Below, one piece after another: positions 1 to 64,000 of a stretch of 64,000 nucleotides of DNA. Both the position numbers and the translations under genes were made by a program. Origin of the DNA: Escherichia virus TH42. Position 1 is the stretch's first letter. Each line of letters opens with the position of its first letter. The stretch is from sequence record MT446413.1, one strand, 5' to 3'. Below the pieces are notes generated by a model. It was not told the DNA's origin. It did not search any database and worked only from the letters and a program-made list of their open reading frames with translations.

Positions 1-228
1 TACAGACTTAGAACGCCCCATTTCAGGGTCATAGACTTTGACTCGCTTGGCTGTTGAGCCAGTAACTTGCAACACTTTGAGAAGATAACCTTGATTTCCA
101 ATAGACCATGCAACAACATCACGATTCTTGATATAACGACCAAGCATATCACGATGATAGAACTGCTGCATAACTTTAGCTTTGCTAATCTCTTCAGATG
201 GCGGGGCCACTTTACTCAAATCTAACAT
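1..228 (-). CDS. hypothetical protein, N-terminal part (gene runs past window start)
   Basis: Minus-strand ATG at 226-228 (MLDLSKVAPPSEEISKAK...) with open frame to position 1; absent from ORF track because no stop in window. Confidence 0.3.
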   Translation of the reverse strand, partial: MLDLSKVAPPSEEISKAKVMQQFYHRDMLGRYIKNRDVVAWSIGNQGYLLKVLQVTGSTAKRVKVYDPEMGRSKSV

Positions 229-298
229 AACTCTCTCCTGTTTCATACAATATTCTTATACTGTATATACATTTGAGAGTTATCATATCTACTACCAA

Positions 299-514
299 CT
301 AGTAATAAACCTTGCTGGATATGAATCCAGCACTGTTCTGGATATTTTCAATCCAACGATGAATCTCCACCTTTTCAGCGATTCCTAAAGCTTTTGTAGC
401 TTTTATAGTTTTCTTAGCAAGACGAGCCTCTTGTCTTGTGTTGAATAATTGAATACAATCACCACCAAGAGCTTTGTTAGCCCATTTAGTACGAACTGCC
501 CATAATTTATCCAT
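299..514 (-). CDS. small hypothetical protein, KVYY-tail paralog family
   Basis: 71 aa; shares NTRQEAR-x2-KK core and C-terminal KVYY with 514..726 and 935..1183. Confidence 0.4.
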   Translation of the reverse strand: MDKLWAVRTKWANKALGGDCIQLFNTRQEARLAKKTIKATKALGIAEKVEIHRWIENIQNSAGFISSKVYY

Positions 515-726
515 TAGTAATGTACCTTTCCGCTGATATAGAAACGACCTGATTTAAAGTCTTGAGCTTTGTGGATAGTGATCTTATTAATTGTGCTTTC
601 ACAACTTAACAAGAACTTCTTATGAGCGCGAGCTTCTTGACGGGTATTCCTAATACCCATTGACTCTGTACCACTGCTCCAGTGAATACGAACTACCCAA
701 CGTCTTTTCATTGTTCCAAACTCCAT
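514..726 (-). CDS. small hypothetical protein, KVYY-tail paralog family
   Basis: 70 aa; IRNTRQEARAHKK ... ISGKVHY; tandem paralog. Confidence 0.4.
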   Translation of the reverse strand: MEFGTMKRRWVVRIHWSSGTESMGIRNTRQEARAHKKFLLSCESTINKITIHKAQDFKSGRFYISGKVHY

Positions 727-917
727 TATCTGTCAACCGATTTAGGGACAAACTGCATTACACAGACCTGATTACGAGGGAGATTTATTTCACAAGCGGC
801 TCTTCTCGTCTCAATCTTAACGCTAGAATCTGGACCAACGTTAGATATAAATACTCCCATAGCAAATGCCCCAACTACAAAACCAATAGCTAAGTAAGTA
901 GCTTTTTCTTCTTTCAT
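726..917 (-). CDS. small membrane protein
   Basis: 63 aa; N-terminal hydrophobic helix ATYLAIGFVVGAFAMGVFI. Confidence 0.35.
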   Translation of the reverse strand: MKEEKATYLAIGFVVGAFAMGVFISNVGPDSSVKIETRRAACEINLPRNQVCVMQFVPKSVDR

Positions 918-934
918 CTTGGTTATACACCTTA

Positions 935-1183
935 TTAGTAATATACCTTTTCATTGATAACTAAAGTGTCGTAATTCTCTGTCTGAGAGTGGACCGCTTT
1001 ATGTATAGTGGCAACTACATCAACAGCATCTTTAAAACGTCGGTAGTGGTTTATAGTTACCTGTTTGAGACGTCTAGCCTCCTCTCTTGAGGGAAGCTGA
1101 GTTTTCAGAACAGTGATTTTACCTGTTGAAAGCTTGGTAATCACAACTTTCAGTGCCCAACAATCCAGAGCAGCCTTTTTCAT
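935..1183 (-). CDS. small hypothetical protein, KVYY-tail paralog family
   Basis: 82 aa; PSREEARRLKQ ... INEKVYY. Confidence 0.4.
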   Translation of the reverse strand: MKKAALDCWALKVVITKLSTGKITVLKTQLPSREEARRLKQVTINHYRRFKDAVDVVATIHKAVHSQTENYDTLVINEKVYY

Positions 1184-1192
1184 TTTTAATCC

Positions 1193-1726
1193 TTATACAC
1201 CTTTAGATGCAACTACACCACTACTACCGTTATAACGACCCTTCACTGCATAGGAATCATCACCAGCGTGAGAGTGTTCAAACATAACCATTTGACCAAC
1301 ACGCATCCCAGCACGAACTCGTAAGCTGTGGTTGTGAGTAACATTATGGAACTCAAAGGTCAGCTTACTGTTGTTAAACCCTGCATCAGCCCAACCAGCA
1401 TGGAGGTGGTTCAAGCCACAGCGAGCCATTGAGGAGCGGAGTACAAACAAACTTGAGATATTATCTGGAAGGTTAAACTCTTCCATTGAGTGAGCTAAGA
1501 AGAATTGTCCCGGAGTGATGACAATACCATCTTCAGGGATTTTCACTTCTTTCCACTTGAGATTTTCTTTAGCATCAATGTCAACAATGCCGTCAGCCTG
1601 TTCTTCAACAAGGATAGTATCACCAATACGGATATCCACGCTAGCAGCGTTAACATATTTATGCTCCGCATCTAAAAAGCCATTATCAATAACGTTGTGT
1701 AGTTCTTGAGAACCTAAAAGACTCAT
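1193..1726 (-). CDS. dcd: dCTP deaminase
   Basis: 177 aa; dCTP deaminase/dUTPase-fold motifs (SVDIRIGDT, FVLRSSMARCGLNH, GWADAGF). Confidence 0.8.
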   Translation of the reverse strand: MSLLGSQELHNVIDNGFLDAEHKYVNAASVDIRIGDTILVEEQADGIVDIDAKENLKWKEVKIPEDGIVITPGQFFLAHSMEEFNLPDNISSLFVLRSSMARCGLNHLHAGWADAGFNNSKLTFEFHNVTHNHSLRVRAGMRVGQMVMFEHSHAGDDSYAVKGRYNGSSGVVASKGV

Positions 1727-3159
1727 GAGTTTCTGTTTCCTTGTACAGATGATGCCAAATTGTTAATCATGTTACGAGCTGTTTCACGAGTCAGCGTAAC
1801 ACCTGCTAAGTTACTATCAAGTTCACCAACTAATTCACGAGCTGTTGCTCGGAGTTCTGCACCAAGTGCAGTGTTAGAATGAGCCAGACCATTACGACGA
1901 CCAACAGGTCGAGCGTCGTTAGCTAAAGATGCAAAGCCAGTACGAGCAGCTTCACGAGCCGCTATAGCTGCTACCCGATCTTCTGTAGGGGTTGGCAAAT
2001 CACCAACTTCTACACGTTCTATATCACTAGAACGTAGACCCTGAACAACAGAGCTAACTGTTTCCCATGAACGACGGGAACGCTGCAAATCACCCATAGA
2101 TGGAGAAGAAGCAGGTCGAACAGTTACTCCACCTGTATCATGAGTGACGTGCCATGTACGAGTACCCATTCCAGAAGAACGGGCACTACCAAAACTACCA
2201 GTGAAAGTATCACGAGGTGCCTCTGTAGCAGGTGCTGCGAATCTTGTCTGTTGCCAAGAGTCACGTCTGTCAGTTCCCGGAGTCCAAGGCTGCGTAATTG
2301 CTTCAACACCAATAGTGGTTAATTCACTAGACCAATCTGTCTGTAGGTTAACCTCTTCATCCAGATAGTTACGACCCGCTTCCTGAGGAATATTTAATAC
2401 AGTTTCCATCATCTTCAAGGTGTAGTGGCGACGTTGATTCTGATACAAGTTTACACCAGCCATAGGCCCAACTAAATCACTGATCAGATGAACTTCTGGT
2501 TCACCAAAAGCTCCCATTGCAAGGTGCATATACTCAGTAGAACTGCTGTAAACTGCAACTGTTGCTTCAGGCCACTTTTTGTGGACATACTTCATGTCAC
2601 GACTTGTCACCACAGGGATATCATTAGTATATGCCATTGCAAACATACCTTCGTTCGACACATACATATCATCGAGAGTCATAAACCCTTGACAAATCAT
2701 AGGGAAGCGACCTCTCAGAGTATCCATATCCAGAGGGAGGTTAATCATCATCTGAATCTTCACTTCGTCAATCTCCACTTCCAAAATCTCTTGGAAAGTG
2801 AAAAGTGCTTCAGCGTAATTTGTCCCACTAACAGGCTGAACTAGGCGAGATGTAGTTTGAAGCCCTTTACTCTCTGTCCAAGACAAGAAGTTGTCAAGGA
2901 ACAGTGCAGCATTACCCACGTTAGCAGGGCTGTTTTCCTGACGAGTGTTCCAACGAAATCCTCCTTGAACTAGGAAGATATCAACGTCATTCGGAGTTCG
3001 ATTTTGGAAGAACGTATCACGGATAGCACCACCCGCAATAACAGGATAGATACCATCAGGGACTACGTTATCTCTGATCAAATTACGAATCAGGTCAAGC
3101 CCTACACTGAGGGCTTCTCCTTCTTGAAGGTTTAATTCAGACAATGGAATCTTAATCAT
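1723..3159 (-). CDS. nucleotidyltransferase (CCA-adding / poly(A) polymerase head-domain family) with low-complexity C-terminal tail
   Basis: 478 aa; N-terminal VIAGGAIRDTFF...NDVDIF matches the Pol-beta NTase motif GGAVRD-x-LLG...DxD; last ~150 aa Arg/Ser/Ala-rich low complexity. Confidence 0.5.
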   Translation of the reverse strand: MIKIPLSELNLQEGEALSVGLDLIRNLIRDNVVPDGIYPVIAGGAIRDTFFQNRTPNDVDIFLVQGGFRWNTRQENSPANVGNAALFLDNFLSWTESKGLQTTSRLVQPVSGTNYAEALFTFQEILEVEIDEVKIQMMINLPLDMDTLRGRFPMICQGFMTLDDMYVSNEGMFAMAYTNDIPVVTSRDMKYVHKKWPEATVAVYSSSTEYMHLAMGAFGEPEVHLISDLVGPMAGVNLYQNQRRHYTLKMMETVLNIPQEAGRNYLDEEVNLQTDWSSELTTIGVEAITQPWTPGTDRRDSWQQTRFAAPATEAPRDTFTGSFGSARSSGMGTRTWHVTHDTGGVTVRPASSPSMGDLQRSRRSWETVSSVVQGLRSSDIERVEVGDLPTPTEDRVAAIAAREAARTGFASLANDARPVGRRNGLAHSNTALGAELRATARELVGELDSNLAGVTLTRETARNMINNLASSVQGNRNS

Positions 3160-3161
3160 TT

Positions 3162-3710
3162 CTACATTTTCCAGTTGAGAGATGGGGGATTCTTATAATC
3201 AAATCCTGCCATTTGGCAAAGACACATGTAAACCTTAACTGTTAAGTTAACGTCTTGCTCACAATATGTGAACATGTCTTCAGTGAATGCATCCCATGCT
3301 TCTTCCTGCTCACCATAATCACCCTTCAGTTCACCCAGAAATTCGCCCCATTGCTTGAGGCCATGACCACGAGGGCCATGTCTAGGGTCGCCTTTGGGAT
3401 ATTCTGGATTATCTCCAATACGGTCAGGCTTGAGATAACGACTCAGGCAAAGTGTATCAAAGACATTGAAGTGGAAAGGTATTACATGAGAGTAGAATTT
3501 AAAGAGAGCTGGTAGGTCAAAATCTATGATGTTGTGTCCTACAACTATATCAGCTTCCTTCAGTTTGTGAAGAGCTTCTTCAATTTGGTGAGGGCGATAC
3601 CCCCACCGTTCACCTGTAAGAACATCAAATATCCAGATACACCAGACATTTTGGATGCCCTCATAGAGATTATCACCCTCGATATCGAAGGCGAATATTT
3701 TCTTTACCAA
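3162..3710 (-). CDS. DnaQ-like (DEDDy) 3'-5' exonuclease
   Basis: 182 aa; Exo I FDIEGD, Exo II HNIIDFD, Exo III YCEQD motifs. Confidence 0.75.
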
Positions 3711-5494
3711 GGTCGTGCCTCCCCGTCTTGTGTGAGCAGAGAAGCTGCATCCTCACCATTGGTCAAGACAAACGGATTAGCTTCATCAACTTCGTGATCT
3801 TCTCGTTCTACAAGTCGACCTGTTTCATTGATATACTTGGTGTAGCAAACACCTGTCTGACCGTAGTTACGCTCCTTGAGAAGTCGTATGATTGACAAGT
3901 TCTTGCCTAACCCATCCGCTTGCTTATCTCGCTCAAAACCGATGATGCACTGACACCAACGCATCAGTGAACGTGAACCAGTGAACTGAACTTCTTTCAC
4001 CTGCCCACCTTCTTCGTGAGGAGCACCACCTGCCGGAGCATTCAAGTGAGATAATACAAAAGCAGTGAAGTCTAATTCCTTACACATACCAGCAAGCTCT
4101 GAAGCAATCTTACTGATTTCTGTATTCACCTCAGATGGAGTTAGGTGAGAAACTAATGCAGTGATGTTATCAAGAATGATAAACTTACACTGATTCTCAA
4201 CTACCCAGAAGCGAATACACTGCTTAATATCATCCCACTCATTCTGTCCGAAGTTGTCATACAAGAAGAACTTGTCAGCGTAACGGAGTGCTTCGTCACG
4301 TAGCTGAGATTCCTCATATTCAACATCAGGTCGGTGGAAAGGTACAGATGCTGATTTACCTGCAATGTTTTTAACAGACATGCCTACCTTCTCTTCCAAG
4401 AAGAAGCCACCACCATTAAAACCATGCTCAAGGCAAAGCCATGCTACCAGTTCGTGTGCGATTAAGGTTTTACCTGAACCAACACCACCACCGATTGCAA
4501 CCATCTCTCCCCAACGAATGCCGAAGGTCATTTCATTCAGAGTTTTCCACGGATAAGGAATACCCCATTCCGCTTTCTTCAGAGCGTCTTCTAAACAATC
4601 AAAGACAGTAACAGCACCAGCAGGTGATTCCCGCTTCGCTGAATATTTCAGATTGTTGAATAGCTCTTGACCTCGACCAGCGAGTAACATGTCATTTGCA
4701 TCTTTGATTTCCTTCTCTTGACCATTGTAAGTGAAGGTTCCTTTCGGAATACGAGCAAATTTAACATGGGGATATAATGCACGACCTTTAGTTAATGCAA
4801 TCTCACCTGCATCATCATTGTCCATGCAGAGCACAATCTCCTCAAAACCATTCAAGAAGTCACGGTTACGTGAGAGAACGGAAGAGATTGAACCTGCACC
4901 AAACGGTAGAGATACACACGCAGGTTTGATGTTTGTAGCGTTCGTGAACGCAGTGAGCACATGGAAGCCAGACATACAAGAGAGTGGGTCTTCAAAGATG
5001 AAGAGCTTCTTGTTGTACACGTCCCCGCGTTGTGCTTGAGCCATACCGAATAGGTCAGCTTCTTTAACACTGCCGATGTAATAGAATTTCTTGCTGTCTA
5101 GAAGCTTAACTTCATAACCAACAATGTTTCCATCACGTTCACGAGGGAAGAAGTAACTATCAGGAGTTTGCCCATCTGTCTGACTCAAACCAATACGGCA
5201 TTCATACCGTTCAGAGACAGCTTTAGGAATCAAACGACGAGTAAGCTCACCCTGAGGCAGCTCTAAGCAATCGTCTAAGATCTCTCGGAGTTCTTCAGGG
5301 GATAGTTCTTTCTTTTCATTCGGTGTAGGAGTTGTTCCCTTTTCGAAAACTTCATAACTACCACAACGATTACAACTGCCCCACTCTTCACCGGACTCTT
5401 CGTTTCGGAAGAGAATCATGTGATTGTGGGTCTTATCACGACCATGAGAGATACATTCTTTACAACCTGTATCCCCTAAAATGATCTTTGACAT
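3704..5494 (-). CDS. DNA primase/helicase (T7 gp4-like)
   Basis: 596 aa; N-terminal Cys4 zinc motif (CKEC...CNRC), TOPRIM-like middle, Walker [10 protein letters not shown] and DnaB-like helicase C-terminus. Confidence 0.85.
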
Positions 5495-5530
5495 GCTCTA
5501 TCCTCCTTGGAATTCCTTGAGCAGACTTCT

Positions 5531-5737
5531 TCAATAAAACGAACGTATTTCTTCCCACACATCATCTTGAAGACTTTTAAAACCCTGTAAAGCTGATTGG
5601 GTTCTCATGATAAAATCTTCAGAATGTTTATTGCGGTCAAGCATACTGACAAACTTGTCATAGCGGTTAATCTTCCACCGTAACTTTAAGTAGTCAGACT
5701 CGAGCTTTCTCAGCTTCTGTCGCTCAGTTACTGTCAT
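5531..5737 (-). CDS. hypothetical protein
   Basis: Start placed at internal ATG (MTVTERQKLRKLE...) preceded by AGGTGA SD; the longer track ORF (to 5836) would overlap the upstream gene by >100 nt. Confidence 0.3.
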   Translation of the reverse strand: MTVTERQKLRKLESDYLKLRWKINRYDKFVSMLDRNKHSEDFIMRTQSALQGFKSLQDDVWEEIRSFY

Positions 5738-6155
5738 CCTGATCACCTGCCAGATACGCTGTCCAGTCGCCAGATTCAACCAGAACATCTTGTTCTTCGT
5801 CGATATGATAAATCCATGCTTCCACAGTTTCACCACTATCCAGCACTACTGGAATTAGTGTACGATTGTAGAAAGTGTATGGATTGTCTTTACCACGATA
5901 ACCTTCCAGACCGTCATACGGACCTTCCAAACCAGCTTGAGTTGTTTCAAATACTTCCACACGAACAGGCTTGCCATTGCTGTCGTGCTCCAGAGACACA
6001 CTTGGGAAGTATGCTGTGCAATACTGATACAGGTTACAGTTGTTCACTGTCCAACCCTCACCAATAGACACACCACCGGCACGAGCATTGATAGCGTGGT
6101 TGTGTTGACCTTTTCTCAAGCTGCCGTAAGTTGCTACTAATACTTTATCAGACAT
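5724..6155 (-). CDS. gamma-glutamyl cyclotransferase-like (GGCT/AIG2 fold) protein
   Basis: 143 aa; N-terminal ATYGSL motif and size typical of GGCT family. Confidence 0.5.
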   Translation of the reverse strand: MSDKVLVATYGSLRKGQHNHAINARAGGVSIGEGWTVNNCNLYQYCTAYFPSVSLEHDSNGKPVRVEVFETTQAGLEGPYDGLEGYRGKDNPYTFYNRTLIPVVLDSGETVEAWIYHIDEEQDVLVESGDWTAYLAGDQDDSN

Positions 6156-6220
6156 TATATTACCTTTTGTGTTTCAGTTAAATTTGAACTAGCCCCCTCT
6201 TCCGAAGAGGCTAAAGCAAA

Positions 6221-6406
6221 TTATTCTACTTCGAAGTGTTTGATCACACCAGTCAACACGTCAGATTGGAATGTACCTACCAACTCTACTCCTCGGAAGA
6301 AGTTAACACTTGTTCCAAGTGATTCAAAGCGATCTGCTTGAATATCTAGAGATTGAATATTACCTTCTGAGTTTACTGTACGAAACATGATTGTGTATTT
6401 ATTCAC
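6221..6406 (-). CDS. hypothetical protein
   Basis: 61 aa ORF, co-oriented and tightly packed (stop overlaps next start). Confidence 0.35.
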   Translation of the reverse strand: MNKYTIMFRTVNSEGNIQSLDIQADRFESLGTSVNFFRGVELVGTFQSDVLTGVIKHFEVE

Positions 6407-6645
6407 AGAGTTGTTACTCCCTTATCTTCTTGTGCAATTGCGATGATACGCTCAACACATTCCATTGAATATTTATCACCTCGTTTAAGGAAGGTGACAA
6501 TTGCAGAGAACTGATTACCAATCATTCTCTTGTTTGTGATTCCAAACTCTTCACAGAGTTGGTTAATAGCTTTACGAGAACCAACAATCAGAGGTTCTTT
6601 TTGTTCGGTCATTCCACGACTGATCAAATCTTCGATAGACAACAT
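6403..6645 (-). CDS. hypothetical protein
   Basis: 80 aa ORF in operon context. Confidence 0.4.
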   Translation of the reverse strand: MLSIEDLISRGMTEQKEPLIVGSRKAINQLCEEFGITNKRMIGNQFSAIVTFLKRGDKYSMECVERIIAIAQEDKGVTTL

Positions 6646-6665
6646 TACAAATTCCTTTTGTTTAA

Positions 6666-7913
6666 TTACAGAGTTACTGCCACTTCACTACCTTCAACAG
6701 TTACAGACTCTAACTTACGAGGGTTGTGGACTTGTTGCGGATGAACCGGAACGTTCCAGCCACTGCGGTAGAAGTTACGACCATCGCAGAACAGAATGAC
6801 ATTGGCAGACATTGCATTAGGTTGCAGGTTGTTATGAACATGACGAATATCTGCAATCCAGTAACCACGAGACAACACATAACCAGTAGGTGCATTACGG
6901 ATTGTCTGAGTATTCATCTGACCTTCCAGTTGCATTTCTTCAGGAACTACATCCACTGAATCAACCGGCTGTGCGACTTGGCCTTCCAGTGCGAAGTTTT
7001 CATCATCAGCACTTTCACTGTCAGCAACCAATTCACCATCTCCATCTTCAATTGGAGCTTCAACAGGAGTCTGGTAAACCACTTTATACTGAGGAGTATA
7101 GAGAGGGTTTTGAGCTTTAACAAACTCAAGGATGTTGTGACGGTAGGTATCCAGAGTTGTACCAGTCAGGCCCGGTGCTGTATTAACTTCCAGTACCCAT
7201 GCTTCTCGACCTTTGGTAATGATATCAACTGCACCAAAATCCAGACCCATCGATTCAACGGCCTTCACTGCGTTGATCAGAGATGTATCGTTCGGAACAT
7301 CCGTAAAAGAGCTTGAGTAAACCCAACCAGTGTGATGGTTACGAACATCTTCACGATAGTTAGGGTCTTCACGATAACCATTACGACGAATTTTCTTCTG
7401 AACATAGGTGATTGCACCTTTGAACACATGGACACGCCATTCACGACGTGGGCCTTGAATACCTTTGGTGTACAGTTCAGCTTGACCAACTGAATCACGA
7501 GGCTCAACAACAATAATACCCGAACCAGAGTGACCAGTCAGTTCATGACGTTCATACACAATGTTGCCAGAGTTTGACCACTCCTGAGCAATCTCTTGAA
7601 CATCTGTATACTCAACAGTTTTAACACCTGCTTGGTCCATCACGCTGAAAGCACGACGTTTGTTCGCTGCCATGTGTAAGGCTGCGGTACGGTTAAGAAC
7701 AGTTGCAGAACCAAAGAAGGATTCAGGATAGCGGCGGTTTCCGTAGTTCACAACCACATCACCCTCACGAGAACGCCAGCGACTGTTCTCAGAAAGAAGA
7801 CCCATTACGTTAGCGTTGATACGTTCATCACGGATAGTATCACTAATGGCAGTTACCAGAGCGTTAACAGAATCAGAAGGGCCATACGGAAGAACACGGA
7901 TACGAGTAGTCAT
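6666..7913 (-). CDS. ATP-grasp family ligase
   Basis: 415 aa; ATP-grasp C-terminal signature DFGAVDIITKGREAWVLEVNTAPGL, upstream GSGIIVVE; acidic C-terminal extension. Confidence 0.65.
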   Translation of the reverse strand: MTTRIRVLPYGPSDSVNALVTAISDTIRDERINANVMGLLSENSRWRSREGDVVVNYGNRRYPESFFGSATVLNRTAALHMAANKRRAFSVMDQAGVKTVEYTDVQEIAQEWSNSGNIVYERHELTGHSGSGIIVVEPRDSVGQAELYTKGIQGPRREWRVHVFKGAITYVQKKIRRNGYREDPNYREDVRNHHTGWVYSSSFTDVPNDTSLINAVKAVESMGLDFGAVDIITKGREAWVLEVNTAPGLTGTTLDTYRHNILEFVKAQNPLYTPQYKVVYQTPVEAPIEDGDGELVADSESADDENFALEGQVAQPVDSVDVVPEEMQLEGQMNTQTIRNAPTGYVLSRGYWIADIRHVHNNLQPNAMSANVILFCDGRNFYRSGWNVPVHPQQVHNPRKLESVTVEGSEVAVTL

Positions 7914-7915
7914 TT

Positions 7916-8146
7916 TTAGATACCTTTTAGTTTAAGAATTTCGTTACGACAGGATTGAATTTTAACTTCGATTTCCCAATACTTGGCGAACATCTCGTCT
8001 TCTTGGTCATCGCTTGGTGAATCAATTAGGTTAAAAGCAAACGGATACAGCTTTCGCTGCTCCGTTACCAGTTGTTGAAGTCGGAGTTGTTGATACTCCA
8101 GCATTGTCAGGTGAGGCTTAGCTCCCTTGCTTGACATGAGGCTCAA
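7916..8146 (-). CDS. hypothetical protein
   Basis: 76 aa ORF in operon context. Confidence 0.35.
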   Translation of the reverse strand: MSLMSSKGAKPHLTMLEYQQLRLQQLVTEQRKLYPFAFNLIDSPSDDQEDEMFAKYWEIEVKIQSCRNEILKLKGI

Positions 8147-8351
8147 CTTTAATCCCCTTCAATTTCACATAGTCAGCCAACACGTTGTTGATAACGGTTG
8201 GGAAAGGGATTTCAACTGGAGAGTTAACCAGTCCCCCAATACCTTCTTGCATCCATTTCTGAATAGCTCGAAGGTTATCACATCCTGTGCTTGTCATTGG
8301 GATACGTCGAGTGGTTACAACGTTATCCAACATCAATTTACGAACTTCCAT
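8118..8351 (-). CDS. hypothetical protein
   Basis: 77 aa ORF in operon context. Confidence 0.35.
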   Translation of the reverse strand: MEVRKLMLDNVVTTRRIPMTSTGCDNLRAIQKWMQEGIGGLVNSPVEIPFPTVINNVLADYVKLKGIKVEPHVKQGS

Positions 8352-8362
8352 AACTTCACCTC

Positions 8363-10366
8363 TTAATGTTTACCTTTACAGTAATCTGAATTACAGATCA
8401 CCCTGTTTTCTTTGTTTAGTGAGCAAACTTCTGCATCACGCCACGGAATTTGTTTATAACAGACTGCACAAAACCCAATTGAAGTCCAGAGGGCTTTTGT
8501 GAACTCAGCTGTTCGTTGTCCGTCGTAACTGACAACTGTTTTTCGGAGAGTTGTTTGCTTTTCTGGAAATGTTTCCGCTTTCTCAGCGGGCACCTCCTTT
8601 GGGGCATTCTTTGGACCATAAACAGAGATGGCATAGGTATCGCCACCACGTTTTTCCAAGTAAGAGTTTGGAACATCAGACAATTCAATGTCACCAGAAC
8701 GTTTAGCTGAGCTGACCATTACAATCATCCGGCTAAGCATACGCTGATCAACACGAACTGCTACTTCAGGGCGACGTGGGTTGGTTGTGTCAACTGCTTT
8801 AGTCCAAATGTAACCTTCAGACAATGTAGTGTTAGTCACTTTGTCTTTGATCTCTTTGGCACAGACATAACAAATATCTTCACCACGAAGTTTACTCATT
8901 TCGTTATCAAACTCGAAATCAGTTTTAACATTGCCACATACAGCACAGACACCCAAAGGAATGTCTTCATCTTCTTCAGACGGTTTGGACAATGCTTCGA
9001 AACAGGCCGGATGCCAATATGCTTGGTAAGCGAACACAGCTTTCTTAGCATCTTTCCATTCAATGTGCTTGTCACAACCGCCACAATCACCATGAGAATG
9101 TGATTCCCAGAACTTACGGGTGACTTCCACACCATTCTTAGTGATGAAGGAGTCTTCTAAATCAAAAGGGATATCATCATCAAAATCAGCGGTGGTGCTT
9201 TGAGGCTCCTTATCGGTAGCATCAACAAACAGCCCTGAAGTGAGTACGAGGCGAATCATACTGTCCACTTCGGAGATACAAGCAACCGTCCCGCGATACA
9301 CCACCTTTGGGTTTTCGAGAGCCTTCAAGTATTCACTCTTGGCTACATTATGAACATCACCCTCAACATACTCTTGAGCAGCGTCATCATAAATATAACC
9401 AACCATCTTACCACGGTCAGTGTTGTTGTAAGCGTGGAACTCGTGAGGGATGATATCCACACGACCGTCACGACGATACGGAAGACCACGATCGGCAGCC
9501 AGTTTATTCTGATCTTCAATCGCTTTACGACGACGAATGTCTCCGCTTGTCACGCCGGGCTTGTCGTCTTTGTTTCCGTAAATGTCGCTTGTGCTGCTGC
9601 TTGATTTGTTTGTCTGTTGGTTCTGATACAGAGAGGAGTTCGAGTAATAGCCGCCCCAGCGACTCGTTACCGTAAAAACCGGAAGCTTGTGCTCCACCTC
9701 TTGAGTCAGAGTCATACGGTTGCCAGACAAATCAAAGATGTATTCAGTTCCCACTTTACACTCAAAGTGATCATTGATACGGTTCTTGTGTGACTTGGAA
9801 CGATTAAGAATCCACATCAACATATCTTCTTCAGAAGCACCAAACCAATCCAGACCACAACGGGCCAGATGGAAAGGACGTTCATCATTACGAATGATAT
9901 GCAGAGTATTGTCTTTGGCGTCATGCCAGATTAAAGTGAACGCACCATCCAACTTCTGGATAGTCTCTGCTGCACCAATGGTGTTGATTGAATGACAGAT
10001 GTTTTCGCTATCAACTTCGAAATTCTTATGATCTGGTAATAGTTCCTGATCTAACAGTGTACCATTATGAACCAGAGTAATGTCACCATGAGAGAAAGGG
10101 TGAGCATTTCGAGCATTGACAGCACCACGTGTGGCATGTCGGCTATGACCAACAATCCACGATGGAGGAACTACATAGTTCGTAAGCCCCTTAGTAAGAT
10201 TCGTGTACCCTGTCTGGAGCATAAAGGCATAGGAAGGAAGTGCTTCTTTATAAGAAAATACTTTTTCATCACCTTTACGCTGACCGAACACACCAGTTGA
10301 GTGCTGACCACGGAAGACTCCAGCATACAGAAGCTGGTTGAATACGTCTAAGTCTGTGGAGGTCAT
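8363..10366 (-). CDS. class II (Ntn) glutamine amidotransferase domain protein with C-terminal multi-Cys zinc-ribbon region; true start probably AUU at 10396
   Basis: N-terminal ~250 aa align to PurF/GlmS-type GATase (RGQHSTGV, VGHSRHATRGAVNARNAHPF, ITLVHNGTL); C-terminal half has several CxxC pairs; nucleophile Cys lies upstream of first ATG. Confidence 0.7.
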   Translation of the reverse strand: MTSTDLDVFNQLLYAGVFRGQHSTGVFGQRKGDEKVFSYKEALPSYAFMLQTGYTNLTKGLTNYVVPPSWIVGHSRHATRGAVNARNAHPFSHGDITLVHNGTLLDQELLPDHKNFEVDSENICHSINTIGAAETIQKLDGAFTLIWHDAKDNTLHIIRNDERPFHLARCGLDWFGASEEDMLMWILNRSKSHKNRINDHFECKVGTEYIFDLSGNRMTLTQEVEHKLPVFTVTSRWGGYYSNSSLYQNQQTNKSSSSTSDIYGNKDDKPGVTSGDIRRRKAIEDQNKLAADRGLPYRRDGRVDIIPHEFHAYNNTDRGKMVGYIYDDAAQEYVEGDVHNVAKSEYLKALENPKVVYRGTVACISEVDSMIRLVLTSGLFVDATDKEPQSTTADFDDDIPFDLEDSFITKNGVEVTRKFWESHSHGDCGGCDKHIEWKDAKKAVFAYQAYWHPACFEALSKPSEEDEDIPLGVCAVCGNVKTDFEFDNEMSKLRGEDICYVCAKEIKDKVTNTTLSEGYIWTKAVDTTNPRRPEVAVRVDQRMLSRMIVMVSSAKRSGDIELSDVPNSYLEKRGGDTYAISVYGPKNAPKEVPAEKAETFPEKQTTLRKTVVSYDGQRTAEFTKALWTSIGFCAVCYKQIPWRDAEVCSLNKENRVICNSDYCKGKH

Positions 10367-10473
10367 GTTGCCCCCAGCTAATACGATACCACAAATTTTC
10401 TAATCCACCTGAAGGGTAAACCCTTTCATCTAATTAACCTTTAAATGCGCCCTTTATCAGAGCGCCCATTGTG

Positions 10474-11574
10474 TTACAGCAGTCGTTCTAATTGCATTTC
10501 CAGATGGTCTGGAATGTAACCAGTGACGTTATCATCACTGCTACCTGATTCACGCATCAGAGCAAACATGTGACGAATTTCACGAACCGTTGCGATTCGA
10601 GTGTTTTCAATCTGAGGGGTGTAATAGGTCAGGATCTCTTCGTAAACAGAGTTGGCATTACCACGTACATATCCCAAGAAACCGTAGAAGTCGCCCATAT
10701 CACGCAAGTTGATAAGGATTTCACCATCAGGTCCAGTCTGCTGTACACGAACACGACCAACCAGAGTAACAGAATGTTCACGACAGAACAGAATATCACG
10801 AGCCAAACGATAACCGCCAGTCAGGTCATCATCATTAGGTGTGTAGTCCAGAGGCAGATACTGAATCATAGGAGCGAAGCGTAGCTCATTCAGTTTCTCA
10901 ACATATGCTTCATTATCCAAATCTGCATACTCAACAGCCAGTTTCTTGAGAACCAAGAAGCGGTTGACCAGATTAAGGAGTTGGCTTTTCTTCCACTTTG
11001 GCTCTGAGATACGAAATTCAACAGAACCAAACTGAGCCAGAGGTAATAGGTTAAGGGAGGTGTACTTGTCCCAGCTATTAACAAGAGTATTGAAGAAGGC
11101 TTCACCATCTCGGTTGAACGCTGCGGAAGCATTCATTACCTGTGCTTGAACAACAGCAAAGGCAGGACAGAAGTTGCTACGATAGCGATGGTATCCAGAA
11201 CATTTGAACATCATCTTTTCATAGAACGTCCATCCAAGAATTACTTTCTTCAGGATGTTACTATCAGCGTCACGCATATCCATATGAACGTGAGTAGAGC
11301 AGCGCCAAGTCCCTTCAGCTTCAGAGTCTTGTACTGCTTCACTCAGATTGTTAATAGCACTAAGCAATTCTACACCGTTGTAAGGCCGTGCACAAACCAT
11401 CTCACAGCCATCACGAAGTGAACCATCTTCAGTACAAACCCAAAGGTCTGCATCAATTTCAGAGGTTCCTTCAACTTCCAGCTCGATGCCAATACCACAC
11501 TGAAAAGCGATGCTTGGGTGCGGCTCAGCCAGACGAGCATTACGGTATCCAAAAACTTGTGCTACGGTTGTCAT
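10474..11574 (-). CDS. amidoligase (Amidoligase_2-type, glutamine-synthetase-like fold)
   Basis: 366 aa; GIGIELEVEG, EDGSLRDGCEMV, CSTHVHMD motifs. Confidence 0.7.
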   Translation of the reverse strand: MTTVAQVFGYRNARLAEPHPSIAFQCGIGIELEVEGTSEIDADLWVCTEDGSLRDGCEMVCARPYNGVELLSAINNLSEAVQDSEAEGTWRCSTHVHMDMRDADSNILKKVILGWTFYEKMMFKCSGYHRYRSNFCPAFAVVQAQVMNASAAFNRDGEAFFNTLVNSWDKYTSLNLLPLAQFGSVEFRISEPKWKKSQLLNLVNRFLVLKKLAVEYADLDNEAYVEKLNELRFAPMIQYLPLDYTPNDDDLTGGYRLARDILFCREHSVTLVGRVRVQQTGPDGEILINLRDMGDFYGFLGYVRGNANSVYEEILTYYTPQIENTRIATVREIRHMFALMRESGSSDDNVTGYIPDHLEMQLERLL

Positions 11575-12197
11575 AACGTTTCCACCAACTCTACATTATA
11601 TGATGACAGATCTGAAGAAATATGCTTGAACTTCTCCAGAAGATTTAAAGATTGACGACCATTGTCGCCGTAACCAGCAGAAAGATCAACTTGACCTACA
11701 AGTGCCCCTTTGTAATAAACTTTACCATCGACAGGGTTGATGTAGATGAAGCGAGTAACCAGACCTTCGAAGTCAGGATTAAACAGATTATACACCAGCT
11801 CTCCCGGAATCGAACGACCCATTGAAGGAGGTGCACCACGTAATTTGTTCCCCATCAGACCCTTAGCTCGCTGACGAACAGGGTTGATATGAGTCCAGCT
11901 TACCATGTTGTTGCCGTGTTGTAAGTATCCCACATCTGGAGATTCCAGAATAAGGCTTTGATCAAACACAGGAATGCCCTGAACAACCTGTCGTTCAAAC
12001 TGCCCTTCGGCGTTCTTAGACCAGCGTTCAACTTCAAAAGTTAAGGCCATTTCTGCTTCGTGAGAGAAGTCATCTTCTCCAAAGCGGTTTGCTTGGTTCA
12101 CGTTGAGTACATAAAGAGGTAAATTAATCCCTCGTTCTGCACGTTGGGCAATCCATGTTCCGCAATAATAATGCTGAAAATCTCTTAACAGGCTCAC
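11571..12197 (-). CDS. hypothetical protein (amidoligase cluster member)
   Basis: 208 aa; start overlaps upstream stop; no motif recognised. Confidence 0.4.
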   Translation of the reverse strand: MSLLRDFQHYYCGTWIAQRAERGINLPLYVLNVNQANRFGEDDFSHEAEMALTFEVERWSKNAEGQFERQVVQGIPVFDQSLILESPDVGYLQHGNNMVSWTHINPVRQRAKGLMGNKLRGAPPSMGRSIPGELVYNLFNPDFEGLVTRFIYINPVDGKVYYKGALVGQVDLSAGYGDNGRQSLNLLEKFKHISSDLSSYNVELVETL

Positions 12198-12206
12198 GAT
12201 AACACC

Positions 12207-13013
12207 TTAGATAATCTGGAGTTTAGAGGAGAATTTATCCGCTTCTTTAACATCGTTGCTATTGATGATGTTGTGAAGCTTTTCGATAGGCAGACGGGAG
12301 TGCAGAGACATGAGAATTTCCATATCACAGCCCTGAATAACCTTATCAACTTGATCGTAAACAAACTTACGAGTGGACTGTTCACCAATCCAGAAGTTCG
12401 ACAGAGAACGATATTCAATACCGTAATCTTTATAACGAATAGCAGATGCCTTGCCGTAAAGTTCTTTACGACGAGTGTCCTTATCCATAATTACTGCTGG
12501 AAGTGACAGGAAGTAATCACACAGAACACCCAGCATCATCTGAGTCTGTCGAGTTACTTCCAAAGACCCTGCAACACCGAGGTGTACGTGACCGCCAGCA
12601 GTACGCAGACCTTTGTCTGTCGCTACCGGAGATGGGTTTTTCTGACCAGTGAAGGCGTTGAAATCAGGAGTACAGCCAAACACAAAGGCTGATGGATGGA
12701 ATGATTGCAGCTCTTCAGAAGTGTACACATGAGAACTAATCCCAAGTGCAGCTTCCATACCACGTTCATTAAGAACTTTGTTGGTCAGATCAATACCACG
12801 CTGGATGTTATCATCAAACGCTTCGAACCCTTTCTGTGGGTTAATATCGAATTCAGCCAGAACGTTGTCTTCTTGAAGACGAACATCAGGGGCCAGATCG
12901 ATTTTGTTATCTTTAGAACAGCCCAGCTTACCAGCCACAGAGGTGATAACACCAGAAGCAGTACGAACAAACATTTCAGGGTCAGAACCAATAAGGAAAG
13001 CACGCTTAGTCAT
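12207..13013 (-). CDS. putative COOH-NH2 ligase-type amidoligase
   Basis: Start at internal ATG with GGAG SD (track ORF begins at GTG 13058); MTKRAFLIGSDPEMFV and GGHVHLG resemble GCS2/COOH-NH2 ligase family; tentative. Confidence 0.45.
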   Translation of the reverse strand: MTKRAFLIGSDPEMFVRTASGVITSVAGKLGCSKDNKIDLAPDVRLQEDNVLAEFDINPQKGFEAFDDNIQRGIDLTNKVLNERGMEAALGISSHVYTSEELQSFHPSAFVFGCTPDFNAFTGQKNPSPVATDKGLRTAGGHVHLGVAGSLEVTRQTQMMLGVLCDYFLSLPAVIMDKDTRRKELYGKASAIRYKDYGIEYRSLSNFWIGEQSTRKFVYDQVDKVIQGCDMEILMSLHSRLPIEKLHNIINSNDVKEADKFSSKLQII

Positions 13014-13956
13014 TGTAATACTCCACAAGTTCATCAAAAAGGGAAACAACACGGGCACCAGCTTCTTCTGGTGTCATTGAGGAAGGTACTGCTTGCATCA
13101 AGCGTTCAATAAAACTGCGAACAGTAATTCTGTCCATACGCTGATCTAATACTTCACGTTTATGGCCTGCACACATTGACCAGAGACGCAACCACTCACT
13201 CATACTTTCGTAATAGTCAGGGTCTTGGTCACGACGACGAGCCATACGGCGGAGAACTCCGTCATTATGGTTTCGTACATAACCATCTCTGTTATCGTCA
13301 ATACCAAATACATTCTGAACCCATACGTTTTCAGAAAATTCATCAGTTGAACAGACCAGTGGCAAGAATGCGATTGCACTCATATCGCCAGTAAAATAGG
13401 TCGCTGCTGATTCATCATCAGTGTCTACATCATTTGAATAAGACCAACGACCAAAGAAGTTACGACTCAAACCGGCTAAACGTAAAGCTAAGCTGATTCG
13501 TTGTCGCTTGAGTAACTCTTCCTTGTCTTGAACGCCTTCCTGAAGGAACTCCATTCCCATAAAATCTCCATCCAGATAACTCCGGAGGGTCATTAATCCA
13601 GTAAACACCTTGTCTGCTGGGTGGTCTCGAAGGTTCACGGCAACTGAGTTCACCGAAGTGACAGAGAACATGTTTTTATAGCAAGACATTGAGTTAAAAA
13701 TGTCTGTTGCTTCAACTAAAGCTCTTTCGATATCTTTAGCTGGTACGCCATAAAAATTGTGAGGCCAGAAGTTAATAACTCCAATTTCTGAAGTTCTATC
13801 ACGAAGGCTTGAGAGATTGATACTGTCGCCATTAATGTCTGTAACAGAATACATATGCTGACAGTTGAAAGTACCAAAACAAGCTCGCCCTCTGAACACT
13901 GACTCACCAAAGTCCCCTGATGGTGTTACCGGAGCAGTCGATGCGGAGATTGACAT
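13006..13956 (-). CDS. hypothetical protein (amidoligase cluster member)
   Basis: 316 aa ORF, co-oriented, overlaps neighbours by a few nt. Confidence 0.45.
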   Translation of the reverse strand: MSISASTAPVTPSGDFGESVFRGRACFGTFNCQHMYSVTDINGDSINLSSLRDRTSEIGVINFWPHNFYGVPAKDIERALVEATDIFNSMSCYKNMFSVTSVNSVAVNLRDHPADKVFTGLMTLRSYLDGDFMGMEFLQEGVQDKEELLKRQRISLALRLAGLSRNFFGRWSYSNDVDTDDESAATYFTGDMSAIAFLPLVCSTDEFSENVWVQNVFGIDDNRDGYVRNHNDGVLRRMARRRDQDPDYYESMSEWLRLWSMCAGHKREVLDQRMDRITVRSFIERLMQAVPSSMTPEEAGARVVSLFDELVEYYND

Positions 13957-13964
13957 ATTCGCCT

Positions 13965-15182
13965 CTATTTATTGAAGAATAATTTTTCCAAAATGTTTTC
14001 CCACTCTTCTGAGGGACGTACTGTATAATTACTACCTGTCAGTCCATTGGACATACTACTGATAATGTTATACATGTTGTAGCTTCGAGCTGAAGCTGTT
14101 TCATTGTTCCAGTTATAACCGAACACAATTTTAGCAAAAGATGTTTCAGATTCAGCCACCTCTCGGATAAATTCAACCAAGAGTGACTTTTCTGTGATGA
14201 TTGGTCGGGTATCTTCCGACAGATGGCAATATTGAGGCAAAAGGATTGGCAAGAACATCGAATTGTTCACTCGACAATCACGAACACCTTCACTGCGATA
14301 GATCAGACTGGAGAAGTCTTCATCACGCAGGTGGCCTTCACCTTCAGTGTATTCACACTGTCGCCATTTGGTCTGGCGAGGCTCAACCATTGTACTACCA
14401 ACACCCACTGTATACAGAGATGCTTGGAAGATACAGGAATCGTAATCATTCCCTGTTAAAGCAACACGTTCGTTACCGAACACATCCACTGAAGAGTTGA
14501 TCAGTCGGCTGAATGCAAGAGAGGCTAAAGGAGACCAGCCCTTCTTATACATCTTGTTCAACATTTCATACACAGCAGATTTTTCATCATCTGTATAGAA
14601 TGTGCGATTCAACATCAGATAGAACAGAGCACGATCAGCGGGACAGCCATCAGTACAAACACCCATGAACCCTACTTCATGCCATACCAGACATGAGTCA
14701 AGGTCTTTATCCATGAATGCTGCAAAGGTTTCCATAACAACACGATCAGTGATATCAGGACGGTTGTTTTCTTCTGCCCATGTTTCCACATGAGAAGGAG
14801 GACGAGGGTCTTCATTTTCTAACCCTTCACGGAAATACTGAGTAGCGATATATTCAGTATCACCATAACATCTTACACCGTGAGCTGGAAGATGTGTTCC
14901 GGAGTTCCAGATATACTTGATTTCAGACATAGGCAACATATTCTCAAGAACGTTCTCTTCAGCAGTGCCTTGACGAACCATCATATTTCCACTCCACACC
15001 TTGATGCGGATATTCCAGCCGAAATTACTATCGTATGTATTATAGTAATCAGGATCACCATCTTCATCTTCGTCATAATCACCACCCTGATAGTAACCTG
15101 CTTTCAGGAAACCATAACAAGGGGGCCAGACGGTTACAACGTCTTCTGATTCTTTCCAGCTTTGAAGTGTTACAGGGAACAT
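13965..15182 (-). CDS. hypothetical protein (amidoligase cluster member), acidic N-terminal tract
   Basis: 405 aa ORF; DYDEDEDGDPDYY tract; no motif recognised. Confidence 0.45.
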   Translation of the reverse strand: MFPVTLQSWKESEDVVTVWPPCYGFLKAGYYQGGDYDEDEDGDPDYYNTYDSNFGWNIRIKVWSGNMMVRQGTAEENVLENMLPMSEIKYIWNSGTHLPAHGVRCYGDTEYIATQYFREGLENEDPRPPSHVETWAEENNRPDITDRVVMETFAAFMDKDLDSCLVWHEVGFMGVCTDGCPADRALFYLMLNRTFYTDDEKSAVYEMLNKMYKKGWSPLASLAFSRLINSSVDVFGNERVALTGNDYDSCIFQASLYTVGVGSTMVEPRQTKWRQCEYTEGEGHLRDEDFSSLIYRSEGVRDCRVNNSMFLPILLPQYCHLSEDTRPIITEKSLLVEFIREVAESETSFAKIVFGYNWNNETASARSYNMYNIISSMSNGLTGSNYTVRPSEEWENILEKLFFNK

Positions 15183-15193
15183 CTTTTACCTCT

Positions 15194-15556
15194 TTACTCT
15201 GCTACCAAAAGGCTCAGAGATTTACGAATGTAGGCAATGCTACGGAAGTTTCGATAGTTCTCTTGGAAGCGCATCTTTTCAAATTCTGCTTCCTGAAGTT
15301 CTACCTCTGCTGCATTGTATCCTGCCACAGCCAAACTCACCACATCCTGAGGTAAGGTATTACGACGACGAATAAGATATTTATTCGCCTTTAGTTTGCT
15401 TTGTGCACGAGCCATTTTGGCCTTTGCCGCCTTAATGCCATGAGCAATCCAGAGCAGTTGCTGCTCCAAATCATTCTCGTCCATGCCACCCAAATCATTT
15501 GCTACTTTATGCAGCGTAGACAGGTTCACATGGCCTTTGATGGGGCGTAGGTTCAT
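15194..15556 (-). CDS. hypothetical protein
   Basis: 120 aa ORF; start ATG overlaps stop of upstream small ORF (ATGA). Confidence 0.4.
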   Translation of the reverse strand: MNLRPIKGHVNLSTLHKVANDLGGMDENDLEQQLLWIAHGIKAAKAKMARAQSKLKANKYLIRRRNTLPQDVVSLAVAGYNAAEVELQEAEFEKMRFQENYRNFRSIAYIRKSLSLLVAE

Positions 15557-15720
15557 AACTTCTCCTGTTTATCACATTGATTGGTCAGCCAGTTGTAAGC
15601 CCCTCTGTTGTTCTTGCTTAACTCACAAGATGCAAAAGAATAGGTTCTGACAAACCCCACGGTGGCTAAGCAAATAAAGATTGCTGCCAATAAGAACTTA
15701 ACTTTCAACTTATTATCCAT
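15553..15720 (-). CDS. small membrane protein (unlisted 55-aa ORF)
   Basis: ATG 15718-15720; MDNKLKVKFLLAAIFICLATVGFV... hydrophobic N-terminus; stop TGA overlaps next ATG; below ORF-track size cutoff. Confidence 0.35.
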   Translation of the reverse strand: MDNKLKVKFLLAAIFICLATVGFVRTYSFASCELSKNNRGAYNWLTNQCDKQEKL

Positions 15721-15740
15721 ACAACCTCTTCTTTGAACTT

Positions 15741-15765
15741 AAAAAAGGACTCTCCTAAGAGAGCC
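15741..15765 (-). terminator. intrinsic terminator (minus strand)
   Basis: Minus-strand RNA GGCTCTC-TTAG-GAGAGTCC followed by UUUUUU. Confidence 0.45.
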
Positions 15766-15904
15766 AAGCTTTAAGGCCAATTAAATAGATATCACCCAAT
15801 ATCTGTGGATAACCTGCTCTTAAAATATTCTATCCGACGGATGTTCGAGGACTATTCCTCTCCCTAGCATCGGCCCCATACGGGTAAGATTAAATTAAGT
15901 TTAG

Positions 15905-15956
15905 GTTAGTTGAGCCAGAATAGCTCACATAGCCCTCTGATACTCACAAGGGCTAT
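15905..15956 (-). repeat. conserved composite RNA element, copy 1 (8-bp hairpin + TCAACTAACC on minus strand)
   Basis: Plus: GGTTAGTTGAG...ATAGCCCT-ctgatactcaca-AGGGCTAT; immediately 3' of gene 15962..16210. Confidence 0.5.
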
Positions 15957-15961
15957 AGATG

Positions 15962-16210
15962 TTACTCTGTGGCTCCGTCAAAGCGAAGGATTGCTGTTGG
16001 AACAGGGATTACAACCATATCAAAATCTAAGCGGAAGAGGTGTCCTGTGCTCAGTTGAACTGCTGTTACAGGCTTAGCAATTCCTGAGACTTCTGCGGAA
16101 GGGATTCTGATAAAGAATTCTCCCGGATACTCAGGTGAATGAAACACTTCTCCCGCTGTCATATTTACCAACTTAATGTCGGGTACGGGTTGTTTATTTT
16201 CAATTTGCAT
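15962..16210 (-). CDS. small protein, PG(D/E)xF paralog family
   Basis: 82 aa; MTAGEVF...PGEFF and C-terminal VIPVP; followed by conserved hairpin element. Confidence 0.45.
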   Translation of the reverse strand: MQIENKQPVPDIKLVNMTAGEVFHSPEYPGEFFIRIPSAEVSGIAKPVTAVQLSTGHLFRLDFDMVVIPVPTAILRFDGATE

Positions 16211-16443
16211 TACAGACCCTTCTTGGCACGATCTTTGGCAGTTTTGCCAGTGCGGATACGATGGGAAACATTAACCAGCTCACCACCTTCGACGATAGTT
16301 ACGCTTTTGTTTTTCGCAATATCAAACACAGACTTCTCTGTTCCGCCTAGACGAATCTGACGCGGTTCACTTTGGGTCTGAGTTGACTTGGACTGGAACT
16401 GGAACGGCTGACGGATGGCATCAATTGCGCTAACTTTAGACAT
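16210..16443 (-). CDS. hypothetical protein
   Basis: 77 aa ORF in operon context. Confidence 0.4.
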   Translation of the reverse strand: MSKVSAIDAIRQPFQFQSKSTQTQSEPRQIRLGGTEKSVFDIAKNKSVTIVEGGELVNVSHRIRTGKTAKDRAKKGL

Positions 16444-16471
16444 GTTTTTATTACCTTAAATTAAAGAGAGA

Positions 16472-16885
16472 TTAAACAACGAATTGGAACGCTTCGTATC
16501 CAAACTTATAAGAGAAGTCATGCTTGAATTTCACTACACGACCACGGTCACGGAAAGATTTCAGACGAGTGATGAACCCAGCCATCGGCTCAAGGTCAAT
16601 AGGGCTACGAATCTTCATAGCTACAGAGTGCAGCTTGAAGCGCTTACCAGTGCTACAGGCCATCATCACATACTCCATACGAGTAGTCCAGATGTTGAGC
16701 ACCATGCTTGTTTTCTCCGCTGACCAACCAGTCTTACGGGCGATTTCCTTATGGATGTTAAGCTCCAAAGGAAGAGGGAATTGCTTGTTGAATGAAGCCG
16801 GATAAAGTTTGACCAGAAGATCAATGTTTTCTTTATACGTGAGGTAGGCCAATTTTTTGCTTACGTTGGGGAATTTCCCAGCCAT
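16472..16885 (-). CDS. ProQ/FinO-like RNA-binding protein
   Basis: 137 aa; KKLAYLTYKENIDLLVKLYPASFNKQFPLPLELNIHKEI...NIWTTRMEYV parallels the ProQ N-terminal domain (FP-CF, PLKIGI, YT-x2-W-x-Y). Confidence 0.5.
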   Translation of the reverse strand: MAGKFPNVSKKLAYLTYKENIDLLVKLYPASFNKQFPLPLELNIHKEIARKTGWSAEKTSMVLNIWTTRMEYVMMACSTGKRFKLHSVAMKIRSPIDLEPMAGFITRLKSFRDRGRVVKFKHDFSYKFGYEAFQFVV

Positions 16886-16904
16886 TTTTGAAGCTCCAAA
16901 ACAG

Positions 16905-16962
16905 CGCCGAAAAGAGAGGCGTCATAGTAGCTAAAGGGAGGAGAGAAGAGGGCTTATTTACT
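16905..16962. repeat. ~45-nt direct repeat, copy 1
   Basis: GCGTCATAGTAG ... AGAGAAGAGG(G)CTTA-TTTACT shared with 23476-23522. Confidence 0.45.
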
Positions 16963-17070
16963 TGCCTTTTTCTGTCCGTTAATGTACCAGATAACTGAGC
17001 CATCAGGCTGTCGCTGACCAAAGCCTTTCAGGTTAACCATTTCTTCTTCAGAGTAGGCACGTTTTCTCAC
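16954..17070 (-). CDS. possible small protein (38 aa, GTG start)
   Basis: GTG preceded by AGGAG SD at 7 nt; followed by the 45-nt repeat; track ORF 16833..17021 in another frame judged less likely. Confidence 0.25.
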   Translation of the reverse strand: MRKRAYSEEEMVNLKGFGQRQPDGSVIWYINGQKKASK

Positions 17071-17083
17071 TGATTTTCTCCTG

Positions 17084-17341
17084 TCAATAGAAGGTGTGTG
17101 TAGAGTCGTCGTTCATAGATAACCAAACGAAGAAGACAATCACACAGAAAGCAATAATACCGAGAATTGCAAGGATTATAGTGTTAGCTAATGTGATATC
17201 TAACACGCTTTGCAGATACATAAAGAACTGTACGACACCACATATCATTAGCACGACACCAACAACAATGAGGAGCCAATATGTGCAGAGAAGGGCTGCA
17301 TCCAATAGTGACACATATTTTGGATGATCTTTACGTTTCAC
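17084..17341 (-). CDS. membrane protein (two predicted TM helices)
   Basis: 85 aa; LLCTYWLLIVVGVVLMICGVV and ILAILGIIAFCVIVFFVWL. Confidence 0.45.
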   Translation of the reverse strand: MKRKDHPKYVSLLDAALLCTYWLLIVVGVVLMICGVVQFFMYLQSVLDITLANTIILAILGIIAFCVIVFFVWLSMNDDSTHTFY

Positions 17342-17597
17342 TAACCTTCTCCACTAAATCCAGAGTTGCTGATTCAAATACAACACCAACTGGCATATTA
17401 GGTGCCATATTACGAACGTACCCACTCTGCATAGACACGGCTCGAGAGTATTCAGAACCGTTAGAGCTTTTGTTTACTTTCATGTAAAGGGTTTGTTCTT
17501 TATCTTCTTTAAGGGTAAAGAAAGAACCGGGAAGAAGTCCCTGAACGGTTACAGGGATATCTGCAACACGAGTCTTATTGATAGTAAGGACTGTCAT
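17331..17597 (-). CDS. small protein, PG(D/E)xF paralog family
   Basis: 88 aa; GLLPGSFFTLK ... LYMKV. Confidence 0.45.
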   Translation of the reverse strand: MTVLTINKTRVADIPVTVQGLLPGSFFTLKEDKEQTLYMKVNKSSNGSEYSRAVSMQSGYVRNMAPNMPVGVVFESATLDLVEKVSET

Positions 17598-17600
17598 TAT

Positions 17601-17855
17601 TTATTCCTTAATAATTGCTTCAGCTTTAATAGGAATAACAGCAACATCTTTACGAGGCGCTGTCGCTCGGCCTGTGTTAAGACAGGCTACAAGTCTATGC
17701 TCGTCCGCACCCTTAATGCACAAGCGAGTGGAGAACTCTGTAGAGAGTAAGATGTATAAATCACCATCTTCACTGTTAGGGTACATGAAGCAATCCCCAA
17801 GTCGCAAAGCACTGAGGGGTATTGAATTTTTACCTGCTGGCATGTTAACTTTCAT
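17601..17855 (-). CDS. small protein, PG(D/E)xF paralog family
   Basis: 84 aa; LSALRLGDCFMY ... LYILL ... VAVIPI. Confidence 0.45.
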   Translation of the reverse strand: MKVNMPAGKNSIPLSALRLGDCFMYPNSEDGDLYILLSTEFSTRLCIKGADEHRLVACLNTGRATAPRKDVAVIPIKAEAIIKE

Positions 17856-18069
17856 TTAACCACCTTTAGTTATGGACCAATTTATGAGAGAACTCTCGGA
17901 AGAATGCTTTCATAAATAGGGGGGAGGGGACGAATCCTCCCATATCCTATTAATTAATGTTGCATGTAAGACCTAACAATCCGATGCTGTAGTGGATAGC
18001 GTAAAACGCTTACCGGCATTAAACCCAGCCCATGAGGGGCTTATGTGATTAAAATGCTCAACATTGAGC

Positions 18070-18110
18070 GGTTAGTTGATAGGAGATCTGAAGTCCTATC
18101 TCAAAGGACT
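18070..18110 (-). repeat. related composite element, copy 3 (different hairpin, same GGTTAGTTGA flank)
   Basis: Plus: GGTTAGTTGATAGG...AGTCCT-atctcaa-AGGACT. Confidence 0.35.
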
Positions 18111-18132
18111 CTCGTAAGAATCCTTCACGATA

Positions 18133-18399
18133 TTACTTAGTAATAAAGACTGTCACCTTATCCATTACCCAGCCTATCAACATAAGTAAAGGTAAGAAGA
18201 GGATAAAGATCAGCATAAAAGGCCAGAAGAATATCACCGTCCAAATAGAGTATTCATCAGGCTTACCACTCCATGAGGAATGGAAGAAGTTGTAGAGTGT
18301 ATTGGTTTTAAAGCACCATTTAACTACAATGGCTGCCAACCACCAACCAATAACATAAATCAGGAGGACATACGCTGCTGTAACCATTGACCGTTCCAT
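18133..18399 (-). CDS. membrane protein (multiple TM helices)
   Basis: 88 aa; highly hydrophobic (VLLIYVIGWWLAAIVV, FFWPFMLIFILFLPLLMLIGWV). Confidence 0.45.
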   Translation of the reverse strand: MERSMVTAAYVLLIYVIGWWLAAIVVKWCFKTNTLYNFFHSSWSGKPDEYSIWTVIFFWPFMLIFILFLPLLMLIGWVMDKVTVFITK

Positions 18400-18614
18400 T
18401 GATAGTTGCGAGTTACCACGTTTCCGTGGATAAGGAAGTGCTGGCGGCGAAGGATATCTTTAACGTTGTAGTAGGCAGCGTTACCGAGATGGCCTTCTTT
18501 GATAAGCCAGCGCAGATTACGAATATCAACCAACAACATGCTTACTTGTTGCTTGCATGAAGTCTGAGCCGCTGTTTCAATCAGAGATTTCGTATCAGAA
18601 TAATGACCAGACAT
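18360..18614 (-). CDS. hypothetical protein
   Basis: 84 aa ORF; overlaps downstream gene start. Confidence 0.35.
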   Translation of the reverse strand: MSGHYSDTKSLIETAAQTSCKQQVSMLLVDIRNLRWLIKEGHLGNAAYYNVKDILRRQHFLIHGNVVTRNYQWNGQWLQQRMSS

Positions 18615-18615
18615 A

Positions 18616-18915
18616 TCACCACTCCTTACCTGTTGTTGTCACAGAACCACCACACCACAATGCCGTATCAATCACAACCTTGTCTGGTGTAGACTTCTCT
18701 TCGTTGATAGACGGGTTGGCATTAGAACAGGTTGCCCCGTTGTAGCGCATATCAATCTCACCACTAGGAACCTTGTTCCCTGAATGCCAGCGAGATACGC
18801 ACACACCTTCTACCGATAATGCACACCATCCATCAGGACGATGCTGTACACAGCCTGTAAGAGCTACACAGGCGATAAAGATACAGGTTAAGGTAATTAC
18901 ACCACCCCAGCTCAT
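18616..18915 (-). CDS. Cys-rich lipoprotein
   Basis: 99 aa; signal peptide with lipobox LTGC ([12 protein letters not shown]); six further Cys. Confidence 0.55.
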
Positions 18916-19052
18916 GATCCCTCCTGAAGCGCCTTACGGCGGCTATCTCGCCAAGCCATCCATAGGTAGGTTTTAAGTTCTTCTCTTTCTTCTTCGCTGA
19001 ACAAAGGAGAAGTAAAGATATCATCGAACCACTCATTAAACTCAGGGGTCAT
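18912..19052 (-). CDS. possible small protein (46 aa), translationally coupled to lipoprotein gene
   Basis: ATG with GGAGG SD; [31 protein letters not shown]...; stop TGA overlaps lipoprotein ATG; preferred over track ORF 18833..19036. Confidence 0.3.
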
Positions 19053-19072
19053 AAACCCTCCTATTTGATTTG

Positions 19073-19224
19073 GTGGACTATCTGGAATCGAACCAGAAGC
19101 TCACTAAGAAAGCAATTCCCACTGTTATAAAAGCACTTGCCTCAACAGGGATACACTAACTCTGGTGCCGTACCCATACTAGCCCTTGTTTAAAATTGGT
19201 CGGGACGGAAGGATTCGAACCCTC
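19073..19224 (-). other. two tRNA 3'-half-like motifs (T-arm plus acceptor 3' strand) with no detectable 5' acceptor partner
   Basis: Minus strand TCTGG-TTCGATT-CCAGA (~19081-19097) and GAGGG-TTCGAAT-CCTTC-CGTCCCG-A-CCA (~19197-19224, CCA encoded). Confidence 0.3.
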
Positions 19225-19248
19225 TTACGTTGATTTAAAAGCTCTTAG

Positions 19249-19327
<79 letters not shown>

Positions 19328-19350
19328 ATTAAGAGCTTTCAATATTTTGT

Positions 19351-19560
19351 TTAACTGAAAATACGCAAGGCCACATCATGACCGATATGACCGGGAACTT
19401 TGTGCTGCTCTATTTTCAAACAGAGTTTACAAACACGAGACACACGAGACTCTTTCGCTTCGACTGGAGTGTCTTTAGCGTGAGTGATGTGTAGGTTTTC
19501 AGTGATCACCCACTCGTGTTTACATCCAGAATCTTCGGGCTTTTTCTTACGAAAGAACAT
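19351..19560 (-). CDS. small zinc-finger-like protein (tandem paralog 1 of 3)
   Basis: Start at internal ATG (MFFRKKKPEDSGCKHEWVITE...CKLCLK); H-x-H/E-W and CxxC pattern shared with the next two ORFs. Confidence 0.4.
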   Translation of the reverse strand: MFFRKKKPEDSGCKHEWVITENLHITHAKDTPVEAKESRVSRVCKLCLKIEQHKVPGHIGHDVALRIFS

Positions 19561-19568
19561 AATACCCC

Positions 19569-19733
19569 TTAGATCAGATCTGTTTTCTTGTGCAGACCAC
19601 ACACTTTACAGCGAGAGTAGATACGCAACCCTTGTCGCTCTCTGTCAGTAAGTTTATTTGTGATCGTCAGTTCATAAGTATGAAGATCTTCCCACTCATG
19701 GAAATGAAAGAAACGTTTGAACCATTTAATCAT
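19569..19733 (-). CDS. small zinc-finger-like protein (tandem paralog 2 of 3; unlisted 54-aa ORF)
   Basis: MIKWFKRFFHFHEWEDLHTYELTITNKLTDRERQGLRIYSRCKVCGLHKKTDLI; ATG 19731-19733; below track size cutoff. Confidence 0.4.
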   Translation of the reverse strand: MIKWFKRFFHFHEWEDLHTYELTITNKLTDRERQGLRIYSRCKVCGLHKKTDLI

Positions 19734-19742
19734 AATGATTCC

Positions 19743-19904
19743 TTAGATTACATCACGATGACTAACATCACCACACACCTTACACTGAATAACGTAACGT
19801 GTGCCCTTGTCATTGTTCCCATCTGAATCTGTATAGACCAGAGGACGGGTGTTAATAATCTTCCAATCATGACAATGGAAGACACGCTTTAGCCATTTAA
19901 TCAT
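19743..19904 (-). CDS. small zinc-finger-like protein (tandem paralog 3 of 3)
   Basis: Start at internal ATG (MIKWLKRVFHCHDW...CKVCGD). Confidence 0.4.
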   Translation of the reverse strand: MIKWLKRVFHCHDWKIINTRPLVYTDSDGNNDKGTRYVIQCKVCGDVSHRDVI

Positions 19905-19905
19905 A

Positions 19906-20196
19906 CTAAGCACACGCCGGTAATTCAATTAACTGAGGAGTACGACAAGGGCCATCCTCATACACACCTACTAGTGTTGGCATGTAAGGCCCAGCGCACT
20001 GGTATTCATCGAACAGTTCGTTATAGGTAGGCTTCCACTTCCAAGCCCACACATAGCCCATTCGATCAATGGCAATGTAACGAGTGTTCAGAGGAACCTG
20101 CATCATCACATCACCAACTGCTATTACTTTCGTAATAACTGCTGCTCGGAAGTTTGTCTTCATAGTCTCACCGCTTAACCATAAATTGATACTCAC
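19906..20196 (-). CDS. hypothetical protein
   Basis: 96 aa ORF in operon context. Confidence 0.4.
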   Translation of the reverse strand: MSINLWLSGETMKTNFRAAVITKVIAVGDVMMQVPLNTRYIAIDRMGYVWAWKWKPTYNELFDEYQCAGPYMPTLVGVYEDGPCRTPQLIELPACA

Positions 20197-20359
20197 GGAT
20201 CGAGTCTACGTACTCCAACACCGCAGACTCTAACGTTTCCCACACCGAAGCCGCCCCCTCGCCTACGAGAACCTCCCATAACTCCGGTGATATCTGCGTT
20301 AGTTTTATCGTCGGTTTACCCGCAGCCTTACTCACCCCTAAAATAATTTCTTCCTGCAT
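20168..20359 (-). CDS. hypothetical protein
   Basis: 63 aa ORF; overlaps downstream gene by 29 nt. Confidence 0.3.
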   Translation of the reverse strand: MQEEIILGVSKAAGKPTIKLTQISPELWEVLVGEGAASVWETLESAVLEYVDSIREYQFMVKR

Positions 20360-20385
20360 AGTCTCACCTCTATTATATTCACCAG

Positions 20386-20694
20386 TTAATCCGACAATGC
20401 CGCCATCATTTTATTCATTTTAGCCACACCTTTACGGATAAGTGGCATGAACTCATCGGCCAGTTCAGTGGATAAAAGTTTAAGACCACCTGATTTAATT
20501 CCATTCACTGCCTTCTCAACCTCATCCGACAGCAATGTCATTGTTAACAATGGGGATTTTATTACCACAGTAAAGCCCGGTTCGTACCGTGAGTGACTGT
20601 AGGTGAACTCTAAGTGAGTGACACCGGGCATCTTAGACATTTGAGCACGGATATCTACATTAGGGTTACAGTGGGTTGAAGATGAAATTGTCAT
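20386..20694 (-). CDS. hypothetical protein
   Basis: 102 aa ORF. Confidence 0.4.
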   Translation of the reverse strand: MTISSSTHCNPNVDIRAQMSKMPGVTHLEFTYSHSRYEPGFTVVIKSPLLTMTLLSDEVEKAVNGIKSGGLKLLSTELADEFMPLIRKGVAKMNKMMAALSD

Positions 20695-20942
20695 GGCTTT
20701 TTAATCTCAATCTGGACGTTGACAACAAATACAGTATGGTTTGCACTGTACACCGAAGTGCCTATGATTGGTTTGTCATCACTGAGGATTTCAACAGCGT
20801 GCTCAAGGTTAATCTTCAGATGAAGTCGACCTGATTCCATGAAGAAGTCACCAGCACGAATCTCACCAAACTTGGATGGCACACCGATAGAGGGTATCAG
20901 TATGTCAGTACGACCTTTACGGTCAAATAAACGATTGAACAT
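20691..20942 (-). CDS. small protein, PG(D/E)xF paralog family
   Basis: 83 aa; FGEIRAGDFFMESGRLHLKI ... VFVVNVQIEI. Confidence 0.45.
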   Translation of the reverse strand: MFNRLFDRKGRTDILIPSIGVPSKFGEIRAGDFFMESGRLHLKINLEHAVEILSDDKPIIGTSVYSANHTVFVVNVQIEIKKP

Positions 20943-20951
20943 ATCAACCCC

Positions 20952-21161
20952 TTATGTGATATCAACCTCAAACCAACAGGTAAGAGCTTTTTCATTGTTG
21001 CGCTTTGGTTCAAAGGATTTAGTAACTGATAACACCCGTCGCTGTTGTCCATCAAACCAGATAGTTTCATTTCTTTCAGGAAGTAGGTTGTGTGCAGCAC
21101 AAACGATTTCACCTAGCACAACCTGTCTGCCATCTTGTTTACGAACTAAATGAATGTTCAT
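20952..21161 (-). CDS. hypothetical protein
   Basis: 69 aa ORF. Confidence 0.4.
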   Translation of the reverse strand: MNIHLVRKQDGRQVVLGEIVCAAHNLLPERNETIWFDGQQRRVLSVTKSFEPKRNNEKALTCWFEVDIT

Positions 21162-21204
21162 ATCAACCTCTCTTATTAGTTTAAGTAAGAGTTATCCCTT
21201 AATT

Positions 21205-21235
21205 AAAACAACAAAGGCCACCCCGAAGGGCAGCC
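21205..21235 (-). terminator. intrinsic terminator (minus strand)
   Basis: Minus-strand GGCUGCCC-UUCG-GGGUGGCC (8-bp stem with G-U pairs) then UUUGUUGUUUU. Confidence 0.55.
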
Positions 21236-21627
21236 TCTTATTAATTATCCACCGTAAAACCAATCACCTTGACGTTTACGGATGTTAGTTGTCAGACGAA
21301 GCATGGCAGACTCAATCTTCAGAGCACCATTTGCTACTGCATCCATACGTTCAGGACGGTTCATACGCTTGGTTGACTTCTTCATAACGTTCTCTCTTTG
21401 TTAGTGGAGGCAGGATTGCCAGTTAATATAAAGGGAAGCCCTACACGTTAAGGCTTCCGCTTGTACAAACTGTCGAGAACTCTCTACCCCTAGATTGTTC
21501 TCTATCCCAAACCGATACATACCCCTACATATCGGAATGCCATTCGAAAATTAACAGGTTTTAGTCTATCACCGGATGTTTGAGACAAGTCTCGCCCTAG
21601 CGGTGAGCCATATGGCACTGAGATTAT

Positions 21628-21678
21628 GGTTAATTGAGGAACACCCTCACATAGCCCTCTGATAATCACAAGAGCTAT
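21628..21678 (-). repeat. conserved composite RNA element, copy 2
   Basis: Plus: GGTTAATTGAGG...ATAGCCCT-ctgataatcaca-AGAGCTAT; the G-to-A change keeps pairing only in the minus-strand RNA (U-G wobble); 3' of gene 21688..21912. Confidence 0.5.
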
Positions 21679-21687
21679 AAGTCGATG

Positions 21688-21912
21688 TTACTTGTTGGTC
21701 AGTCTAACATTAGGTACACGATATACCTCTGTTGGTTTACGATCAGAGGAACGTTTACCAGTGTAGAGGTTAACAAAATAGGTTTTGTGTTCCCCATAAC
21801 ACGAAGTACACATGTAGTATTGGGTTTCAGCAGTATTAAACTGGAAGACTTCACCCGGCTCTAAATCACCGAGAGTTACAACCGCTGGTGTATTGTCGAT
21901 ATCAATCTTCAT
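21688..21912 (-). CDS. small protein, PG(D/E)xF paralog family
   Basis: 74 aa; LGDLEPGEVFQF ... VPNVRLTN; followed by conserved hairpin element. Confidence 0.45.
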   Translation of the reverse strand: MKIDIDNTPAVVTLGDLEPGEVFQFNTAETQYYMCTSCYGEHKTYFVNLYTGKRSSDRKPTEVYRVPNVRLTNK

Positions 21913-22143
21913 TTAACCACCAATATTCGTTACTTGTACATTAGGTACAGAGATAACTTCATGATCTTCAGGTATCTGGAACAAAGTCCCCTGACCAAGA
22001 CCAACGACACGGTGCATACCCTGCACATAGGTGTCTGTCTTTAGGTAGAGGTGTTCAGTGTTATTTTGTAATCGGAATACGTCACCCGGACGTAACTCAC
22101 TAAGCTTTTTAGTAACAACTTCAGAGGAGAGATTGATTTTCAT
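21913..22143 (-). CDS. small protein, PG(D/E)xF paralog family
   Basis: 76 aa; LSELRPGDVFRL ... VPNVQVTN; tandem duplicate of 21688..21912. Confidence 0.45.
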   Translation of the reverse strand: MKINLSSEVVTKKLSELRPGDVFRLQNNTEHLYLKTDTYVQGMHRVVGLGQGTLFQIPEDHEVISVPNVQVTNIGG

Positions 22144-22299
22144 TTGATTAACACCAAATCAGTACGACGTTCGAAGGAAGGAGAGGATTCACCATTCCAC
22201 TGAACAAGATAACAGAGAACACCATCAATCGTTGTTCTCCGACGAATAACACCTGTTTGAGTACCGCCAACAAGGCGAACAGTGTGACCAGTGGTAAAC

Positions 22300-22605
22300 T
22301 TAACCTTTGAGCGCATCCTCTGTTTCCTCATTCTGGCGTTTAATTTCTTCAGTGAGTTGCTTATTGAGATCTTGAATACGCTTAATCTCCCAACCCAAAG
22401 AAGCCAAACGATCATTACGTGCTTCAATTTGCTCCTGCATCTTAACCAATTTGGAACGAACATCAGCATTAAAGACTTCCTCTTGCTTAAGAAGGAACTC
22501 ATAACGACGCTTCCAGCTTGCTGACTTATTACTTAAAGCAATAAATCCCAGAGTAGAAATCGTTACAGTGAGTACGAGAAGGAACTTATAAACCTCTAAA
22601 GACAT
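22300..22605 (-). CDS. i-spanin-like membrane protein (N-terminal TM helix plus coiled coil)
   Basis: 101 aa; FLLVLTVTISTLGFIAL then heptad-rich charged segment; adjacent to cell-wall hydrolase gene. Confidence 0.4.
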   Translation of the reverse strand: MSLEVYKFLLVLTVTISTLGFIALSNKSASWKRRYEFLLKQEEVFNADVRSKLVKMQEQIEARNDRLASLGWEIKRIQDLNKQLTEEIKRQNEETEDALKG

Positions 22606-22668
22606 ATCTTTATCCTCTTAAAGTAAGATATTATAAGAAATATTATTTAGAATTTATTATTTCTAAAC

Positions 22669-23193
22669 TTAATTTCTATCAATAATTTTCAGAGGTCTAT
22701 ATACAGTCATTACCTCTGGTTCCGAATCACTACCACTTTTTGCAGAGAAAATCATAAGTAGGTGATTTATAAGGGAATTTAGTTTGTCAATCTTGGCACC
22801 TATGAACCAGTCACGGGCACTATTATTGAACACTAAATCACCACAATACATTGGATTGGTATACCACTTTGGCACCCCTTCGCTCTTACTCTGAAAGTAT
22901 GTACCGCTATACAAAGGCACATAGCTTTTCTTCAGTGCACGTCTTGCAAGCTGCTCGCTCTCCCTGATTGACTTCTTTGTCAGAGGATTATCATCACGAA
23001 TTAGCTTTACATAACGTTTAAAAGGCTTCTCCTTCTTTAATAAGACGGGTATCCACTCGAACTGGTTTCGTTGTTTTATAACCTGCTCGGCAGTCAGTTT
23101 TCGTTGTGACATTCTGTTTATTACGGTATCCGCTACTAATGCTTTGCAAGCGGTTGGCTGATTCCCTGCCTCATAATAAATAGTCAATGTCAA
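22669..23193 (-). CDS. SleB-type cell-wall hydrolase (candidate endolysin)
   Basis: 174 aa, TTG start; motifs ALVADTVINRMSQ, NQFEW, PLYSGTYF resemble Hydrolase_2 (SleB) family. Confidence 0.55.
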   Translation of the reverse strand: MTLTIYYEAGNQPTACKALVADTVINRMSQRKLTAEQVIKQRNQFEWIPVLLKKEKPFKRYVKLIRDDNPLTKKSIRESEQLARRALKKSYVPLYSGTYFQSKSEGVPKWYTNPMYCGDLVFNNSARDWFIGAKIDKLNSLINHLLMIFSAKSGSDSEPEVMTVYRPLKIIDRN

Positions 23194-23244
23194 AAGTAGC
23201 TGGGCTGTCGTTATCAGAACTTACTACCCCCTTGTTTTACGGGC

Positions 23245-23272
23245 ATAAAAAAGCCCCATCCGAAGACGGGGC
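23245..23272 (-). terminator. intrinsic terminator (minus strand)
   Basis: Minus-strand GCCCCGUC-UUCG-GAUGGGGC then UUUUUUAU; two weaker hairpin+U-run structures at ~23327-23350 and ~23432-23452. Confidence 0.5.
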
Positions 23273-23475
23273 GACCTGAAAAGTGAACATGACCTCACTC
23301 GTTTAAGAACCCTCTCAAAGACTCTTAAAAAAGCGGCCTCATTAGAGGCCCGGTCAAATGACCATCCAATAGGGATTGAACCATGCCAATGATTCACAAA
23401 GGGCTTTCCCTTTAGGCATCACTAGCTACGCAAAAAGCCGCACAAAGGCGGCAGGCACAAAGACGCCCTAGAAGA

Positions 23476-23522
23476 GCGTCATAGTAGTTGACTACAGGTG
23501 TAGAGAAGAGGCTTACTTTACT
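23476..23522. repeat. ~45-nt direct repeat, copy 2
   Basis: GCGTCATAGTAG identical 12-mer plus AGAGAAGAGGCTTACTTTACT; overlaps stop codon of 23513..23956. Confidence 0.45.
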
Positions 23523-23956
23523 CTCGCTTCCTTGATAGGGTCTATGTATTTTTCGACTCCCCATTTATGCTGACTATCAGCGTAGAAAACATCCGGTGCA
23601 CATTGGCTGGTAGTAGGGAAAGCTTTCGGTGGCTTAGTGCTACCTTTATTCTTCTGCTTACCCTTAGTGCGGCCGTTACAATAGATTTCTAAACGTTTCT
23701 CTTCTTCTGTTTTCGCTGCACCGTTGGTTAACAAGGAACGTTTATGATCAGCAAGAAGAAGTGCATCAGCACGGTGAACACGACGCCCTAACACCTTTGC
23801 TACGGTAGACGGTTTATGTTCTTGAGCGGCTTGTTTGATAGCTCTACGTTTAAGGCTACGTTTGCTAACGTGGTTAGTAGCGACTGGCTTATCTTTTTCC
23901 AGTTCACTCATCGAGAACACACGCCCGCCTTTCATGCTGATTTTAGATTTAGCCAT
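23513..23956 (-). CDS. basic hypothetical protein
   Basis: 147 aa; Lys/Arg-rich, possible nucleic-acid binding; no motif recognised. Confidence 0.4.
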   Translation of the reverse strand: MAKSKISMKGGRVFSMSELEKDKPVATNHVSKRSLKRRAIKQAAQEHKPSTVAKVLGRRVHRADALLLADHKRSLLTNGAAKTEEEKRLEIYCNGRTKGKQKNKGSTKPPKAFPTTSQCAPDVFYADSQHKWGVEKYIDPIKEARVK

Positions 23957-24026
23957 TGCTTTATTCCTTTCGCTGATAAATTATATCGTGCAAGCCTTAC
24001 CACATAGCAAGGCTTAACCAAATAAC

Positions 24027-24236
24027 TTAATCAATCAAACTAAACGACTTCCAGCTACGCGTAATTGCTACCCGTTCGCCATCAAAGAGAACACTTACAG
24101 AGATTAGCTTACCGCGACAACTGGATACCGTGGTAATACGTCCGGTTAGTGCCTTACCTTTATTCAGATAGTGATAGCGGACACGACGCCCTAGTAGTCG
24201 AGTAGCTTTCTTCTCTAATGTGCTTAAGCTGGTCAT
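24027..24236 (-). CDS. hypothetical protein
   Basis: 69 aa ORF. Confidence 0.35.
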   Translation of the reverse strand: MTSLSTLEKKATRLLGRRVRYHYLNKGKALTGRITTVSSCRGKLISVSVLFDGERVAITRSWKSFSLID

Positions 24237-24457
24237 TAAACAACCTCTTTATATTGGAGTGATCTTACACGACGATACATTACAGAAGATGCATTAATCG
24301 CCGCTTGTTTTCTTTCGTGCTCATGCTGGTTTTTGTGTATCTTATCCATCTCGGCATCATTACGACGACGCTGTAAGATTCTGCTACACTTGCGATGGTT
24401 ATTGTTAGCACGTGCTTTCTTACAGATAGGGCACAAGTGAGATTGAGTTAAGATCAT
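24236..24457 (-). CDS. hypothetical protein with CxxC pair
   Basis: 73 aa; LCPICKK...HRKC. Confidence 0.35.
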   Translation of the reverse strand: MILTQSHLCPICKKARANNNHRKCSRILQRRRNDAEMDKIHKNQHEHERKQAAINASSVMYRRVRSLQYKEVV

Positions 24458-24678
24458 TTTCGCAGTCCTAACTTACGAAGGAATCGGCCTAGCTTAGTTT
24501 CCTGCGTGATAGTGTAAGTAACAGAGTTTTCAATTAATGCTTGTTCTTGAATCGGTGACGGATACCATTCACCGGTAAGGATGCATTTACACTCGATTCC
24601 ATACTTATCGGTTTTACGATAGGTCATGTTGTTTAAGATATTACGATACATCTTAACTTCTGTTTTCAATTTTGGCAT
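24454..24678 (-). CDS. hypothetical protein
   Basis: 74 aa ORF. Confidence 0.35.
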   Translation of the reverse strand: MPKLKTEVKMYRNILNNMTYRKTDKYGIECKCILTGEWYPSPIQEQALIENSVTYTITQETKLGRFLRKLGLRK

Positions 24679-24732
24679 GGTGTTTATCTCTTTTTAGTTT
24701 CTTTGATTAGTACACTGAATCAATGCACTAGT

Positions 24733-24766
24733 AAAAGAAAAGGCGCTACCCTTTCGAATAGCGCCT
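24733..24766 (-). terminator. intrinsic terminator (minus strand) after 24787..25689
   Basis: Minus-strand AGGCGCUA-loop-UAGCGCCU followed by UUUCUUUUAC. Confidence 0.45.
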
Positions 24767-24786
24767 TATATGTTCTTTATTGTAGG

Positions 24787-25689
24787 TTATGCAGCTTGTT
24801 GGCGTGCTGCCATGATCTCGGCAGCTTTACGCAATACTTCTTCCTCGTCTGCCGCCGCTTTCTCGTTCGCTTTGACAGTAGAAGCTGTAGAGATACGACC
24901 GCGAAGGTTAGACAATTTTTCAGTCATTTCGTTGATCGCTTTTTCCATTTCATCAGCGTATGAGTCCAGCGATTCAAGCTCTTTAACTGAGGCATTGATC
25001 AGATAGTCATCGCTGATAGATACAGTTGATGCGGTTACTTTCTTAAGGAGTGAATCAAAAGTTTTCTTAACTTTGCCTACTTCTTCACTCAATGCGATAG
25101 TGTTATCAGAAGATGCACCGTTGCGCTCGTCTGCCAACAAGGCCGCTTCAATACGGATGGCAGCTAAACGATCAGTTAGAGCGTAAATATCCTGATTAAA
25201 GTTTTCGTTAACCTTCTGGTTAATCTGATTTGCTACCGGAACGTTGTCGTTGCAGCCTTTATAGAAAGCTGGATTATCGACCTGTACATCTTCACCTTTA
25301 GCAAAGCGTTCGAAGGAGTTAGACCAGCGGGCACGGTTTTGCTCCATTTTGGTTTTAACCTGTTCCGGTTTAGCATCTTCTTTCGCTTTCGCTTCACCTT
25401 CCAGATTAATCCATTTCTTTTTACCGTTCGCCCCGTCGCTGTTGTACTTGATAGGAGTGAGGAAAGAGATTGCAACCGCAATCACATCTAAATCACGGTA
25501 ACGCTCAGTCAGTAAGAAATCTACCGCCCCCTGCAATACATCCAGCTTCTTACCGTTAGCACGGAAGTGCTGCAAATGACCTAACAGGAAGTTAGAAACA
25601 TCTTGCTTAATCGCTGCGTTGTTGCTACGGATATTGTTAGCCAGTGCGTTAAAGCCAGATTCGTTAACCAGATTGAAAGATTTAGCCAT
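24787..25689 (-). CDS. hypothetical protein (first gene of leftward block)
   Basis: 300 aa ORF with AAGG SD; Ala/Lys/Glu-rich, probably helical; terminator hairpin immediately downstream. Confidence 0.5.
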   Translation of the reverse strand: MAKSFNLVNESGFNALANNIRSNNAAIKQDVSNFLLGHLQHFRANGKKLDVLQGAVDFLLTERYRDLDVIAVAISFLTPIKYNSDGANGKKKWINLEGEAKAKEDAKPEQVKTKMEQNRARWSNSFERFAKGEDVQVDNPAFYKGCNDNVPVANQINQKVNENFNQDIYALTDRLAAIRIEAALLADERNGASSDNTIALSEEVGKVKKTFDSLLKKVTASTVSISDDYLINASVKELESLDSYADEMEKAINEMTEKLSNLRGRISTASTVKANEKAAADEEEVLRKAAEIMAARQQAA

Positions 25690-26594
25690 GATAATTTACC
25701 TTTTAATTAAAACGCTCTATGCGCCGCTCTCTATGAGCTATTCAAGTCACAATGACTTAACACTAATCACTAACTATTAGTAACCAGTGGTAAATCAGGC
25801 GGACTTATCAGGAGTTAACCTTGCCGCCTAACTTTCCATGATGTTTCATCCGGTGGATTCTATTAATCGCTATAAACGAAGCCGATTTGCCAGCGATGAT
25901 TAATCATCATAATAAGGCAGTGTGCCCATCTCTAATTAGCTAACGTTCTAGCCGATGGTAATGCTGTTTACTTTACGTTCGCTCCGCGATACCCTTTTAT
26001 ATTAACTCTCTAAGCCGACTTATCACCTACTACGGGAAAGTATATGGCAAAGAGTCACTAACCGCCTGATAGATTGGCGTTTGATTATCTCTCTCGCGAT
26101 TTACTACAGTGCATTGTTATGTACTCACATCTTATTGACGTGTTTCAAACAACTTGCTTAGTAAACACTCACACTTAAACCTTATTATTAAATAGCAATT
26201 TGCTACTCTTTAACCTTCACACCGTCGCTCGCTATTGAGCGTTAATTCGTCGGGATTGACTACCCTGATTAACGTCTATTACCGTAGCACTTTACTAGCA
26301 CCGCCGCCGCTACCCTTTAACCGTAGGTGATTAGCTTAAGCCTTGCATGTACTCGATAACTTCGTTTATCAGTGGCATCGTTTCCAGTAAGGGAATGTAA
26401 AGCGGTTTTCTCTGATATTTTAGAGCGCCTTACATCGTTTTATCTGGCATAACTTGCAATGGTTATTATTGCTCGTTATGTTCAACCGATATAGGAAGAA
26501 GTTTAAATTGTTAAAGAGCGGTAAATCTATCGAAGTGCTTTCTCACTTCCCGCCACCGTTCGCCGTGGTTTCGCGTTTCACTAGTTGCCTAGTG

Positions 26595-26645
26595 AGTGCT
26601 CATTATGAATCATCCCGTTTAGCGTGTCAACCACTTTTTTTAAAT
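26595..26645 (-). promoter_or_regulatory. sigma70-type promoter (leftward)
   Basis: On minus strand: A-tract, -35 TTGACA (26625-26630), 17-bp spacer, -10 CATAAT (26602-26607). Confidence 0.45.
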
Positions 26646-26897
26646 CTTTTTCTCGTCTATTCTTTCGAATGACCAGTTAATCACACATTGGATTAACAAG
26701 ATTGTAAGCGGTTGCGCTTAACTTTCTGATTCATATTTTTAAAGAGCGGTGCGGTTTTCATGACTCCGCAAACATTTTCATTTTGAAGTCTACTTATGCA
26801 CTAACGGGGCGACTACACCCGACCTACACGCTGCACTATGTGCCACCTTTCCCGCGCTACGTCACTTAGGGGAACTGTTTAGCAAGTTGCCTTGCTT

Positions 26898-26947
26898 AGT
26901 GAACATTCTAACAGAGTGTTTCACCTTGTCAACTCTTTTTATCATCT
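26898..26947 (-). promoter_or_regulatory. sigma70-type promoter (leftward)
   Basis: On minus strand: A-rich upstream, -35 TTGACA (26927-26932), 16-bp spacer, -10 TAGAAT (26905-26910). Confidence 0.45.
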
Positions 26948-27129
26948 TCTTTTATTCTATTCCCTTATCTCGCGTGAATCTTTGCGAAAGGGCAAGATGA
27001 TAATTTGTTAAAGAGCGTTAAATCTGTCGCCGTCTTCCTCGGCTTCGTGCCTTGAGTGTTCCCACTCCTTCCAGTTTAAGCCTTTTTACATGATGCTAAT
27101 CATCTATCTGGAAGTGTTCTGTACTGCTG

Positions 27130-27180
27130 AGATCACATCTTATCATAGTGATTCGACGTGTCAACAACTATTTTTCGATT
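27130..27180 (-). promoter_or_regulatory. sigma70-type promoter (leftward, weaker -10)
   Basis: On minus strand: -35 TTGACA (27159-27164), 16-bp spacer, -10 TAAGAT (27137-27142). Confidence 0.35.
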
Positions 27181-27225
27181 AATGCATCTTGATAAACTAG
27201 CGACCATTGAGGCCGCTAACCTACC

Positions 27226-27465
27226 TTAGTTCATACGTTTAAAGGTTAAATCTTTATCCGTACTTACCAGCGATAACACCGCGATAGATTTGCCATTGTC
27301 GGCATCAGCTATCATTTCTTTCGCTTGCTGTAACGTGCTACCGACTATTCTCATAATCATGTTAGTAACGTTAATGCTAGTGCAAGTGATTTGCGTGTCT
27401 TTGCTTGAGAAGGTGTAAATGTTCATGGATAAATCCTCATTATGGCATGGTTGGGAGTTTATCAA
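27226..27465 (-). CDS. hypothetical protein
   Basis: 79 aa ORF, TTG start. Confidence 0.35.
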   Translation of the reverse strand: MINSQPCHNEDLSMNIYTFSSKDTQITCTSINVTNMIMRIVGSTLQQAKEMIADADNGKSIAVLSLVSTDKDLTFKRMN

Positions 27466-27928
27466 GATACACTAATCGAATTTTTAAAGAGCTAGTAAAC
27501 AAAGTTTGCCTTGAGAGAATCTAGTACACTGTTAAACGCTGATTTCTTTGAAGTATCGACCTTATAGGCCGCCAAATCCACGCATGAAAGAGGAATCGAC
27601 TAGGATAATCAACTAAGTGCCTTATAGTAATGACGCTTGTTAGCACCACTCCTAAGCAAACCTTGTTTTTAAAGAGCAAGGCTAAAAGTCTAGCCTATCA
27701 GGCTTGTTACCGACTGCATAACTAAACCTGAGATTCAAATATAAATCTATCAAGCAAAGAAAGCAATACCTTTTTCTAAAATAATTTCACTTTCTTTTAG
27801 GTATAGATGAGCACGCGCACGAATAACATCAGGGGAGGAAGAAAACAAGCCTTATAATCGAAAATAAGGCATACAGGAGGCGTTCTAACGAGCTAAACAG
27901 GGGCAAGATGTGCAATCACCTTAGAAAT

Positions 27929-27953
27929 GAAAAAAGCGCCTCAAAAGGGCGCT
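27929..27953 (-). terminator. intrinsic terminator (minus strand) after 27974..28315
   Basis: Minus-strand AGCGCC-CUUUUGA-GGCGCU then UUUUUUCAUUU. Confidence 0.5.
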
Positions 27954-27973
27954 TAGGAAGTCTTACGGGTTGG

Positions 27974-28315
27974 TTACGGATTGGTGCAAGTGCCGTTACC
28001 GGATGATATTTCGTTCATCGACTCATCGAACAACGTCATACTAGACCGCATCATGTGATCAATAGTAATTTGTTTGCCTGTAGCTTCGTTAACAAGCATC
28101 GCATATTTGCTATCAACAACCTTGTTGTCGTAGTCATTCAGGTCAATCAATACTACCTTGCTGGACTTCTTGCCAGTGTCGTAATTTTCCATAAGGTAGG
28201 TACATTGCAGGCCATCGAGATTAGCCTCATTGAATACGGCAGCATAAGACACGGAAGAAACAGCGAACAAGGCAGCACATACAGCTAATTTAATTTTCAT
28301 AATCCAATCCTCCAA
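27974..28315 (-). CDS. secreted/periplasmic small protein
   Basis: 113 aa; signal-peptide-like MKIKLAVCAALFAVSSVSYAAVF (internal ATG probable start); terminator downstream. Confidence 0.45.
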   Translation of the reverse strand: MEDWIMKIKLAVCAALFAVSSVSYAAVFNEANLDGLQCTYLMENYDTGKKSSKVVLIDLNDYDNKVVDSKYAMLVNEATGKQITIDHMMRSSMTLFDESMNEISSGNGTCTNP

Positions 28316-28427
28316 TACGATTGGGGCAATCCTTAAAAAGAACGTGCAACATAAGAAATCATGTCATAGGTAAATAACATGATACAGAAAGCAATCAGGC
28401 AATGCAAAAAGTATTTATGAATCACCA

Positions 28428-28676
28428 TTAACGATCCTCGACGGTTAACAGTTCTTCCAGTGATAGACCGGATTTAACCAGCAAATCACGATATTCGTTA
28501 GCATCCATCGGATCAAGGCCGGACAACCGGGCAATAGTCATGCGTGCATGTGCTGAAGACAAGGAAGCCAAAGCACGGATAGGAATCAGTACAAGCCCAT
28601 ATTTACCGCTGATAACCAAATCACCATGCTGGATGCACATATGGGAGTTTATTACGGTTGCAAATGATTCGTTCAC
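28428..28676 (-). CDS. hypothetical protein
   Basis: 82 aa ORF. Confidence 0.35.
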   Translation of the reverse strand: MNESFATVINSHMCIQHGDLVISGKYGLVLIPIRALASLSSAHARMTIARLSGLDPMDANEYRDLLVKSGLSLEELLTVEDR

Positions 28677-29536
28677 TGGATAGCCTCACAATTAGCAAAG
28701 TTAATAAAGGTTGTATAAACTGCTACACCGTCATTGTAAGCAGTGGTAGCGAGTACAGTTTCACTAACATCACCATAGCTAACGAGATTAGTCACGAACT
28801 GTAATTTCTCTTTCTCAACCTTCTGATATAGAGAGTATGTAACCATGTCATGATCACTATCAGCACGCTTTAAATTAATAACCGACTGAATGCCTGATTT
28901 CTCACTTAACGGGGTAAGAGTGACACGCACATCTTTTACGGTTACAGAGTTAAAATGCACCTTCCAGAATGAATCATTACCATCACTGCCAACGTCACGG
29001 CAAGCCATATCAGGAGCATTCTTAAACGTGCTAACAAAGGATTGAAGACCTGTAGAAAGAGAGTCTTTTGCCTGCACATTGGTAGCGATAGCACTAACAC
29101 TGATAGCTGCAACCAGCGCATAACTTGCAAGGTTGACAGACTTCATAATCTTACTTGCAATAGAAGGCTTACTATCTTTCTTCTTCTTGTTCTGAACAGC
29201 TTCAACCATAGCAGACAAGCGGGATAATACTGCGTTAACATCGCGGCAAGATTCAGGCCAATCATTCTGAGTCCAACTATCTAAATTAGCCTGAATGTAA
29301 CAGTTGATAGCATCTTGCATATCTGTAAAACCATTCTCTTTCATTGACTGCTCATCTTCACACTGTAAGGCGTTCGCAGCGGAATCTATGATAAGACAAG
29401 CCAGAATGACAGAGTTTTTAAAGCTGGTGCGAGCTTGCTGGTTATCCATCCATTGAGAAGGCACACCAACGGAAAGACCTAACAGAGAAAGTACATCATT
29501 TGCCTGATTCAAGTATTTAATTGCTAACTTTGACAT
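28673..29536 (-). CDS. hypothetical protein
   Basis: Start at internal ATG (MSKLAIKYLNQ...) with AAGGA SD; track ORF begins at TTG 29569. Confidence 0.45.
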   Translation of the reverse strand: MSKLAIKYLNQANDVLSLLGLSVGVPSQWMDNQQARTSFKNSVILACLIIDSAANALQCEDEQSMKENGFTDMQDAINCYIQANLDSWTQNDWPESCRDVNAVLSRLSAMVEAVQNKKKKDSKPSIASKIMKSVNLASYALVAAISVSAIATNVQAKDSLSTGLQSFVSTFKNAPDMACRDVGSDGNDSFWKVHFNSVTVKDVRVTLTPLSEKSGIQSVINLKRADSDHDMVTYSLYQKVEKEKLQFVTNLVSYGDVSETVLATTAYNDGVAVYTTFINFANCEAIQ

Positions 29537-29824
29537 TTCATTAATCCTTTCGGTTGATGTGAACTGCAAACTACAGTCGCAACTATATATTAAAGGAAAA
29601 ACATGTCAACCACTTATTTTCAAACTATTTCATAACTCATTGAATCTAAAAGGAATTTAATTTACTAAACTTTCTTACTCAGAGGTACAGCTTACTAACA
29701 GAATGTTACTTTATAACGCTTATAGAACGGGTAGCAGATCAACGGTAACGACAGATGGGTAGAACGTGCCGCATAGGTTAGCCAATGGGTAAGAAGCCTA
29801 ACGAGGAAGGGGAAACGGGTAGGA

Positions 29825-29835
29825 TATAATGTAAG
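29825..29835 (+). promoter_or_regulatory. TATAAT / TAATGTA-type promoter element in control region
   Basis: ggaTATAATGTAAG: TATAAT 29825-29830 overlapping TAATGTAAG 29827-29835. Confidence 0.3.
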
Positions 29836-30059
29836 TTAGTTACAGGTAACAGGTCAGACCATGCGGGAGTTAATTACCAGTCAAATAATTTACTCAAACA
29901 ACAAAAGAAAAAGACCAACAGCACGCTGAAAAAGAAAAAGATTAAAAGAAAGGATTAACATAATCACTTAAGTAAACAATAACCAGTCTAAACATACATA
30001 CATCAATAATCCACTCATAAATAATCACATAAGTTATTACATTCAAACTATGGGGAGTG

Positions 30060-30082
30060 TGTGGGTTGATATAATTGCATGG
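30060..30082 (+). promoter_or_regulatory. extended -10 promoter (rightward)
   Basis: TGaTATAAT at 30067-30075. Confidence 0.4.
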
Positions 30083-30544
30083 TGTTACCATGTGGGTATC
30101 ATTAATGTTCTTACTATTAATACCGGTTAGTTATAGTCTTCTATTAGTATGCCTGTACAGTACATCAGAGTCTAGCCTTTCATCCCTTCTCAACATGAGT
30201 AAGAGAAATACGGGTAGGAAATCACTGGTTAGATATACATGGGTAGATTCGCATTACTAGATAATGCTCATGGGTAAATAATGCATGTCTAATATCAATG
30301 GGTAGGGTATTTATGGGTAGGTGTGCCACTGAACGCAGATAGGGCAAGGCTTAGAGCTTAAAGGCTGATTGATTTCCTAAAGGCGATTGCATTCCCTATA
30401 ACCCTTTTTTAAATGAGGACTCCCCCTTTTACCAAAACACGCTCGGAGGGGCTAGGTCCACTCGGTCAAATCAGAATTTTAAACCCTTATATATAACTAT
30501 ATGCCCCAACGTTAGTTGTGGATTTAAGAGTGAGGAACAACTTT

Positions 30545-30709
30545 ATGTGGAAATTGAAGATGATTATCAGGCAGATTAAATGTAATCACGAGTACTACCC
30601 AATCCGGATATCGAGAGGTGATGAACGGTTACATGCTTATTACAAGAGTACATGGAGGTGTGCAGATTGTGGTAAGGTTAAGAATAGTAAATGGGTGGAT
30701 AGGCCTTAA
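30545..30709 (+). CDS. small zinc-ribbon protein
   Basis: Start at ATG (MWKLKMIIRQIKCNHEYY...RCADCGKVKNS) with GAGG SD; track ORF begins at GTG 30518. Confidence 0.35.
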   Translation: MWKLKMIIRQIKCNHEYYPIRISRGDERLHAYYKSTWRCADCGKVKNSKWVDRP

Positions 30710-30831
30710 CATGACATGGCCTTTATGAAGTCCCCTTTACATCAGCGTACATGGGTTCATACATGGGTGGGCCTTTAGATGAGTAAGCCTTTATGGGTTG
30801 ATCACTCTCGTTTATCAGAGGAGATATAAAA

Positions 30832-31080
30832 ATGATTCTAGACTTTTTATCAGAGCTGCTTCCTTACTTCCGCACTGAAAGATGTGCATTTGTATTTGAT
30901 GAAGGGGAGGAGGTATTGAGTTGTTTGGGTAGATTAGTAGACCTAGATGACGATGAAGATTTTGATGCTACGATGGATATTAGTTCATTGGGCTGGTTGT
31001 ACATGAGATGCTTTGTAACCTACAAGGCTGAGACGTTTAAAGACTATCGTTATAACACGGAAGGAGAGAATGATGAATAA
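30832..31080 (+). CDS. acidic hypothetical protein
   Basis: 82 aa ORF; DLDDDEDFD tract. Confidence 0.4.
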   Translation: MILDFLSELLPYFRTERCAFVFDEGEEVLSCLGRLVDLDDDEDFDATMDISSLGWLYMRCFVTYKAETFKDYRYNTEGENDE

Positions 31081-31726
31081 TATGACAGGAACTAATACAC
31101 TGAATGCAATCTACGAGAACATGGGATGTAAAGGCGAGGTTGTTTACAATGGTAATCTCCGTCCCTTATCAGAGGACACTCTCTATCTGAATCGTGTTCA
31201 TGAAACCACTGGAGGTAAATCCCGAGTTGAGATGGTAAAACAATTGGCTCATGGTTCTGTGTATGGTCATGCTCCTTCAACCCGTGAACTATGGGAAAGT
31301 TTGATTCCTCGTACAGAAGCTAAAGATGTGAAAGATTATTTTACTGTAGCAAAAGAAGTTAAACGCAAGTGTCCATCCAATTTAGAAGTTGTTCCGTATG
31401 TATCTGACAAACATGCACACCTACCGGATTATGCCCGTGAGATGATTGAGATGATAGAAGAAGCTGAGTATGAAGCTCTGAATAATTATTTAAATTCGAA
31501 AGATCAGTGGTCACGTAATGTAGTAATTGATGAAGAAGGTAATGAAGTAGTTACGTGGGTACATGCTAGTGAACAAGCTCTGGACCCCGAGCTTGAAGAA
31601 TACAAAAAATTTTTGGCGTCCTCTTCTTTTGATGTAGAGAATGACAAATCTGTTCCAGTGACTTGGGAAGGTGAAACTGTAGCTCTCCAGACTTTGTTCA
31701 ACCTACACGTAGGTAATGTAGATTAA
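31070..31726 (+). CDS. hypothetical protein
   Basis: 218 aa ORF; intrinsic terminator follows. Confidence 0.5.
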   Translation: MMNNMTGTNTLNAIYENMGCKGEVVYNGNLRPLSEDTLYLNRVHETTGGKSRVEMVKQLAHGSVYGHAPSTRELWESLIPRTEAKDVKDYFTVAKEVKRKCPSNLEVVPYVSDKHAHLPDYAREMIEMIEEAEYEALNNYLNSKDQWSRNVVIDEEGNEVVTWVHASEQALDPELEEYKKFLASSSFDVENDKSVPVTWEGETVALQTLFNLHVGNVD

Positions 31727-31737
31727 TAAAAGGTGTT

Positions 31738-31762
31738 GCCTCCTCTAGTGGGAGGCTTTTTG
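31738..31762 (+). terminator. intrinsic terminator
   Basis: GCCUCC-UCUAGUG-GGAGGC then UUUUUGUU. Confidence 0.5.
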
Positions 31763-31771
31763 TTATAACGA

Positions 31772-31780
31772 TAATGTAGA
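31772..31780 (+). promoter_or_regulatory. candidate phage-sigma-dependent promoter motif (TAATGTAGA)
   Basis: Matches TAATGTATA-like motif just upstream of 31792 gene start. Confidence 0.3.
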
Positions 31781-31791
31781 AGGAGTATAAG

Positions 31792-32259
31792 ATGTTTGGA
31801 GAAAAAGGAGAACTCACGCCTGCACAGGTAGCTGAGGTTACAGGAAGATTACCCGGTGTAACTGATGAATTGGAAAACCGTGGTATGGAGCCAAGCACAG
31901 GGAAGTTCCAAAAGGGAAATAAGTTCGGACGACCCAAAGGTAGTAGAGGTAAGTTGACACAGCTCATGTTGGACCGAGTTGCTTCAAGTCATCTGTCCCC
32001 TGATGAAGTGTTGATTCAAATTTATGAAGATCCAAATATTCCACCTGATCTTAGATTCAAGGCTGCAAGTAAAGTTGCAGATCTGGTATATCCGAAGGCA
32101 GCTTCTGTTGAGATTAAGATTGAGGAAGAGAATGTAATTAATGAAGATTCATTGAACGCACAAATCAAGGACTTCTTGGCTGGAGCATTAGGTGCAGATG
32201 TGCTACCTCCAGAGGACTCTGAGGACGCTGAAAAGGAGGAGGAAGCGGACGAGAGTTAA
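31792..32259 (+). CDS. candidate terminase small subunit
   Basis: 155 aa; immediately upstream of terminase large subunit; acidic C-terminus; assignment by position only. Confidence 0.4.
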   Translation: MFGEKGELTPAQVAEVTGRLPGVTDELENRGMEPSTGKFQKGNKFGRPKGSRGKLTQLMLDRVASSHLSPDEVLIQIYEDPNIPPDLRFKAASKVADLVYPKAASVEIKIEEENVINEDSLNAQIKDFLAGALGADVLPPEDSEDAEKEEEADES

Positions 32260-32325
32260 TAGGAATAAAGGGGAGGGTTCTTTTCGCGAGGGATCTCTCC
32301 CTTTTCTATTTTAATTGGAGGAAAC

Positions 32326-33867
32326 ATGTCATTAGATAAAGAAATATATGAAGCACTAACTGGAGACAAACTATCGGTAGAGGAGAAGAAGGCTCTGCTT
32401 GAAATGCTGAAGGATAGAGATCAATGGAGAAAGTATAATAGGATTCTTTCTTTTAAAGCATACCAGTTTCAGAAAGACTTTTATGCAGCGGGACTGAAGC
32501 ATCGCTTTAGATTCCTGTGTGCAGCTAACCGTGTTGGTAAATCTTACAGCGAGGCATACGAGTTTGCTTGTCATGTCACAGGTCGCTACCCAACTTGGTG
32601 GACAGGATATAGATTTAATCGACCCATATTGGCTTGGGCAGTAGGGATTACAGGGGACTCTACAAGAAAGGTATTGCAAAAGGAATTGTTTGGAACACCT
32701 ATCGGAAAGGATACAAACTTATTAGGGACGGGTGTTATTCCTCGTGATGCTATCGTCATTGACACGATAGAACGAGATGGAAACAAATTACAGATCGTAC
32801 AAATCAAGCACCAAAATGCTAGAGGCGAATTTGATGGGCTGAGTACGTTAGAGTTTCGTTCTACCCAACAAGGTGAACACACATTAATGGGTGCTACAGT
32901 GGATTACATTTGGCTGGATGAAGAAGATCCTTATGAAAGTATGGCAATCTTCTCTCAGTGCGTAACACGTACACTTACTACTAAAGGTTTAGTTACGATT
33001 ACAGCTACACCAGAGAACGGATTAACAGAGCTGGTGGACAAGTTTATGAAAGGTGAAGGGGACGAGAACACAGGTTCTCTATATTTCCAAAATGCTTCTT
33101 GGTGGGATGCTCATGTGGACCTAGGTGGTCACATCTCTGACCAAGATATAAAGGATATGACAGAAGGTATTCCGGCATGGCAGCTAGAGATGCGCTCTAA
33201 AGGTATGCCTCTGTTGGGTTCAGGTTTGATTTATGATGTATCTGATGATTCAATTAAGTGTGACCCGTTTGAAATTCCTGATACGTGGAAACGTGTTTGT
33301 GCCATTGATATTGGTATTGATCACCCGACGGCAGCTGTATGGTCAGCTTATGATGCTAACACCGATACAATCTACATTTATGACTGCTATAAAGAAAGTG
33401 GCTTTACTCCAGTGTATCATGCACCAGCTATTAATGGTCGTGGTCAGTGGATTCCAGTCATTCTTCCTCACGATGCTGATAACATTGAGAAGGGAAGTGG
33501 TGCTTCTGTAGCACAATTCTATAAAAATGCAGGAGTAAACGTACAAAATGATACCTTCCATAACAAGATCGGAATGGATGGTAAGAAGAACTTCTTTGTG
33601 GAGCCAGGAATTACTGATATTCGTGAGCGTATGATGTCAGGTCGATTCAAAGTCTTTAATACTACCGCATGTGCTAAGCTCTTTGAAGAGAAAGCACGTT
33701 ACCATCGAAAAGTTGGTAAGATTATTAAAGAACATGATGACCTTATGGACGCAATGCGATATTCAGCTTGTTCTGTTACACACAGAGGTCGGTCTAAGCA
33801 TGACGCTAGCTATGGTAGCTCGTCGCTTTATCAAGAAAATATTAACAGATGGAATCAAAGCTACTAA
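32326..33867 (+). CDS. terminase large subunit
   Basis: 513 aa; Walker A-like CAANRVGKS, ATPase plus C-terminal nuclease-type acidic residues; precedes portal. Confidence 0.75.
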   Translation: MSLDKEIYEALTGDKLSVEEKKALLEMLKDRDQWRKYNRILSFKAYQFQKDFYAAGLKHRFRFLCAANRVGKSYSEAYEFACHVTGRYPTWWTGYRFNRPILAWAVGITGDSTRKVLQKELFGTPIGKDTNLLGTGVIPRDAIVIDTIERDGNKLQIVQIKHQNARGEFDGLSTLEFRSTQQGEHTLMGATVDYIWLDEEDPYESMAIFSQCVTRTLTTKGLVTITATPENGLTELVDKFMKGEGDENTGSLYFQNASWWDAHVDLGGHISDQDIKDMTEGIPAWQLEMRSKGMPLLGSGLIYDVSDDSIKCDPFEIPDTWKRVCAIDIGIDHPTAAVWSAYDANTDTIYIYDCYKESGFTPVYHAPAINGRGQWIPVILPHDADNIEKGSGASVAQFYKNAGVNVQNDTFHNKIGMDGKKNFFVEPGITDIRERMMSGRFKVFNTTACAKLFEEKARYHRKVGKIIKEHDDLMDAMRYSACSVTHRGRSKHDASYGSSSLYQENINRWNQSY

Positions 33868-33875
33868 ATATAGTG

Positions 33876-33895
33876 GGGAGGCTAGTCCTCCCTTT
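33876..33895 (+). terminator. weak terminator-like hairpin after terminase gene
   Basis: GGGAGG-CUAGU-CCUCCC then UUU only. Confidence 0.3.
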
Positions 33896-33934
33896 AGTAG
33901 TTTACTCCAAGCTATCAACCGAGGGAGAGATTAG

Positions 33935-36178
33935 ATGGCTAAGAAGAAATTTAGTGAAGATATTTTGGATGAATTACGCGTTGACCTTCAACGTCGATTC
34001 AATTATGCACAAGGTTATGTAGACCTCGCTGTAAAAGGTTATTCTCGTGAAGCATGGGAATACTTCTACGGAAACTTACCAGCTCCAGTAACTGCTGGAA
34101 GCTCTAGTTGGGTAGATCGTACAGTATGGGAGTCTGTTAACGGAACTCTCCAAGATATCATTAACGTATTCTGTTCAGGCGATGAAGCGGTGACGTTTGT
34201 TGCGGACAACCAAGCAGATTCGGATGCAGCTGATGTAGCAACTAAGCTGGTAAACCAAATCTTGCTTCGTGATAATCCGGGATATAACATCATTTCCTCA
34301 GCGGCTCAGGAATGTCTGGTTACACGTAACTCTTTTATCAAATACTATTGGGATGAACAAACCTCCACTCAAACAGAAGAGGCTGAGGGCGTACCTCCAG
34401 AAGCTTTGGCTGCATACGTACAAGGTATGGAAGCAGGCGGACTTCAAGATTTAGAAATCTTTACCACTGAAAACGATGATGGAACAGTGGATGTTAAAGT
34501 AACTTACAAACAAACAGTAAAACGTGTTAAAGTAGAATATGTTCCTTCAGAGCAAATCTTTGTTGATGAACATGCTACCTCTTTTGCAGATGCTCAGTAT
34601 TTCTGTCATCGCACACGTAAATCTAAAGATGATTTATTAGCAATGGGCTTCCCTAAAGACGAGATCGAAGCGTTTAACGACTGGACTGATACAATGGACA
34701 CCACTCAGTCTACAGTTGCTTGGTCACGTACTGACTGGAGACAGGACATTGATGCAGACATTGGTGTGGACACTGAAGATGTGGCTTGCATGGTTTGGGT
34801 TTATGAGCATTACATCCGTACAGGTGTATTGGATAATAACAAAGAATCTAAACTCTATCAAGTAATCCAAGCAGGTGAGCATATTCTCTCTTGTGAAGAA
34901 GTAACTAGCATTCCGTTTGTTACTTTCTGTCCTTACCCTATTCCGGGTTCCTTCTATGGTCAATCCGTGTATGACATTACTAAAGATATTCAAGACCTAC
35001 GTACAGCACTTGTCCGTGGTTACATTGATAACGTTAACAACGCAAACTATGGTCGATATAAAGCCATTGTAGGAGCCTATGACCGTCGTTCTTTACTAGA
35101 CAACCGTCCGGGTGGTGTAGTTGAAATGGAGCGTCAGGATGCGATTGATCTCTTCCCTTACCACAACCTACCTCAAGGTATTGATGGTCTGTTAGGAATG
35201 TCTGAAGAGTTGAAAGAAACTCGTACAGGTGTTACTAAACTTGGTATGGGTATTAACCCTGATGTATTTAAGAATGATAACGCATATGCAACCGTAGGTT
35301 TAATGATGAATGCTGCACAGAACCGTCTCCGTATGGTCTGTCGTAACATTGCTCATAATGGTATGGTTGAATTAATGCGTGGTATTTACAACCTTGTCAG
35401 AGAAAATGGTGAAGTTCCTTTACAGGTTCAAACCCCTCGTGGCATGGTTGAAGTAAATCCTAAACAATTACCAGCTCGTCATAATTTACAAGTTGTTGTA
35501 GCTATCTCTCCTACTGAGAAATCAGAACGTGCACAGAAACTGATTAGCCTGAAGCAATTGATTGCTGCTGATGCTCAGCTTGCACCTCTCTTTACTCTGG
35601 AGCAAGATCGTTATATGACTGCACAGATCTTTGAGTTGATGGGTATTAAAGACACTCATAAATATCTTATGCCTCTTGAACAGTATCAACCTCCTCAGCC
35701 TTCTCCGATGGAAATCCTCCAGCTCGAGATGACTAAAGCTCAGGTTGAGAACGTACAGGCTTCTTCTCAGAAGATGATTGCTGATGCATTCGACCAGCGT
35801 GAACGTACTACGTTTGAACAGCAGAAAGCTGCGGACGAGTTCAGCTTACGTCAAGAAGAATTGCAATTCAAGCAAGAGAATGCTGCTGATCAGATGACTC
35901 TTGAAAATCGTAAGGAAGATAACTCAGCTACTCTTGAACAAGCTAAGCATAAGCTTTCTCTCCTTCAGCAACAGGTTCGTCAATATGAATCTATACTGAA
36001 AGAACTTCAGATGACTATGAATCATCAGGTTGATCTTGAGAAGGTAGACCAGCAAGCTAAAATTCAAGATAAGACTTTGGAACTCCAAAAGAAAGAAGCA
36101 AATGAAACTAAGAAAGAACAACAAAGTTCTCTCAAAGATTCTAGGATTCCTAATAGAAAGCTTGGTAGTAGAAAATAA
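33935..36178 (+). CDS. portal protein
   Basis: 747 aa; position between terminase and scaffold; coiled-coil C-terminus. Confidence 0.55.
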   Translation: MAKKKFSEDILDELRVDLQRRFNYAQGYVDLAVKGYSREAWEYFYGNLPAPVTAGSSSWVDRTVWESVNGTLQDIINVFCSGDEAVTFVADNQADSDAADVATKLVNQILLRDNPGYNIISSAAQECLVTRNSFIKYYWDEQTSTQTEEAEGVPPEALAAYVQGMEAGGLQDLEIFTTENDDGTVDVKVTYKQTVKRVKVEYVPSEQIFVDEHATSFADAQYFCHRTRKSKDDLLAMGFPKDEIEAFNDWTDTMDTTQSTVAWSRTDWRQDIDADIGVDTEDVACMVWVYEHYIRTGVLDNNKESKLYQVIQAGEHILSCEEVTSIPFVTFCPYPIPGSFYGQSVYDITKDIQDLRTALVRGYIDNVNNANYGRYKAIVGAYDRRSLLDNRPGGVVEMERQDAIDLFPYHNLPQGIDGLLGMSEELKETRTGVTKLGMGINPDVFKNDNAYATVGLMMNAAQNRLRMVCRNIAHNGMVELMRGIYNLVRENGEVPLQVQTPRGMVEVNPKQLPARHNLQVVVAISPTEKSERAQKLISLKQLIAADAQLAPLFTLEQDRYMTAQIFELMGIKDTHKYLMPLEQYQPPQPSPMEILQLEMTKAQVENVQASSQKMIADAFDQRERTTFEQQKAADEFSLRQEELQFKQENAADQMTLENRKEDNSATLEQAKHKLSLLQQQVRQYESILKELQMTMNHQVDLEKVDQQAKIQDKTLELQKKEANETKKEQQSSLKDSRIPNRKLGSRK

Positions 36179-36187
36179 GGACACTAA

Positions 36188-36424
36188 ATGAATACTAGAC
36201 AACAATTCAATAAAGAGCATGCCGCCGCTTTGGCGGCTCTCAATCATAACGGCATTCTTGACGCAGCATTAGAGGCATTAAAAGAAACCCTCATGAAAGA
36301 CATAGTTTTAACTGATGTGCATGAGTCAAAGAAACGCGAAGAGTGTTATCAAAAGTATAAAATGGTTGGTAGCTTAAAAGAGGTCATAAAAGCTGCTATC
36401 AATAGTGCAGGAGATAATTCCTAA
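36188..36424 (+). CDS. hypothetical protein
   Basis: 78 aa ORF between portal and scaffold. Confidence 0.4.
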   Translation: MNTRQQFNKEHAAALAALNHNGILDAALEALKETLMKDIVLTDVHESKKREECYQKYKMVGSLKEVIKAAINSAGDNS

Positions 36425-37503
36425 TGGCAAATGAATTTTTAGACCCAAACGATTTTAAATCATTCCTCCAACTTGATGACTTGAAAGGATCTTTTAAAGA
36501 AGACCTAAGTCGATTAGAATCTGAACAAGAACCAGAAGTGGACATTGACAGTGAGTTTCCAGAAGATACTGGAGATAACTTTGACTTTGATTCCGACCTT
36601 CTCGGTAAGGGTGATGAACTCACGTTCGAAGATGAAGAAGGATGGGATGATTCAGAAGAGGAAGGAGAAGACGATGAAGGTGATTCAGACGACGACTCTG
36701 ATGAAGTTGTTGAAGATGAAGAACCAAGTGATGTAGATCACGATGATTCTACTGACAGTGAATACGAAGAAGGTGACGCTTTCGACGTAGATTATGAAAC
36801 TGTTATCACCCTTCCTGATGGTCGTGAGATGACTATTGAAGAGTTATCAAATGGCTATGTTACTGGCTCCGATATGACTGAACGGGAAGCTGTTCTTCAG
36901 CGTCATGTTGAAGCTTTTGAAGAGCGTGTAGGTGGTTTAGCGGATGTATTAGAATTAGCGTCCTTAGAAGCAGACCGAGTAATTGAAGATTATAACGGTT
37001 TTGATTGGGACAAGCTAGCAGTTGAAGATCCACAAGCCTATGTTGAAAACAAACGCTTTTTAGAGAAGTACACTGCTCGTCGTCAGCAGCTTGAACAAGC
37101 GCAAGTTAAGATCAAGCAAGATGCAGCAGCAAAAGAACAGCAAGCCTTCCAAGCTAAATGTACCGAATGTGTTAATGTATTGAAACGTGAAATTCCTAAT
37201 TGGGATGACAGTGTTTATCAGAATCTGATGCAATATGCAATTGATCTCGGTGCTACAGAAGAAGAAGTCTTGAAAGAGAATCGTCCGTCTATTTTCCTAG
37301 CTTTGCACAAAGCATACCAATTCGATAAAGGTAAGCAACAAGTAATGGCTAAGATTAAACGTCCGGGTTCTCCACGTAAGGTTGTGAAGTCCGACTCTTC
37401 TAAGTCTCGTACTTCCAATACGCCAGACAACGCTAAGGTTGCCAAGGCATTTTCAGAGGGTCGAATTCGTCACGAAGATGCATTTAAGTATCTCGTAGAT
37501 TAA
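36424..37503 (+). CDS. scaffolding protein
   Basis: 359 aa; extremely acidic N-terminal half (poly-D/E), helical C-terminus; directly upstream of capsid gene. Confidence 0.5.
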   Translation: MANEFLDPNDFKSFLQLDDLKGSFKEDLSRLESEQEPEVDIDSEFPEDTGDNFDFDSDLLGKGDELTFEDEEGWDDSEEEGEDDEGDSDDDSDEVVEDEEPSDVDHDDSTDSEYEEGDAFDVDYETVITLPDGREMTIEELSNGYVTGSDMTEREAVLQRHVEAFEERVGGLADVLELASLEADRVIEDYNGFDWDKLAVEDPQAYVENKRFLEKYTARRQQLEQAQVKIKQDAAAKEQQAFQAKCTECVNVLKREIPNWDDSVYQNLMQYAIDLGATEEEVLKENRPSIFLALHKAYQFDKGKQQVMAKIKRPGSPRKVVKSDSSKSRTSNTPDNAKVAKAFSEGRIRHEDAFKYLVD

Positions 37504-37543
37504 TCGACAAATTATTTTTAAATAGTATAGGAGCTAACATAAC

Positions 37544-38602
37544 ATGGCAAATCCAACTTTATTTGTATCTTACGACCAGAACGGTAAAAAACTTTCTTTT
37601 GCTAACTGGATTTCTGTCCTCTCTCCGCAAGATACTCCGTTTGTGTCTATGACTGGTAAAGAGTCTATCAACCAGACTATTTTCAGCTGGCAGACCGATG
37701 CACTGGCAAGTGTTGATGCTAACAACGCACACGTTGAAGGCTCTCGCGCTGATGACGGTGAAATGCAACCGACTGTTATCAAATCTAACGTAACTCAGAT
37801 CCTGCGTAAAGTAGTTCGTGTTTCTGATACTGCTAACACCACCGCTAACTACGGTCGTGGTCGTGAACTGATGTATCAGCTGGAGAAGAAAGGTAAAGAG
37901 ATTAAACGTGACCTCGAGAAAATCTTGCTGTCCGGTCAGGCTCGTACCGACGTTCTGGCTGACCAGTATCTGACTAACTCAGCAGCTGATCCTGCTCTGG
38001 CTGGTCTGAATGACACTCATGCAGCTCGTAAGACTGGTGCTTTCCAGTTCCTGTGTGCCCATGGTGGTCTGTCTGGTAGCGTTGTTGATAAGACTAAGAA
38101 CGGTCCTGCTGACCCGGATACCGGTGCAGTAACTGTTAAAGTTGCACAGAACGCATCTAACCCTACCACTAACGTAGGTTTTGATGAAGCAGATATCTTT
38201 GATATGACCCTTCAGCTGTATACCGCAGGTTCTGAAGCTGATATCATCATGATTAACCCTGCTCACGCTAGCGTTTTCGCTAAGCTGCAGGAAAACTCTG
38301 TTGGTTCTCGTCAGCGTATCTTTGAGAACACTAAACAATTCATCTACGAAGTTAATAGCATCACCGACCCGCTGGGTCAGAGTTATAAAATCATCGTTAA
38401 CCGTTGGATGCCTACTGATGCAGTTTACTTCTTCCGTAGCTCTGATTGGACGCAGATGGTTCTTCGTGCACCGAAGCGTACTGAACTGGCTAAAGACGGT
38501 TCTTACGAGAAGTGGATGATCGAGATGGAAGTTGGTCTGCGTCACCGCAACCCGTATGCTTCCGGTGTTCTGTTCACTGCTGCGGGAAAGGTAGCGGCGT
38601 AA
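37544..38602 (+). CDS. major capsid protein
   Basis: 352 aa; position after scaffold; strong SD; slippery heptamer and stem-loop at 3' end leading into an Ig-like frame. Confidence 0.6.
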   Translation: MANPTLFVSYDQNGKKLSFANWISVLSPQDTPFVSMTGKESINQTIFSWQTDALASVDANNAHVEGSRADDGEMQPTVIKSNVTQILRKVVRVSDTANTTANYGRGRELMYQLEKKGKEIKRDLEKILLSGQARTDVLADQYLTNSAADPALAGLNDTHAARKTGAFQFLCAHGGLSGSVVDKTKNGPADPDTGAVTVKVAQNASNPTTNVGFDEADIFDMTLQLYTAGSEADIIMINPAHASVFAKLQENSVGSRQRIFENTKQFIYEVNSITDPLGQSYKIIVNRWMPTDAVYFFRSSDWTQMVLRAPKRTELAKDGSYEKWMIEMEVGLRHRNPYASGVLFTAAGKVAA

Positions 38603-39405
38603 CAGTTGACAGCGTAACTGTTAGCCCTGCGTCAGTGGCAAGTCTACTGACCGGGGCTACCCAACAGTTTACAGCTCAAGCAGAACTAAGCGACGGCTCC
38701 ACATCAACTACTGGCTTTGATTGGTCAGTATCCGGTGGTGGGGCTATTTCTGCTTCTGGACTGTTCACTGCTCCGGGTTCGCCTCAAACCGCTGATATCA
38801 CAGTGACTGCTACGCTTAAAGGTGTATCAAGTACTGCCGTTATTTCGGAAATTAAAGCTCCAATCCCTGACCCAGCTTCCATTGCTGTAACTGGGGGTGG
38901 TCTAACTGGTGATACTCTCACCATAACTGTTCCAGATGCTACCAGCCTGACTGCTTCTGTATCTCCTGCTGGTGCACCTCAAGGTGTTACTTGGGAAATT
39001 GCAGATCCGACTAAGGCTACGGTAACAACTGCTGGTCGTGTAACTGCTGTTGCAGCAGGTAGCACTACCCTTACAGTTAAATCTTCTACTAAACCTTCTG
39101 TCACTAAAGTGATTAATGTTGTTGTCAACCCCCAGCCTCCAACTATCGCGGCTAAAGCTGCTATTACTGGAAAATCTGGTGGAGACAGTGTCGCTTTTAC
39201 AGACATGTTTACTGTTCAACGCTCAGCTGCTAGTGACTATAATTTTGTAGTAACTCCATCTGCTGCTGGTACAGTGAATGCTGCTGGTCAGCTCACTTTA
39301 GCTGGTACGGCTAGCGGTAACGTAACTGTTAAAGCTACTCATAAAACTCAGACCTCAGTAACTGCAACTTCTACTATCACTGTTGTGGAATCAGGGTTAC
39401 CCTGA
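37544..39405 (+). CDS. predicted capsid-Ig-like fusion produced by -1 programmed ribosomal frameshift at 38584-38590
   Basis: -1 frame ORF 38512..39405 encodes Big_2-type Ig-like repeats and has no start context of its own; G_GGA_AAG heptamer 12 nt before capsid stop; stem-loop 38600-38623. Confidence 0.45.
38584..38623 (+). other. -1 frameshift signal (slippery heptamer GGGAAAG plus downstream 8-bp stem-loop)
   Basis: GGGAAAG at 38584-38590 in capsid zero frame (G GGA AAG); hairpin TAACAGTT/AACTGTTA with 8-nt loop starting 9 nt downstream. Confidence 0.5.
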
Positions 39406-39467
39406 GAACTGACCTAGGTTCTACAGTGTTCAAAACTTACACCATTAAATCTGGTGCTTAAAACTAA

Positions 39468-39492
39468 GGCTGCCTTCGGGTGGCCTTTTCTC
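39468..39492 (+). terminator. intrinsic terminator after capsid/Ig-like ORF
   Basis: GGCUGCC-UUCG-GGUGGCC then UUUUCUCAUUUU. Confidence 0.55.
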
Positions 39493-39519
39493 ATTTTAAG
39501 ACCCTTATAAGGAGATATG

Positions 39520-39528
39520 TAATGTATT
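39520..39528 (+). promoter_or_regulatory. candidate phage-sigma-dependent promoter motif (TAATGTATT)
   Basis: TAATGTATA-like motif ~35 nt upstream of 39562 gene, just after capsid terminator. Confidence 0.35.
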
Positions 39529-39561
39529 CTCTTTGTCTATACATAACTAGGAGGACACACT

Positions 39562-40308
39562 ATGGCAATGCCTGAAGTTCAGTATCCTATCAATACCTAT
39601 GGCTGGCTTAAAAAGGCTGTGTCACTCTGGGCCGATAGGGATGATGGTGAATTTGTAGATCAAATTCCAAACTTTATTAACTTTGCAGAGAAAGAAATCT
39701 ATCGTAACTTACGAATCCCTCCTCTGGAAAAAGAAGTATATTTAGATATCAAGGATGGTATTGCTTTTATCCCTCCTGACTTTTTAGAAGCACAGTGGAT
39801 TATGAGAGCTTCAAATGGAATGATGTTCAGAGTAACCTCTCCTGAAGAACTTGACTGGTTGAAGAGAAATAACTCAGTCAACCCATCCAATTGGAATCAA
39901 GGGGAAGTTGTTTTTGCTCGTTTAGGTAGTCGGTTTATGTTCTACCCTCTAATTGATGCAGATACTCCTGTTTATCCTGATGATGGAGCACCTGAAATCC
40001 CTGCTGAGAATGCTGTAGTTTTAAGTTATTATGCAGACCCACCGGAGTTCCACTCTGATGAAGATACCAGTGCTATTCTAACTATTGCTCCTGAGCTGCT
40101 TCTATATTTTACTCTGCGTCATGCTTCTTTATTCGTTCAAGATGATAATGGAGTTCAAAAGTGGTCAGCACTTGGTAAAGCAATCCTTGACGAGATTGTG
40201 GAGCAGAGTAAGAAAGCAGAATACTCAGGTTCCCCTCTAGTAATCCCTAATACTATTAGCCGTCTTAATAGCTCACGAGAAGTGTACGGCATTCGTAGAT
40301 ACAGATAA
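39562..40308 (+). CDS. virion structural protein (head-tail joining or tail tube candidate)
   Basis: 248 aa ORF between capsid and tail fibre genes. Confidence 0.45.
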   Translation: MAMPEVQYPINTYGWLKKAVSLWADRDDGEFVDQIPNFINFAEKEIYRNLRIPPLEKEVYLDIKDGIAFIPPDFLEAQWIMRASNGMMFRVTSPEELDWLKRNNSVNPSNWNQGEVVFARLGSRFMFYPLIDADTPVYPDDGAPEIPAENAVVLSYYADPPEFHSDEDTSAILTIAPELLLYFTLRHASLFVQDDNGVQKWSALGKAILDEIVEQSKKAEYSGSPLVIPNTISRLNSSREVYGIRRYR

Positions 40309-40317
40309 GGAGAACAT

Positions 40318-42951
40318 ATGATCGTTTATAACAACCAAGAACCTACTACAGTAAATAATGTAGGCCAATTTGGTGCAACAGAAGGCTCTATCGGAGCCTA
40401 TAAACAAGCAGCTGAGTATGCTGCTGATTCTAAATATTGGGCACTTTTAGCTGAGTCTAAGTTTGGTACAGTTGATGATCTTATTGCTGAAGTAGAGAAA
40501 CTTTATAAGCAAGGTATTCTATTACAGCAAGATATTGAAGATCTGAAACAGGACTTTAAAGATCAAGATGCTCGACTGATGCAACTGATTGCACAGACTA
40601 ACGCAGCTGTTGCTAATGCTAACAACTCTATTGCTTTGATTAACCAAAAACTGATTGAAGTCGATCAGCAACTTGATATCCTGTTGGCTATGAAAGTTAC
40701 AGTGACCACTCTTCCTCCGGGTTCTGAAGCTACTGGTTCTTTCAATAACCAAACTGGTGAAATCAAGCTAGGTATTCCTGAAGGTGAGCCGGGTCGTGAT
40801 GGTTCTGTAACCGACTTAAACACTGCCCCAACGGGGGTTCCAGAAGCAGGGGATATTGGTTTTTATGTTGACCCTGATGACAACAAAGTGTATAAAACCA
40901 GCCTCAGTAATATCGCTAACTTAATCCCTTCTGTTCGTTCTATCAAAGTTAATGATGGTCCAGAACAAACTGGAGATGTAGCCCTTACTCTTGATAAGAA
41001 CGTTGTTGGCCTAGGTAACGTTCTGAACGTTGCTCAATATAGTCGTCAAGAGATTAATGACAAATTCGATAAACCTATTAAAATATATCAAACTAAAGCT
41101 GATGCTGATGCAAATGCTCAATATCGTCAAACAGGCGAATCTGTTATGGTTTGGGAAAACACTCAATATGTTTTCTACACCGTTTCAGCTAATAAAACAC
41201 TAATTCCAGCTAAAACCGAAGGTCGTATTATTACAGTTAACTCACGATCTCCTGACTCATCTGGCAACATTGATATTACTATTCCTACAGGGAACCCTTC
41301 TTTGTATCTCGGTGAGATGGTTATGTTCCCATATGACCCAGCTAAGAATATCTCTTACCCCGGTGTACTACCTGCTGATGGTCGCTTGGTTTCTAAGGAA
41401 AGTGCTTTAGATTTAGGTCCATCTTTGGTCAGTGGCCAATTACCAGTAGTTAGTGAAACTGAATGGCAGTCCGGTGCTAAGCAGTATTTCTCTTGGGGTA
41501 AACTGGCTGATGGTTTTACTGATGCAGACTCTAGCAACTTCATCAGCATCCGACTTCCAGATTGGACTGGTGGGGAAGCTATTCGTGCTCCAGACGCTGA
41601 CAAAGATTCTCAATATGACGGGTCTGTTCAATCTCAGAAACCTTATGTGGTTACTGTTAACAATCAAGCTCCTGATGAAGCTACAGGTAATGTTACTATT
41701 TCTAGAACTACTCTAGGAGCTGCTTCTTCTGGTGCAAACTCAGACATAACCTCTATTACAGGACTTACGACTGCTCTCTCTGTTTCTCAGGGTGGTACAG
41801 GTGGTAAGACAGCAACCGAAGCCCGTGGAAATTTAGGGTTGGATAAGATTGATCAACAGGAATCTGAAACTAAGATTTTATCCCCTGACAAAAGTACTTA
41901 CATGTTTGTAGATAATGCCGGCTGGGGTTGTTATAATAACACAACAGGAACAGTTGCACTTACTGTAGAACGTGGAGGCACTGGAGCTACTGATGCTGCT
42001 ATCGCTAGAACAAATTTAGGCCTTGGCTCAATTTCTACCTTAAGCAACGTCCCTGTTGCTAGTGGTGGTACAGGTGCAACTAATGCAGCTGGAGCAAGAA
42101 CTAATCTTGGATTAGGGAACATCTCTACACTAAATAACGTCCCTGTTGCTAGTGGTGGTACAGGTGCAACTAATGCAGCTGGAGCAAGAACTAATCTTGG
42201 ATTAGGCAACTCAGCCACAATGAACACTGGAACAAATAGTGATAACGTTCTTAAGGTAGGTGATTTTGGTATTGGGAGACCTGATGGTGCTTTAGTTTTT
42301 GATACAACGTCCCAAGACGCCCTTCTTGCATCACTTGGCAACTACGGTCTTAGTGTCTTTAGAAATAACCAACAAATTCCAGCTCCTTGGGACATATGGA
42401 ATTATTCCTCAAACCTTTTCTTTAAGGCAGGTGATACGTACAGTATGATAAGTATCCCATTTGAGAGTGCTGGCAAGATAAAAGTTTTTGGTGGTGCTGA
42501 GGGGCAGGGATGGAAAACTTCGAGGACGGTATACGATACCGTAAATACAACTGTTGACGTCAATGGTTTTATTAAAGCAGCGTCACCAATAGTAAAAGTG
42601 TTTCATGATGGAAGTTTTGAAACAAATGAACAATCAGATGGAGTTAGTGTTAAAAGAATTTCAGCTGGAGTGTATTTAGTTTCAGGATGCCTAGGTCTCA
42701 ATTCAGATGCAGGGTGGGGTGGGGTTAATGGTGGTTTTGAGATACCGTGTGATATTAACAAACAAGCGAAAGTATGGCTTGATTACGAAGTGAAAGAAGA
42801 TGGTTCTATTCTGGTAAAAACTTACCACAGAACACATCCTACTTCTCCCGTCTTTGCTCGTAATGAGATTGAAGGATATTCTGATGGGGACCCTATTGAC
42901 ATACCGAAAGATACTTTCATCTCTGTTCGTATTGAAATGCCATCTAAGTAA
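40318..42951 (+). CDS. tail fibre protein
   Basis: 877 aa; four copies of the phage tail-fibre repeat GGTG-x-T-x-A-x-AR-x-NLGL, two of them near-identical at DNA level. Confidence 0.6.
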   Translation: MIVYNNQEPTTVNNVGQFGATEGSIGAYKQAAEYAADSKYWALLAESKFGTVDDLIAEVEKLYKQGILLQQDIEDLKQDFKDQDARLMQLIAQTNAAVANANNSIALINQKLIEVDQQLDILLAMKVTVTTLPPGSEATGSFNNQTGEIKLGIPEGEPGRDGSVTDLNTAPTGVPEAGDIGFYVDPDDNKVYKTSLSNIANLIPSVRSIKVNDGPEQTGDVALTLDKNVVGLGNVLNVAQYSRQEINDKFDKPIKIYQTKADADANAQYRQTGESVMVWENTQYVFYTVSANKTLIPAKTEGRIITVNSRSPDSSGNIDITIPTGNPSLYLGEMVMFPYDPAKNISYPGVLPADGRLVSKESALDLGPSLVSGQLPVVSETEWQSGAKQYFSWGKLADGFTDADSSNFISIRLPDWTGGEAIRAPDADKDSQYDGSVQSQKPYVVTVNNQAPDEATGNVTISRTTLGAASSGANSDITSITGLTTALSVSQGGTGGKTATEARGNLGLDKIDQQESETKILSPDKSTYMFVDNAGWGCYNNTTGTVALTVERGGTGATDAAIARTNLGLGSISTLSNVPVASGGTGATNAAGARTNLGLGNISTLNNVPVASGGTGATNAAGARTNLGLGNSATMNTGTNSDNVLKVGDFGIGRPDGALVFDTTSQDALLASLGNYGLSVFRNNQQIPAPWDIWNYSSNLFFKAGDTYSMISIPFESAGKIKVFGGAEGQGWKTSRTVYDTVNTTVDVNGFIKAASPIVKVFHDGSFETNEQSDGVSVKRISAGVYLVSGCLGLNSDAGWGGVNGGFEIPCDINKQAKVWLDYEVKEDGSILVKTYHRTHPTSPVFARNEIEGYSDGDPIDIPKDTFISVRIEMPSK
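42050..42210 (+). repeat. near-identical tandem DNA repeat inside tail fibre gene
   Basis: cgtccctgttgctagtggtggtacaggtgcaactaatgcagctggagcaagaactaatcttggattagg occurs twice ~90 nt apart. Confidence 0.5.
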
Positions 42952-42996
42952 AACTAAGAATGCCCTCTCTTCAGAGGGCTTTATGGAGGATTATAA

Positions 42997-45174
42997 ATGT
43001 CTAGAGAGTTAATGCCCAAGTCTGGGATAATGATGCCTCATGTTGTAGTATCACGAGATGCTGCTGTTGTCGGTGTATCTACTGTTGATGGTGCCGCTGG
43101 CGCTATCGACCTAACTAATAAATATTTACAGAAGACTGCAGCTGAAAACACCTATATGACAAAAACTGAAGGTGCTACTAAGGTTTATGTTTCAGACTCT
43201 ATTGCCCCTATTATGGAAGGTGCTCTGTTTAAATCTGATCCTTTTGTAGCTAATGATGTACCATTCCGTGCTGCTGGGGCTAATGGTGTAGAGTCTGTCG
43301 ATATGATTAAAGTTACACCAGAGAACACTATCAAAATCGGTAGCTACGCTTCTTCTGTTCAGGGTGTAGAAGTTCACACTGCTGGTCGTCTTCAGGTTGT
43401 GGATTTGAATGACGGTGGTGTAGAAACTAAATATCCTGTCTACTCAAAACGGTATCGTCCTGAGATTGATGAACTTCCTTTTGCAGCGATCGGTTCATAT
43501 GTCAAGGATTCTAAAGGACGCACTATTGGTGTAACTCGTACTGGTATCAACTCTGATATAACTCAGATGACTCAGAAAGTAACCTTCACACAACCAGTAA
43601 CTGTTGCAGATGCTGTAGGAGATTATGATGCAGTTACCTACCGTCAACTTAAGAATCAGGGTGGTGGTTCTGGTGGTCCTACCATGAGTGGTATCTCCAA
43701 CTTTGGTATTGGTGATTTCCATCTTCGTGATAGTCGTGCTTTCATTCCTGCATTCGAAGTTGTATCCGATGGTCAGCTACTGAATCGTGCTGATTACCCT
43801 GATCTTTGGGCTTATGCCCAGCTGTTAACTCCTATCACAGATGCTGCTTGGTTGGCTGATGCACAGCAACGAGGTAAATATTCAACTGGTGATGGTTCTA
43901 CTACCTTCCGTGTTCCTGATAGGAATGGTGTTCAGAGTGGCTCTCTGAAAGAACTCTTTGCTCGTGGTGATGGTGGTAATAGTAGTAATAATGGAATGGC
44001 TTATGATGCGGCACTTCCTAACATCGTAGGTTACACTGCCCACACTCTTTTAACTGCTGCGAGTAATCAAGGACAGGTTGCTACCGATGGAGCTTTTACC
44101 TCTACAACCTCAACCTCAGGTGTTTGGCCTTTGTCTGGCGGCGGCGGTCTTTATACCAACATTCAGCTTAACGCTAACAACAGTGATGCTACTTATGGTC
44201 GCTACGGAATCACAGCGAATGCTATCCCTCGTAACTTCATTGGTGTTTGGACTATCCGTGCTCATGGTGGGTTTGTAGCAGCTAATACTTCTTGGGCTGT
44301 TATTAACAGTGATACCTCTCGACCTTCAGCTGGTTCAAAAGCGACTGGTGGTTCTATCTTATCTCAGTATAAAATAGGCTCTGATGTAGAAGCTGAGACT
44401 TACTTGAAAACTGATGCTTATATCAACGGAACTTACTACGGAGTTATTGGTGTTATTAACAAAACCAAAGGAGTGACTTCTGAGCTAACCTTTGGTGATG
44501 ATGGCATCCTAAACTCTAACAAATACAGAGCAAGGCAAGTCTCGGGTTTGAGTTGGAATAATACAGGAGTTGAGAAGGGTACTTATGCAATTGAAGATGT
44601 TAACATAGGAACTAACTATAACTTCAACAGTATAATCAGTGCTGCACAATCTTCTAATTCTGGTTACAGAACTTCTACTCATATCGGTCAAATTCATAAT
44701 GACGGTGGCTCTTTTGCTCAATCCTGCTGGCATGTATCAGGAGATGAAACTAACCAATATGGTGTTCGTCTTGCCATCCAACCTAACTATGAAGATATTT
44801 ATTACTACTTCTGGGCACCAGATGTTTCTCGAACCTACACTCTTCAGAAGAATGCTGTCTCTGATGAACGTCTTAAGCGTGACATTTACGATCTTGATGC
44901 GTCTAGGCCTATTGAAATTTTGAAAGGTTTGACTTTCCGTTCCTTTGTCTATAAGGATGATGAAAAGCAGAGAACTCGTCGTGGTGTTATTGCACAGGAG
45001 GCAGAGAAGGTAGAACCTCTGTATGTTAAGACGATTAACTTCTATGACCCTGATGGTAGCAAGAAAGATCAGAAACAGCTGGATACAACTCCTATGCTTC
45101 TTGATACAATGGCGGTAGTTCAAGACCTCCTAAAACGTGTTGAAGAGTTAGAAGCTAAACTGGCTGCTAAGTAA
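42997..45174 (+). CDS. tail fibre/spike with C-terminal intramolecular chaperone (peptidase S74-type) domain
   Basis: 725 aa; C-terminus SDERLKRDIYDL...GVIAQEAEKVEPLYV...coiled coil; terminator follows. Confidence 0.7.
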   Translation: MSRELMPKSGIMMPHVVVSRDAAVVGVSTVDGAAGAIDLTNKYLQKTAAENTYMTKTEGATKVYVSDSIAPIMEGALFKSDPFVANDVPFRAAGANGVESVDMIKVTPENTIKIGSYASSVQGVEVHTAGRLQVVDLNDGGVETKYPVYSKRYRPEIDELPFAAIGSYVKDSKGRTIGVTRTGINSDITQMTQKVTFTQPVTVADAVGDYDAVTYRQLKNQGGGSGGPTMSGISNFGIGDFHLRDSRAFIPAFEVVSDGQLLNRADYPDLWAYAQLLTPITDAAWLADAQQRGKYSTGDGSTTFRVPDRNGVQSGSLKELFARGDGGNSSNNGMAYDAALPNIVGYTAHTLLTAASNQGQVATDGAFTSTTSTSGVWPLSGGGGLYTNIQLNANNSDATYGRYGITANAIPRNFIGVWTIRAHGGFVAANTSWAVINSDTSRPSAGSKATGGSILSQYKIGSDVEAETYLKTDAYINGTYYGVIGVINKTKGVTSELTFGDDGILNSNKYRARQVSGLSWNNTGVEKGTYAIEDVNIGTNYNFNSIISAAQSSNSGYRTSTHIGQIHNDGGSFAQSCWHVSGDETNQYGVRLAIQPNYEDIYYYFWAPDVSRTYTLQKNAVSDERLKRDIYDLDASRPIEILKGLTFRSFVYKDDEKQRTRRGVIAQEAEKVEPLYVKTINFYDPDGSKKDQKQLDTTPMLLDTMAVVQDLLKRVEELEAKLAAK

Positions 45175-45180
45175 AGGACT

Positions 45181-45198
45181 GCCCCTTCGGGGGCTTTT
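45181..45198 (+). terminator. intrinsic terminator after tail fibre gene
   Basis: GCCCC-UUCG-GGGGC then UUUU. Confidence 0.55.
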
Positions 45199-45267
45199 AG
45201 AAGTTAAATTAGTGAATAGGTAATGAAACTAATATATCTAAAAGGATAAACACATAGGAGAAAGAAG

Positions 45268-45486
45268 ATGAAATTAATGAAACAAATCACATATGGACTG
45301 GCTTGCTTAGGTACCGGTTTTGTAGTATCTACAGCAATCCCTGTTAGTGCTGTCAGCTCCCATTCAGTTATTGAAGCTCCAGTAGAAAAACTTAGCGCTG
45401 AATGTAAGCAAAGAACTATCCAGAATAATCTCGTAGTTATTTGTCCAGATGCCCAATCTTCAGCGTTGAGAAAAGTTCTACCTTGA
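45268..45486 (+). CDS. small secreted/membrane protein
   Basis: 72 aa; N-terminal hydrophobic segment ITYGLACLGTGFVVSTAIPVSAV; directly upstream of lysozyme. Confidence 0.4.
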   Translation: MKLMKQITYGLACLGTGFVVSTAIPVSAVSSHSVIEAPVEKLSAECKQRTIQNNLVVICPDAQSSALRKVLP

Positions 45487-45514
45487 TACAATAATAAAAA
45501 TAGAGGAGGTCAAG

Positions 45515-46006
45515 ATGGACGCTATCGCATTGCCACCTGTACAGCATAATTTAAGTCCTGAGGGTTTGGAGTTCATTATGAAGCATGAAGGTATGAGAAC
45601 CCGTGCTTATCAAGACTCCGCTGGCATATGGACTATATGTGTCGGAGCAACGCGCGATATGAATGGGTATCCAGTCAGAAAAGGATTAACGTATTCTATA
45701 GAGGATTGTTTGATATTACTAGATCGTGACACTCAAGACTCTGTTCGTGCTACTCAGAAAAATATAAGGGTTCCTTTGTTTACTAATGAGTTTGATGCTT
45801 TAACCTCTTTCAACTTTAATGTTGGTGGTACAGCTCTCGCTACTTCTAAACTAAGGAAAGTGATCAACGGAGATGTTAGAGGTGATGTTTACTCTGAGTT
45901 TTTGCGTTGGGATAAAATAACAGTCAGAGGTGTAAAACAACAGAGTCCGGGACTTCACAACCGAAGGGTTGCAGAAGCAGACCTATACACCACAGGTAAA
46001 TACTAA
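45515..46006 (+). CDS. T4-type lysozyme (GH24)
   Basis: 163 aa; catalytic region EGMRTRAYQDSAGIWTICVGAT. Confidence 0.75.
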   Translation: MDAIALPPVQHNLSPEGLEFIMKHEGMRTRAYQDSAGIWTICVGATRDMNGYPVRKGLTYSIEDCLILLDRDTQDSVRATQKNIRVPLFTNEFDALTSFNFNVGGTALATSKLRKVINGDVRGDVYSEFLRWDKITVRGVKQQSPGLHNRRVAEADLYTTGKY

Positions 46007-46018
46007 TGGAGGTGCCTT

Positions 46019-46822
46019 TTGGCTATTGAAACTACAGCGGTAGTAACTACCGATTTAAACCCCCTGTACCCTCGTGACAGGGATTATATTTATGAAGGGG
46101 CGGCTCAACTCCGCCTTATCAAACAAGTCTTGATTAACACATTCCCTAACATCACTGAACCAGTGAACCTTTCTTCTGAATCCTTTAAGGCTTTGTCAGA
46201 GAAAATCACTTTTACTGGTGATGCTATGGATGTTGGTAATCTGATGATTAAAAACCTGACTCCGGGCACTGGTGATAAAGATGCTGTAACCAAAGGTCAG
46301 ATGGAAGCTTTCATGTTGAATTGGATGCAGAATAAACTATATCGTATTGGTGCTTACTACATCACTGAAGAAGATATTAACCCCGGTGATTCTAGCTCTC
46401 TCGGCTTTGGCTCTTGGGCTAAAGTTACTGGTGTTGTTATGGGTACTGGTGTTGTCAACCCCGATGGGTCTGTTCCTAACGCCCAACGTGTTGAGTTCCA
46501 AGCAGGCGGTACAGGTGGTCGTGTGTTTAATACAGTTCGTACTGAGAATATGCCTCTAACTACAATCAATGGTTCTAGTTTCCAAGTTAGCTCCTACTCT
46601 CACGCACACAACATTACGATGGGCCGAGGGGATGCTAGTGGTCATAACAGCAGCCCTAACTGGTATAGTCCGGGTGGTGGTTATACTCAAGTAACTGACA
46701 CAAACACTCACTCACACTCAATCTCAGGTTCTGTTAGTTTTGGTTATGATGACATTTCTCGTCAACCTATCAACACATTACCGCCATTCCGAGCAGCACA
46801 TATTTGGAGACGTATTAGCTAA
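46019..46822 (+). CDS. tail protein (fibre/baseplate-like)
   Basis: 267 aa; GDKDAVTKGQM motif common in tail-fibre N-termini; Gly/Ser-rich C-terminus. Confidence 0.5.
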   Translation: MAIETTAVVTTDLNPLYPRDRDYIYEGAAQLRLIKQVLINTFPNITEPVNLSSESFKALSEKITFTGDAMDVGNLMIKNLTPGTGDKDAVTKGQMEAFMLNWMQNKLYRIGAYYITEEDINPGDSSSLGFGSWAKVTGVVMGTGVVNPDGSVPNAQRVEFQAGGTGGRVFNTVRTENMPLTTINGSSFQVSSYSHAHNITMGRGDASGHNSSPNWYSPGGGYTQVTDTNTHSHSISGSVSFGYDDISRQPINTLPPFRAAHIWRRIS

Positions 46823-46831
46823 GGAGGTAGC

Positions 46832-49800
46832 ATGGCTCTCTATCCAATTAAATCACTAGGCGCAGTTGGGGTTATCGCTGACCAAGCACCTACTGACTTA
46901 GCACCAAATGCTTTCACTAACGCTATTAATGCTCGGTTTGTTGAGCAGAGGGTCTTTAAGACGGGGGGCAATGCCCCTCTTTCTTATGTAGACGAAGATA
47001 AAGATCTGACTCCTCTCTCATTCCTTTCAATGCCTTTCGACTATTATAGCGCAGGTAATAGCTTTCTTGTGGTAGGTACAGATAAGAAACTGTATAAACT
47101 TACCGACGAGAGTTTAACTGATATCAGCCGTAAGGTTGCTACAGCGACAAAGAAAGCATCAGCGACAATTAAGATTTATCCAGTAGTCTCAAATATTGTT
47201 CCTAAAGAGACTTCTGTATCTATGAATTTTAACCAGACCAAGATTCTCGAAGTTGAAGTCACCCCTACAGATGCTCAAAATGCTAATCTAGTTTGGGAAG
47301 TAAGCAACTCTTCTTACGGCAGTATTGAAGTTGACCCTACTGACTCCAAGAAGGCTACCCTAACTTCTAAGTCTGTTGAAGGTAATTTAGTTGTGACAGT
47401 GAGCACATCTGATGAATCTATCTCAGCTCAGATTGCAGTTAATATCATTGATGGTGATTCAGGTATCTATTTGAGCCAAGACACTTTGACTATGCGTAAA
47501 GGTGGTACATCAACCCTTACAGCAATTACAGGCAAACCGTCTGTAACTTGGTCTTCCTCTAACCCATCGTTAGTTTCTGTTTCTCCTAATGCTAATACAA
47601 AGACAGTTGTTCTTACAGCTCTTGGAGAAGGACAGGTAACTATAACTGCTGATAATGAGACAAAGACTGCATCTTGTATAGTAACAGCAATACCTCAAAT
47701 TGATAGCATCACATTAAGTCAGACAGATATTCAAATGAGCCGTGGTACTCAGTACATCCTAACTGCAACAGTTAGTCCAGCTAACGCACCCAACCAAACA
47801 ATCACTTGGACTTCTTCTAATACCAACATTGCTACAGTAAGTGGTACAGGTACAGAAGCTACAATAACTGGATTGCTTGCAGGGTATACAGAGATTACAG
47901 CAGTTACAGCGGAAGGAGGTCGTTCAGCAGTTTGTACTGTACGTGTTGATTTATCTTCTCGTCTGGCAAGTAGGGCTATGTCAGCAATGACTATCACTAC
48001 AGAAGCTCCTGTAGAAGAACCAATGGTTGGCTCAGAAGAGGTAACATACTTCGACACTGATAACATTGGTATTGATACGACAGGAATGGCAGAAGGGAAT
48101 AACTTCTACGACTACTCTAACGTCATGGACTTGGAAGGTTTTGGTAGAGCAGCAATGCTTGCTAATGATCCACCTTTGACTGGAGTTACTCTTGATGTTA
48201 TTGATGCCTCTCTTGATGTAGGTGAAGAGATTGTTATCACAGCTACAGCATCTCCTACTGGAAGCTATACTTACAAGTGGACAGTTGATAAGAGTGGTTA
48301 TGTTTCTACTACTTCTACAACTGACTCAACTTTGAAACTTACTGCTATTCGTAAGGGTGAGGTTAAAGTGACTTGTACTGTAAGCCAGATGGTTCAGAAA
48401 GACTATGATGCGTTTGAAGATTATCCTTGGTATCATGCGATCATCTCTAACTGTGCAGTAGCAACTACTCACTACGAAACTCCTCAGGTTAAGGAATTCG
48501 ATTCTGAATACTTCACTGATCTTCCGGGATGGGGTGAGCAGACGGTTGTTGATGCAGATGGTAATCCTTCTGTTAAGAAGTATAACTGGAAATGTGAACG
48601 AGTGAGAGCTTTTAACAATAGACTGTTTGCTCTGAATATGAGAGAGTCTAATGCCTCTGGTGTTACTACTCACTACCCTCTTCGTTTGCGTTGGTCTAAC
48701 TTTGCAGAGGAAAACAAAGCCCCTCAGCTTTGGGATGATTATGCATATGACCGAGCAGTGAGTTCTGACCTAGCAGCTAACATCGTAGGACAGACAGAAG
48801 CTCTTGAGAATGGTTATGCAGGATATATTGATTTGGCTGACTCTAATGGTAGTTTGTTAGATGTTCTTCCTCTGAAAGATTATCTGTTCGTTTACACTGA
48901 GTTTGAAACTTATATCGGCTCTCCTACCAACAACACCTATCAGCCTTTGATGTTTAAAAAGCTGTTTAACGATTCAGGAATACTTGCTCCTGAGTGTGTG
49001 GTGGAAGTTGAAGGTGGTCACTTTGTGGTAACTCAGAACGACGTCATTCTACACAATGGTGCTTCTAAGAAATCTATTGCTTCTAACCGAGTGAAGAACA
49101 TGCTCATTAATGAGATTTGTCTGGTGAACCCAATTGCTACACGAGTTCATCTTCATCAGGATAAGAAAGAAGTATGGGTTCTTTATGTAGGTCCGGGTGA
49201 GCCTAAGGAAAGTTTTGCCTGTACTAAAGCAGCAGTATGGAATTATGAGTTCGACACTTGGTCTTTCCGTACGATTCCTTATTCTTATTGTATCGGTCTT
49301 GTTGATCCTCCGGTTCTGGAACGCGGTCCTATCTGGGCTGATTTCCAAGAGATCACTTGGGATGACCCTTCGATTGACAAACTGGTGTGGAGAAAAGATG
49401 CAACTAACTTCCGTCAGCGAGTTACAATCATAGGTTCTTTCTTGAAAGGATTCTACCAAGTTGATATAGGAGCTTTGGATTATATCTATGACAGAACAAA
49501 CGATGTGGTTATAGAGAAGCCTCTGGAAATGAGACTAGAGAGAACGGGGATTGATTTTGATAACGTCACTAATGAATGGAATCAGAAACACATTAACCGA
49601 TTTAGACCTCAAGTAACAGGAACGGGGACTTATACTTTTGAAGCAGGTGGTAGTCAATTCTCTAATGAGTATGGACACAACCACTCTACTAAAGAGTTTA
49701 GGGTTGGTGTGGATCGTCACGTAGCAGTCAGACTGAACCATCCATACCTATTCTATAATGTTATAGATAATGATGTTAACAGTAATGCGTCTATGAATGG

Positions 49801-49837
49801 TTTAACCATAGAGTTTGCTGTTGGCGGTCGAAGATAA
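46832..49837 (+). CDS. large virion protein with several Ig-like (Big_2-type) domains
   Basis: 1001 aa; repeated ~80-aa Ig-like units in N-terminal 400 aa (e.g. GQVTITADNETKTASCIVT, YTEITAVTAEGGRSAVCTVRV); terminator follows. Confidence 0.55.
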   Translation: MALYPIKSLGAVGVIADQAPTDLAPNAFTNAINARFVEQRVFKTGGNAPLSYVDEDKDLTPLSFLSMPFDYYSAGNSFLVVGTDKKLYKLTDESLTDISRKVATATKKASATIKIYPVVSNIVPKETSVSMNFNQTKILEVEVTPTDAQNANLVWEVSNSSYGSIEVDPTDSKKATLTSKSVEGNLVVTVSTSDESISAQIAVNIIDGDSGIYLSQDTLTMRKGGTSTLTAITGKPSVTWSSSNPSLVSVSPNANTKTVVLTALGEGQVTITADNETKTASCIVTAIPQIDSITLSQTDIQMSRGTQYILTATVSPANAPNQTITWTSSNTNIATVSGTGTEATITGLLAGYTEITAVTAEGGRSAVCTVRVDLSSRLASRAMSAMTITTEAPVEEPMVGSEEVTYFDTDNIGIDTTGMAEGNNFYDYSNVMDLEGFGRAAMLANDPPLTGVTLDVIDASLDVGEEIVITATASPTGSYTYKWTVDKSGYVSTTSTTDSTLKLTAIRKGEVKVTCTVSQMVQKDYDAFEDYPWYHAIISNCAVATTHYETPQVKEFDSEYFTDLPGWGEQTVVDADGNPSVKKYNWKCERVRAFNNRLFALNMRESNASGVTTHYPLRLRWSNFAEENKAPQLWDDYAYDRAVSSDLAANIVGQTEALENGYAGYIDLADSNGSLLDVLPLKDYLFVYTEFETYIGSPTNNTYQPLMFKKLFNDSGILAPECVVEVEGGHFVVTQNDVILHNGASKKSIASNRVKNMLINEICLVNPIATRVHLHQDKKEVWVLYVGPGEPKESFACTKAAVWNYEFDTWSFRTIPYSYCIGLVDPPVLERGPIWADFQEITWDDPSIDKLVWRKDATNFRQRVTIIGSFLKGFYQVDIGALDYIYDRTNDVVIEKPLEMRLERTGIDFDNVTNEWNQKHINRFRPQVTGTGTYTFEAGGSQFSNEYGHNHSTKEFRVGVDRHVAVRLNHPYLFYNVIDNDVNSNASMNGLTIEFAVGGRR

Positions 49838-49843
49838 CAACTA

Positions 49844-49866
49844 GGGAGCTTCGGCTCCCTTTTATT
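49844..49866 (+). terminator. intrinsic terminator after 1001-aa gene
   Basis: GGGAGC-UUCG-GCUCCC then UUUUAUU. Confidence 0.55.
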
Positions 49867-49874
49867 GTTTATAA

Positions 49875-50897
49875 TTGGAGGTACTTATGGGTGCTGGAGG
49901 TTTTCGTAAGAATACTGGAAGAAACAACACCACACTTCCCTACAACGTTGGGTTTTTAAACAATGTAGAGGATACGGATAAATATAACGTTGCAGTTTAT
50001 GATGAATTGCAGAAAGTCAGTACAGCAACTAACCAGATGTTCCAAGCAATCGACGAGATTCATGAAGAAATAGATGTTCGTATTAAAGCTCTTAATGCAA
50101 TGAACCTACAGTTTGATGAACTTGAGAACCGAATTACTACAGAGATTGAAACAGCTATTGCTGATATTCAAACACAGATGGGTAATCTTTCTACTGAAGA
50201 CATTTGGGATAGAAGCACTAACCCTCCGACTAAACTGGATGGTACAGTTGCAGGTTTCAAAACTTCTATTGAAGGTAATGATTTAAAGATTCAGACAGTA
50301 CAAGGTATTGTGAATGAACAAGGACAAGAGATTGCTTTAGTTCAGACAGAACTTACTGCTCAAGGTACTCAGATTGCTGAAGTGGATGGTAAGGTTACTA
50401 CTGTACAGAATTCTCTTTCTCAATACATGAGACTAGATAGTTACGAAGCTACATGGGGTGTCAACTCTTCTATTAATGGTCAGTACGCTGGTGTTAAACT
50501 AACTAACAACGGCACGAACAGCCAATTCCAAGTAACGGCTAATAAATTTATTGTTGGTGATGGCAACTCTGGTAATACTCCTTTTGTTTTTGAAGGTGGT
50601 AGAGCTAGAATGGAATTCGCTGATATCAAGAATGTCAACATTACAACTGCTCAGATTGCTAATGCTCGAATCCAATTTGCTCAGATTGATAACGTATGGA
50701 TTCAAGATGGACAGATTGCTAACCTTACTGCTAACAAGATTACTGCTGGCTCTATGAGTGGTTCAAACTGGAGACTTACTGTTGGCGGGGATTTTGTGAT
50801 GGGTGGTACAGGCGGTTCTCAGTTGTGGATGAACGGTAATAGAATAGATTTTTATGATGGGAGTGGAACTCTTCGTATAAGAATAGGGAGTTGGTAA
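49875..50897 (+). CDS. tail fibre-like protein
   Basis: 340 aa; N-terminal coiled coil then repeat-like IANARIQFAQIDNVWIQDGQIANL. Confidence 0.45.
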   Translation: MEVLMGAGGFRKNTGRNNTTLPYNVGFLNNVEDTDKYNVAVYDELQKVSTATNQMFQAIDEIHEEIDVRIKALNAMNLQFDELENRITTEIETAIADIQTQMGNLSTEDIWDRSTNPPTKLDGTVAGFKTSIEGNDLKIQTVQGIVNEQGQEIALVQTELTAQGTQIAEVDGKVTTVQNSLSQYMRLDSYEATWGVNSSINGQYAGVKLTNNGTNSQFQVTANKFIVGDGNSGNTPFVFEGGRARMEFADIKNVNITTAQIANARIQFAQIDNVWIQDGQIANLTANKITAGSMSGSNWRLTVGGDFVMGGTGGSQLWMNGNRIDFYDGSGTLRIRIGSW

Positions 50898-50898
50898 T

Positions 50899-51933
50899 AT
50901 GGCATATGGAATATGGACAAGCCCTGTTGGTCCGGGTCCGGCGGCACCTGCTGATATTTACATCGATAGTGGTAGCACGTTTCCTCAACTCAAGAATAGA
51001 GTTAGCGGTAACTTTGCATTTAGTGGAAACATTTGTGACCTCCCTATAAACGGGTGGGATGGAAGTGGTCAAATAGTTATTGTCCCAACAGGCTCTGTGG
51101 TATGGGAAAGATACATACCGCCTAATGTGACCTCGGACGTATACTGGATAGACAACATCTCAGTTATTAATAACTCTACTTTTCGAGTTACTATGGATTA
51201 TAATGTTAATGGGTGGGTATTTGATATGGCTTTTAATGTGTATCAGATATGGCCTAGAGCTAATAGAAACTACGGAATTACTTTTTCTAACACAGCTGAT
51301 TACTTCTCTATTTCTGACTCTGGCACTGTTGGTCAGTGTATCTGGGCTTGGGAAGGTGACATAAACGGCTCTCTTCAGATACCAGATATTGGAGGTTTTG
51401 ATATGAGCCGGGCAACTGTTTATGCAAACTGGAGTCACGGAGGGGCGGGGTTGTTGTATAACCCATCTAACAGGGTTGTTTATGTGTACCAAAACAGGTC
51501 TCACGATAACAGTAACACAAACCAAACAGGATCTATTGGTGGTGTTAGGATTGCTGTTTTCTGCGATGGTTCTGGGGTACCAACCCACAACGGTGGCCTA
51601 AACATCTTTTCCCCAAATGGGTCTCAGTGCGTATTCTCTACCTATAGAACCCCTTTTAGTGTTGAAGGGTTTATGCCTATGAGTGGAGGTAATACATCTC
51701 TGGCCTATCCAATGATACCACTGTCTTATGGGGCTGGGGCTATACGAGGAAGTGCTAGTGGTTGGTACTTTCAACACACAAGATCTCATATGATGAATGG
51801 ATCTTCTTTTGGGACAGGGTATGGAAGAATGATATACTCTTGGTCAAATCAGTATGATCTCGGTGGTGGGGGTGCTCTAGGATTAAGTATTCCGGTATTA
51901 GACGCCAAGAAGATTTTTAGAAGCATACAATAA
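50899..51933 (+). CDS. virion structural protein
   Basis: 344 aa ORF, start adjacent to upstream stop. Confidence 0.45.
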   Translation: MAYGIWTSPVGPGPAAPADIYIDSGSTFPQLKNRVSGNFAFSGNICDLPINGWDGSGQIVIVPTGSVVWERYIPPNVTSDVYWIDNISVINNSTFRVTMDYNVNGWVFDMAFNVYQIWPRANRNYGITFSNTADYFSISDSGTVGQCIWAWEGDINGSLQIPDIGGFDMSRATVYANWSHGGAGLLYNPSNRVVYVYQNRSHDNSNTNQTGSIGGVRIAVFCDGSGVPTHNGGLNIFSPNGSQCVFSTYRTPFSVEGFMPMSGGNTSLAYPMIPLSYGAGAIRGSASGWYFQHTRSHMMNGSSFGTGYGRMIYSWSNQYDLGGGGALGLSIPVLDAKKIFRSIQ

Positions 51934-51942
51934 GGAGAGGAT

Positions 51943-52737
51943 ATGGATAGGATTTTAGGAGTTTCAGAACTAGATCCACTGGTTCAACAAGCTGCTAAGA
52001 AGTATGGTATTCCTGCTGCTCTTGTTCATGCGGTCATTCAGAGGGAGTCTAGTGGTAAGCCCTCTGCCGCTTCAGGAACAGGGCCAGTAGGATTGATGCA
52101 GATTAGTAAAGGTTTGGCTAAAGATTATGGTTACAAATTAGAAGATCGTCTAGACCCAGCTAAGAATATCGACATGGGTGCTAGATATATCAGGGACAAC
52201 CTAAAAGCGTTTAATGGTGATGTAAGAAAGGCAATGGTAGGTTATTCAGAAGGGACTGGTGGAGCAAAACAAATGTTCGCTGGTAAGAGAGGGTTTACAC
52301 CTCAAGCTCTCGATTCTATGAATAATAAAAACTTCCTCCCTTTCTATACAGCCAATGATGCTGCTGGTCAGGTAGCTAATCCGGTTGGGGCTTTACAGTC
52401 AGCACAGCCAGTGAACCAGTTCTCTCCTGAATTGGTTACTAAAGAAGGTGCTGCTAATTCCCCTACTCAAGCTGAGATTGCTGCTGCTAAGACAGGTGCT
52501 CTAGGTGGTTCTCCTGCTGAGTTCTATTCCGATGCTGTAGCAGAGACTGGGGAAGATCAGAAACCACAACAGAACTTCGGTAATGCTGCACTAGCTGCTG
52601 CTGCGATGTTAGCAGGGAAGGCTCCTAAGTCTCAAACAGTTCAGAGAGCACATGCACCAACTCAAGCAGGTTCTCAATACAGCCCACAGACACAAGCCGT
52701 TCTTAGACGTTTGGCAAGTGTTGGTGTTATTAAATAA
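51943..52737 (+). CDS. lytic transglycosylase (SLT domain) virion protein
   Basis: 264 aa; AALVHAVIQRESSGKP...GPVGLMQIS motif. Confidence 0.7.
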   Translation: MDRILGVSELDPLVQQAAKKYGIPAALVHAVIQRESSGKPSAASGTGPVGLMQISKGLAKDYGYKLEDRLDPAKNIDMGARYIRDNLKAFNGDVRKAMVGYSEGTGGAKQMFAGKRGFTPQALDSMNNKNFLPFYTANDAAGQVANPVGALQSAQPVNQFSPELVTKEGAANSPTQAEIAAAKTGALGGSPAEFYSDAVAETGEDQKPQQNFGNAALAAAAMLAGKAPKSQTVQRAHAPTQAGSQYSPQTQAVLRRLASVGVIK

Positions 52738-52749
52738 TAAGGAGGACGT

Positions 52750-53799
52750 ATGTCTTTATTCGGGTCTGCTTCTAAGACTAAAACTACAGTGGCTCCATCC
52801 TCTCAGGTTGATGCTCTGTTAAAACAGATTGTGGCTAATGCTCAGAATATGAACAGCAATGATGCTGGATTTATTTCTCAGCAACTAGCTGGCCTTAACC
52901 CTAACCAACAAGCTGCTCTATCTAACTTAGCTAACTCTTCCACCTTGAATCAACTGAGTAATATGTACACTCCTCGGACACAACAAGGTCTGGATCAGAT
53001 GAACACTTTGGCTCAGAGATATCAAGACTTGGCTAATAGTTCAATCAGTGCTAGTGATGTTAACAAGTTCAGTTCTGGTCTAAACAATTCTGCACTGGCT
53101 CAGGCAACAGGAAAGGCTGCATCTAACGTATCTCTTGGTAATGGTTCTGATTCAGGATCTCTTCGTAGGGCTGCTGCTCAGGGTGCTGCTTTGAATTCTG
53201 CTAATACCAACCTGTCTCGTACTATCTCTGGTAAGAACTTAGGTGTTGACGCTTTAAGATCTAACAGTTCCTTCCAGCAAGGCCTTCTGAACGCACAAAC
53301 AGGGTTGGCTGGACAAAACCTTAACCTCGGCTCTCAAGGCACTCAGGCAGCTCAACAGGCTATCCAGAATCAACTTACTGCTGGTAACTTACAACAGCAG
53401 CAAGATCAGACTCAAGCTGACCTTAATTGGCAGAATGCTATTGGTAGTCAACAGTACGGATGGAATCAACTCAACAACCAATTAAATGTATTAAACTCAG
53501 TAAGCCCTATGGCTGGTTATACAATTACTAATAAAGGAGCCTCTCCTAACACATCCCAGCAAATTCTTGGTGCTGGAGTGACTGGTCTAGGTATTGCTGG
53601 TAGATTGGGTGCTTTCACTCCTAGTCAACAAACTCAGAATGCTTGGAACTCTTATAATGCTTCGGGTGGTCAATCTGGTATGGCTGGTCCTATGATCGGT
53701 GGGTCTAACCTATCCAATCAGAGTAATCAGAATAACTGGTTGTCTACAGCTGGGAGTAATATTTTGGGTGGTGTTCTAGGTGCCTTCGGGGCAAACTAA
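52750..53799 (+). CDS. internal virion protein (Q/N/S/A-rich)
   Basis: 349 aa low-complexity protein in internal-protein block. Confidence 0.45.
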   Translation: MSLFGSASKTKTTVAPSSQVDALLKQIVANAQNMNSNDAGFISQQLAGLNPNQQAALSNLANSSTLNQLSNMYTPRTQQGLDQMNTLAQRYQDLANSSISASDVNKFSSGLNNSALAQATGKAASNVSLGNGSDSGSLRRAAAQGAALNSANTNLSRTISGKNLGVDALRSNSSFQQGLLNAQTGLAGQNLNLGSQGTQAAQQAIQNQLTAGNLQQQQDQTQADLNWQNAIGSQQYGWNQLNNQLNVLNSVSPMAGYTITNKGASPNTSQQILGAGVTGLGIAGRLGAFTPSQQTQNAWNSYNASGGQSGMAGPMIGGSNLSNQSNQNNWLSTAGSNILGGVLGAFGAN

Positions 53800-53810
53800 G
53801 GAGGTAAATA

Positions 53811-54782
53811 ATGGCAGGTTTATTCGGTGGAGGGGGTAGCTCTTCTACTTCCAAAATGACAAGACCTGAATATATTCAATCCTATATTGACCAACTGGTT
53901 AATCAGGTGAATAACACAAGTTCAGGCGATTATGTTTATAGAGATAATGTAGGTTTCAATCAGAACCAAACTGAGGCTCTGAATAACCTTTCTCAATCAG
54001 GAGCACTTGGTGCTCTGTCTTCTCAATATATGGATGCTGCTCAATCTGGTCTGGGATATCTCGACCAAGCCAATTCAGGCTATAACAACCTATCTAACTC
54101 TGGTCAAATTACTGGTGAACAGATTGGTGCCTTGGCTGGTCAGCTCTATGACGATGAAGCTGTTCAGGCTGCTATTACAGCTAACAATGAACAGACACAA
54201 CAGGATTTGGCTCGTAATGCTCTACCTCAGTTGGCTCAGCAATATGCTGGACAGCAAGGTTCAGGTGCTAGAATGGCTAAATCTTTTGCTCAAGGTGATG
54301 CTCTTAATCAGATGCAGAACACAGCAACCAATATTACCAACAGTGCTTATGATTCAGCTCTTAATCAAGCTCAAAGCATTCTGTCAGGTAATAGACAATC
54401 TCAAGCTTCTGCTCTAAGTGGACTCTCTGGAATTGGTAGTTCTTTATCTAATTTAGGAACCCAAGCAGGTCAACTATCCCAGCAGCAGATGCAGAATCAG
54501 TGGGCAGCAGGTTTGCAGCAACAGCAACAGCAACAAGCTGGTCTGGATAATGCTTATACAAACGCTCAGAATGCAGCCAATTGGGGCTGGCAAGACATTA
54601 ACAACCAACTCGGTGCAGCTGGTGTTCTCAACGGTGCTTTAGGTACTACAACTACTAATAAGGTTTCAGGTGGTGGGAGTGGTTTCTTAGGTGGTGCTAT
54701 GAGTGGCGCAGCAGCAGGCTCTTCCTTCGGACCTTGGGGTGCATTAGCAGGTGGGGTTATCGGTGGGTTGGCTAGTTCTTAA
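53811..54782 (+). CDS. internal virion protein (Q/N/G-rich)
   Basis: 323 aa low-complexity protein. Confidence 0.45.
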   Translation: MAGLFGGGGSSSTSKMTRPEYIQSYIDQLVNQVNNTSSGDYVYRDNVGFNQNQTEALNNLSQSGALGALSSQYMDAAQSGLGYLDQANSGYNNLSNSGQITGEQIGALAGQLYDDEAVQAAITANNEQTQQDLARNALPQLAQQYAGQQGSGARMAKSFAQGDALNQMQNTATNITNSAYDSALNQAQSILSGNRQSQASALSGLSGIGSSLSNLGTQAGQLSQQQMQNQWAAGLQQQQQQQAGLDNAYTNAQNAANWGWQDINNQLGAAGVLNGALGTTTTNKVSGGGSGFLGGAMSGAAAGSSFGPWGALAGGVIGGLASS

Positions 54783-54796
54783 TTAGGAGATTAATT

Positions 54797-56428
54797 ATGC
54801 AACAAACATCTTACGCGTATCTTCGTAGTCAAGACCCGCGAAATCAGATTTATGGTGATCGTCAGAGAGGGGTTACGGCCTCTCCTTACATGTCCAGACC
54901 TGCTGGTCCAGCAGCTGACTTATCTATGTATCAGCGTCCAGCTCTTCCTGCTGTCTTAGGAGCTACAGTTGAACAAGCACAGGCTGACCAAGAAGCTATG
55001 ATGAATCCGGGATTCAAGCAACGTCTTTATGAACAGCAGGGTATTTCCACTCCTACTAGTTTGGCTGGTATTGATGCTGGCATTAATCCGGGTGATGAAG
55101 GCTCTATGATGCCTGCTGATGTAGCTCCTGCTTCTAGCCCTCTTCCGGTTACAGCTCCTGCTAAACCAATTGAAGAGTCGGATAAAGAGTTTGCCCCTGA
55201 ACAAGTACAACAGGCACAAGGTGTCATGAATACTATCGCTTCTGGTGTTCCTCAGGGTGAAGGTATGAGTGGTGCTACTCGTGCTGCTGACCAAGAACGT
55301 GTGAATCAGGATATTCTTAAAGTTGCACAATCTAAGAACCCGGCAGATGCGTGGAAGACTATGCAGAAACAGCCTTTCTATCAAAACTCTAGTTTCTATA
55401 CAGGATTGATGGGTGTGGGTCTTTCTATTATGTCTGGTAAATCTCCGATTGAAGCATTCCAGATTGGCTCTGGTATGGCATCTCAGGATGAAGCTAAACA
55501 ACAATTAGAACTGAACCGTGATAACCTGATCGAACAAGGTTACTCTCAGGATTCTGTAGCTGCTGCTGTAGCTGCTGGTGACCCTTCTCTTCTGAAGATG
55601 CGTCAGATTAGTCCTCAAGAGAAGATGGCTCTAGCCGCTCAAGATGAAGCTCGTGCTAATCAAGAGTGGGATAGACGTCAACAGATTCAAGAGAATTCGA
55701 TGCGGGAACGTGCTGCTGAAACCCGTCGTGCTGCTGAACAACGTGCTGATGCTCAGTTTGAGAAGCAGAAAGAGTTGATTGGTTATCGTGATCAAGTTAA
55801 GGCAGACCGTGCAGAACAAGCTGCTCAAAGTTTTAACTTTAACCCGAAAGAAGTTCGTCTTGCTCAGAACACTGCTGAAGGTACGGTTGCTAAGCAATGG
55901 GCAGAGAAGGCAGGACTGTTTAACCAGTCTCATAAAGACTTGGATTTGGCAGACAAAGCAGTTAAGGATGGTGATTATCAGACTGCTCGTTCTGCGTACA
56001 TGCAGGCTATCATGAACTCCGCGAGAGCTGAGATTGGTGCTAACCGTTCTCTGCAAGCTGATGACTTGTCACACTTCGCAGAAGACCCATCCATTCTTGT
56101 TAAGGTAGGTAACACTTGGTCTCTTAAAGCTGGTTATCGTCCATCCGATGCCGCTCTTTCCTATGCCCGTAAGCAAGCAACTGTTGGTGCTTCTTCTGCT
56201 GAGAAAGGTGTTAAGGATTCTAAGAAAGCAACTATTGAAGCTTATGTTGGTTCTGGTATGGACAAGAAACGTGCAACTGCTCTTGTTAACCGAGCTATTC
56301 CTTCTGCTGGTTTCTATGACCCTCTCGGTGTATTCGAAGCAGAGTCTGAAGCAGCTGTTGGTGGTTCAGCAACCAATCCTAAACTTAATGGTGCTTTGTC
56401 TTCTAACACTGATTGGATGACTCAGTAA
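54797..56428 (+). CDS. internal virion protein
   Basis: 543 aa ORF. Confidence 0.45.
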   Translation: MQQTSYAYLRSQDPRNQIYGDRQRGVTASPYMSRPAGPAADLSMYQRPALPAVLGATVEQAQADQEAMMNPGFKQRLYEQQGISTPTSLAGIDAGINPGDEGSMMPADVAPASSPLPVTAPAKPIEESDKEFAPEQVQQAQGVMNTIASGVPQGEGMSGATRAADQERVNQDILKVAQSKNPADAWKTMQKQPFYQNSSFYTGLMGVGLSIMSGKSPIEAFQIGSGMASQDEAKQQLELNRDNLIEQGYSQDSVAAAVAAGDPSLLKMRQISPQEKMALAAQDEARANQEWDRRQQIQENSMRERAAETRRAAEQRADAQFEKQKELIGYRDQVKADRAEQAAQSFNFNPKEVRLAQNTAEGTVAKQWAEKAGLFNQSHKDLDLADKAVKDGDYQTARSAYMQAIMNSARAEIGANRSLQADDLSHFAEDPSILVKVGNTWSLKAGYRPSDAALSYARKQATVGASSAEKGVKDSKKATIEAYVGSGMDKKRATALVNRAIPSAGFYDPLGVFEAESEAAVGGSATNPKLNGALSSNTDWMTQ

Positions 56429-56448
56429 GACCTAAGTCCTATCTCTTA

Positions 56449-56457
56449 TAATGTATA
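56449..56457 (+). promoter_or_regulatory. candidate phage-sigma-dependent promoter motif (TAATGTATA, exact)
   Basis: Exact TAATGTATA 37 nt upstream of the 1472-aa gene start. Confidence 0.4.
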
Positions 56458-56493
56458 TAGGAGGTAGGACATTTTTATTTATAAGGAGAAATT

Positions 56494-59400
56494 ATGGCTA
56501 ACTTAAAACCGTGGGAAGAAGCTTCTAAAAGCCCTGCGTATTTGAATGCCTCCCCTGAGCAACAGTCTCAGATGCGAGAACAGTATAAAGCAGCGGGTGG
56601 AACGATTCCTGAGGCTGCTCCAGCTCCTAAACAAGAAGAGCAACCGGGGTTGGTTGGTGATTTTGCCCAAGGTGTGTCCAACGCTATTCAATCAGGTGGT
56701 GCAAACATTGCAGCTAGTGCTGCTAGAGGTATTGGTGGATTAGTTGAGATTGGAGAAAATCTAGCTGGTACACAGACAAGTTATGGTAAGCGTATTCAAG
56801 ACAACTCTAAAAACTTACTAGAAGAACGTCTTTCTCAAATCGAAGATGGTGTAGGTAAATCTGTAGGTCAGTATGCTGGCGTTGCCGCTGATATCGGTCT
56901 TACGGTCGCTAACCCAGCTGTAGCTGCTGCTGTTATTGCAGCTCGTGAAACAGGTAGGGCTTATGCGGACCAAACTCCAGAAGAGGGTGAAGAGAAGTCT
57001 GTTCTTGATGCTGGTCTAGTTGGTGGTGCTAACTTTGCAGCTCAGAAGATTCTTCCGGGGATGACAGGAACTGCTTCTACTACTCTAGGTCGTGTTGGTC
57101 AGAGTGTAGCATCTAACGCAGTGGCTGGTGCTAAAGGTGGTGCTCTTGTAGGTGCTGCTGAAGCACAGAACAAATATGGTGATGACACTACTCTTGCTAA
57201 CATTATTGAAGGTGCTGTAGAAGAAGGTGCGATGGGTGCTGCTTACGGTGGGGCTATCGGTGGGGTTCATGGATTGATAAGTCGTCCTAGTCCTCAAGTC
57301 TTTGACCGTACTCCAGAACACGTTAAGACTGACATTGCCGCTGAAGATGAAGCTATTCGCTCAGCTAAAAATGCAGACGAACTAAGAGAGGCTTACTCTA
57401 AAGCTGATAACGCTAACACAGCTTCCGCTCTTAACCTCCTCGATGAGAACGGTTTCCGTGTTACTGATGCTGTGGCTATGGACTCCCCTGCTGCTCAGCG
57501 TATCCTTAATACTGATCAAAGTCGTGCTGAGAAGGCTGCTACTATTCTGGAAGATCGTTCTAATGTTCCGGGTTTAAATCCTCTTGCTGCTCCTAATAAA
57601 AAGCAAGGTAAAGCTAACGCAGACAACGAACATAACCAGAAACAAGCTGTGGCAATGAAAGATGCAATGGCTGATTATACAAAAGACAACACTAAATCTC
57701 TGTCTGATGTTCTGGATAATCTTGATCGTGAATTAACAGCTGCTCGTGCCAGTGGTGATTTTACTGGTAGTGCTATGGACATTAAGAATCGTACCCAAGC
57801 AGATCGTGATTTCATTGATGCTTATAAAACTTTCTATAACGAAGCTAATCGATTCAAAGCTCGTGATGGTGAAGACTTTAATAACTTCATAGAGAAAGCT
57901 ACAGAGCTTCAGAAACTGGCTGATAATGTATCTCCAGAAATGAAAACTGCTATTGGTGGTTTGAAGAAACTTAAAGGAATGCCTGAAGGTTTCAACCCAA
58001 TCCAAGATGCTTTCACTCTGAATAATACAGCTAAGTTAATGAGTAATCAAGACCGTGGTTGGACTTCTCTGACTGCTGATGGTTTTAAAGAAGCTGCTCC
58101 TCCAGTTCTGATTAAGAATCCTCTTGGTGCTGCTAAGCATGTTCTTAACCGTTTCCGTTCTGACCGTGCTCGCTCTCAACGCGAAAGCCAGCAGGCTGCT
58201 AACAGTGAAGCTATTCGTTCTCTTGCTCGTAGTGATATGGAAGTAACTCGTGCTCGTGCTCAGGCTGATGAAGCCCGTGCTGCGATGGAGAAAGAACCTG
58301 AAGTTGATGACATTAAATTTAAGACTCAAAATGACACGGAAATCGAACCGGTTCGGGAGCCTTCTGCTACTACTGTGACGGAAGAAATTTCCTCTCCAGA
58401 AACCTCTCCTTTAACTGCTCGTGATTTGGTCGCACAGAGACGTGCTTTGAAGGAAGCTGAAGCTAGACGTCAAGAAGCCGAAGCTAATAAGGTTCAGGAA
58501 GAACCAACTCCAGAGCCAGTTCCACAAGAACCAGTTACTACCGCAAGGGATTTAGTTGCCCAGCGTCGTGCTGTTGCAGAAGCTCGTAAACGTCAAGAAG
58601 CAGAAGAGGCTAGCAAGGCTGCTGAGAGCGTTCCTGAGGAGCCTACCGTTCAAGCCGAGCCATTACCTACCCGTGCTCCTAAAGCTCCTGAGATTGAGCC
58701 TGAGCCTGTTAAACCAGCTACTGGAATAGAACGTCTAGCTGCTATGTCAAGTGCTGCCCGTCAAGCTACTAAAGATCGTGCAGATCGCTTTGCTCGTTCC
58801 CTGTATACGGCAGGTGCTAAGGCTAAAGCCACAGCGGAGAATTTCCTTTCTTATAAAGGTGACCCGAAAGAGTTGATGCGTCGTATCCGTCAGGAAGACC
58901 AAGCTAACAACGCTGAACGTCATGCTGAGATGGCTCGTAACCAGCTTGCTTCTCAACAGGGTATTGCTGCTGCTAAGTCACAACGTGTTCGTTCTTCGTT
59001 TGCTGATTGGGTTAAGGAACGTGGTCTACCTTCTGATATTGCTACCAAGGCATTACGTGCTGAGGAGAAAGGTATTGGTGGGAACGTGACTAGTCTGGAT
59101 TCACTGAAGCGTAGGTCTGAACGTCTGTATCAGAAACAGCGCGATGATGAATTTAACAAGATGTATGAAGAAGCTCTTGCAGAGAATAAGAAGCTTGATA
59201 AAGCTGATGCTCCTAAACTGGTTGACCAGAAGAAAGAGTTACACAGCGAAATCAATTTACTTCTTGATGCAGAGCCATTACGTCCAGCTCAAAAAGATGC
59301 TATGCGTAAGTTGATGGAAGACTTTGTAGATGGGAAGTTTAAAGCTTCAGAGAAGGCTGGAAGGGAAGATGCTTTGGAAGTGGGACAGATGAAGGATATA

Positions 59401-60912
59401 TGGGATGGATTCATTAACACATATAACCGTGAAGTTAACATGTTCAACAAAGCTAATAAGAACTCTCAGTACGAAGCAGCAGCTAAACATTTGCAAGCAC
59501 GTCAAGAACGTCTTGAGACGCTCCGTAACAGAGCTAAAGCTCGTAGTGATGCCAAGGCAGCAATAGAGACAGAAAGACAGTCTCTCGAGGCTATAGCGGC
59601 TCAGAAATCGGAGATGGAGAACCTGTTGAAAGATTTACCAGAGTCGGTACGTGAGTCTCAGGAAGGTCGTACACTGAAACAGTTAGCAGCTCACCACGAT
59701 AAGAACTCTCCTGTACCACCGGAGCGTTTCCGTAGTATTATCGAACGTATCCACAACGCAGAAAGTGATTACATTGACCGTAAGCGTCGTCTCACTGAAG
59801 CGGAAGAAGATGCTCGAGAAGCTAAGTGGAATAAGATGTATGAACAGGCGGAAGAGATGAACCGTAAATACGACATTGATTCCCGTGTACAACGTGACAA
59901 GAAGCTCAAAGAAGCTCAGGAAGCAGAGAACGATCGCATGGCAATACAACGCCAACGTGATGACATTCATAAGCGCCTGATGCGTTCTATGGAGGATAAA
60001 GGGATTCCTAAAGAAGATGCAGAAATCTTTGCAGGTTCTTATATGGATAACCGTTACTCTCTTCTGGAGAAACCTATGACTCCTACTGAGCACCAGAATG
60101 CTCGTTCTCGTATTGAATCGGATATTTCAAAGTTTGCTAAGGATTTTGAGAAGATGACACCAATCGAGAAAGATATTGCTAAGGCAACTGGTGATATGGA
60201 TGGGAAGGTAGAGGTGGATGCAGACACTTCGAAAGCTATCGAAGATGCGAAGAAGGTAGATTCTGAGTTGAAGAAACTTCAGGATGAGGAGTTGGAAATG
60301 GAGAAAGTTCGTTCGGCATTGCCAGAAGATGAAAGATCTCAAGCCTCCTCTGATATACTGGAAAGCATTAAGAAGCAGGAAGATGACTTTGCTAACAAAG
60401 CAGAGAAAGCTTTTATCGAAGGTAAAGACTTGCAGGAACTGGCTAGTGTAGCAGAGGTTCTAGATAGAGTTCATGGTGCTGACAAGGCTGGTAACAACCG
60501 TCGCTTTGTACGTGCATTACAAACTGCTGCGGAGAACAAGAAACAGTATGGGGATAATCCAGTGGCTTGGTTTAGTGCTGATGACTATTCTGCTATTGCT
60601 AAACTTGGGGCTGCTTCAGCGGGTGGTAACAAATCTAGAGCACTGGAGAAAATCTTTGGTTCTACTGCTGAACAAGCTAAAGGGAAACTTTTAGGGCGGG
60701 ATGATGTAGCGAAGATTAGACGTGTGATTGAAGAGAATCCTGATGTTAAGATCCCTTCTTACAAGACAACTACTCGACAAGAGTATTTACAGTTCTTGGA
60801 GAAGTATAATGACGAGGGAGAGTTGAAAGTCAAACGTGGTTCTCTGTCTGACAAGTTGGAGAGAAGTAAGCGTCAAGCTAAACTCCGTGTTAGAGTTCGA
60901 GCTAAGGAGTAA
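56494..60912 (+). CDS. very large virion protein (internal core/ejection protein or tape-measure-like)
   Basis: 1472 aa, Ala/Glu/Lys/Arg-rich with long helical repeats; TAATGTATA motif upstream; bidirectional terminator downstream. Confidence 0.55.
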   Translation: MANLKPWEEASKSPAYLNASPEQQSQMREQYKAAGGTIPEAAPAPKQEEQPGLVGDFAQGVSNAIQSGGANIAASAARGIGGLVEIGENLAGTQTSYGKRIQDNSKNLLEERLSQIEDGVGKSVGQYAGVAADIGLTVANPAVAAAVIAARETGRAYADQTPEEGEEKSVLDAGLVGGANFAAQKILPGMTGTASTTLGRVGQSVASNAVAGAKGGALVGAAEAQNKYGDDTTLANIIEGAVEEGAMGAAYGGAIGGVHGLISRPSPQVFDRTPEHVKTDIAAEDEAIRSAKNADELREAYSKADNANTASALNLLDENGFRVTDAVAMDSPAAQRILNTDQSRAEKAATILEDRSNVPGLNPLAAPNKKQGKANADNEHNQKQAVAMKDAMADYTKDNTKSLSDVLDNLDRELTAARASGDFTGSAMDIKNRTQADRDFIDAYKTFYNEANRFKARDGEDFNNFIEKATELQKLADNVSPEMKTAIGGLKKLKGMPEGFNPIQDAFTLNNTAKLMSNQDRGWTSLTADGFKEAAPPVLIKNPLGAAKHVLNRFRSDRARSQRESQQAANSEAIRSLARSDMEVTRARAQADEARAAMEKEPEVDDIKFKTQNDTEIEPVREPSATTVTEEISSPETSPLTARDLVAQRRALKEAEARRQEAEANKVQEEPTPEPVPQEPVTTARDLVAQRRAVAEARKRQEAEEASKAAESVPEEPTVQAEPLPTRAPKAPEIEPEPVKPATGIERLAAMSSAARQATKDRADRFARSLYTAGAKAKATAENFLSYKGDPKELMRRIRQEDQANNAERHAEMARNQLASQQGIAAAKSQRVRSSFADWVKERGLPSDIATKALRAEEKGIGGNVTSLDSLKRRSERLYQKQRDDEFNKMYEEALAENKKLDKADAPKLVDQKKELHSEINLLLDAEPLRPAQKDAMRKLMEDFVDGKFKASEKAGREDALEVGQMKDIWDGFINTYNREVNMFNKANKNSQYEAAAKHLQARQERLETLRNRAKARSDAKAAIETERQSLEAIAAQKSEMENLLKDLPESVRESQEGRTLKQLAAHHDKNSPVPPERFRSIIERIHNAESDYIDRKRRLTEAEEDAREAKWNKMYEQAEEMNRKYDIDSRVQRDKKLKEAQEAENDRMAIQRQRDDIHKRLMRSMEDKGIPKEDAEIFAGSYMDNRYSLLEKPMTPTEHQNARSRIESDISKFAKDFEKMTPIEKDIAKATGDMDGKVEVDADTSKAIEDAKKVDSELKKLQDEELEMEKVRSALPEDERSQASSDILESIKKQEDDFANKAEKAFIEGKDLQELASVAEVLDRVHGADKAGNNRRFVRALQTAAENKKQYGDNPVAWFSADDYSAIAKLGAASAGGNKSRALEKIFGSTAEQAKGKLLGRDDVAKIRRVIEENPDVKIPSYKTTTRQEYLQFLEKYNDEGELKVKRGSLSDKLERSKRQAKLRVRVRAKE

Positions 60913-60920
60913 ATGAGAAA

Positions 60921-60957
60921 AGCCCCCAACCTGAAAAGGAAGGGGGCTTCTTTATTT
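60921..60957. terminator. bidirectional intrinsic terminator between convergent transcription units
   Basis: AGCCCCC-14 nt loop-GGGGGCT with T-rich runs on both sides (UCUUUAUUU on plus; UUUUCUCAUUU on minus). Confidence 0.55.
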
Positions 60958-61070
60958 CTAGATGTTAGAATCCATCGAATTCATCATACATCCCAATTTT
61001 CTTCTTGATGAAGGAGGTCTGGACGTTCATCAAACACTCCCCCAATCTTCTTCTTCGATCATAAGACCTC

Positions 61071-61307
61071 CTAGATTAAATCATAATACTTAATAATATC
61101 AGAGAGCTTAAACTCTCGAATGTCATTCTTGTCATTGTCCCAAGCGGTCATTATCCAACAAGGTTTGCCCCCATTATGATAACGGGAAGAAGCAACTGAG
61201 GTTCGTATAGGAACAACGGAGCGGTCTGCAATTTCACCTCTCCAATTACGATAGCTAAAGCGAAGAACTTGTTTCGTAGATACTTGATCATAGGTGTTTT
61301 CCTTGTT
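61071..61307 (-). CDS. hypothetical protein
   Basis: Start at internal ATG (MNKENTYDQ...) to avoid overlap with HNH gene; track ORF 61071..61430. Confidence 0.35.
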   Translation of the reverse strand, partial: NKENTYDQVSTKQVLRFSYRNWRGEIADRSVVPIRTSVASSRYHNGGKPCWIMTAWDNDKNDIREFKLSDIIKYYDLI

Positions 61308-61332
61308 CATAGATTCAAAGACTTCTCTTTCT

Positions 61333-61737
61333 TCAGGAGTCTCTAGATTTTTTAAATTCTCGTCTTGCATCATTCTCTTCCTTAGTTTTAATCTTATGAC
61401 AAGGCTCTTTACACAAGACTTGAAAGCCATCTACTTCAACCAAAGCTCTCTCGATGATTTCATCCCAAGAAGCTTCATGGTCCACTGGAACAATAGGGTT
61501 GATATGGTCAACAGCTACCTCTTTGAGAGGAGAGTCATTACCGCACATGGCACACTCATAGTGCATTGCCAGTTTACCAGTTTTGGGGTTGATCTTACGC
61601 TCTGTCTGAGCCTCTTTAAGAGAGTCAAACATAGGCTTCCACTTTCTAGTGAGAGAACGAATCCCTGACTTGATGAAGGAATTATATCGTGCTTCAGTCC
61701 ACTGACCAGAGCATCTAGTTTTCTCAGCTTTCGCCAT
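61333..61737 (-). CDS. HNH endonuclease
   Basis: Start at internal ATG (MAKAEKTR...); CAMCG ... VDHINPIV ... CKEPCH zinc-finger HNH motif. Confidence 0.6.
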   Translation of the reverse strand: MAKAEKTRCSGQWTEARYNSFIKSGIRSLTRKWKPMFDSLKEAQTERKINPKTGKLAMHYECAMCGNDSPLKEVAVDHINPIVPVDHEASWDEIIERALVEVDGFQVLCKEPCHKIKTKEENDARREFKKSRDS

Positions 61738-61915
61738 AACCCACATCCATGTCAGCATCTTCCCAAATACGTTTGTTAATACGATGTGATTCTTTTTCAG
61801 CACGAGGGATACGTCCTGTACGACGATCAAATGCTTGGTGTTTAATCTTCTGGTCTTTACGAGACTCACGATTAGAGGAATTTTCATCATACGAACGATA
61901 GTCAAATTTACCCAT
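61724..61915 (-). CDS. hypothetical protein
   Basis: 63 aa charged ORF between exonuclease and HNH genes. Confidence 0.3.
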   Translation of the reverse strand: MGKFDYRSYDENSSNRESRKDQKIKHQAFDRRTGRIPRAEKESHRINKRIWEDADMDVGYGES

Positions 61916-61925
61916 TATAATATCC

Positions 61926-62771
61926 TTATTCCCAAGATTTATCTAACCACGACCAATCAAAGAGGTCGCCTTCAGCTTGTCCAACGAAGAGCAATCGAGC
62001 ATTTTCTAACATCTTAGCTTCTGCTTCTTCCTCGAACCTCTTATAGTATTCCATTCGTATAATATGATAAAGAGTCCACTTATCGAATACCTTCTCAATA
62101 AGTTTGATAGCAGCTTTGCTACCAATACCCTTACGACGCATAACTAAGTTACCGCCCCACATCATTTCAACTTTCTCACCACATCCGGGGATGTTATCTG
62201 TACTGTCTCCAATCAACATCTGATAGAAGAAGTTCTGCCATGCTACTTCCTCTGATACGTAATGAGGGGGTACTTCTTTCTGTCGTTCACCGCAAGCCCA
62301 GCGGTAATGCCATCCGGGAGTGATTAACAAATCCTTATCACGAGTACAGATGATTGTGTTCTTTTCTATACGCTGTCGTTCAGCGAGTGCATCATCTGCT
62401 TCTCTACCAAACACCTCAACGTACTGATAATGTTCTTTGATGTAATCACTAACGTTCTGCCAGTGATGTGGTCTTTCTCCCGGAGGTCGGTTAGCTTTGT
62501 AACCTTGTTGCTGAGCAATATCAAATCGGAAGTTACCACCTTCACTAAAATAGAAGACAGTTCTTTCACAACCAGCTCTTGAGATGATTACATCAATCTT
62601 ATGTTGGAGACGTTCAATCAAGAATCCATAATCAACTGGAACACGACCTGTGTCTAGGAAAGGATGCTCTTGTGTAAGAGCACCAACTTCATACCTAAGA
62701 ACATCTGCATCCACAATTGCTACTTCAGGATAGATTACATCAGGCATAGAGATCTCTCCGTGTCTGTGCAA
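61926..62771 (-). CDS. 5'-3' exonuclease (T7 gene 6-like, FEN family)
   Basis: 281 aa; IVDADVL, YKANR, FGREADD, CTRDKDLL, GDSTDNIPGCG motifs. Confidence 0.8.
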   Translation of the reverse strand: MHRHGEISMPDVIYPEVAIVDADVLRYEVGALTQEHPFLDTGRVPVDYGFLIERLQHKIDVIISRAGCERTVFYFSEGGNFRFDIAQQQGYKANRPPGERPHHWQNVSDYIKEHYQYVEVFGREADDALAERQRIEKNTIICTRDKDLLITPGWHYRWACGERQKEVPPHYVSEEVAWQNFFYQMLIGDSTDNIPGCGEKVEMMWGGNLVMRRKGIGSKAAIKLIEKVFDKWTLYHIIRMEYYKRFEEEAEAKMLENARLLFVGQAEGDLFDWSWLDKSWE

Positions 62772-63336
62772 TACTGTATTCTAAATACTCCACCGCCTCT
62801 TCTACAGAACAATCATTAAAGAGAAGGTAGGTTGAAAGGTTCGCGCCTTCAATATAGGAACGAGAGTCTCCTTCAAAAGTACAGCCATCACGATGAATCT
62901 GAATTACTCGAACATGGAAATGTTTTTCCAGTTCTTCAACTTCTGCTTTAAATCCACCATCAGAGAATACAATAACATCATTCTGTGTTGGGATGCGTTG
63001 TTGAATACTGCTAACAGCAAGCTTACCCATGCAGGTGTCACCAAACATTGGTTTCAGGTAGTTCTCACTAGTCGCAATCATTAAATCTCGAACTGTCTTA
63101 CCGCCCCATTCAGGACGGCTATATTCTTTCCACTCACGGTCGTTGTATAGCTCCATGAACTCATAAAGAGGAAGTCCTAATGCAGCAGCAGCCACTCGAT
63201 ACATAGGCTCCTTAAAAGCCTTTACATGCGGTCTAAACTCAGTGTTACCGACGGTCTTCTCTAACCAAGCATTAGCGATTGTATCTTTACCACAACCCGG
63301 TGGTCCATTCAGAATTACTACTAACGGTTTACTCAT
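62740..63336 (-). CDS. P-loop nucleotide kinase (dNMP kinase-like)
   Basis: 198 aa; Walker A GPPGCGKDT near N-terminus, size and pattern of phage dNMP kinases. Confidence 0.6.
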   Translation of the reverse strand: MSKPLVVILNGPPGCGKDTIANAWLEKTVGNTEFRPHVKAFKEPMYRVAAAALGLPLYEFMELYNDREWKEYSRPEWGGKTVRDLMIATSENYLKPMFGDTCMGKLAVSSIQQRIPTQNDVIVFSDGGFKAEVEELEKHFHVRVIQIHRDGCTFEGDSRSYIEGANLSTYLLFNDCSVEEAVEYLEYSIAQTRRDLYA

Positions 63337-63986
63337 TATTGAATCATCCCTTGAAGATCTTCTTTATCAAAGTGCTTCTCTACTACAGCTTCATACAGAT
63401 CACGATTCTCTGCATAACGGCGATAGAAGGTTCCGTGTGAAATTCCTAACTGCTGCTGAATATGATCATGAGGAATTCCAAGGAAGAGCATAGAGAACAT
63501 GCTTGCCATTTTCTTGGTATCCATAATATCACTTAAGTCTTGGAAGAAGAAAAAGATTCTAGATTCCAAGAAGGGGTCTCCAGTAGAGTCATGCTTATCC
63601 ATCGCAATCTCTAAAGGACTTTCCCATGAGTTCATCTCAGGAGGTCTAAACATATCAGCCTCTGGAATAGAGTAGATACGTCGATCTCCAACTGTCTGAC
63701 GGTTAGAACGAATAGACCAGATGATATTCTTAACACGATAAGTCATGTGTTCAATATCTTTTTCATCAGTGAGCAGAAGTTCTTCTTGCTTTGCAAACAC
63801 AAAACGCCAAGCGTTCAGTAACACTTCCTGAGCAACATCCTCTGCTTCGTGATAATCTTTAATGTCATACATGAAATAGCGATGCACAACTTTCCAGTTC
63901 TCTCGATAGAATTCATCGAAGGTTGGATAATATTTAATAGGAATGCCATGAATACGATAGCGTGTGGGTGTTGTCTTCTTCTTCAT
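63336..63986 (-). CDS. ECF-like sigma factor
   Basis: 216 aa; region-2-like [18 protein letters not shown] and C-terminal [16 protein letters not shown]. Confidence 0.55.
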
Positions 63987-64000
63987 AAGTCGTCCTTAAC

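Follow-up and report, generated by a model that had tools for sequence, protein, structure and literature searches.

What are the short, regularly spaced repeats that lie between the leftward and rightward gene blocks of Escherichia virus TH42, and what do they bind? A sequence-only reading of the locus took them for iteron-like sites of a phage or host protein within a divergent control region, acting either as a replication origin or as a switch between early and late expression. We analysed the whole 64,000-nucleotide stretch of record MT446413.1 (hereafter the window), which belongs to a phiEco32-like coliphage of the Kuravirus group, and compared it with its relatives. The positions of the repeats point to a role in genome-end formation and packaging.

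Nine co-oriented boxes in two arrays

We identified nine co-oriented A(C/T)GGGTA(A/G) boxes within 594 bp, all nine (9/9) on the + strand, confirming the array as first described, with each box position correct to within 1 nt (Table 1). The motif stood far above shuffled and Markov background in the enrichment check that had been proposed for it. There were 18 matches on the two strands of the 64-kb window, compared with a mean of 9.2 in shuffled sequence, and none of 100 shuffles reached 18. The largest number of same-strand boxes in any 600 bp was three across 500 first-order Markov simulations, versus the nine observed (Poisson P for at least nine boxes, approximately 1e-18), and a control for local composition gave an expectation of 0.28 boxes and a maximum of three.

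The boxes are spaced by 28, 30 and 30 bp in array 1, and by 29, 31, 28 and 15 bp in array 2. The mean of about 29 bp corresponds to 2.8 helical turns, and not to the three or so originally suggested; the spacings are better put as one or two times a unit of about 14.5 bp. Repeat finders recovered the 8-bp core alone as common to all copies, with up to about 14-20 nt shared between the first boxes of the two arrays. The looser copies noted at 30690-30800 are present, but as ATGGGT(G/T)N boxes mixed with a second repeat family, GCCTT(T/A)A.

Table 1. Features of the TH42 genome-end junction and its surroundings, in window coordinates. A vertical bar marks an inferred terminus; DTR, direct terminal repeat.
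Feature	Position	Strand	Details
Early sigma-70 promoter	29582..29609	-	Strong; TTGACA-16-TATAGT; serves the leftward early operon
Array 1	29727..29822	+	ACGGGTAG at 29727, ATGGGTAG at 29755, ATGGGTAA at 29785, ACGGGTAG at 29815
Degenerate extra box	29807	+	AAGGGGAA; within array 1
Promoter-like element	29824..29835	+	ATATAATGTAAG, with TATAAT hexamer; directly after last array 1 box; points towards DTR
A-rich spacer	29840..30173	+	Array 1 to DTR; 29840-30050 is 49% A and 29% G+C; conserved CGCTGAAAAAGAAA at 29924; G-rich words at 30050 and 30092
Extended -10-like element	30067-30075	+	TGATATAAT; in A-rich spacer
Left DTR boundary	30168..30181	+	GAGTCT|AGCCTTTC; inferred left physical terminus 30174
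DTR	30174..30453	+	280 bp; single collapsed copy; from homology to records linearised at physical ends
Array 2	30210..30320	+	Five boxes inside DTR: ACGGGTAG at 30210 (DTR +37), ATGGGTAG at 30239 (+66), ATGGGTAA at 30270 (+97), ATGGGTAG at 30298 (+125), ATGGGTAG at 30313 (+140)
Extra 31-bp unit	30239..30269	+	Box plus spacer; this phage only, from clade A alignment
Two tandem 19-bp units	30359..30398	-	Each with TAAAGGC (GCCTTTA on -, second motif family)
CCCTTTTTTA-N10-CCCCCTTTTA	30402..30431	+	Most conserved part of DTR, from conservation in relatives
Right DTR boundary	30448..30459	+	GGGGCT|AGGTCC; inferred right physical terminus 30453
Gene 1 promoter	30464..30497	+	Sigma-70-like (GGTCAA ... 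TATATA); just outside DTR
Third, looser cluster	30691..30800	+	After gene 1; ATGGGT(G/T)N at 30691, 30751, 30763 and 30793
GCCTT(T/A)A words	30703, 30719, 30771, 30787		Mixed in among third-cluster boxes
Candidate small terminase (TerS)	31792..32259	+	155 aa; immediately upstream of large terminase gene
Large terminase	32326-33867		Next to candidate TerS

The arrays lie at the junction of two genome ends

The linear genomes of phiEco32-type phages end in short exact direct terminal repeats, and the termini of phiEco32, SU10, Paul and YF01 have been determined experimentally (PMC9965538, PMC4281155). The termini of TH42 itself are placed here by homology to the records of such relatives. The first base of the TH42 repeat, which occurs once in the window, aligned to base 1 of the related records, and its base 280 to base 249/250 in clade A or 193 in clade B. 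The ends of the phiEco32 record could be read directly. The records of phiEco32, NC-B, SU7, HC-25922 and UKE3 begin at the base homologous to 30174, those of phiEco32 and NC-B end at the homologous ...GGCT, and the contexts of the left and right boundaries are each kept in 14 genomes. The PAS59 record annotates a 275-bp repeat at a different place.

The repeat of TH42 measures 280 bp instead of about 249 bp because of its extra 31-bp unit; the DTRs of clade A phages in the database are all 248-250 bp. Its most conserved element, CCCTTTTTTA-N10-CCCCCTTTTA, was described for SU10 (PMC4281155) and coincides with a conserved 130-170 region (PMC9965538). Array 2 falls within the DTR, its first box 37 nt from the left terminus, and array 1 lies 352-447 bp upstream of the DTR. 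The locus is thus the junction of two genome ends rather than a divergent control region. The framing in leftward and rightward blocks comes from a circular or concatemer-type assembly, and virion DNA carries one block at each end of a linear genome.

Conservation of the boxes in Kuravirus-group relatives

Both arrays were found in all 17 Kuravirus-group relatives in which these parts were read, at fixed offsets from the terminus; the array is thus conserved in related genomes, and the refutation proposed for it does not hold. The same four array 1 boxes, spaced 28/30/30, occur in TH43, TH34, Bas88, MLP3, BS3 and NC-B; in Bas87 the fourth is ACGGGTGG, and clade B has three boxes, 27-29 bp apart. 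Within the DTR, the boxes at +37 and +66 have identical offsets in clades A and B. Over DTR positions 1-73, identity between the two clades is 0.81 at box positions and 0.47-0.54 elsewhere. This box-specific constraint is visible only between clades, since in array 1 the clade A genomes keep spacers and boxes equally well.

Most genomes open each array with ACGGGTAG, some with ACGGGTAA, ACGGGTGG or ACGGGTAT. After the first box the variant depends on the lineage, being ATGGGTAR in clade A and ACGGGGAR in clade B and Bas89, and both arrays switch together. Even in the natural mosaic IME267 the two arrays remain of one type, with clade B boxes. The third cluster contains true box matches in relatives, for example ATGGGTAA/TGGGGTAG in clade A and GCCTTTACGGGTAG in phiEco32. 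Among distant relatives (TerS 67-74% identical), an A-rich ACGGGTA box lies at +27 to +39 from a recognisable terminus. In distant relatives with a TerS 62-74% identical, an exact k-mer search for arrays brought up no long regular one, only scattered ACGGGNNN boxes, some of them 29-30 bp apart. An IMG/VR search for relatives carrying the 298-aa neighbouring protein found none.

The boxes are above chance, in one orientation and regular, and their positions are conserved while the spacers diverge, which suggests that they are protein-binding sites, as had been proposed. Of the two kinds of protein proposed, phage or host, one encoded by the phage is the more likely, since phages that share E. 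coli as host differ in their box variant.

Promoters and other surrounding elements

The element ATATAATGTAAG beside array 1 resembles the promoter core ATAATGTAtA of the phage sigma factor gp36, as judged against the gp36 promoters of SU10. Its TATAATGTAAG does not vary in clade A; it is replaced by GGTAATAATATACC in clade B, and the distant relatives L020/L021 carry ACGGGGTAATTATAATGTATCG in its place. Because the gp36 consensus TAATGTATA, with one mismatch allowed, was not enriched in the window, similarity and conservation are what the promoter reading of 29824-29835 draws on.

A promoter search of 29400-31000 returned a single sigma-70-type promoter, at 29609-29582 on the - strand and outside the arrays. 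This early leftward promoter lies about 845-870 bp from the right terminus and 118 bp from array 1; its SU10 homologue is the early promoter that precedes CDS125. For the gene 1 promoter, the homologous sequence appears in the SU10 list as a potential sigma-70 promoter ahead of CDS1. The SU10 promoters, taken from the SU10 paper, are predictions made by analogy with those mapped in phiEco32, and none on that list falls in the arrays. Only the box at 29815 abuts a -10-like/gp36-like element. An Rfam search of 29400-31000 found no credible RNA family.

A candidate small terminase

The most plausible candidate for a binder is the putative TerS, encoded 1.3 kb to the right of the DTR junction and about 90% identical across clades. 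A profile built from 43 homologues gave weak matches in the PDB to 7JOQ (E=0.0024) and to 6W7T, the PaP3 TerS (E=0.12), both confined to the C-terminal core, and 19 of the 43 homologues matched DUF5681. An HHpred match to PaP3 TerS has been reported (PMC9965538). The AlphaFold model had a pLDDT of 66, and Foldseek found no match to it in the PDB. The weak assignment (E=0.0024) and uninformative fold search count against the packaging reading set out below, as do the high identity of TerS across clades, its N-terminal motif and its failure to covary with the boxes.

The N-terminal part of the protein holds a basic GRPKGSRGK motif and no recognisable helix-turn-helix; the conserved motif KGNKFGRPKGSRGK there has a closer likeness to an AT-hook-type arm than to an element that reads G-rich sequence. 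Across 16 genomes, residues 33 and 36 vary with the box type, a covariation that is broken by IME267, which combines a clade A TerS allele with clade B boxes. This failure is compatible with a TerS that recognises the shared core, or the largely invariant first box only. TerS is a plausible, putative binder of the boxes.

We also considered the right-end 113-aa protein annotated as a 'terminase' (phrog_13168), and rejected it as a binder, because it carries conserved cysteines and a signal peptide at its N terminus but no DNA-binding features. None of the eight flanking proteins had a Pfam match, and their PHROGs were of unknown function except for two annotations that look doubtful or uninformative, 'terminase' (for the secreted protein) and 'ABC transporter'.

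A model for recognition of the junction

We give an even chance to the reading that the boxes are protein-binding sites of the apparatus for concatemer-junction recognition, end formation and packaging. Along the replicating concatemer, the order is right-end early genes, array 1, A-rich spacer, left cut CT|AGCC, DTR with array 2, right cut CT|AGG, gene 1 and the looser third cluster. An oligomeric phage protein, for which TerS is the most plausible candidate, would bind the co-oriented boxes cooperatively in steps of about 14.5 or 29 bp, with binding nucleated on the invariant first box ACGGGTAG inside the terminus. The bound complex would mark the junction, give packaging its direction and set the terminase nuclease at a fixed distance for cutting. 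Array 1 would be a second platform across the junction, on which the right end would be made or the repeat duplicated. Within this model we infer the identity of the binder, its cooperative binding and its role in cutting and packaging.

A more specific form of the packaging model is possible but doubtful: the AYGGGKAR boxes may be a code by which an exact-DTR terminase finds the junction and measures the cut, with nucleation at ACGGGTAG (+37), spread to both sides and setting of both CT|AG cuts.

Comparison with T7, lambda and PaP3

The closest parallel in position is T7. Its box, C(C/A)TAA(A/G)G, occurs on one strand only, with five copies before, four inside and 11 after the terminal repeat (39621-39700, 17-94 and 175-355). 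The spacing is 13 or about 25 bp, and the two end segments contain 27 matches, none of them on the - strand. The arrays around the 160-bp terminal repeat of T7 were reportedly named SRR and SRL by Dunn and Studier in 1983; we know of no established function for them, after some 40 years without an explanation. A literature search with the box sequences, and for Kuravirus iterons or origins and T7 array function, found nothing relevant.

Both phages are podophages with a linear genome, a short exact terminal repeat and arrays at the junction. Each carries numerous copies of a 7-8-bp box, all on one strand, which lie before, in the left part of and after the repeat (the first at +17 in T7 and +37 in TH42), at multiples of about 13-15 bp, and near phage-type promoters (phiOR/phiOL in T7, the gp36-like ATAATGTA in TH42). 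However, the boxes have no sequence likeness (CCTAAAG versus AYGGGTAR), the phage families and terminase lineages are unrelated, and there were no T7-group records among the DNA matches to the window. The dominant spacing is 13 bp in T7 and about 29 bp in TH42, where, unlike in T7, a 350-bp A-rich tract parts array 1 from the repeat; the array after the repeat is weak in TH42 and strong in T7. By this comparison, the TH42 arrays are an analogue and not a homologue of the T7 arrays, and what it carries over is location, not mechanism.

In lambda cosB, the sites R3, R2 and R1 are bound by the small terminase gpNu1 and adjoin the nicking site cosN. As in TH42, short boxes lie about 40-150 bp to one side of the cut, and an oligomeric small terminase is thought to bind them and position the nuclease; the TH42 boxes likewise lie within about 150 bp of an inferred cut site, at fixed distances (+37, +66). 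In contrast to TH42, lambda has 12-nt cohesive ends without a terminal repeat, and its R sites are 16 bp long, of mixed orientation and act together with an IHF bend. TH42 would in turn need two cuts 280 bp apart, has a second array 350 bp away, and its boxes are putative binding sites. A distance of 350 bp between array 1 and the nearest cut site is long for an element that positions terminase, and speaks against packaging.

The cosB system is mentioned in a study of PaP3 TerS, a nonamer that binds its own cos DNA sequence-specifically (PMC7672466). The oligomerisation core of the PaP3 and NV1 small terminases (6W7T, 7JOQ) is what the 155-aa TH42 protein weakly matches, but the work on PaP3 treated it as a cos phage and used a 20-bp site, not a box array.

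Alternative explanations

A replication origin is unlikely. On this reading, an initiator or helicase loader would use the boxes as iteron-like sites, and the DNA would unwind in the A-rich tract at 29840-30173, possibly with activation by transcription that starts from the promoter-like ATATAATGTAAG (29824). T7 origins pair a phage promoter with an AT-rich stretch, and the T7 promoters phiOL and phiOR, which adjoin its end arrays, act as secondary origins. In TH42, regular direct repeats indeed adjoin a 330-bp tract of 29-32% G+C and up to 49% A, as at iteron origins, and the promoter-like element faces this tract and is kept in clade A and distant relatives. The cumulative GC-skew minimum at 29500-29800 also fits, but is uninformative, because it coincides with the switch in transcription direction. 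Iterons such as those of the lambda origin (with O protein) or of plasmid Rep systems are about 17-22 bp long, usually some two helical turns apart, and lie by or in the initiator gene. The TH42 boxes are 8 bp, with spacers that differ among copies and between clades, and we recognised no initiator-like gene among the eight flanking proteins (Pfam, PHROGs). Furthermore, array 2 lies in the terminal repeat, and hence at both ends, with offsets fixed to the terminus and not to the A-rich tract, whose length varies by indels. With the promoters outside the arrays and no initiator gene recognised nearby, the proposal of an origin or early/late switch found no specific support.

It is quite unlikely that the boxes have an end-linked role other than packaging, either as sites for an ejected or early protein (controlling entry, or protecting from RecBCD in the way of Chi) or as phage primase sites, which could allow the lagging strand to be initiated close to the 3' end. 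Counted from the right end, all nine boxes fall within 730 bp, before the early promoter at about 850 bp, and the leading end of T7 has the same order of boxes and then early promoter. The boxes are one-stranded and G-rich, as is Chi; however, they are unlike the E. coli Chi sequence, GCTGGTGG. Variation of the box among phages of one host argues against any host protein, which makes a host Chi-like or host-factor reading unlikely. The box variant of IME267 follows the right-end early-gene module and not the left-end genes or TerS, an association explicable by simple linkage. There is no candidate binder for such a role, the right-end 113-aa 'terminase' being a secreted protein.

Transcription control, with the boxes as operator or activator sites for an early-to-late switch or for late transcription across the junction, is very unlikely. 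The last array 1 box abuts TATAATGTA, which combines a sigma-70 -10 hexamer with a gp36-type core, but eight of the nine boxes overlap no promoter element, and clade B retains the arrays with another sequence replacing TATAATGTA. Array 1 does sit upstream of the strong early leftward promoter, at a distance of 118-240 bp, and the extended -10-like TGATATAAT is found at 30067. More than 140 bp separate array 2 from the gene 1 promoter downstream, however, and the second copy of this array, at the far right end, has nothing to regulate. Maturation in T7 is linked to transcription that enters the junction (PMC3276506). In the virion DNA of TH42, the two gene blocks that a switch would serve are not adjacent.

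That the boxes have no current function, being remnants of a tandem duplication of 29-bp units kept by descent, is most improbable: the number of units varies (as in the extra 31-bp unit of TH42) and clade A spacers and boxes are equally conserved, yet between clades the boxes, offsets and orientation persist beside spacers that are about 50% identical, both arrays make the same variant switch, and the first box stays at a fixed distance from the terminus even where TerS is only 67-74% identical.

Implications for phages with exact terminal repeats

How phages with exact DTRs recognise the junction and make two precise cuts is still poorly understood; the class comprises T7/T3-like phages, T5 and many therapeutic podophages, including the Kuravirus group (PMC13595956, a 2026 review). 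If the boxes are a recognition code, they would provide a defined, mutable packaging signal for exact-DTR phages, in which the starting and ending of packaging are described as little understood (PMC13595956), and, by analogy, suggest a function for the T7 end arrays too. The Kuravirus group offers conserved candidate boxes at a fixed distance from the terminus, two box variants and the mosaic IME267, and the question of junction recognition is therefore testable by simple assays of binding and of plasmid packaging. Such phages are often assembled into linear records with arbitrary ends; the true ends are marked by the boxes together with the CT|AGCCTTTC and GGCT|AG contexts, and annotation of the region as small ORFs, or as a promoter or control region, should therefore be avoided.

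Genome ends and the terminal repeat

The window phage is a phiEco32-like E. coli podophage of the Kuravirus group (Gordonclarkvirinae), with a junction region 79-88% identical to those of TH43, TH34, Bas86-88 and MLP3; its identity to that of the phiEco32 clade is about 73%. PhiEco32-like genomes are linear and end in short, exact direct terminal repeats (DTRs). In phiEco32 the repeat was determined experimentally as 193 bp, and a sharp read drop-off in SU10, PhageTerm analysis of Paul and whole-genome nanopore reads of YF01 bore this out (PMC4281155; PMC9965538). Window position 30174 aligns with the first base of the phiEco32 record, AGCCTTTC..., and the closing bases of that record (...GCGAGCGGCT) match window ...GGAGGGGCT, whose final base is 30453. 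Searching with 30174-30453, we found that the records of NC-B, SU7, HC-25922 and UKE3 start exactly where the query does; the last query base (position 280) falls at record position 249-250 in their clade, and at position 193 in IME267, WFI101126, ES17, SU10, YF01 and Paul (phiEco32 clade). The 193 bp repeats of YF01 and Paul carry direct-terminal-repeat annotation, and the NC-B record ends at the homologous ...GGAGAGGCT.

By this homology, 30174-30453 is a collapsed 280 bp DTR. The window holds a single copy, which together with the ends of the relatives' records indicates a circular or concatemer-type assembly; what the sequence-only reading had called a divergent control region is thus where one genome end joins the other. 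The window's repeat measures 280 bp, versus 248-250 bp in all database relatives of the same lineage (clade A, with ATGGGTAR or T-type boxes) and 193 bp in the phiEco32 lineage (clade B, with ACGGGGAR or G-type boxes). The window DTR contains an extra 31 bp box-plus-spacer unit (30239-30269), indicating that unit number is variable. Some repeats annotated in public records conflict with these termini: PAS59 (OQ921332) is annotated discordantly with a 275 bp repeat starting 208 bp left of AGCCTTTC, and NC-B (MK310183) with 194 bp, yet 250 bp match at both of its ends.

Both inferred boundaries split a CTAG in the middle (30172-30175 and 30452-30455), in the similar contexts ...CAGAGTCT/AGCCTTTC on the left and ...GGGGCT/AGGTCC on the right (slash, boundary), and GCT/AGCC occurs at both boundaries in many relatives. 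The likeness of these contexts suggests that a single nuclease specificity makes both cuts.

Two box arrays at the junction

Nine boxes lie on one strand in two arrays, the second inside the DTR, separated by an A-rich tract (49% A in 29840-30050).

Features of the junction and candidate proteins in the window
Feature	Position	Strand or direction	Remarks
Array 1 boxes	29727, 29755, 29785, 29815	+	pattern match; spacings 28, 30, 30
Array 2 boxes	30210, 30239, 30270, 30298, 30313	+	pattern match; spacings 29, 31, 28, 15
Strong sigma-70 promoter	29609-29582	-	end of leftward gene block
gp36-like element ATATAATGTAAG	29824-29835	rightward, into junction	after last array 1 box
Extended -10-like element TGATATAAT	30067-30075	rightward, into junction	hexamer TATA(A/G)T throughout clade A
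Sigma-70-like promoter	30464-30497		start of rightward block, just outside DTR
Candidate small terminase, 155 aa	31792-32259		just upstream of large terminase
113-aa 'terminase'-annotated protein	27974-28315	-	N-terminal signal peptide MKIKLAVCAALFAVSSVSYA; conserved cysteines

The array claimed from sequence alone is real, and the enrichment over shuffled sequence proposed as its check was found: (A/C)(C/T)GGGTA(A/G) has 18 matches on both strands of the whole 64-kb window against a shuffle mean of 9.2, a count attained in 0 of 100 shuffles. Simulating the window 500 times under a first-order Markov model gave at most three same-strand matches in any 600 bp, and, given the background rate, nine boxes in 594 bp have a Poisson probability of ~1e-18. 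Under local composition (29570-32), 0.28 boxes are expected and the simulated maximum is again 3. Repeat finders show that the 8 bp core alone is common to all copies, while the first boxes of the two arrays are alike over up to 14-20 nt. That the boxes have no function is very unlikely. The looser copies reported at 30690-30800 are ATGGGT(G/T)N words intermixed with a second motif family, GCCTT(T/A)A.

This second family clusters around 30359-30398, 30703-30793 and the terminus at 30174, which reads AGCCTTTC. Five of the ten exact GCCTTTA matches in the window fall in junction clusters; two inverted copies form a 19 bp tandem inside the DTR (30359-30398), and three or four direct copies of GCCTT(T/A)A follow gene 1, often joined to a box as GCCTTTAYGGGT.

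Sequence and topic searches of the literature gave no description of the boxes. The SU10 paper describes CCCTTTTTTA repeats only (PMC4281155), and the YF01 paper only a conserved 130-170 region (PMC9965538).

Conservation among relatives

Within the two clades, reading covered the entire junction of 14 relatives, the left end of SU7 and, in PAS59, the DTR with the sequence after it, neither of the last two reads including array 1. In clade A (the window, TH43, TH34, Bas87, Bas88, MLP3, BS3, NC-B, SU7 and PAS59), array 1 comprises ACGGGTAG, two ATGGGTA(A/G) and ACGGGTAG (the last being ACGGGTGG in Bas87) at spacings of 28/30/30, and array 2 lies at +37, +66, +94 and +109 from the DTR start; the window differs (+37, +66, +97, +125, +140) because of its extra unit. 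In clade B (phiEco32, SR02, Bas90, Bas91, EC.W2-6 and ShigP1), array 1 comprises ACGGGTA(A/G) (ACGGGCAG in Bas91), ACGGGGA(G/T) and ACGGGGAA at spacings of 27-29, with array 2 at +37, +66, +80 and +93. Bas89 has a third variant, ACGGGGNA-type boxes at about +37, +68, +95 and +126. The arrays are therefore conserved in related genomes, as the earlier reading had proposed to check, with offsets +37 and +66 shared by both clades.

In both clades, most genomes have ACGGGTAG as the first box of either array, and a few differ from it by a single base. Later boxes show an exchange of two bases, C to T at position 2 and G to T at position 6, that is identical in both arrays. Between clades, over the gapless DTR positions 1-73, identity is 81% in boxes versus 47-54% elsewhere. 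Array 1 spacers within clade A are conserved as strongly as the boxes, so that box-specific constraint is visible only between clades.

Distant metagenomic relatives have genomes of 88-100 kb that encode a 62-74% identical candidate small terminase and leave 1.7-3 kb of the junction non-coding; we found no long regular box arrays in them. Two of their records (L022 and L023) have a terminus-like AGCGCCTTTC followed by AAATACGGGTAA at +39, and two others (L020 and L021) have CATCT/AGCAATCC, then ATAAACGGGTGA at +27, with upstream boxes ending in ACGGGGTAATTATAATGTATCG. The larger relatives of the group among metagenomic records L020-L025 and L029-L032 (57-101 kb), likewise with 1.7-3 kb of non-coding junction sequence, keep a GAGGACTCCCCC element and a ...GCT/AGCC-like right boundary; in L021 and L030, insertions of homing-endonuclease type lie within the portal and terminase genes or close to them.

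Candidate binding proteins

A host protein is an unlikely binder, since the box variant differs between phages that share one host. The 155-aa protein is a positional candidate for the small terminase (TerS), an assignment for which the evidence is weak. A profile of 43 homologues matches the oligomerisation core of the small terminases 7JOQ (E=0.0024) and 6W7T (PaP3 TerS; E=0.12), and 19 of the 43 match DUF5681. An HHpred match to PaP3 TerS was reported for YF01 (PMC9965538); PaP3 TerS is a nonamer that binds its own cos site specifically (PMC7672466). The structure of the candidate was modelled poorly (pLDDT 66), and a fold search gave nothing informative. No helix-turn-helix was recognisable in it; residues 40-55 hold an invariant, AT-hook-like basic motif, KGNKFGRPKGSRGK.

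Across clades, TerS is about 90% identical, versus 54-61% for end-proximal genes. Residues 33 and 36, next to the basic motif, separate T-type (E33/T36) from G-type (N33/N36) genomes in 16 genomes, Bas89 included. This covariation is broken by IME267 (L026 and L033; NC_070983), which has an E/T TerS yet G-type boxes in both arrays. Its left-end genes are clade A-like and its right-end genes clade B-like: the left DTR part, array 1 and right-end genes are phiEco32-like, and the right DTR part, genes 1-5 and small-terminase allele clade A-like. IME267, whose record has one DTR copy only, is a natural mosaic; its crossover falls in the right part of the DTR, which is conserved. It follows that TerS either fails to tell the box variants apart or is not what binds them. 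The two arrays of IME267 remain matched, both of clade B type, and box type goes with the right-end module, an association that linkage alone could explain.

A 113-aa right-end protein labelled 'terminase' in phiEco32 (phi32_125), many relatives and phrog_13168 was rejected as a binder on account of its signal peptide. Its homologues are confined to the phiEco32-like group, and the label looks wrong.

Comparison with T7 and possible roles

Short one-strand box arrays around a terminal repeat are already known from T7. Reading the T7 ends for C(C/A)TAA(A/G)G, we found every copy on one strand: five just before the right terminal repeat (39621-39700), four within the repeat (17, 41, 60, 94) and eleven after it (175-355). 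The three-part layout, strand bias and step (13 or about 25 bp in T7, 13-15 or 27-31 bp here) are alike, whereas the box sequences are unrelated.

The phage promoters phiOR and phiOL are annotated beside the T7 arrays; here ATATAATGTAAG, which resembles the SU10 gp36 (phage sigma) promoters (ATAATGTATA), follows array 1. This element does not vary within clade A and also occurs in the distant L020 and L021, with GGTAATAATATACC in its place in clade B; the gp36 promoter consensus showed no enrichment across the window. Both rightward promoter-like elements point beyond the last gene that the linear genome could express from them, recalling T7 phiOR, which reads into the concatemer junction.

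The boxes stand at and inside the DTR, at fixed offsets from the terminus and in one orientation, with a lineage-specific variant common to both arrays and a T7-like layout. There is about an even chance that they act in end formation or packaging. A replication origin is improbable, other roles linked to the ends slightly more so, and transcription control less probable again. For end formation or packaging, an oligomeric phage protein, most plausibly the small terminase, would bind the boxes cooperatively, nucleating on the first box at +37, and the bound complex would mark the junction and its polarity and position the nuclease. A step of about 14.5 bp corresponds to 1.4 helical turns, placing neighbouring boxes on different DNA faces, and DNA running around or between ring subunits would suit it better than a flat same-face array.

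The leftward sigma-70 promoter is homologous to the SU10 promoter upstream of CDS125, and the leftward genes are, by analogy with SU10, probably early genes. About 845-870 bp separate this promoter from the inferred right terminus (30453). In T7, roughly 850 bp of DNA enters the cell before transcription pulls in the remainder, a similar length. Were the right end to enter first, the first DNA into the cell would carry all nine boxes. Packaging initiation and termination are less understood in DTR phages than in cos or headful systems, according to a 2026 review (PMC13595956).

Follow-up and report, generated by a model that had tools for sequence, protein, structure and literature searches.

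Capsid-gene −1 programmed frameshifting has already been published for the phage group considered here, in phiEco32 (2008), SU10 (2014), Privateer (2021) and YF01 (2023). The phiEco32 work, as relayed by the papers that cite it, described the slippery heptamer, the capsid gene and an Ig-like extension. In SU10, GGGAAAG and the resulting fusion were reported together with a 55.4-kDa ‘9+10’ product identified by mass spectrometry (PMC4281155), and in Privateer two capsid bands were observed and analysed by mass spectrometry (PMC7881722). The GGGAAAG capsid frameshift with an Ig-like extension was also described for YF01 ‘and other group phages’ (PMC9965538). The longer capsid isoform is reported in virion proteomics of SU10, Privateer and, according to the citing papers, phiEco32 (PMC4281155, PMC7881722, PMC9965538); cryo-EM and SDS-PAGE of SU10 revealed no extended isoform (PMC9509320). 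In the SU10 sequence a 1-nt insertion brings the −1 frame to a stop after 11 codons (PMC9965538), so the extension is dispensable.

The locus analysed here lies in a 64,000-nt stretch of Escherichia virus TH42 (record MT446413.1; ‘the window’), whose positions are used throughout; all features described are on its plus strand. With the Kuravirus-like phages (phiEco32 gp11-12, SU10 gp9+10, YF01 gp8) and Privateer it shares the SU10_MCP capsid family, the GGGAAAG heptamer, the position at the end of the capsid gene and a Big_2-type extension. The region is 97% identical in nucleotide sequence to that of Bas88. The present result confirms rather than discovers the capsid frameshift.

Three other systems resemble the locus in part. 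In gene 10A/10B of T7 and T3, also short-tailed E. coli phages, a −1 shift occurs late in the major capsid gene, with a measured efficiency of roughly 10%; the capsid protein belongs to another family, the T7 slip site differs and the T7 extension is short. The T7/T3 shift yields a longer form of the capsid protein as a minor component; this form is displayed on the head and is not essential (PMC9965538, PMC7881722, PMC13370021). Lambda G-T uses the identical heptamer, G_GGA_AAG, and the same host translation apparatus; the shift takes place in the gene of a tail chaperone instead of a capsid gene, and yields an assembly factor that is absent from the virion. The lambda shift is not known to need a strong downstream structure. 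Its efficiency is ~3.5–4% (quoted in PMC9965538). Phages of the 7-11/GAP52/SeKF_80 type (Grimontviridae) likewise have short and long homologous capsid forms, the long one with a C-terminal extension, but these come from two or three tandem paralogous genes with an in-frame fusion (SeKF_80, 589 aa) and involve no recoding.

The capsid gene and its slippery heptamer

The major capsid protein gene (37544–38602, 0 frame) encodes a 352-residue protein of the HK97 fold, which matches Pfam SU10_MCP (PF17236; 1e-78 over residues 12–344) and the SU10 major head protein (PDB 7z45; ~95% identity, 9e-229 over residues 1–352) and is assigned to PHROG 1328. By these sequence matches it qualifies as a Kuravirus-like (Gordonclarkvirinae) major capsid protein of the SU10_MCP family. 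The local gene order (portal, scaffold, capsid, Ig ORF, adaptor, tail fibre) is that of phiEco32 and SU10.

The slippery heptamer G_GGA_AAG at 38584–38590, already pointed out in a sequence-only reading of the window, can be read directly in the capsid ORF. Counted from the capsid start at 37544, the codons at the site are GC-G GGA AAG, the required X_XXY_YYZ phase. That reading had placed the heptamer 12 nt before the stop; the spacer, GTAGCGGCG, is 9 nt long and leads to TAA at 38600–38602, the figure of 12 being obtained by counting through the last base of the stop. In Privateervirus, which also keeps GGGAAAG, the heptamer abuts the capsid stop, in contrast to the 9 nt found here.

The motif as such shows no enrichment: the window has 9 copies, where 7.2 would be expected. 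The capsid-site copy is the only GGGAAAG that lies in phase within a long ORF of the window. XXXYYYZ occurs in phase at 34 sites within long ORFs of the window, and at these the open −1 run has a median length of 6 codons; it reaches 271 codons at the capsid site and 59 at the next-longest. In an alignment of 16 distinct Kuravirus-type junctions from four Kuravirus clades, GGGAAAG is unchanged in all 16, while synonymous and third positions near it vary. The capsid gene has 23 glycine codons, 21 of which are GGT, and its one GGA is the slip-site codon. Conservation of the heptamer at the nucleotide level thus exceeds the demands of the encoded protein.

Taken together, this comparative evidence is strong and argues for a −1 programmed ribosomal frameshift in the capsid gene, very probably of the kind characteristic of phiEco32/SU10-type (Kuravirus-like) phages. 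The frameshift interpretation had been advanced from the sequence alone; it is supported by everything that can be tested at that level (heptamer phase, a long −1 ORF, nucleotide conservation and the absence of a separate start) and by conservation across relatives. Most ribosomes would read GGA-AAG and three further codons (V-A-A) before stopping at TAA 38600, giving a 38.6-kDa capsid protein. A minority would move back by one base at G_GGA_AAG, where the glycine tRNA would re-pair with GGG and the lysine tRNA, of which E. coli has a single species, with AAA. Continued translation in the −1 frame, ending at TGA 39403, would add a Gly/Ser linker and three Big_2-type Ig-like domains, for a fusion of 64.7 kDa. 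The efficiency is probably a few percent, as judged from lambda G-T and T7 gene 10. The fusion would co-assemble through its HK97-fold body and would carry the Ig-like domains outside the prolate head. Transcriptional slippage was rejected, a long homopolymer run being absent, as was a dnaX-type upstream stimulator, with no Shine–Dalgarno-like sequence visible in the 20 nt 5′ of the heptamer.

The −1 frame extension and its Ig-like domains

The −1 frame is open from the heptamer to 39405, as the sequence-only reading had stated: the extension ORF (38590–39405) comprises 271 sense codons from 38590 and ends at TGA 39403–39405. The two frames overlap from the heptamer to the capsid stop (38590–38602), a stretch in which the −1 frame encodes a Gly/Ser linker (GSGV). 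Substitutions in this overlap across the 16 junctions keep glycine or serine in the −1 frame, whereas the 0 frame receives V, A, G or E; 3-nt insertions in some clades leave both frames intact. The predicted fusion has 620 residues and a mass of 64.7 kDa, slightly below the ~66 kDa initially proposed, and its junction peptide, ...FTAAGK-GSGVTVDS, agrees with the earlier prediction. An intrinsic terminator lies 3′ of the extension ORF (39466–39487), at a place matching an annotated terminator of SU10, and the interval from the capsid stop to the Ig ORF contains no terminator-like site.

The extension matches PHROG 13745 (‘Ig domain containing protein’, 3e-48), and the whole −1 product matches Pfam Big_2 (PF02368) at 4.8e-15 and 55.7 bits, above the gathering cut-off of 22.8 bits; the Big_2-type repeats recognized earlier are thereby borne out, as three domains. 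With the extension split into thirds, Ig-like domain 1 (38590–38871) scores 5.3e-5 and 23.5 bits, above the cut-off, and domain 2 (38872–39132) 7.8e-10. Domain 3 (39133–39402) is Big_2-like, its score of 1.8e-3 and 18.7 bits falling below the cut-off, and has support from its fold, the AlphaFold model being all-β with pLDDT > 90. Its sequence matches the T5 tail tube protein pb6 in that protein's C-terminal part (residues 354–464, E 0.004). Beyond domain 3, and to some degree domain 2, the AlphaFold model of the extension lacks confidence; homologues in the AlphaFold database begin at internal codons and leave domain 1 uncovered. Foldseek searches with the domain model returned tandem Ig-like arrays with low TM-scores, which indicate the general class only. 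Mucin and heparan-sulfate binding by the Kuravirus ES17 was considered as a clue to the function of the extension and rejected, being attributed to the tail fibre.

Sequence comparison adds two points that are new here. Among relatives the extension comprises anywhere from 2 to 6 domains, its length being 271 residues here, 178 in phiEco32, 370 in TH43 and ~540 in YF01 and Bas88, with a premature stop in SU10. Second, a terminal domain of ~100 residues, present in Bas88, TH43 and EK010, has been lost in the present lineage: alignment with these three phages shows that TGA 39403 was created by a 1-nt indel, and an out-of-frame remnant of the ancestral C terminus, TDLGSTVFKTYTIKSGA*, persists at 39408–39461.

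This loss, the disappearance of the whole extension in SU10 and the spread in domain number are what might be expected if the frameshift site were a decaying relic, at which ribosomes may still slip but whose three-domain product is functionless or unincorporated. Such decay is nevertheless very unlikely. The remaining three domains are intact and 95% identical to those of Bas88, and dN/dS for the extension is 0.16–0.25 against Bas88, L041 and Bas87 (ungapped comparisons with TH43 and EK010, invalidated by an indel, were left out), values at which the extension is, by this measure, under purifying selection. An independent metagenome contig, L041, has the identical ending, TITVVESGLP*, with more domains upstream; the truncated form is therefore an established variant and not a fresh lesion. 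Phages of the phiEco32 type manage with two domains, and also without that terminal one.

RNA structures and candidate starts downstream of the heptamer

The stem–loop noted in the sequence-only reading, H1 (38600–38623), exists as described: its arms TAACAGTT (38600–38607) and AACTGTTA (38616–38623) form 8 perfect base pairs around an 8-nt loop, starting 9 nt after the heptamer and including the capsid stop codon. Covariation lends no support to a stimulatory role. Seven of the H1 pairs are invariant in the 16 sequences and the innermost is broken in 8, with no covariation among them. Stimulatory RNA structures are a common though not an obligatory feature of −1 sites and lie 5–9 nt downstream. 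H1, at 9 nt, is the only helix at such a distance; it is AU-rich, and it is shifted to 12 nt from the heptamer in clades with a 3-nt insertion.

H1 is also out-competed thermodynamically by a longer hairpin. The minimum-energy fold and the RNAalifold consensus both contain H2 (38622–38659), a 16-bp hairpin with one bulge and a 5-nt loop, in which 92% of alignment cells are paired and one pair occurs as UA in 7 sequences, AU in 5 and GC in 4, with zero mismatches. H2 is prolonged by H3, pairing 38611–38621 with 38664–38676, where one pair shows weak covariation (AU 9, GC 4). The resulting 66-nt hairpin, H2+H3 (38611–38676), begins 20–23 nt downstream of the heptamer and has a minimum free energy of −36.7 kcal/mol (z −3.7); for the window sequence, this fold is better than H1+H2 by 4.4 kcal/mol. 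H1 and H3 are mutually exclusive, the 3′ arm of H1 (ACTGTT) being reused by the long hairpin. This predicted competition between H1 and a more stable, conserved hairpin with some compensatory changes is new here. None of the published accounts consulted mentions H2+H3, the SU10 paper proposing a small hairpin only, and a permissive search of 38450–38800 matched no Rfam family.

H2+H3, which is conserved across Kuravirus clades and has one three-way compensatory pair change, may belong to the recoding site as an RNA element with a function of its own, a possibility we consider less likely than not. Because the ACTGTT arm is common to both and the folds exclude each other, H1 and H2+H3 could form a switch that sets the number of capsid subunits carrying an Ig-like arm. 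The small hairpin proposed for SU10 in 2014 (CUGCUGC/GUAGCGG, 38577–38597; PMC4281155), which holds the heptamer as its 7-nt loop, was rejected as a stimulator: the 81-nt segment folds no better than shuffles (z −1.3), and a decoding ribosome would already have melted it. The long hairpin also buries a spurious GTG codon at 38635.

This GTG lies in the −1 frame, 45 nt past the junction, and is used as a start in GenBank records. The sequence-only reading had overlooked it in stating that the Ig-like frame lacks a start codon and a ribosome-binding site; the codon is unconserved and has no Shine–Dalgarno sequence. An Ig-like ORF translated as an independent gene, from GTG 38635 or by termination–reinitiation after the capsid stop, would supply a free decoration protein of ~25 kDa bound non-covalently to the capsid. 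Existing annotation points that way: a separate CDS is recorded in Bas88, EK010, phiEco32 and SU7, gene callers split the ORF off in the protein collection (P0003, 256 aa, 100% identical), and the SU10 structural study considers that gp10 may be a free, minor protein of the capsid (PMC9509320).

An independent gene is very unlikely all the same. Annotated starts differ between clades, that of each clade being a non-start codon in the others, and no start codon conserved across clades was found, nor any with a Shine–Dalgarno sequence. The first in-frame start lies 24, 45, 99 or 138 nt past the junction depending on the clade, with Shine–Dalgarno energies of −2.1 kcal/mol or weaker; at GTG 38635 the energy is +1.3 kcal/mol, compared with −5.9 to −10.2 kcal/mol for six neighbouring genes. 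In the SU7 record, ribosome-binding sites are marked for the displayed neighbouring structural genes, whereas the Ig ORF has none. GTG 38635 sits within the conserved stem H2, conservation at the protein level starts at the heptamer, 5′ of all candidate starts, and the unique GGA codon and invariant heptamer would be left unexplained.

Meaning for Kuravirus-like capsids

In most GenBank records of this phage group, those of Bas88 and EK010, the closest relatives, among them, the Ig ORF still stands as a gene of its own with an arbitrary start. The practical value of recognizing the frameshift is in annotation, as split records hide a 65-kDa capsid isoform from proteomic searches and structural work. 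The site could in addition serve as a natural low-copy display position, comparable to gene 10B in T7-type phages. To the published frameshift the present comparison makes a modest addition: an extension of 2 to 6 Ig domains that has been lost repeatedly, and sister genera in which duplicated paralogues provide the same short and long forms. These observations support the view that the capsid arm is an exchangeable, dispensable accessory.

The capsid gene junction

The junction lies within a structural gene cluster on the + strand at 33.9–43 kb, in the order portal, small ORF, acidic scaffold, major capsid, Ig-like ORF, adaptor and tail fibres. The major capsid protein gene (37544–38602, +) matches Pfam SU10_MCP (1e-78), its product shares approximately 95% identity with the major head protein of SU10, whose structure is solved (PDB 7z45), and the adaptor protein matches Pfam SU10_adaptor. 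Across 37400–39600, nucleotide identity is 97% to Escherichia phage Bas88 and 92–96% to TH43, EK010 and Bas87; over the first two thirds of this segment it is ~87% to phiEco32 and SU10. This gene order, the SU10-type Pfam and PDB matches and the identities to relatives show that the source is an E. coli podophage of the Kuravirus-like group (Gordonclarkvirinae), whose head is prolate. No terminator was found between the capsid gene and the Ig-like extension, the single one (intrinsic, 39466–39487) lying 3′ of the extension. Bas86 (locus L024, 4168–4680) has an inserted HNH endonuclease gene that separates the Ig ORF from the adaptor gene and is absent from the window and the other relatives. 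Elsewhere in the window, Rfam calls a tRNA at 19249–19327 (−), scoring 36.4 bits against a gathering score of 29 bits, which ARAGORN did not find; in the alignment its D-arm is nearly absent, at 4 nt rather than 15, the variable-arm position holds an insertion of 20 nt and the anticodon is apparently UCU (Arg).

The heptamer G_GGA_AAG, which the sequence-only reading had placed in the capsid ORF, occupies 38584–38590, and the frame from 37544 (GC-G GGA AAG) confirms its X_XXY_YYZ phase, nine nucleotides before the TAA at 38600–38602. Past the slip, the −1 reading GGT AGC GGC GTA... (GSGVTVDS...) is open, as claimed, to the TGA at 39403–39405; it spans 271 codons, giving a fusion of 620 residues and 64.7 kDa, next to a normal capsid product of 38.6 kDa. 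The heptamer by itself is no more frequent than chance (9 copies in the window, 7.2 expected); its context is more than chance. The capsid-gene copy is the only in-phase GGGAAAG inside a long ORF in the window. Window ORFs of at least 150 codons contain 34 in-phase XXXYYYZ sites in total; the median open −1 run at these sites is 6 codons, and the longest after the 271 codons here is 59. The slip-site codon is the only GGA among the 23 glycine codons of the capsid gene, 21 of which are GGT.

Conservation of the junction and the start of the Ig-like ORF

The set of junctions drew on 14 records of phages, 5 contigs from IMG/VR and 15 from metagenomes, the last retrieved with an anchor within the capsid gene that leaves the heptamer outside. 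In all Kuravirus-type sequences (16 distinct junctions, four clades), an in-phase GGGAAAG precedes the stop by 9 or 12 nt, and in every one but SU10 the −1 frame then stays open over 178–545 codons. In Privateervirus (P59, vB_CsaP_009; 57% capsid identity), GGGAAAG directly adjoins the TAA and the −1 ORF has 169 codons. Third positions vary in 5 of the 7 codons upstream of GCT GCG GGA AAG and in none of these four. Within the 9–12 nt separating heptamer and stop, variants keep Gly/Ser in the −1 frame (GSG, GGG, GGS, GSGG) and read V/A/G/E in the 0 frame, showing that selection acts on the −1 frame, starting at the heptamer. The dN/dS of the extension is 0.16–0.25 against Bas88, L041 (a metagenome contig) and Bas87.

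In the major head gene of SU10, the genome paper identified ‘a potential ribosomal slippage (GGGAAAG)’, joining the head protein to an Ig-like domain ‘as in phage phiEco32’, and listed a ‘9+10’ product of 55.4 kDa by mass spectrometry (PMC4281155). Privateer has the same signal and two capsid bands, with mass-spectrometric detection, in a paper that states the frameshifted product to have been seen in phiEco32 and SU10 (PMC7881722). The heptamer and an extended isoform were also reported for YF01 ‘and other group phages’, with isoforms of ~500–550 and up to 892–894 residues (PMC9965538). The SU10 cryo-EM structure shows no extension (PMC9509320), an absence attributed to the −1 frame meeting a stop after 39 nt (PMC9965538); in our alignment this stop results from a 1-nt insertion. 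The same insertion (L003, 3700–3730) also turns H1, a stem-loop discussed below, into a perfect 11-bp hairpin (TAACAGTAGAC/GTCTACTGTTA). The proposed fusion of capsid and Ig-like extension is thus supported by comparative evidence and by published relatives, and we conclude with high confidence that the window site is the Kuravirus-type capsid frameshift, which is already known and not novel.

Independent initiation of the Ig-like ORF was weighed from its possible starts. The claim that the −1 frame has no start or ribosome-binding site near the junction stands as regards Shine–Dalgarno sequences and ATG, of which there is none for ~200 codons in the window, but not as regards GTG, one of which lies in frame at 38635. 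The only candidates, GTG at 38512, 38635 and 38803, have Shine–Dalgarno pairing energies of −3.4, +1.3 and +0.6 kcal/mol, against −5.9 to −10.2 kcal/mol for six neighbouring genes. Across relatives, the first possible start falls 24, 45, 99 or 138 nt from the junction depending on the clade, each being a non-start codon in the other clades, and none in any clade examined has a Shine–Dalgarno sequence. The Ig-like ORF accordingly appears, from its sequence, to have no translation start of its own. Public records (L001, L002, L022, L026) give it differing, non-homologous start codons: phiEco32 and SU7 use GTG at +24 nt, Bas88 and EK010 use GTG or ATG at +45 nt, and SU10 uses an ATG that lies far downstream of these. 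In the SU7 record, the flanking structural genes shown have annotated ribosome-binding sites, and the Ig ORF has none. These inconsistent starts point to a frameshift product that has been systematically mis-annotated.

RNA structure around the slip site

The 8-bp stem-loop noted from the sequence (H1, TAACAGTT/AACTGTTA, 8-nt loop) is present at 38600–38623, but offers no covariation evidence, because 7 of its 8 pairs never vary across 16 sequences and the innermost one is disrupted in 8 of the 16. Its distance from the heptamer is 12 nt in the clades that carry a 3-nt insertion. The segment 38591–38680 is predicted to fold into a different and far more stable structure (−36.7 kcal/mol, z −3.7, none of 200 shuffles as good), composed of a 16-bp hairpin, H2 (38622–38659), extended by H3 (38611–38621 paired with 38664–38676). 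As H3 uses the ACTGTT arm of H1, the two are mutually exclusive. H2+H3 is the RNAalifold consensus of the 16 sequences and the minimum-energy fold in 13 of them, and in the window it is better than H1+H2 by 4.4 kcal/mol. One H2 pair occurs as three Watson–Crick types (U-A 7, A-U 5, G-C 4, zero mismatches), a synonymous Ser third position co-varying with a Leu/Glu/Pro second position; there are also several G-C to G-U changes in H2 and one weakly compensated pair in H3 (A-U 9, G-C 4, unpaired 3). This variation, which amounts to about two independent double changes across the four clades, suggests that H2+H3 is a selected RNA structure. Its base lies 20–23 nt from the heptamer, beyond the usual stimulator distance.

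A 7-bp hairpin (CUGCUGC/GUAGCGG, 38577–38597) that presents the heptamer as exactly its 7-nt loop was proposed for SU10 in 2014 (PMC4281155) and is also present in the window. This segment folds no better than shuffled controls, and the frameshift-site RNA matches no Rfam family. The identical heptamer of lambda G-T works largely alone, and by analogy the heptamer here may be largely sufficient by itself. The lambda G-T shift efficiency is quoted as ~3.5% (PMC9965538).

Ig-like domain number and sister groups

The Big_2-type repeats described in the −1 frame were recovered as three Ig-like domains of ~90 residues each, with Pfam Big_2 scores of 5e-5, 8e-10 and 1.8e-3 (the last sub-threshold) and a match of the extension to the PHROG ‘Ig domain containing protein’ (3e-48). 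Domain 3 has a match in the C-terminal part of pb6, the T5 tail tube protein, and its model is a confident β-sandwich similar to tandem Ig-like arrays such as those of LigA, intimin, the SU10 nozzle protein (chain 7z4b_DW, recognised by its length of 910 residues) and chain 9e99_K from a reconstruction of the N4 capsid. Across relatives, the extension ranges from 178 to 545 residues, equivalent to two to six domains: 178–180 in phiEco32, SU7, NJ01 and KBNP1711, 264–271 in NC-B and the window, 370–372 in TH43, EK010 and L039, 437–459 in L037, L041, Bas87 and Bas86, and 541–545 in Bas88 and L036. The window extension matches Bas88 residues 1–266 at 95% and then ends. Bas88, TH43 and EK010 share a terminal domain of ~100 residues ending ...TVKSGA; in DNA alignment with these three it is mostly deleted in the window, where the TGA at 39403 arises from a 1-nt indel, and the ancestral ORF's last 17 codons and stop (TDLGSTVFKTYTIKSGA*) are retained out of frame at 39408–39461, just before the terminator. 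The resulting ending, TITVVESGLP*, also occurs in metagenome contig L041, and is therefore a circulating variant rather than an assembly error.

Aeromonas-phage-type loci (L009–L011, L033, L035) have a ~168-codon, Big_2-like −1 ORF overlapping the capsid stop, but no XXXYYYZ heptamer at the capsid gene end; in its place is CUG AAG GUA AAG GCG UAA, with a GC-rich hairpin (GCGCCC-CUAC-GGGCGU) 6 nt after, making G_GUA_AAG a candidate non-canonical slip site. Escherichia phage PJNS034 (L020; 43% capsid identity) has an in-phase CCCAAAA 3 nt before the capsid stop, a 132-codon −1 ORF and a strong 10-bp hairpin ~20 nt downstream, and may represent an independent capsid frameshift. Phages of the 7-11/GAP52/SeKF_80/BUCT695 type instead carry two or three tandem capsid paralogues (L017, BUCT695; L018, SeKF_80; L019, GAP52; L014; L013/L031), one of them short and one with an in-frame C-terminal extension (589 residues in total for the SeKF_80 paralogue). 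Paralogue duplication thus gives these sister genera both a short and a long capsid form without recoding.

Follow-up and report, generated by a model that had tools for sequence, protein, structure and literature searches.

Two stretches of DNA within one long open reading frame of Escherichia virus TH42 (MT446413.1) are almost identical, and the locus raises the question of how such a pair came to lie among repeat units that are otherwise diverged, and whether it marks the gain of a unit that would have changed the length of the encoded fibre. We analysed a window of 64,000 nucleotides of this genome, to which all coordinates refer.

The repeat lies in a homologue of the SU10 proximal tail fibre gene

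The open reading frame at 40318..42951 (+ strand) specifies an 877-aa product that matches the 'tail fiber protein' family phrog_10305 (E=0) and, as judged by phmmer, the SU10 'putative tail fiber' chain PDB 7z47_D (whole-sequence E=0, 1489 bits). The alignment with SU10 gp12 falls into two continuous stretches, query residues 1–503 and 583–877 against SU10 residues 1–503 and 492–786, and the homology covers the N-terminal adaptor-binding region (residues 1–90). SU10 gp12 has been named the long tail fibre proximal protein; for SU10, cryo-EM has shown this protein to be a trimeric component of the virion long tail fibre, with the gp12 model built for residues 1–90 only (PMC9509320; PDB 7z47; Siborova et al. 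2022). Judged by homology, the product of the TH42 reading frame is the proximal long-tail-fibre protein of a Kuravirus (a phiEco32/SU10-like podovirus), which bears out the placing of the repeat in a tail fibre gene by an earlier, sequence-only reading of this DNA. A 100% identical protein, P0001, is encoded by a 77,284-bp NCBI contig.

The gene is preceded by an adaptor gene (39562-40308; PF24175, SU10_adaptor) and followed, at 42997..45174 (+), by a gene for a 725-aa, SU10 gp13-like distal long-tail-fibre protein with a C-terminal intramolecular chaperone domain (phrog_6921, E=5e-264; PF13884). This order of adaptor, proximal fibre and distal fibre with chaperone domain is the same in phiEco32, SU7, SU10 and YF01, and the TH42 gene is orthologous to SU10 gp12 and phiEco32 gp14, which occupy the same place between an SU10-type adaptor gene and a distal fibre gene. 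The protein ends in a domain assigned to Pfam PF25670 (Phage_tail_C_2; aa 743–876, 42544..42945, +, E=9e-61), part of a swappable C-terminal module that begins just past the last repeat unit. Across the homologues, the C-terminal module past the last unit is of three different, unrelated kinds, and fibre genes of Dhillonvirus siphophages match the TH42 gene from ~42253 onward.

Layout of the unit array

Between the conserved ~490-aa N-terminal anchor/shaft and the exchangeable C-terminal module, the 877-aa protein has the motif GGTGAxxAAxARxNLGLG four times, each time as part of a 30-aa fibre-shaft unit with the consensus [VI]P[VI]xxGGTGAxxAAxARxNLGLGxxSTLxN. The near-identical DNA pair corresponds to units 3 and 4, and the copies are thus units of a protein repeat, as had been proposed. 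Unit 1, located by motif scan, has a core (LSVSQGGTGGKTATEARGNLGL, aa 487–508, 41776..41841, +) that runs into an insert without a normal unit tail; units 3 and 4 each match unit 1 at 44/75 nt. Within unit 1, at 41791..41803 (+), lies the 13-nt sequence GGTGGTACAGGTG, a breakpoint of mosaicism with further copies in unit 3 (42064-42076) and unit 4 (42154-42166). The optional insert of ~39 aa (aa 509–547, DKIDQQ...WGC...GTVA; 41842..41958, +) separates units 1 and 2; it is kept in most homologues and missing in SU10, HC-25922 and TH34, and an AF2 monomer model gives it five short beta strands (pLDDT ~82). Unit 2 (LTVERGGTGATDAAIARTNLGLGSISTLSN, aa 548–577, 41959..42048, +) is diverged, sharing 44–45/75 nt with units 3 and 4, and is closest to its orthologues in P0004 and P0038, in each case unit 2. 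Unit 3 (VPVASGGTGATNAAGARTNLGLGNISTLNN, aa 578–607, 42049..42138, +) is a chimera of a unit 4-type core and a penultimate-type tail, and unit 4 (VPVASGGTGATNAAGARTNLGLGNSATMNT, aa 608–637, 42139..42228, +) is the last unit and the putative donor of that core.

The array is covered solely by PHROG whole-protein families: the 183-aa array region had no match in Pfam-A even at E<=10, and the array unit had none in NCBIfam at E<=1. Fold assignment from phiM1 gp47 (8vbx), gp92 (9zd7) and R-pyocin fibres was rejected, the PDB sequence matches being too weak or poorly documented. The AF2 monomer model, built on 46 aligned sequences, places one short helix in each unit with pLDDT values of 44–60 in the array. 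Because the model is of this confidence, and because the structure of SU10 gp12 stops at residue 90, any influence of unit number on the length of the fibre is inferred.

A 71-nt perfect repeat among diverged units

Tandem Repeats Finder identified an array at 42046-42210 with a period of 90, 1.8 copies, 98% matches, 0 indels and a score of 323, and the 64-kb window holds no other tandem array at a score of 60 or more. An exact-match scan located a 71-nt exact direct repeat, with copy A at 42046..42116 and copy B at 42136..42206 (both + and both also seen by Tandem Repeats Finder); the second-longest exact direct repeat in the window is 19 nt. When the comparison is extended to 42046-42120 and 42136-42210, 74 of 75 positions are identical, the one mismatch being G/C at 42117/42207. 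The two methods agree with the original description of two near-identical copies of ~70 nt, ~90 nt apart and in frame, the period of 90 nt being equal to 30 codons in frame with the open reading frame (+). A separate general repeat search of the window did not list the tandem pair. The borders of the tract are sharp, with 71/71 nt matching inside, 17/30 to the left and ~6/15 to the right, and mismatches at 42044-42045 and 42117 delimit copy A.

Units inside one gene are normally only ~60% identical in DNA: across 68 within-gene pairs from 12 related genes, 35–56/75 nt are alike, against 74/75 for TH42 units 3 and 4, and neighbouring units of SU10 and phiEco32 are likewise diverged (43–47/69 nt). 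The probability of matching at 68/69 or better is ~1e-10 at a background identity of 0.68, and a chance origin of the near-identity is excluded. Among 120 homologous proteins, identical units occur in the TH42 protein and TH34 alone, the runner-up pair agreeing at 20/23 aa, and exact-pattern scans of IMG/VR and JGI metagenome contigs with a 47-nt core found no other carrier. Sharp-edged perfect tracts of smaller size are present in other lineages: YF01 has one of 41 nt between its units 1 and 3, and P0014 one of 38 nt between its units 2 and 3; in the other nine relatives, the longest perfect tract between units is 9–16 nt.

Gene conversion as the probable origin of the near-identical pair

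Comparison with relatives indicates that the two parts of unit 3 have different affinities. Its core is closest to the last units of relatives (58/66 nt alike with unit 4 of P0002, 56/66 with the last unit of P0004) and agrees with its positional orthologue at just 45/66, whereas its tail, a stretch of only 24 nt, agrees at 21/24 with the unit 3 tail of P0002/P0006 and at 11/24 with their unit 4 tail. Unit 4 is of the last-unit type in both core and tail (58/66 and 20/24 with unit 4 of P0002; 21/24 with the tail of SU10 unit 2). The layout of one unit, insert and three further units (1+insert+3) is common to TH42 and the diverged relatives P0002, P0006, P0014 and P0038.

Since units are usually so much less alike, and since unit 3 is chimeric, gene conversion in which unit 4 overwrote unit 3 is, on sequence comparison, the best explanation of their near-identity, in preference to a new duplication. 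Short-tract, non-reciprocal homologous recombination would have copied the last unit's core onto the penultimate unit, with copy A as the putative acceptor tract and copy B as the putative donor; the tract would be at least 71 and at most ~73 nt long. TH34, the one close relative available, shares the putatively converted unit 3 core, and the event would date to the common ancestor of TH42 and TH34. Conversion would have left the number of units unaltered, which fits a unit 3 with a penultimate tail and a last-unit core in a layout shared with relatives.

We entertained the possibility that a recent tandem duplication, by slippage or unequal crossing-over, added one 30-aa unit to a P0004-like ancestor with a 1+insert+2 array. 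P0004 (847 aa) does have exactly one unit fewer and shares with TH42 both the insert and a last unit of the VPVAS type, and an unequal crossover of the last unit with unit 2 would also yield a last-unit core joined to an internal-unit tail. However, a simple 90-nt copy predicts 90/90 identical positions, and the identity observed gives way to mismatches at the right-hand border. Between the tail of unit 3, GGGAACATCTCTACACTAAATAAC, and that of TH42 unit 2 there are differences at ~9/24 positions, yet the former is closest to the penultimate tails of the four-unit P0002 and P0006, so that the three-unit tandem block predates the event; the 1+insert+3 layout in four diverged relatives likewise speaks against duplication. 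A simple 90-nt slippage duplication is therefore rejected, because of the abrupt end of identity at 75 nt and the orthology of the unit 3 tail with the relatives' penultimate tails, and we regard recent duplication as a whole as unlikely.

An artefact of assembly or sequencing, by which part of the source genome was joined wrongly or duplicated, is very improbable. Assembly of TH34 at this place was evidently difficult, its record being cut inside the array with a 530-nt overlap of its ends; against this, ordinary reads would tell the TH42 copies apart by flanks that are unique and differ within 20 nt on either side, the open reading frame is intact and in frame, and the independently sequenced TH34 is identical to TH42 from 42046 to 42283, the next difference lying at 42284. 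Even less credit can be given to selection on protein sequence or codon usage alone, keeping the units identical without recombination: the motif is strongly conserved in protein across many fibre proteins, but between phages, the cores of orthologous last units differ at 8–10/66 nt even where the peptide is identical or almost so, adjacent units in 12 relatives are just 41–54/75 nt alike, and the total lack of synonymous differences in 71 nt, with sharp borders, is unlike the work of peptide selection. A DNA or RNA functional element within the gene (regulatory site, structured RNA or recoding signal) has a negligible chance of being correct, had no finding in its favour and was dropped, because Rfam gave no match at E<=1 over 41500-42700 on either strand and the antisense ORF at 41931-42341 belongs to no PHROG family; the repeat is also in register with the protein repeat, its other copies are diverged in DNA, and it is the peptide rather than the nucleotide sequence that is conserved across relatives.

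The array of the nearest relative

The flanks of TH34 (MT446407.1) are ~99.9% identical to those of TH42, with 3 mismatches over gene nt 1–1486 and 1 mismatch over 42046 to 44141, and its array is 183 nt shorter in a record that is an UNVERIFIED assembly broken exactly within the array. Similarity to TH42 breaks at 41803, and the first unit of TH34 is a hybrid of units 1 and 3 joined inside the 13-mer GGTGGTACAGGTG. The ends of the record overlap by ~530 nt inside the array, with an indel, and the record is cut and frameshifted there, so that the TH34 unit count could be an assembly error. The divergence of the two phages would correspond either to two events from a TH42-like array or to one double crossover from a TH34-like array.

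Unit number varies among relatives

Unit counts in homologues range from 2 to 5, several of the relatives being Logan short-read assemblies in which repeats could in principle be collapsed. SU10 and HC-25922 have 2 units (786 aa) and no insert; P0004 has 1+2 units, TH42 has 1+3 with its ~39-aa insert, and P0010, P0012 and P0013 have 1+4. The SU10 protein is shorter than that of TH42 by exactly 91 aa, which equals the register shift from unit 1 to unit 3, and in the HMMER alignment SU10 residues 492–503 align to both of these units. Mosaic breakpoints of other Kuraviruses lie in unit 1 (41801-41806) and where the core of unit 3 starts (42051); at the former, corresponding to gene nt 1484–1489, nine megablast matches to other Kuraviruses that cover the N-terminal part only come to a stop. 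A search of IMG/VR for related loci returned phiEco32 and NJ01 only, and a literature search on repeat-number variation in tail fibres found no relevant paper.

The sequence-only reading had held that units gained or lost could change fibre length, and had named an absence of repeat-number variation in populations or relatives as the result that would count against it. Arrays of 2, 3, 4 and 5 units were found, together with the differing array of TH34, and the variation in unit count and protein length gives comparative support to a change of fibre length by gain or loss of units, as far as sequences can indicate it. The identical pair, on the other hand, is not itself a sign of a gained unit, given the shared layout and the chimeric unit 3. 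The array may also be a recombination hotspot, as had been suggested, and slippage may contribute.

The differing unit counts would have arisen, like the proposed conversion, when units recombined out of register via short shared runs such as the 13-mer in unit 1, and through such exchange the array would act as a variable-length shaft spacer. It would also supply homology for the swapping of C-terminal fibre modules. The 71-nt perfect tract would offer far more homology for unequal exchange in TH42 than is available in relatives, and we predict that gain or loss of one unit (30 aa) is more frequent in TH42 than in them. Taken as a whole, the reading in which gene conversion homogenised units 3 and 4, and in which the array serves both as a variable-length shaft spacer and as homology for C-terminal module swaps, is probably correct.

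Comparison with known fibre systems

In the distal fibre and adhesin genes (g37/g38) of T-even phages, a small adhesin domain is duplicated and conserved motifs serve for recombination (Tetart et al. 1996, 1998, as cited in PMC3157838). The likeness to TH42 lies in a fibre gene whose short conserved motifs are sites of intragenic duplication and module exchange. The protein and the phage family are different, however, and the motifs are His boxes and glycine-rich motifs rather than GGTGA...NLGLG. The T4 duplications affect the receptor-binding tip, with an expansion of host range shown experimentally, whereas the TH42 array lies in the proximal fibre subunit.

R-type pyocin fibres are built of Rod and Shaft domains of helix-plus-turn type (Buth et al. 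2018, PMC6116203), and their repeating structure permits adjustment of fibre length, fibres evolving via motif duplication (PMC6116203). The TH42 array, with one short helix per unit in the AF2 model, may resemble these repeat-built shafts. The pyocin repeat is detectable structurally only, whereas that of TH42 is an obvious 30-aa sequence repeat; one TH42 unit weakly resembles 'LPLARGGLGANTAAGARNNIG' of the R-type pyocin fibre (PDB 6cl5, 6cl6, 6ct8), with E values of 0.02–0.08 that are below significance.

Implications for the Kuraviruses

The TH42 repeat is an ordinary example of the known repeat shuffling that alters the length of phage fibres and swaps their tips, and no system of a new kind emerges from it. 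That the homogenised pair is a high-frequency length switch, and a phage-side contingency locus for host range, is conceivable and in our view improbable. If it were so, each lysate would contain sub-populations with one unit more or less, or with deletions from unit 1 to unit 3 of the SU10 and TH34 type, and fibre-length variants would differ in receptor reach through O-antigen or capsule layers of varied thickness.

The practical value is modest. The array marks a place at which assemblies of Kuravirus genomes from short reads can break or give a wrong count, as in the TH34 record, and where therapeutic or engineered phages of the group may be genetically unstable. The GGTG...NLGLG units, and above all the 13-mer at 41791-41803, are natural splice points for fibre engineering, at which nature has joined the conserved anchor to varied C-terminal modules and altered shaft length.

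Gene conversion and concerted evolution in tandem repeat arrays of surface proteins are a general phenomenon. TH42 shares its marks, a sharp-edged perfect tract amid units that are ~60% identical, and chimeric units; it has no specific difference from that phenomenon and would be one case of it, in the gene for a phage fibre. The pair is a small, clean example of concerted evolution within a phage structural gene.

A perfect direct repeat in the tail fibre gene

Scanning the window for exact matches identified a perfect 71-nt direct repeat (42046-42116 and 42136-42206); the next in length, anywhere in the window, spans 19 nt. Past the 71 nt, a single G/C mismatch (42117/42207) is followed by three further matches, giving 74 of 75 identical positions up to 42120/42210. 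TRF describes the region as a tandem repeat at 42046-42210 (score 323) with a period of 90 nt and 1.8 copies that match at 98% without indels; no other tandem array in the 64-kb window scores ≥60. The period corresponds to 30 codons and lies in frame within the plus-strand ORF 40318-42951, which encodes 877 aa. The sequence-only reading, which had described copies of ~70 nt, ~90 nt apart and in frame, was accurate in these respects. No Rfam match was obtained for the repeat region on either strand, and no family was found for the antisense ORF 41931-42341.

The 19-nt stretch is part of a separate direct repeat of 34 nt (15924-15957 and 21646-21679, 94% identical). Both copies include an internal hairpin, CATAGCCCT...AGGGCTATA; the element is possibly a terminator or a regulatory hairpin that recurs in the minus-strand gene block. 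ARAGORN, run on the full window (1-64000), called neither tRNA nor tmRNA genes.

The window is a Kuravirus genome, to which Escherichia virus TH34 (MT446407.1) comes closest among public records, being 96% identical over 20-40 kb; a 100% identical fibre protein was found on a 77,284-bp NCBI contig. The 877-aa protein matches phrog_10305 'tail fiber protein' (E=0) and, over its last 134 residues, Pfam PF25670 Phage_tail_C_2; its residues 1-503 and 583-877 align as two continuous stretches to a 786-aa SU10 protein annotated 'putative tail fiber' (PDB 7z47). Cryo-EM places this SU10 protein, gp12, as the proximal long-tail-fibre subunit, attached to the adaptor; its first 90 residues alone could be built (PMC9509320). 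Upstream lies an SU10-type adaptor gene (39562-40308) and downstream a gene for a distal fibre protein that includes an intramolecular chaperone domain (42997-45174), an order also present in phiEco32, SU7, SU10 and YF01. The PHROG match, the gp12 alignment and the neighbouring genes bear out the original assignment to a tail fibre gene. A shaft segment of the protein (aa 253-471; 41074-41730) also matches residues 242-452 of PDB 8hqz_d (E=2e-43); this solved chain of 1076 residues is named 'L-shaped tail fiber assembly'. The segment is thus a module common to a podovirus fibre protein and an L-shaped tail fibre protein.

Anatomy of the array

The repeat is the final part of an array (41776-42228; aa 487-637) of four units sharing the 30-aa motif [VI]P[VI]xxGGTGAxxAAxARxNLGLGxxSTLxN and starting, in the 30-aa register used for counts, at aa 487, 548, 578 and 608. 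Units 2, 3 and 4 are in tandem, and the near-identical pair is units 3 and 4. Units 1 and 2 are separated by an insert of ~39 aa (aa 509-547; 41842-41958) that bears a conserved WGC motif; it is present in most homologues and absent from SU10, HC-25922 and TH34. In an AF2 monomer model based on 46 aligned homologues, confidence was low across the array (pLDDT 44-60), with one consistently placed 7-residue helix predicted per AAxARxN segment; the insert is predicted to fold as a small beta domain, at a pLDDT of about 82. Neither Pfam-A nor NCBIfam holds a curated model for the unit. Weak sequence matches link the array to solved fibres, namely gp92 (9zd7; E 2e-4), phiM1 gp47 (8vbx) and R-type pyocin fibres including 6cl5 (E 0.02-0.08). 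By tblastn, the array region, including its SGANSD lead-in, matches 383 phage records, many of them large (105-118 kb) Salmonella and Escherichia phages.

Origin of the identity between units 3 and 4

We compared the pair with units of 12 related genes (SR02, phiEco32, SU7, SU10, YF01, NJ01 and six metagenome-derived homologues). Within-gene pairs there (n=68) share 35-56 of 75 nt, and adjacent pairs 41-54, against 74 in the window. Among 120 homologous proteins, identical unit cores occur in the window and TH34 only, the next best pair sharing 20 of 23 aa.

Judged by its nucleotide affinities, unit 3 (42049-42138) is a chimera. Its 66-nt core is closest to the last units of homologous fibre genes (P0002, 58/66; P0006, 57/66; P0004, 56/66) and matches its positional orthologue, P0002 unit 3, less well (45/66). 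Conversely, its 24-nt tail GGGAACATCTCTACACTAAATAAC (G-N-I-S-T-L-N-N) best matches the penultimate unit of P0002 and P0006 (21/24) rather than their last unit (11/24). The layout of one unit, insert and three tandem units (1+insert+3) is common to the window and to P0002, P0006, P0014 and P0038, whose proteins are 71-83% identical. Given the chimeric unit, the layout shared with these four relatives and the end of the identity after 75 nt, the best reading is gene conversion along a short tract, 71 to about 73 nt long, in which unit 4 (42139-42228) would have been the donor and unit 3 the acceptor, with unit number unchanged. A possible alternative, which fits the unit 3 tail less well than conversion does, is unequal crossover in a P0004-like ancestor with the 1+insert+2 layout. 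A plain 90-nt slippage duplication was rejected, as it would leave 90 identical nt and the observed identity stops abruptly after 75. Selection on the peptide cannot account for 71 identical nt either, since last-unit cores of orthologues encode nearly the same peptide and differ between phages at 8-10 of 66 nt. The identity is unlikely to stem from an assembly artefact: the flanks of the two copies differ, and TH34 matches the window perfectly over the pair.

Shorter perfect tracts with sharp borders occur in YF01 (41 nt, units 1 and 3; gene nt 1480-1520 and 1762-1802) and P0014 (38 nt, units 2 and 3; gene nt 1687-1724 and 1777-1814), and the longest exact inter-unit run in the other nine relatives is ≤16 nt. 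These tracts resemble the products of separate conversions within this array, which indicates that unit-to-unit exchange recurs in this gene family.

Variation in unit number and module boundaries

The sequence-only reading had proposed a recombination or slippage hotspot able to change fibre length, to be tested by repeat-number variation in phage populations or in relatives. Among relatives, such variation was found. SU10 and HC-25922 have two tandem units without the insert (786 aa); P0004 is 1+insert+2 (847 aa); the window and four others are 1+insert+3 (849-878 aa, the window 877, with the C-terminal module also affecting length); SU7, YF01, P0003 and P0005 are 2+insert+2 (880 aa); and P0010, P0012 and P0013 are 1+insert+4 (882-885 aa). 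The proposal is therefore partly supported. In the HMMER alignment, SU10 residues 492-503 fall on unit 1 of the window and again on unit 3, so that SU10 differs by a register shift of exactly 91 aa, from unit 1 to unit 3. Length variants would be generated by misaligned recombination between units.

TH34 differs from the window by 3 mismatches over gene nt 1-1486 and by 1 over 42046-44141, and its array is 183 nt shorter. Where the window has the remainder of unit 1, the insert and unit 2, TH34 carries one extra copy of the putatively converted unit. The junction falls inside a 13-mer, GGTGGTACAGGTG, common to units 1 (41791-41803), 3 (42064-42076) and 4 (42154-42166). The TH34 record is flagged UNVERIFIED and is cut inside the array, its ends overlapping by about 530 nt with one indel, which truncates the fibre ORF, called as a 585-aa protein (P0035). 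The overlap and indel look like an assembly artefact caused by the array, and the identical units could have been miscounted; repeat collapse could not have removed the insert and unit 2, which are unique. The fibre genes (40318-44141) are ~99.9% identical to TH34, versus an average of 96% over 20-40 kb, and 32 differences cluster at 39449-39663 (the intergenic region and adaptor gene start). This pattern suggests a mosaic boundary; possibly the whole fibre module was recently exchanged.

Breakpoints with other phages also fall at the units. Nine N-terminal-only megablast matches to other Kuraviruses stop at gene nt 1484-1489 (41801-41806), at the unit 1 13-mer, and phiEco32 similarity begins at gene nt 1734 (42051), where the core of unit 3 starts. 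Similarity to Dhillonvirus siphophage fibre genes starts from about 42253, directly past unit 4, and homologues carry three unrelated types of C-terminal module after the last unit (PF25670, 'GALSNTPANTG' and a PF13884 chaperone).

The array agrees with the general principle that repeat-built fibres adjust their length through motif duplication (PMC6116203). With 71 nt of perfect homology, where most relatives have runs of ≤16 nt, the array would be less stable in this lineage. A high-frequency fibre-length switch affecting host range is improbable. We regard the array as a commonplace case of recombination within a repeat-built phage fibre gene, in which unit number would set how long or how flexible the proximal fibre segment is.
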